Shown here one piece after another: positions 1-13,986 of a DNA stretch of 13,986 bases. The notes under the pieces were generated by a model, which was not told the DNA's origin, ran no database searches, and saw nothing but the letters and a program-made list of their open reading frames with translations. The stretch lies in NCBI GenBank assembly GCA_000004985.1, contig GG738988.1; one strand, given 5' to 3'. Source of the stretch: Naegleria gruberi. Lineage: Eukaryota. Made by a program: the position numbers and the translations under genes. How positions within the stretch are numbered: position 1 is the first letter of the stretch; each line of letters starts with the position of its first letter.

Positions 1-129
1 CCATACAGTGACTTGTACACTTCTTACATTACTGGTGGAATTATTTGTTTTTGTTTTGCTGCACCAATTTTATTTTTCGTATTTATTAAGGTTGCTATTT
101 GGCTCTATGTCAAGTGGAAACACAATTAA
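1..129 (+). CDS. Possible 3' end of an upstream gene (partial, no start in window). The tail reads PYSDLYTSYITGGIICFCFAAPILFFVFIKVAIWLYVKWKHN*, a TM-like C-terminal segment
   Basis: Frame 1 is open from base 1 to TAA at 127..129. A 20-residue hydrophobic stretch is followed by a basic KWKHN stop-transfer-like end. Only 42 codons, no homology check possible. Confidence 0.2.
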   Translation, partial: PYSDLYTSYITGGIICFCFAAPILFFVFIKVAIWLYVKWKHN

Positions 130-707
130 AATGACATCATCATTTGGAAGTAGTGAGGAAATAAATTGTAATTTGTTGTATAAAATTACAATGTACTACA
201 GAAGAAACACTTATTTAGGTCCTTCTACCGTACGATATTAGATCTGGTCAATTAGATTGAGAATGTTGAATATCTGACACCGGTAAAAAGGAGCCACAAA
301 TAGTTATTTTGTCTTGCTACAGAAACCTATTTGTAAATATCTCAACATATTAATAATTGAACAATAGAAAGTTGCAATTGAAGATTAATATCCAATATTT
401 CTATATATTGGTGACTTGCTTCCTTTTATTTACCATTAATTTCATGAAATTCCACATGTCCAAATAAGAATTTAGTAATTATTAGAAATCAAGGAAGGTT
501 ATTTTACCGAGGATGTACCTTTATCGTCAACGAGTTGATCAACCTTTCAAACTCGAGTAGTATCTAGTTCACTAATATGATTTTTCTTACACGAAAAAGG
601 AAAACATAACACTTACCATACAAACAATTGTACTCAACTTTAAATTAACATTCCAGTACATACTTTCAACAGACCATTGGATCCATGAATTGTATTTCGA
701 ATCATCT

Positions 708-1134
708 TTATTTATTAGATCGTCCCTTAGAAAAGTGAAAAGTCCACATTGGGAAGTTAAATTGCATTGAAAGTTGTGATGGAGAAGTTGAAGAGTTTTT
801 CCGTTTCCTTGTTGTTTTAGTTTGTTTGGTCAACTTGGTATTTATCAGTGTGGGTATGTTTGAGGATGACGATGAGGAAGTATTATTCGAATTAGTGGTG
901 GAAACGATTGAATTCTTTCGTTTTGGACTTGAAGCAAGTTTCGTCTTGCTATCCTTAGGATTCAGATTGGAGCTATTCGAAGGTGAGGTAATGGTTTGGA
1001 GGAGAGAATTGATACTTGTTGGGGTAGAAGGTGAAGTAGTGTTAATTGGATTATTGGTTGATTCTCCAACATTAGGCAAGTTTCCACTTTCATTGGACGG
1101 CGAATCAGCATTATTCGAAAGGTAATTTTTCTGA
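708..1134 (-). CDS. C-terminal fragment of a gene whose body lies in the assembly gap. It is a low-complexity S/T/N/P-rich tail ending SKGRSNK*
   Basis: Minus-strand ORF is open from the gap edge (1134) down to TAA (708..710 rev). Composition is strongly biased (SSSSSS run, TSPSTPTS, KRK clusters), typical of a disordered or mucin-like tail. The 1154-aa ORF call is inflated by translating N as X. Confidence 0.4.
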
Positions 1135-4124
1135 NNNNNNNNNNNNNNNNNNNNNNNNNNNNNNNNNNNNNNNNNNNNNNNNNNNNNNNNNNNNNNNNNN
1201 NNNNNNNNNNNNNNNNNNNNNNNNNNNNNNNNNNNNNNNNNNNNNNNNNNNNNNNNNNNNNNNNNNNNNNNNNNNNNNNNNNNNNNNNNNNNNNNNNNNN
1301 NNNNNNNNNNNNNNNNNNNNNNNNNNNNNNNNNNNNNNNNNNNNNNNNNNNNNNNNNNNNNNNNNNNNNNNNNNNNNNNNNNNNNNNNNNNNNNNNNNNN
1401 NNNNNNNNNNNNNNNNNNNNNNNNNNNNNNNNNNNNNNNNNNNNNNNNNNNNNNNNNNNNNNNNNNNNNNNNNNNNNNNNNNNNNNNNNNNNNNNNNNNN
1501 NNNNNNNNNNNNNNNNNNNNNNNNNNNNNNNNNNNNNNNNNNNNNNNNNNNNNNNNNNNNNNNNNNNNNNNNNNNNNNNNNNNNNNNNNNNNNNNNNNNN
1601 NNNNNNNNNNNNNNNNNNNNNNNNNNNNNNNNNNNNNNNNNNNNNNNNNNNNNNNNNNNNNNNNNNNNNNNNNNNNNNNNNNNNNNNNNNNNNNNNNNNN
1701 NNNNNNNNNNNNNNNNNNNNNNNNNNNNNNNNNNNNNNNNNNNNNNNNNNNNNNNNNNNNNNNNNNNNNNNNNNNNNNNNNNNNNNNNNNNNNNNNNNNN
1801 NNNNNNNNNNNNNNNNNNNNNNNNNNNNNNNNNNNNNNNNNNNNNNNNNNNNNNNNNNNNNNNNNNNNNNNNNNNNNNNNNNNNNNNNNNNNNNNNNNNN
1901 NNNNNNNNNNNNNNNNNNNNNNNNNNNNNNNNNNNNNNNNNNNNNNNNNNNNNNNNNNNNNNNNNNNNNNNNNNNNNNNNNNNNNNNNNNNNNNNNNNNN
2001 NNNNNNNNNNNNNNNNNNNNNNNNNNNNNNNNNNNNNNNNNNNNNNNNNNNNNNNNNNNNNNNNNNNNNNNNNNNNNNNNNNNNNNNNNNNNNNNNNNNN
2101 NNNNNNNNNNNNNNNNNNNNNNNNNNNNNNNNNNNNNNNNNNNNNNNNNNNNNNNNNNNNNNNNNNNNNNNNNNNNNNNNNNNNNNNNNNNNNNNNNNNN
2201 NNNNNNNNNNNNNNNNNNNNNNNNNNNNNNNNNNNNNNNNNNNNNNNNNNNNNNNNNNNNNNNNNNNNNNNNNNNNNNNNNNNNNNNNNNNNNNNNNNNN
2301 NNNNNNNNNNNNNNNNNNNNNNNNNNNNNNNNNNNNNNNNNNNNNNNNNNNNNNNNNNNNNNNNNNNNNNNNNNNNNNNNNNNNNNNNNNNNNNNNNNNN
2401 NNNNNNNNNNNNNNNNNNNNNNNNNNNNNNNNNNNNNNNNNNNNNNNNNNNNNNNNNNNNNNNNNNNNNNNNNNNNNNNNNNNNNNNNNNNNNNNNNNNN
2501 NNNNNNNNNNNNNNNNNNNNNNNNNNNNNNNNNNNNNNNNNNNNNNNNNNNNNNNNNNNNNNNNNNNNNNNNNNNNNNNNNNNNNNNNNNNNNNNNNNNN
2601 NNNNNNNNNNNNNNNNNNNNNNNNNNNNNNNNNNNNNNNNNNNNNNNNNNNNNNNNNNNNNNNNNNNNNNNNNNNNNNNNNNNNNNNNNNNNNNNNNNNN
2701 NNNNNNNNNNNNNNNNNNNNNNNNNNNNNNNNNNNNNNNNNNNNNNNNNNNNNNNNNNNNNNNNNNNNNNNNNNNNNNNNNNNNNNNNNNNNNNNNNNNN
2801 NNNNNNNNNNNNNNNNNNNNNNNNNNNNNNNNNNNNNNNNNNNNNNNNNNNNNNNNNNNNNNNNNNNNNNNNNNNNNNNNNNNNNNNNNNNNNNNNNNNN
2901 NNNNNNNNNNNNNNNNNNNNNNNNNNNNNNNNNNNNNNNNNNNNNNNNNNNNNNNNNNNNNNNNNNNNNNNNNNNNNNNNNNNNNNNNNNNNNNNNNNNN
3001 NNNNNNNNNNNNNNNNNNNNNNNNNNNNNNNNNNNNNNNNNNNNNNNNNNNNNNNNNNNNNNNNNNNNNNNNNNNNNNNNNNNNNNNNNNNNNNNNNNNN
3101 NNNNNNNNNNNNNNNNNNNNNNNNNNNNNNNNNNNNNNNNNNNNNNNNNNNNNNNNNNNNNNNNNNNNNNNNNNNNNNNNNNNNNNNNNNNNNNNNNNNN
3201 NNNNNNNNNNNNNNNNNNNNNNNNNNNNNNNNNNNNNNNNNNNNNNNNNNNNNNNNNNNNNNNNNNNNNNNNNNNNNNNNNNNNNNNNNNNNNNNNNNNN
3301 NNNNNNNNNNNNNNNNNNNNNNNNNNNNNNNNNNNNNNNNNNNNNNNNNNNNNNNNNNNNNNNNNNNNNNNNNNNNNNNNNNNNNNNNNNNNNNNNNNNN
3401 NNNNNNNNNNNNNNNNNNNNNNNNNNNNNNNNNNNNNNNNNNNNNNNNNNNNNNNNNNNNNNNNNNNNNNNNNNNNNNNNNNNNNNNNNNNNNNNNNNNN
3501 NNNNNNNNNNNNNNNNNNNNNNNNNNNNNNNNNNNNNNNNNNNNNNNNNNNNNNNNNNNNNNNNNNNNNNNNNNNNNNNNNNNNNNNNNNNNNNNNNNNN
3601 NNNNNNNNNNNNNNNNNNNNNNNNNNNNNNNNNNNNNNNNNNNNNNNNNNNNNNNNNNNNNNNNNNNNNNNNNNNNNNNNNNNNNNNNNNNNNNNNNNNN
3701 NNNNNNNNNNNNNNNNNNNNNNNNNNNNNNNNNNNNNNNNNNNNNNNNNNNNNNNNNNNNNNNNNNNNNNNNNNNNNNNNNNNNNNNNNNNNNNNNNNNN
3801 NNNNNNNNNNNNNNNNNNNNNNNNNNNNNNNNNNNNNNNNNNNNNNNNNNNNNNNNNNNNNNNNNNNNNNNNNNNNNNNNNNNNNNNNNNNNNNNNNNNN
3901 NNNNNNNNNNNNNNNNNNNNNNNNNNNNNNNNNNNNNNNNNNNNNNNNNNNNNNNNNNNNNNNNNNNNNNNNNNNNNNNNNNNNNNNNNNNNNNNNNNNN
4001 NNNNNNNNNNNNNNNNNNNNNNNNNNNNNNNNNNNNNNNNNNNNNNNNNNNNNNNNNNNNNNNNNNNNNNNNNNNNNNNNNNNNNNNNNNNNNNNNNNNN
4101 NNNNNNNNNNNNNNNNNNNNNNNN
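1135..4124. other. Assembly gap (2990 N)
   Basis: Uninterrupted run of n. Confidence 0.99.
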
Positions 4125-4144
4125 TTTATGAAATATTACTGAAA

Positions 4145-4636
4145 ATGTCAGATGAAAAGAAGAAAATGTCACTTGTCGGATTGGTTACTGTCTTTATAGT
4201 TTGCAGTAGCTTATTCATTTTGACAGTTGCTTGTCTATGCTCAACCATTGTCCCAATTGAAATTCAAAACTACATACGTGTCATTTGTCTAATTTTGACA
4301 TTAATTGCCTTAATAATTTCATGGTCAATTCTCTTTGGATATTCAATGAAAATTTATCTTCTCTTATCCAAATATAGAAAGATTAATGTGATGAGATTCA
4401 AATTTTCACAATATTTATTACTGTTAATTGTGTCCATTTCGTATTTGTTATACGAAATGATTTCAGAATTTGGATTTGCGACTGAACTTTATGTTTTTGA
4501 GAATTTGTGGACAATTTTGTTTAAACATCGAATTGGAAGTTATGTGATTGGATTTTCATTGTGGGGAATGACCTATGTCTTATTTTCAAAACAATACTTT
4601 GAGGAATGTTATGCAAGATTTTGGAGAAAGAAATGA
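4145..4636 (+). CDS. Small multi-pass membrane protein, 163 aa with about 4 hydrophobic helices; function unknown
   Basis: ATG at 4145 in gaaaATGt context, TGA at 4634..4636. Four roughly 20-aa hydrophobic segments (LVGLVTVFIVCSSLFILTVACLC, ICLILTLIALIISWSILFGY, LLLLIVSISYLLYEMI, IGSYVIGFSLWGMTYVLF) are separated by short basic loops. ATTAAA/AATAAA follow about 20-30 nt downstream. The gene starts 20 nt after the gap, so an upstream exon cannot be excluded. Confidence 0.45.
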   Translation: MSDEKKKMSLVGLVTVFIVCSSLFILTVACLCSTIVPIEIQNYIRVICLILTLIALIISWSILFGYSMKIYLLLSKYRKINVMRFKFSQYLLLLIVSISYLLYEMISEFGFATELYVFENLWTILFKHRIGSYVIGFSLWGMTYVLFSKQYFEECYARFWRKK

Positions 4637-4659
4637 GACGAAAGTTTTACAAAATTAAA

Positions 4660-4665
4660 AATAAA
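4660..4665 (+). promoter_or_regulatory. Candidate polyadenylation signal AATAAA (ATTAAA at 4654..4659 just upstream) for the 4145..4636 gene
   Basis: Hexamer 24 nt after the TGA stop, followed by an A-rich tract. Confidence 0.3.
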
Positions 4666-4739
4666 TTTCAAAAACAAAAAAAACAAAACTTTCCTTTTAG
4701 CTTTTAACCACGCTAAGCTGTAATCATATTAACAACATC

Positions 4740-5099
4740 ATGGCAGCGACCAACAACAACACTGCTCATTCACCAAACTTTGAACAAATAGATAAAGATT
4801 TAGACCGCCTTCTTTTCCTTTCATGCAACCATGTTGAGAATAATAACAACAATAACCTAACTTTACACTCCATCACAACTCGTATTAATTCTGATCAACA
4901 TCCTGAACACGGCCATCATCATAATGATCATGTTCATCATCATCAACAATATCCAGCCGATAGTAGACATTTAATAACAACTTTAACAAGAACAACATTA
5001 GCACGAGATGGAGGAGGACCAGTACTTGGTTTTCCATTCGTCGACAAGGCTAGCAACATGTATAATAATAATACCGAGCAGACCAGGAATTTTAATTGA
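4740..5099 (+). CDS. Small His/Asn-rich protein (119 aa), unknown function
   Basis: ATG in aacatcATGg context, TGA at 5097..5099, AATAAA 93 nt downstream. Contains HPEHGHHHNDHVHHHQQY and an N6 run. Locally more C-ending codons than neighbours. No recognisable domain; could be a chance ORF. Confidence 0.3.
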   Translation: MAATNNNTAHSPNFEQIDKDLDRLLFLSCNHVENNNNNNLTLHSITTRINSDQHPEHGHHHNDHVHHHQQYPADSRHLITTLTRTTLARDGGGPVLGFPFVDKASNMYNNNTEQTRNFN

Positions 5100-5191
5100 A
5101 GCCTTTCATGTATGCGCAAAGTCCAAGACTGTGCGTTTGGGGCTGAGGTTTCTTGGTCTGATTGGTGGTGTATTCTAACAGATTATGTTGT

Positions 5192-5197
5192 AAATAA
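5192..5197 (+). promoter_or_regulatory. Candidate AATAAA polyadenylation signal for the 4740..5099 ORF
   Basis: Hexamer about 93 nt after the stop. Confidence 0.3.
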
Positions 5198-5206
5198 AAG
5201 AAATGT

Positions 5207-5212
5207 TTTAAT
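5207..5212 (-). promoter_or_regulatory. Candidate ATTAAA polyadenylation signal (minus strand) for the NHL-BTB gene
   Basis: tttaat on the plus strand equals ATTAAA on the minus strand, about 50 nt downstream of the TGA at 5263..5265. The convergent gene 3' ends lie only about 160 bp apart. Confidence 0.25.
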
Positions 5213-5262
5213 ATAGAATGTTCTGCAAAATTAAGTTGTAATAATATCTATCCAAAATAAGC

Positions 5263-7449
5263 TCAAAAGTCCTGTGAAAACTTGAAGAATATTTCTTGCC
5301 AAACTTTTTCAGGTAATTTGGAAATTTCGGTGCGATCTCTGAAAAGTTGTTTTCCATTGACCATGCTAAATGTGACAATCTCTCCCATAAATTGCTCAAA
5401 TATTGGATGATCAAGATATTTTTCACATGCTTTAAGCATATTAAAGTAATTATCAATGGATAGATTAAAGTTATTCTTGCAATAATCGATTACATATTGA
5501 ATTTCATGTTTCGTTACCATTTCAAGTAATCCAATAATTTTAACATCATCAATGTCAATTGAAATTCCATAACAATATTTGATCACAATTTCCAATAATT
5601 CTAAATCTTCTGATTCGTCAGGTGTGAATATTCCATCATCACTCAAATCACTGAAACAAGATCCACTGTCAAATAATGCATTAAACAATGTGCTAAATGA
5701 AGTCAATATAGTTTTGTGACAATATAAGTATTTGTCTTGTCCCATTTTGATTTTTACATCACTTGTTTTCTTGTCATTATATAATGATTCAATTATTTGT
5801 GGCTCAGTTTCAATTGTTTCCTCAATATTAATTGCAGTTGGTTGAGTAATGATCATTTTTGAAAAAATGGCAGTAGCATTTCTCATAATTATTGGAAGAG
5901 TTGGTAATAAAGTGTTTCCTTTTTTGGTCCTCATTTGAACAACAGCATATTCAATACAATAGTTATTCAAATGATCAAGAATGTAATTTTGAACATTGAA
6001 TTCCTCATTGCAAATTTTGAGTAAATTTTCAATTGTTTCCCATTTGAAAGTAAGATTTTCTAATGTGAGTGAGTTCACAAATTCACTTGTCAATGATCTT
6101 TTCAAATCAATAAATTCACCATTCTTGAATAAACCCAAAATGAATAAAACATCCAACATTTCTTCTTTGTTAAACTTTACCTTATTCTTATCATATATCA
6201 AAGAATCAATTAATTTTTGAATAATTTCTTGTTGTGATGAACTCATCAAACAAAGTATCTTTTCATTATTCAAAATGCCACAAAATTTTGGTGAAATTTT
6301 GTCAATGAGTGGAATGAATCCATAAATTGGCAATCCAAATAATTCATCTCTTGAATGTTTTTTCAAGTTATGAAATTCTATTTTAGAATACAAGCTACTA
6401 TTTCCAAAATGAGGATACATTCTAATATCAAAAGGTGAATCACCACTGAATCCAGCAGTTCCATTTCCAGCAACTGTTACAATATTTCCATTTTCTAATA
6501 TTTTTCTAATTCTATGATTACCATACTCAGCAATATAAATTTCATTATTTGATGAAACAAAAACACCAGCAGGACTATTCAGTTGTGCATTTGTTGCAAG
6601 ACCATTATCGCCACAAAATCCATAAGGTCCATTTCCAGCAATTGTTACAATATTTCCATTTTCTAATATTTTTCTAATTCTATGATTAATTTGATCAGCA
6701 ATATAAACTTCATTATTTGATGAAACAAAAACACATCTAGGAAAATTCAGTTTTTCTTTTGTTGCAAGACCATTGTCACCACTGAATCCAGCAGTTCCCT
6801 TTCCAGCAATTGTTACAATATTTCCATTTTCTAATATTTTTCTAATTCTATGATTATCATAATCAGCAATATAAATTTCATTATTTGATGAAACAAAAAC
6901 ACCAGCAGGACTATTCAGTTGTGCATTTGTTGCAAGACCATTATCGCCACAAAATCCATAAGGTCCATTTCCAGCAATTGTTACAATATTTCCATTTTCT
7001 AATATTTTTCTAATTCTATGATTAATTTGATCAGCAATATAAACTTCATTATTTGATGAAACAAAAACACATCTAGGAAAATTCAGTTTTTCTTTTGTTG
7101 CAAGACCATTGTCACCACTGAATCCAGCAGTTCCCTTTCCAGCAATTATTACAATATTTCCATTTTCTAATATTTTTCTAATTCTATGATTATCATAATC
7201 AGCAATATAAACTTCATTATTTGATGAAACAAAAACACCAACAGGACCATTCAGTTGTGCTTTTGTTGCAATACCATTATCACCACTGAATCCAGCAGTT
7301 CCATTTCCAGCAATTGTTACAATATTTCCATTTTCTAATATTTTTCTAATTCTATGATTACCATAATCAGCAATATAAACTTCATTATTTGATGAAACAA
7401 AAACACTCTCAGGAGAATACAGTTGCGCACTGGTAGCAAGTGAAGACAT
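5263..7449 (-). CDS. Intronless gene encoding an N-terminal six-bladed NHL-repeat beta-propeller, an alpha-helical linker and a C-terminal BTB/POZ domain with BACK-like extension (728 aa)
   Basis: ATG at 7447..7449 (rev) in aaaaaaATGt context; the ORF-track start at 7488 is an alternative TTG. TGA at 5263..5265 (rev). Six 56-aa repeats carry the NHL signature VFVSSNNEVYIADxxNHRIRKILENGNIVTIAGNGTAGFSGDNGLAT. BTB core DVKIKMGQDKYLYCHKTILTSFSTLFNALFDSG...LELLEIVIKYCYGISIDIDD. One long uninterrupted ORF. Confidence 0.85.
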   Translation of the reverse strand: MSSLATSAQLYSPESVFVSSNNEVYIADYGNHRIRKILENGNIVTIAGNGTAGFSGDNGIATKAQLNGPVGVFVSSNNEVYIADYDNHRIRKILENGNIVIIAGKGTAGFSGDNGLATKEKLNFPRCVFVSSNNEVYIADQINHRIRKILENGNIVTIAGNGPYGFCGDNGLATNAQLNSPAGVFVSSNNEIYIADYDNHRIRKILENGNIVTIAGKGTAGFSGDNGLATKEKLNFPRCVFVSSNNEVYIADQINHRIRKILENGNIVTIAGNGPYGFCGDNGLATNAQLNSPAGVFVSSNNEIYIAEYGNHRIRKILENGNIVTVAGNGTAGFSGDSPFDIRMYPHFGNSSLYSKIEFHNLKKHSRDELFGLPIYGFIPLIDKISPKFCGILNNEKILCLMSSSQQEIIQKLIDSLIYDKNKVKFNKEEMLDVLFILGLFKNGEFIDLKRSLTSEFVNSLTLENLTFKWETIENLLKICNEEFNVQNYILDHLNNYCIEYAVVQMRTKKGNTLLPTLPIIMRNATAIFSKMIITQPTAINIEETIETEPQIIESLYNDKKTSDVKIKMGQDKYLYCHKTILTSFSTLFNALFDSGSCFSDLSDDGIFTPDESEDLELLEIVIKYCYGISIDIDDVKIIGLLEMVTKHEIQYVIDYCKNNFNLSIDNYFNMLKACEKYLDHPIFEQFMGEIVTFSMVNGKQLFRDRTEISKLPEKVWQEIFFKFSQDF
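5431..5760 (-). other. Segment encoding the BTB/POZ domain (residues about 565-674 of the ATG-7449 product)
   Basis: Motif DVKIKMGQDKYLYCHKTILTSFSTLFNALFDSGS, a hydrophobic helix bundle, then LELLEIVIKYCYG, matching the BTB consensus (DVxLxVxxxxFxAHKxVLAxxSxYFxAMF). Recognised by eye only. Confidence 0.65.
6403..7404 (-). repeat. Array of six 168-bp (56-codon) NHL blade repeats inside the CDS
   Basis: Six in-frame units of about 56 aa with a 168-nt DNA periodicity. The last blade is shorter (54 aa) and degenerate at its end. Confidence 0.9.
6531..7216 (-). repeat. Two tandem copies of a 336-bp (two-blade) unit that are about 99% identical at DNA level
   Basis: Offset-336 alignment: 6531..6880 against 6867..7216 differ at only about 2-3 positions (for example caattgttac vs caattattac, aaatttc vs aaacttc). 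Flanking blades are clearly more diverged. Confidence 0.85.
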
Positions 7450-8231
7450 TTTTTTAATTGTAATCTGAACGGAAAAAACAAAATTCAAAGGTTGAAAGGT
7501 GAATTTGACAACTTGTTAATAATACCACTTTAGCAACAGGAATGAAGAACATGGCTGGCAAGAAACTAAACAGAAGCCTGCATATTGTTCATTCACTCCG
7601 ATACTTTACCAGCTTTGATGTAGCGTGATGATAACGAACAATGTTTAATAATGGTAAGGAGTGAGGTTTCAAGGATTTTTTTCCCGCCTTCTTTTTCTTT
7701 TGTTTTTTTCATCACTTCCTTTCGCGAAGTACAAAGCCACGTTGTATTGTGCTGACTGGCTGTTGGTAAAATGTTGTTGATGAATCTTCCTTTCTACATT
7801 ACAAAAGCGTACAGTCCATTACCATCTCTACTAAGGAAATGAATATCCTTAACTAATTTCTTGATGGAAATATTATTGCAAAAGGCATTCATGAAGCATT
7901 GTAATATATACTACCAAGTACCACTGGCTACGAAAAAAATGTTAGTAAAAAAGAAAGTGATTATGTACTAACAATTGAGTTTTGACTTTTTGCTGACGTT
8001 AGATAAAAAAGCCCTTCTTCATTGAGTTTGCAATATCTTACCGTGTTTCAACGCATAGTGTTGATACTTCTTTTCCAGGACATGGTTTCCCATTCCAACC
8101 CAACACTTTTTCTGTACTGGAACATATCTCTCAATTTCACACACACCAAGTTTAGTTTTAATCGTTTCCTACTAGTAGCGAAGAAAAAAAAAAAGTTTAA
8201 AAGTCGAAAGTCAACAACCACTACTTCCAAT
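7450..8231. promoter_or_regulatory. 782-bp divergent intergenic region between the two NHL genes, with putative bidirectional promoter and 5' UTRs
   Basis: Head-to-head gene starts at 7449 (minus) and 8232 (plus). Locally higher GC (7680..7780). An A11 run at 8184..8194. TACTAAC at 7967..7973 with a downstream AG at 8001..8002. Confidence 0.35.
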
Positions 8232-8321
8232 ATGTTATTTCGTTCAACACTTGTTCAATTATTGGTGGTGCTGATGTTATTATCGCTCCAACTAATCGCT
8301 CATTTATTTCTAGTTCATGCA
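8232..8321 (+). other. Predicted signal peptide (30 aa)
   Basis: MLFR plus a 22-residue hydrophobic core, then VHA|QK cleavage-like site. Confidence 0.55.
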
Positions 8322-8469
8322 CAAAAGAGTAGACCAGTTGAGTATTCTCTTGAAACTATATTGGGAGGACAAATTGGAGATGGCATGAAGGCAACCAATG
8401 TTGGAATGTATAGACCTTATGGATTGGCAGTTGACAAGAAAAACGGTAATATTTATTATGCAGAATCGG
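8232..8469 (+). CDS. Exon 1 of a secreted NHL-repeat protein gene: signal peptide plus start of the first NHL blade
   Basis: ATG 8232 in ccaatATGt context. N-terminus MLFRSTLVQLLVVLMLLSLQLIAHLFLVHA|QKS has n/h/c regions typical of a signal peptide. Then PYGLAVDKKNGNIYYAES (NHL strand). Candidate donor g|GTATGG at 8470. The in-frame upstream extension to 8022 has no coding features. Confidence 0.55.
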
Positions 8470-8513
8470 GTATGGAATTTCACATTATTTTGCTGGAGCA
8501 CCAAATTACCAAG
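8470..8513 (+). other. Candidate intron 1 (44 nt, GTATGG...CAAG), phase 1. Alternative explanation is a 1-nt frameshift
   Basis: Reading frame switches from frame 0 (open until 8558) to frame 2 (open from 8450) in this interval. A 44-nt intron equals the size of intron 3 and joins ...YYAES-A-GVGSDSLAF. No clear branch motif. Confidence 0.4.

Positions 8514-13986: not shown

What the first reader, a model, noticed from the sequence alone, without database searches (positions are those of the whole stretch)
5263..7449. Inverted, non-canonical architecture: NHL beta-propeller N-terminal with a C-terminal BTB/POZ domain
Characterised BTB propeller proteins put the BTB first and a Kelch propeller last (Cul3 substrate adaptors). 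Here a six-bladed NHL propeller is followed by a helical linker and a C-terminal BTB with a BACK-like tail, all in one intronless ORF. NHL domains in characterised proteins are usually attached to TRIM/RING-B-box modules instead. If the BTB binds a cullin or multimerises, this would be an NHL-based substrate adaptor of an undescribed layout.
Basis: partly seen in the sequence, partly recalled or inferred. Interest (0 to 1): 0.6.

Follow-up and report, generated by a model that had tools for sequence, protein, structure and literature searches.

The report
Naegleria NHL-propeller BTB adaptor-like protein

Summary
ORF 5263..7449 (-) encodes 728 aa. It has six 56-aa NHL blades (aa 3-338), a confidently predicted helical domain with no detectable relatives (aa ~379-529), a BTB domain (aa 553-660, Pfam E 8.9e-11) and a two-helix 3-box plus short BACK-like tail. 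The protein is exactly XP_002668650.1 / UniProt D2W4U6, a "predicted protein" of Naegleria gruberi, and the window is that gene's whole 13,986-bp scaffold.

The fusion is not a mis-assembly. At least 11 N. gruberi paralogues, 2 N. lovaniensis proteins and independent metagenome contigs share the same collinear layout.

The claim of an inverted, undescribed layout is overstated. LZTR1 (Kelch then BTB-BACK), RCBTB1 (RCC1 then BTB) and SPOP (MATH then BTB) already place the recognition domain first. What is new is NHL as the partner domain and the helical domain.

One curiosity stands out: the blades are 85-100% identical at the DNA level, and their differences sit in a few loop positions. Overall interest is modest.

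The parts
5263..7449 (-). Complete intronless CDS (728 aa plus stop at 5263-5265). It equals N. gruberi XP_002668650.1 / EFC35906.1 / UniProt D2W4U6 (NAEGRDRAFT_82333).
   Evidence: ORF list and translation. Exact-sequence look-up, with a contig length of 13986 that equals the window.
6436..7443 (-). Six-bladed NHL beta-propeller, aa 3-338, made of six 56-aa (168-nt) units. Blades are at 7276-7443, 7108-7275, 6940-7107, 6772-6939, 6604-6771 and 6436-6603.
   Evidence: Pfam NHL x6 and TEN_NHL. Tandem repeat of period 168 x6 and period 336 x2.9. Blade register and identity matrix. Six blades in all full-length paralogues.
6527..7147 (.). Near-perfect internal DNA duplication of a two-blade (336-nt) unit. 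A 285-nt stretch (6527-6811) recurs exactly at 6863-7147, so blades 3 and 5 are 100% identical in DNA.
   Evidence: Offset-336 exact-match scan and identity matrix.
6316..6435 (-). Connector between the propeller and the helical domain, aa 339-378. It contains the family-conserved LKK[HY]xRD motif and is predicted with low confidence.
   Evidence: Family alignments. Low pLDDT at the N-terminus of the model.
5863..6315 (-). Family-specific all-alpha domain, aa ~379-529 (about 9 helices, pLDDT mostly above 90). It has no Pfam or PDB relative.
5470..5793 (-). BTB/POZ domain, aa 553-660.
5266..5469 (-). Helical tail after the BTB, aa 661-728. It comprises a two-helix 3-box-like hairpin (aa ~668-697) plus a further short BACK-like stretch of helices, ending in the conserved LPxK motif.

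Best explanation
The ORF is one member of a multigene family that, among named hits, is restricted to Naegleria. Its layout is NHL propeller, then a family-specific helical domain, then BTB, then a 3-box and short BACK-like tail.

It most likely works like SPOP, LZTR1 or RCBTB1, as a substrate adaptor of a cullin-3 RING ligase. In that model the C-terminal BTB plus 3-box dimerises and docks on the N-terminal domain of Cul3. The 'top' face of the N-terminal six-bladed NHL propeller captures the substrate, which could be a protein or conceivably an RNA-protein complex. The helical domain sets the spacing and orientation between the two.

Shown here: the domain identities, their order, their conservation across paralogues and species, and the fold similarity of the BTB-tail to Cul3 adaptors. 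Inferred: Cul3 binding, dimerisation, substrate capture, and the presence of a Cul3 partner in Naegleria.

The propeller itself is very young or is being continuously homogenised. Its blades are 85-100% identical in DNA, and they differ almost only at loop positions that generic propeller topology places on one face.

Confidence that the architecture is real is about 0.97. Confidence in the CRL3-adaptor mechanism is about 0.55-0.6.
For: - Architecture: Pfam NHL x6 plus BTB, and an AF2 model of aa 354-728 with pLDDT 86.9 and pTM 0.81.
- Real gene: the sequence is identical to XP_002668650.1. The same collinear layout appears in at least 11 N. gruberi entries, 2 N. lovaniensis entries, and ENA/JGI metagenome contigs, one of them next to a CDC48 gene.
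- The sequence profile aligns beyond the BTB into the 3-box and BACK of KBTBD2, A55 and SPOP. The 3-box raises SPOP-Cul3 affinity strongly (quoted in PMC3616122).
- Precedents exist for a recognition domain placed N-terminal to the BTB in CUL3 adaptors: LZTR1 and RCBTB1.
- Blade differences fall in the same loop positions (5-13, 27-28, 47-50 of the 56-aa unit) in three paralogues.
Against: - No binding data exist. Pfam BACK is not detected.
- The phi-x-E Cul3-contact motif of the alpha3-beta4 loop is not cleanly conserved. The family has an insertion of about 4 residues there. HMMER aligns a Ser, not a hydrophobic residue, to phi. A conserved [FYLI]-x-D-[LI] (F-S-D here) may substitute, but this is untested.
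- I did not verify that N. gruberi encodes a Cul3 orthologue (one search found no literature).
- The NHL domain is more conserved between paralogues than the BTB or the helical domain: 65% against 30-38% versus N. lovaniensis. This is the opposite of the usual pattern for rapidly diversifying adaptors.
Confidence: 0.58

Rival explanations
1. The BTB is only a self-association module and does not bind a cullin. It would dimerise or oligomerise an NHL propeller whose own activity is the function, for example RNA or protein binding as in the Brat/TRIM71 NHL domains, or carbohydrate or other ligand binding. The protein would then be a multivalent scaffold or regulator rather than an E3 adaptor.
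For: - The phi-x-E motif is ambiguous because of an insertion in the alpha3-beta4 loop.
- Pfam BACK is not called.
- BTB domains that are not Cul3 adaptors (BCL6, PLZF, Miz1), and NPR1, also score well.
- The most conserved part of the family is the NHL scaffold.
Against: - The helical hairpin after the BTB aligns with the 3-box/BACK of SPOP, KBTBD2 and A55. To my knowledge this element is characteristic of Cul3-binding BTB proteins and is absent from ZBTB-type BTBs.
- The best structural matches are all CRL3 adaptors, several of them solved in complex with Cul3.
Confidence: 0.27
2. This particular copy is a young, possibly non-functional duplicate. It could be a decaying or neutrally evolving paralogue on a small unplaced scaffold, and its blade number and sequence may reflect recent unequal crossing-over or assembly of a repeat rather than selection.
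For: - The gene sits on a 13,986-bp scaffold that is 35% gap.
- A 285-nt exact internal repeat is present, and blades 3 and 5 are identical.
- Blade-to-blade dN/dS is about 1 or higher for blades 2-6, which means no sign of overall purifying selection, although the counts are small.
- Several paralogue models are truncated.
Against: - The 728-codon ORF is intact, with the family's start and its conserved C-terminal LPxK tail.
- Six blades is the number in every full-length paralogue, including N. lovaniensis.
- N. lovaniensis P0007 shows equally homogenised blades, so homogenisation is a property of the family and not an assembly accident.
- Invariant and variable positions are the same in different paralogues, which argues for constraint.
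- Against: expression is detected and site-model tests on paralogue CDSs show purifying selection.
Confidence: 0.1
3. The NHL half and the BTB half were joined by a chimeric mis-assembly.
For: None found. The only contributing fact is that the scaffold is small and has gaps.
Against: - The junction lies in a gap-free 5.9-kb block (4125-10113).
- The same junction sequence (…AGNGTxGFSGDSPFD…LKKHSRD…) occurs in P0002, P0003, P0004, P0005 and P0006, in N. lovaniensis P0007/P0155, and on an independent metagenome contig, P0008/L001.
Confidence: 0.01

Closest known systems
SPOP / MATH-BTB proteins (CRL3 adaptors)
   Different: The recognition domain is a six-bladed NHL propeller, not a MATH domain. 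A ~150-aa helical domain with no known relatives lies between it and the BTB. The phi-x-E motif (M-E-E in SPOP) is not clearly conserved.
LZTR1 (Kelch - BTB-BACK - BTB-BACK) and RCBTB1/2 (RCC1 - BTB - BTB)
   Same: A beta-propeller sits at the N-terminus and the BTB at the C-terminus, within proteins that act as CUL3 adaptors (PMC8154269, PMC4974088).
   Different: Those proteins have two tandem BTB units and Kelch or RCC1 blades. This protein has one BTB and NHL blades. The helical domain ahead of the BTB shows no BTB or BACK similarity.
BTB-BACK-Kelch proteins (KLHL/KBTBD, KEAP1, poxvirus A55)
   Same: Both combine a BTB, a 3-box and a six-bladed propeller in one polypeptide. The best sequence-profile match is the KBTBD2 BTB-BACK (E 4e-11).
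   Different: The domain order is reversed. The full BACK domain (PF07707) is not detected. The propeller is NHL, not Kelch.
TRIM-NHL proteins (TRIM2/3/32/71, Brat)
   Same: A six-bladed NHL propeller acts as the target-binding module of a protein that carries a ubiquitin-ligase-related module and a self-association module.
   Different: There is no RING, B-box or coiled coil here. The ligase link would be indirect, through BTB and Cul3. The NHL is N-terminal rather than C-terminal. The blades resemble the bacterial/teneurin-like NHL type (TEN_NHL hit).

Membership tests
NHL repeat propeller (Pfam PF01436) | Repeated NHL units scoring above the Pfam gathering threshold, about six per domain | tested here: met
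   143.7 bits against a cut-off of 20. Six units of exactly 56 aa.
BTB/POZ superfamily (Pfam PF00651) | BTB HMM match above the gathering threshold, and a BTB fold | tested here: met
Cul3 (CRL3) substrate adaptors | A 3-box / BACK-type helical hairpin directly after the BTB | tested here: met
   The model has helices at aa ~668-697 and further helices to aa 727. The profile aligns through KBTBD2 residues 16-173 and the SPOP 3-box. 168 of 177 residues of SPOP BTB+3-box superpose. The Pfam BACK HMM itself is not matched.
Cul3 (CRL3) substrate adaptors | phi-x-E motif in the alpha3-beta4 loop, which inserts into the Cul3 H2/H5 pocket (PMC3616122) | tested here: inconclusive
   The loop carries an insertion of about 4 residues. 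HMMER aligns S-G-S-C to KBTBD2 S-G-L-S, so there is no hydrophobic residue at phi. A conserved [FYLI]-x-D-[LI] (F-S-D) lies within the insertion. Model coordinates could not be superposed residue by residue.
Cul3 (CRL3) substrate adaptors | Physical binding to Cul3 NTD, and a Cul3 orthologue in the same organism | not testable with these tools
   No eukaryotic genome collection or multimer prediction was available. The literature search for Naegleria plus Cul3 returned nothing. A BTB-binding cullin clade is reported as one of three ancestral clades identified from animals, fungi and plants (quoted in PMC12816148).
Cul3 (CRL3) substrate adaptors | A separate protein-interaction domain for the substrate | tested here: met
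   An NHL propeller is present. No substrate is known.
BTB-BACK-Kelch (KLHL/KBTBD) | N-terminal BTB, a full BACK domain (PF07707) and C-terminal Kelch repeats | tested here: not met
   The BTB is C-terminal. There are no BACK or Kelch Pfam hits at E<=1.
LZTR1 / RCBTB type | An N-terminal propeller followed by two tandem BTB(-BACK) units | tested here: not met
   The propeller-first order is met. Only one BTB is present. The preceding helical domain has no BTB or BACK similarity.
TRIM-NHL | RING, B-box and coiled coil N-terminal to the NHL | tested here: not met
   There are no RING or B-box hits. The protein begins directly in blade 1.
MATH-BTB (SPOP) | An N-terminal MATH domain | tested here: not met
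   There is no MATH hit. The order and the BTB-3-box fold do match.

The most novel reading that the evidence does not exclude
The NHL-BTB family is a fast-evolving Cul3-based recognition system specific to Naegleria, and perhaps to heteroloboseans more widely. Its propeller blades would be repeatedly regenerated by tandem duplication or gene conversion and then diversified at a handful of top-face loop positions. That would generate new binding specificities, for instance against proteins of giant viruses or intracellular bacteria. It would be analogous to the adaptively evolving MATH-BTB and F-box families of nematodes and plants, built on a quasi-symmetric, near-identical-blade propeller.
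Probability: 0.12. Interest if true: 0.6.

Novelty: new variant of a known kind. Interest (0 to 1): 0.3.

Why it matters
If the BTB-tail does bind Cul3, Naegleria would have built a cullin-3 adaptor family on an NHL propeller. In animals that module is tied to RING-type TRIM ligases, so this would be a convergent coupling of NHL recognition to ubiquitylation.

The family could point to Naegleria-specific degradation targets. It is present in N. lovaniensis, the close non-pathogenic relative of N. fowleri. It also contains an uncharacterised helical domain.

The near-identical blades give a natural example of a quasi-symmetric propeller, which is useful for studying how repeat proteins are born and homogenised.

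None of this overturns current understanding. BTB domains are known to combine promiscuously with protein-binding domains (PMC4327156).

Tried and rejected
- Genomic context of the N. gruberi paralogues was not retrievable. The look-up of encoding contigs has no record for the window protein, P0001, P0002 or P0004.
- The first AF2 run, with a 6-sequence alignment, gave pLDDT 55.7 and was discarded. It was replaced by a 13-sequence alignment.
- The first representative search profile still contained about 36 NHL positions, so most of the 13,638 hits were NHL proteins. Only hits that covered the whole profile were used.
- The word-index profile search recovered only 6 proteins and added little.
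- The afdb50 fold library was unavailable.
- The helical domain profile found nothing significant in PDB sequences or Pfam.
- The Pfam 'Linker_histone', 'AA_kinase' and similar hits were rejected as summed weak matches to the repeated NHRIRKILENGNIV segment, because no individual stretch was significant.
- The bacterial promoter/terminator scan is irrelevant for a eukaryote and showed no enrichment.
- Literature searches for Naegleria+BTB+NHL, Naegleria+Cul3 and NHL repeat+BTB architecture found no description of the family.
- I considered a dictyostelid or giant-virus origin from base composition. This was rejected once the exact N. gruberi match was found.
- I ran no further search on looking for independent NHL+BTB fusions outside Naegleria. 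That question stays open.

Full report
**What is in the window.** The window is 13,986 nt at about 30% G+C and has two long N runs (1135-4124 and 10114-12072). On the minus strand an uninterrupted ORF runs from ATG 7449 to a stop at 5263-5265 and encodes 728 aa. An exact-sequence look-up shows that this protein is EFC35906.1 / XP_002668650.1 / UniProt D2W4U6, named 'predicted protein' / 'uncharacterized protein NAEGRDRAFT_82333' of Naegleria gruberi. It lies on a contig of exactly 13,986 nt. The window is therefore a whole small scaffold of the N. gruberi assembly, and the N runs are most likely assembly gaps. The gene lies inside a gap-free block (4125-10113).

**Check of the observation.** Pfam calls six NHL repeats (PF01436, E 4.2e-43; teneurin-type NHL E 1.2e-39) and one BTB domain at aa 555-660 (PF00651, 42.4 bits against a cut-off of 20.5). 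The BTB corresponds to window 5470-5787. The Pfam BACK model is not matched. In detail: an N-terminal NHL propeller, a helical middle and a C-terminal BTB with a helical tail, all in one intronless ORF.

**Anatomy.**
- The propeller consists of six units of exactly 56 aa, covering aa 3-338.
- I modelled aa 354-728. A 6-sequence alignment gave a poor model (pLDDT 55.7). A 13-sequence alignment of diverse family members gave a good one (pLDDT 86.9, pTM 0.81).
- The model shows an all-alpha domain of about nine helices (aa ~379-529, pLDDT mostly above 90).
- It also shows a BTB core (aa ~553-660), then two helices (aa ~668-697) and further short helices to the C-terminus.

**What the BTB resembles.** A family profile hits KBTBD2 best among solved structures (E 4e-11). 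The alignment runs from the BTB into the 3-box and first BACK helices (KBTBD2 residues 16-173). KEAP1, BCL6, PLZF, KBTBD4, vaccinia A55 and SPOP follow.

- then KLHL22, KEAP1 BTB+3-box, KLHL11-Cul3 and KLHL3-Cul3

Foldseek against the PDB gives the same picture. Against viral models the matches are poxvirus and giant-virus BTB proteins.

**It is a family, not a chimera.** The C-terminal half finds five N. gruberi proteins at 48-88% identity. Two of them also carry NHL repeats, and the others are truncated models that still begin with the end of the last blade.

An exhaustive profile search of 1.84 billion representatives finds further full-length relatives of 663-762 aa with the same layout. 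By name these are N. gruberi XP_002679718, XP_002672041, XP_002677205, XP_002674680 and XP_002671157, and N. lovaniensis XP_044543810 and XP_044543825 ('BTB domain-containing protein'). Unnamed ENA and JGI metagenome proteins are also found.

Of 20 aligned members, 19 hit BTB and 12 hit NHL. The rest are fragments. One metagenomic member (P0008, 724 aa) is a single ORF on an independently assembled contig next to a CDC48 gene. The junction sequence is conserved throughout. The mis-assembly scenario is excluded.

**Most likely mechanism.** The arrangement is a recognition domain, then BTB, then a 3-box and short BACK. That is the arrangement of SPOP. Together with the fold matches it points to a cullin-3 substrate adaptor. 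In that model the BTB plus 3-box dimerises and binds the Cul3 N-terminal domain, and the NHL propeller presents the substrate.

This step is inferred, not shown, and two caveats apply:
- The phi-x-E motif buries the most surface in known BTB-Cul3 complexes (PMC3616122), and it is not cleanly conserved here. The alpha3-beta4 loop has an insertion of about 4 residues, and HMMER puts a Ser at the phi position. A conserved [FYLI]-x-D-[LI] (F-S-D here) within the insertion might play that role.
- I could not verify a Cul3 orthologue in Naegleria. A BTB-binding cullin clade is reported as one of three ancestral clades identified from animals, fungi and plants (PMC12816148).

The main rival is that the BTB merely oligomerises an NHL domain that has its own function.

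**Comparison with what is known.**
- LZTR1 is described as an atypical BTB-Kelch protein with an N-terminal six-bladed Kelch propeller followed by two BTB-BACK units, and it acts as a CUL3 adaptor (PMC8154269).
- SPOP places MATH before the BTB.
- BTB is known to combine with many protein-binding domains (PMC4327156).

What is not described in any paper I could find is NHL as the partner domain, and the intervening helical domain. The protein fails the membership tests for BTB-BACK-Kelch, LZTR1/RCBTB, TRIM-NHL and MATH-BTB. It is best filed as a new variant within the BTB-adaptor kind. It is already catalogued in databases but uncharacterised.

**An unreported feature: nearly identical blades.** The NHL region is a DNA tandem array, with period 168 nt x6 at 88% identity and period 336 nt x2.9 at 96%. 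Blades 3 and 5 are 100% identical in DNA. A 285-nt stretch recurs exactly at an offset of 336 nt.

Mean blade-to-blade protein identity is 0.82 here and 0.80 in N. lovaniensis P0007, but only 0.3-0.4 in other members (P0008, P0010). Some paralogues have therefore undergone recent blade duplication or gene conversion.

The 20 variable positions of the 56-aa unit cluster at positions 5-13, 27-28 and 47-50, and the same positions vary in P0002 and P0007. From generic four-stranded blade topology these are the D-A and B-C loops, meaning one face of the propeller, whereas the A-B ('SSNNE') and C-D ('ENGN') loops are invariant. That placement is my inference and was not checked against a model. Blade-to-blade dN/dS for blades 2-6 is 1.1-2.2, but it rests on few substitutions and is not statistically robust.

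Between paralogues the NHL region is more conserved than the helical and BTB parts: 65% against 30-38% versus N. lovaniensis.

**Verdict.** The feature is real and correctly described. The adaptor interpretation is reasonable but unproven. The claimed unusualness of the domain order is not upheld. The domain combination and the helical domain are lineage-specific novelties of modest interest. The homogenised propeller is the most intriguing detail.

Noticed in passing
window 6436-7443 (especially 6527-6811 versus 6863-7147): The six NHL blades form a DNA tandem array at 85-100% identity. Blades 3 and 5 are identical, and a 285-nt stretch repeats exactly at an offset of 336 nt. Differences between blades cluster in the same loop positions in three paralogues. 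This suggests recent two-blade duplication or gene conversion with diversification of the loops.
   Followed up: yes
window ~8229-10113 (+): The neighbouring gene is divergently oriented and encodes another NHL-repeat protein. It appears to have a signal peptide (MLFRSTLVQLLVVLMLLSLQLIAHLFLVHA...). It is split over several ORFs (8022-8558, 8779-9135, 9208-10107), which suggests introns, and it runs into the assembly gap at 10114. Its blades are much more divergent than those of the BTB gene.
   Followed up: partly
window 5263-7449 (-), aa ~135-165 and its repeats: Pfam reports 'Linker_histone' (E 1.1e-11), and paralogue P0002 carries precomputed PF00538 and PF00696 labels. No individual stretch is significant. 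These are summed weak matches to the repeated NHRIRKILENGNIV segment and could mislead automatic annotation.
   Followed up: partly
window 1-13986: The window is an entire 13,986-bp N. gruberi scaffold. About 35% of it (4,950 nt) is N, in two gaps (1135-4124 and 10114-12072) plus a single N at 12159. The flanking genes are therefore incomplete.
   Followed up: yes
window 12160-13185 (-): This is the 342-aa N-terminal part of a gene interrupted by the gap. It contains 'AFTCAHVL' and 'NSCSGGPVF' motifs that recall the His and Ser regions of chymotrypsin-fold serine peptidases, but there is no Pfam hit at E<=0.01.
   Followed up: no
window 4145-4636 (+) and 4740-5099 (+): Two small ORFs lie downstream of the BTB gene. 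One is a hydrophobic 163-aa protein that is probably multi-pass membrane. The other is an Asn- and His-rich 119-aa ORF. Neither has a Pfam hit, and neither exact sequence is in the protein collection.
   Followed up: no
window 708-1133 (-): This is the Ser/Thr/Asn-rich low-complexity C-terminal end of a gene whose remainder is lost in the 1135-4124 gap. It has no Pfam hit.
   Followed up: no
L001 5001-7175 (ENA metagenome contig k141_554141): An environmental family member (P0008, 724 aa, NHL+BTB) is encoded as a single ORF about 1.2 kb downstream of a CDC48/p97 gene on a contig at 38.5% G+C. It probably comes from an uncultured Naegleria-like eukaryote. Its blades are only 20-44% identical to one another.
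   Followed up: partly
family alignment A2 (window aa 3-338 versus aa 362-728): Between paralogues and species the NHL region is more conserved than the helical domain, the BTB or the tail. Against N. lovaniensis the values are 65% for NHL versus 30%, 38% and 15%. This is the reverse of what is usual for adaptor families whose recognition domain diversifies.
   Followed up: partly

Follow-up and report, generated by a model that had tools for sequence, protein, structure and literature searches.

A near-identical 336-bp repeat in a Naegleria gruberi NHL-BTB gene as a probable product of concerted evolution among six propeller blades

NAEGRDRAFT_82333, an NHL-BTB gene of Naegleria gruberi, contains a 336-bp stretch encoding two propeller blades that is followed by an almost perfect copy of itself. 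The locus raises the question of whether this repeat records a recent duplication, recombination among blades that were already present, or an error of assembly. The window analyzed here is a complete N. gruberi scaffold of 13,986 bp (GG738988.1), a small piece of the 2010 Sanger assembly of 784 scaffolds with internal gaps of 2,990 and 1,959 N; no tRNA genes were found in it. We found that the blade array is homogenized along its whole length and that the 336-bp duplication is just the latest event in it. The features discussed below are collected in Table 1.

Table 1. Features of the 13,986-bp window, with positions counted from its first nucleotide
Feature	Position	Strand	Basis
NAEGRDRAFT_82333 / XP_002668650.1, NHL-BTB protein, complete intronless CDS (728 aa + stop)	5263..7449	-	ORF and translation
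BTB/POZ domain (aa 555-660, 5470-5787) and C-terminal helical extension (aa 661-728)	5266..5787	-	Pfam, Foldseek
All-helical linker domain, aa 376-530, family-specific	5860..6324	-	AlphaFold2
Six 168-bp (56-codon) NHL blade units, codon register	6427..7434	-	Codon alignment, AlphaFold2
Blade b1	7267-7434	-	Codon alignment
Blade b2	7099-7266	-	Codon alignment
Blade b3	6931-7098	-	Codon alignment
Blade b4	6763-6930	-	Codon alignment
Blade b5	6595-6762	-	Codon alignment
Blade b6	6427-6594	-	Codon alignment
Promoter-distal near-identical copy (tail of b6 head region, b5, most of b4)	6527..6875	-	Shift-336 mismatch list
Promoter-proximal near-identical copy (head of b4, b3, most of b2)	6863..7211	-	Shift-336 list, repeat family D1
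Whole 336-bp higher-order repeat, ~2.4 periods	6440..7240	-	TRF, shift-336 comparison, unit matrix
Neighboring NHL (teneurin-type) gene, divergent, several ORFs, runs into gap	8022..10113	+	Pfam NHL/TEN_NHL on three ORFs

The translated open reading frame is 100% identical to protein P0001 across 100% of its length. Its Pfam matches are NHL (six times), TEN_NHL and BTB, and the protein runs from six 56-residue NHL blades through a helical linker to a BTB/BACK-like module. The NHL family (PF01436) matches in six stretches with E = 4.2e-43 and 143.7 bits against a cut-off of 20, PF25021 matches with E = 1.2e-39, and the BTB domain (PF00651) scores 42.4 bits against a cut-off of 20.5. NACHT and NB-ARC are absent among the Pfam families above curated cut-offs. 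A linker-histone match is also returned for this protein; it has no scoring stretch and is spurious. The helical linker is preceded by a stretch of low AlphaFold2 confidence (pLDDT <50 at aa 346-372, inside 6325-6426). PDB sequence searches with the helical linker and with the BTB region gave no match for either, and the C-terminus was placed by fold comparison alone. The Foldseek matches of the BTB and C-terminal module include vaccinia A55 BTB-BACK with Cul3 (6i2m_A, TMt 0.62), SPOP, KBTBD2 and KLHL11; those to A55 BTB-BACK, SPOP and KBTBD2 extend over 160-200 columns, but with E ~1e-4 and identities of 13-23%. The predicted fold of the C-terminal helical extension resembles the 3-box/BACK of Cul3 adaptors, and the protein may act as a substrate adaptor of the Cul3 type, its propeller being the receptor.

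A preliminary description of the window had reported a ~99%-identical 336-bp tandem repeat within the NHL array, and this is borne out. The unit at 6531-6866 differs from that at 6867-7202 by one mismatch in 336 bp (6812/7148), and extension to 6880/7216 brings in a second, at 6876/7212, for a total of two in 350 bp. Blades 2-3 and 4-5 had been called almost base-for-base identical; indeed, when the sequence is shifted by 336 bp against itself, the 285 bp of 6527-6811 and 6863-7147 match without a single difference. The full 349 bp of the promoter-distal copy contain a single mismatch, at 6812, and the wider interval 6440-6904 contains six in 465 bp (6463, 6474, 6521, 6526, 6812 and 6876). TRF reports one array, 6439-7440, either as 6.0 copies of a 168-bp period with 88% matches or as 2.9 copies of a 336-bp period with 96% matches and a score of 1800, and a 33-mer from the repeat unit occurs six times in the sequence versus zero times in 200 shuffles. 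The description of blades 1 and 6 as clearly diverged holds for blade 1, which shows 14-23 differences in 168 nt to the other blades, but not for blade 6, most of which lies in a unit (6439-6606) with 97% identity to the unit 336 bp off, in blade 4. Blade 6 being close to blade 4, the higher-order repeat therefore reaches beyond two units, and its blades, which come after a first blade of greater divergence, alternate as A-B-A-B-A.

In codon register, b3 and b5 do not differ at any of their 168 nt, b2 and b4 differ at 5 and b4 and b6 at 13, and A-type and B-type blades differ at 21-22. Of the 13 differences between b6 and b4, eight fall within the final four codons, at the end of the array. 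Blade 4 is a hybrid: its codons 1-22 are those of the blade-6 head, and its codons 20-56, with the exception of codon 40, are those of the blade-2 tail. Judged from the sequence, this hybrid appears to be the footprint of one recombination event, and it would fit a ~340-bp conversion tract in a six-blade array and an unequal crossover from a four-blade array equally well. The earlier proposal of either a recent duplication or homogenization of the two-blade unit by gene conversion thus stands in its core, and it has to be extended to all six blades at silent sites. Across the six blades 31 of 52 codons are base-identical, and a silent change is found in only 4 of the 35 columns with an invariant amino acid. 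Mean blade identity is 80% at the amino acid level, and the variation among blades is confined to three loop patches. Most variable codons fall in the d-a and b-c loops, and strand c and the a-b loop have none. Blade-to-blade pN/pS values of 0.8-2.6 are not significantly above 1. The neighboring NHL gene has no TRF array, and matches within it are only 38-41 nt long at 76-79%; because its blades are no DNA tandem repeat, it can be used as an internal control.

N. lovaniensis and environmental relatives were reached by an exhaustive search of representative proteins; a word-indexed protein search with the C-terminal half gave five matches and missed known paralogues. The N. lovaniensis homologue, taken from a PacBio assembly whose reads average 6.9 kb, has six blades, encoded by an array of 5.9 copies of 168 bp with 91% matches. 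All of its blades share identical codons at 30 of 52 positions, and silent changes occur in only 3 of 33 invariant columns. Two blades of one gene differ at 0-22 nt, versus 34-43 nt for a blade of the N. gruberi gene and one of the N. lovaniensis gene. Moreover, at 15 positions, 5 of them synonymous, the six blades of either gene all agree, yet the two genes differ. The split by gene is unique in this respect, since none of the other splits among the 924 possible 6+6 splits of the 12 blades gives any such fixed position. Because these 15 nucleotides are gene-fixed across blades but different between the two species' genes, we ascribe the homogeneity of the blades to concerted evolution. The sets of variable codons in the two genes overlap (Fisher p = 0.004). 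A conversion-like patch is seen directly between the two N. lovaniensis paralogues, which differ at 23 of 2217 nt: 18 of the 23 differences are inside blade 1, where they make blade 1 b3-like at constant blade number.

Blade relationships among the N. gruberi paralogues, for which protein sequences were used, follow the same pattern. In the six-blade paralogues the nearest neighbor of a blade is within its own gene for 28 of 36 blades (a tally, with ~5 expected at random), and blades cluster by gene, not by position, across paralogues and across species. The internal periodicity varies between paralogues and is of one, two or three blades. Outside the array, P0001 and its paralogue P0003 are 100% identical at the protein level over ~200 aa, a stretch that includes part of the helical linker and may record exchange between loci, and the flanks are 60-90% identical. 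With no more than 59-85% identity in the blades and the last 100 aa, P0001 was rejected as an allele of P0003. An origin of the array from a transposon or satellite was likewise rejected, the array being in frame within a conserved protein family. Metagenome scans with the exact blade-core 33-mer and, guided by protein, with the C-terminal module gave no match, and a literature search on NHL or BTB in Naegleria brought up nothing relevant and no paper that mentions Naegleria together with NHL repeats.

Pfam and AlphaFold2 agree on a count of six NHL units. In the AlphaFold2 model, 24 strands form six groups of four, one group per unit, with pLDDT >90. Foldseek matches the propeller model to 9ifo_A at 46% identity with an rmsd of 2.1, and to the six-bladed NHL domains 7djj and 6g7w (349-351 residues) over 350-353 columns with a TMt of 0.84; designed Pizza6, with six identical blades (3ww9 and relatives), is also among the structural matches, with a TMt of about 0.85. 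The six blades are thus predicted to make a closed and complete propeller. Since six blades already complete the predicted propeller, hidden extra units are unlikely, and the suggestion that a collapsed array might hold eight or more blades is disfavored.

An error of assembly could have taken two forms: the 336-bp unit may have been present in three or more copies that were collapsed, or reads from different blades or paralogues may have been merged into an over-identical or chimeric consensus. The source is a gapped 14-kb leftover scaffold of a Sanger assembly, the protein is a mosaic in its ~200 aa shared with P0003, and highly conserved repeat arrays are known to misassemble from short reads (PMC12222747). 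On the other side, six units give a complete propeller in a high-confidence model, and the PacBio assembly of the sister species contains equal homogeneity and six blades; because that assembly shows it too, the homogenized six-blade pattern needs no artefact. In addition, the ambiguous zone between the copy-specific markers 6526 and 7212 is 687 bp, approximately the length of a single Sanger read. We consider an artefact very unlikely. An old identity maintained by strong purifying selection on the blade sequence, with no recombination, would agree with the scaffold residues VFVSSNNEVYIAD, NHRIRKILENGNI and TIAG, which are kept across the NHL-BTB family. Purifying selection does not preserve synonymous sites, however, yet silent positions match across blades within a gene, and the five synonymous positions separate the N. 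gruberi gene from that of N. lovaniensis as a block. Ordinary NHL arrays, that of the neighboring gene included, have widely differing blades. Because silent sites are identical and pN/pS is 0.8-2.6, blade identity does not come from protein-level purifying selection, and we reject this explanation, which is barely credible.

A simple recent tandem duplication is harder to set aside. It would start from a four-blade ancestor (b1, b2, b3 and b6), in which the A-type blades b2 and b6 paired out of register by 336 bp; one unequal crossover between them would have brought in two more blades and produced the hybrid b4. Blade 4 matches the predicted recombinant exactly, and the 349-bp identity tract has just the length of a single period with the crossover zone added. 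Gene models of paralogues with 4 (P0002), 3 (P0064) and 5.4 (P0003) blades, together with a hybrid b2/b3 blade in P0002, suggest number-changing exchanges, and in other, recently amplified propellers blade number can vary among close relatives (PMC9218822). These odd-numbered models share the Sanger assembly, however, and may be artefacts themselves; the blade counts in N. gruberi Sanger gene models of the NHL-BTB family (3, 4, 5.4 and 6) need long-read confirmation. All well-formed members of the family are six-bladed, deeply diverged paralogues and the long-read N. lovaniensis genes included, and a four-blade NHL array would not close a propeller. Moreover, the route from six to four and back to six blades takes two events versus one for conversion. 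We regard such a duplication as possible but unlikely.

The reading that we favor, and consider probable, is that concerted evolution, by recombination among the six 168-bp blade units, is still going on and that the 336-bp repeat is its most recent result. The six units would recombine with one another, scaffold codons would stay base-identical, and differences would last only in the three loop patches, where selection may also have had a role. The last event would have been a non-reciprocal exchange of ~340 bp that equalized the b4 tail, b5 and the b6 head with the b2 tail, b3 and the b4 head, or the reverse. Most probably it was a gene-conversion tract or a sister-chromatid exchange, which would have left the array at six blades, the count needed to close the propeller.

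Concerted evolution by this route would make the locus a clean and datable case within a single gene for a eukaryotic NHL propeller, in which the recombinant blade is visible and long reads of a sister species provide confirmation. N. gruberi has at least about a dozen NHL-BTB genes, and N. lovaniensis has two or more. A more far-reaching reading, which we think quite unlikely, is that these NHL-BTB genes form a recombination-driven, fast-diversifying repertoire of Cullin-3 substrate receptors, with a constant scaffold and hypervariable top-face loops generated by blade shuffling and conversion within and between paralogues. If so, they would correspond, in a protist, to the HIC-repeat NLRs of fungi or the MATH-BTB expansions of nematodes and plants, and the receptors might serve in self/non-self recognition or have viral or bacterial proteins as targets. 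If the hypervariable loops reflect selection, the NHL-BTB family of this free-living amoeba would be a candidate for a recognition system under rapid evolution.

The repeat in NAEGRDRAFT_82333 is an ordinary example of a known mode of repeat-protein evolution. In its predicted architecture the protein is like SPOP and other MATH-BTB and BTB-Kelch Cullin-3 adaptors, in which a substrate-binding domain is joined to a BTB domain and the helical 3-box/BACK-like extension after it, and, like that of SPOP, its receptor domain lies on the N-terminal side of the BTB. It differs from them in having an NHL propeller as receptor and a ~155-aa helical domain before the BTB, and its Cul3 binding is putative. 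Pizza6, an artificial protein with 42-residue blades, is proof only that an identical-blade NHL-type propeller folds.

Recently amplified propellers, such as the WRAP domain of Nostoc Npun_R6612 (Pereira & Lupas 2022, PMC9218822), share with the N. gruberi gene near-identical blades with few or no synonymous differences and nucleotides on which every blade of a propeller agrees and in which its close homologues differ. The N. gruberi gene is, in contrast, eukaryotic (heterolobosean) and of the NHL type, and neither NHL nor Naegleria occurs in the text of the paper or in the supplements searched. Its last event involved a two-blade unit, and its first and last blades keep position-specific features. 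Whereas those authors describe re-amplification from one blade, the N. gruberi array looks like piecemeal exchange in a stable six-blade array. A further likeness is to the HNWD (het-d/het-e) WD40 repeats of Podospora anserina and the "high internal conservation" (HIC) repeats of fungal NLRs, tandem propeller repeats that are kept similar by concerted evolution within and between paralogues, vary at a few surface-loop positions per repeat and are prone to misassembly (PMC1805685, PMC12222747). Unlike these, the N. gruberi propeller is NHL and not WD40, its partner is a BTB/BACK-like module and not NACHT with an effector, and it is fixed at six blades, whereas the fungal genes vary and typically have 11 repeats. 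Positive selection and allelic polymorphism in repeat number, both features of the fungal genes, would be putative in N. gruberi, and the likeness is one of mode of evolution. NAEGRDRAFT_82333 appears to resemble the fungal HIC family in how it evolves, but by its domain composition, which is not that of an NLR, it is no member of it.

The 336-bp repeat in the Naegleria gruberi NHL-BTB gene is best read as the latest step in concerted evolution that is still under way among the six blades of the array. The 728-aa ORF that contains it (coordinates in the table) has a 100% identical best protein match, 'predicted protein [Naegleria gruberi]' (EFC35906.1, XP_002668650.1, NAEGRDRAFT_82333). TRF finds a single array in the window, described either as 6.0 copies of a 168-bp period or, over the same span, as 2.9 copies of a 336-bp period with 96% matches. 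When the sequence is compared base by base with itself, offset by 336 bp, 6527-6811 is identical to 6863-7147, a perfect match over 285 bp, with one mismatch between 6531-6866 and 6867-7202, two when the comparison is extended to 350 bp, and six in 465 bp when it runs over 6440-6904. The near-identical tandem repeat of the preliminary description is thus real and far beyond chance.

Features of the N. gruberi scaffold
Feature	Position	Strand	Remark
Low-complexity ORF	708-1134	-	
N-run gap	1135-4124		2,990 bases
Low-complexity ORF	4740-5099	+	
NHL-BTB ORF	5263-7449	-	728 aa
Helical domain	5860-6324	-	aa 376-530
Tandem array	6439-7440		
b6	6427-6594	-	
b5	6595-6762	-	
b4	6763-6930	-	
b3	6931-7098	-	
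b2	7099-7266	-	
b1	7267-7434	-	
Neighbouring NHL gene	8022-10113	+	
N-run gap	10114-12072		1,959 bases
Single N	12159		
Gap-truncated ORF	12160-13185	-	

Blades b1 to b6, numbered in coding order, are 168-bp units of two main types, A (b2, b4, b6) and B (b3, b5). Blades b3 and b5 are identical (0/168 nt differ), b2 and b4 differ at 5/168 nt, and b4 and b6 at 13/168 nt, 8 of which fall within the last four codons, at the array end. A-type blades differ from B-type blades at 21-22/168 nt (18-30 when the array-end codons of b6 are counted), and b1 differs from the other blades at 14-23/168 nt. Blade 4 is a recombinant: it matches b6 at codons 1-22 and b2 at codons 20-56 apart from codon 40. Within the first 52 codons, 31 are nucleotide-identical across all six blades, synonymous change is seen in only 4 of 35 amino-acid-invariant columns, and pN/pS between blades is 0.8-2.6. 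Protein-level selection cannot account for the identity at silent sites. Recent duplication or gene conversion, as first proposed, is largely right, but homogenisation extends to the whole array and not to blades 2-5 alone.

All variation lies within three patches, at positions 2-10, 23-25 and 40-50 of the repeat, which the strand assignment of the predicted model places chiefly in the d-a and b-c connections; the a-b loop and strand c contain no variable position and the c-d loop contains one, in N. lovaniensis only. Under the convention generally used for propellers, the d-a and b-c connections are on one face, and the variable patches would then share a single face of the propeller.

Pfam identifies in the protein six NHL repeats, the NHL domain of teneurin type and, at aa 555-660, a BTB domain. 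In the AlphaFold2 model, aa 10-340 form six groups of four strands (pLDDT above 90), followed by a low-confidence stretch (aa 346-372, pLDDT below 50), a confidently predicted all-helical domain between propeller and BTB, and helices C-terminal to the BTB. The propeller model aligns with six-bladed NHL domains of solved structure, namely those of a protein resembling teneurin (9ifo_A; 46% identity, rmsd 2.1), of SOQ1 (7djj) and of NHLRC2 (6g7w) (TMt 0.84 each for the last two, 350-353 columns, targets of 349-351 residues), and also aligns with the designed Pizza6, which has six identical blades. In its predicted fold the C-terminal module is similar to the BTB-BACK found in Cul3 adaptors (A55-Cul3 6i2m_A, SPOP, KBTBD2, KLHL11), a likeness that suggests the module may bind Cul3. 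No PDB entry matches the helical domain in sequence, and the domain seems to be peculiar to the NHL-BTB and X-BTB family of Naegleria. In some relatives (P0125, P0132, P0154) the same C-terminal module follows an N-terminal region without a Pfam match.

An exhaustive search with the C-terminal module led to a pair of proteins from N. lovaniensis, P0129 and P0213, encoded by DNA segments L001 and L002 of PYSW02000044.1. The N. lovaniensis genome is a PacBio assembly built from reads that average 6.9 kb, so that a 1-kb array can be spanned. Its array comprises 5.9 copies of 168 bp with 91% matches; 30 of 52 codons are identical across six blades, silent change occurs in only 3 of 33 invariant columns, and 11 variable codons are held in common with the N. 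gruberi gene (Fisher p = 0.004). Blades differ by 0-22 nt within a gene, compared with 34-43 nt between the N. gruberi and N. lovaniensis genes. At 15 positions (5 synonymous) each gene has one nucleotide common to its six blades, and the two species' genes differ there; when the 12 blades are divided 6+6 in any other way, no such position appears. Fixation of this kind is the usual mark of concerted evolution, or of independent re-amplification as described in PMC9218822. The two N. lovaniensis paralogues (L001 2861-5215 and L002 2859-5218) lie ~35 kb apart, inverted, and share 98.8% identity over a stretch that starts 140 bp upstream of the ATG and ends exactly at the stop codon, with unrelated flanks. 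They differ at 23/2217 nt, and 18 of the 23 cluster in blade 1. These changes render blade 1 of one copy b3-like and leave the blade number as it was, a direct example of replacement, not addition.

About a dozen NHL-BTB relatives are found in N. gruberi and were compared as protein sequences only. In a tally of six six-blade members, 28 of 36 blades have their closest counterpart within their own protein, against ~5 expected at random, and internal periodicity differs from one paralogue to another, as in P0004 (b2 with b4, b3 with b5), P0006 (b5 with b6) and P0022 (b1 with b4, b2 with b5). Across paralogues the two terminal blades retain motifs specific to their position and the internal blades are gene-specific, the classical edge effect of within-array exchange. 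The product of the studied gene and P0003 (NAEGRDRAFT_64406) are 100% identical over ~200 aa of helical linker and BTB (~aa 450-650; window ~5500-6100), with flanks at 60-90%, which indicates probable exchange between loci or, less likely, chimeric assembly. Some gene models have odd blade numbers: three in P0064, 5.4 in P0003, including a 20-aa fragment, and, in P0002 (928 aa), what resembles two fused partial tandem copies, the first with four blades and the second with a hybrid b2/b3 blade. These could be real unequal-crossover products or assembly/annotation errors.

The neighbouring gene, arranged head to head with that for the NHL-BTB protein, encodes a second NHL (teneurin-type) protein with a signal-peptide-like start; it is spread over several ORFs, probably split by introns, and enters a gap. 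It contains no DNA tandem repeat, its diverged blades giving only 38-41-nt matches at 76-79%. Because these blades and those of more distant NHL-BTB relatives (only 24-37% identical) have diverged, blade homogeneity is a property of the subfamily and not general to NHL arrays. Elsewhere in the window, the gap-truncated ORF has no Pfam match and carries motifs recalling a chymotrypsin-fold protease (…FTCAHVLY…, …NSCSGGPVF…). Of the low-complexity ORFs, one is Ser/Asn/Thr-rich and the other Asn/His-rich; the plus-strand one matched no Pfam family.

One ~340-bp conversion tract within a six-blade array would generate the hybrid blade 4. Conversion-type replacement that keeps six blades, general mechanism included, is favoured and probably correct, because six is the conserved, structurally complete number and number-neutral replacement is seen in N. 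lovaniensis. The main rival, duplication from four to six blades by one unequal crossover of b2 with b6 in a four-blade array, would also yield the observed blade 4 and leave the same footprint as a conversion tract; we consider it rather unlikely. An assembly artefact is more improbable still. Local assembly quality is uncertain because the window is the whole of a small scaffold with gaps, one of 784 in the 40.9-Mb NEG-M Sanger assembly, but the stretch separating the copy-specific markers (6526 to 7212) is 687 bp, roughly the length of one Sanger read.

Homogenisation of this kind is ordinary for repeat proteins, and would, speculatively, gain significance should the NHL-BTB family turn out to be a repertoire of diversifying receptors. 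The literature searched held no paper pairing Naegleria with NHL repeats, and neither term appears in the text or examined supplements of Pereira and Lupas (PMC9218822). The gene is not an NLR, since Pfam finds no NACHT domain, and its domain logic resembles that of SPOP-like Cul3 adaptors. Closest in kind to the array are the recently amplified and highly repetitive propellers catalogued by Pereira and Lupas and the WD40 repeats of Podospora HNWD genes, with their concerted evolution and hypervariable surface positions (PMC1805685, PMC12222747).
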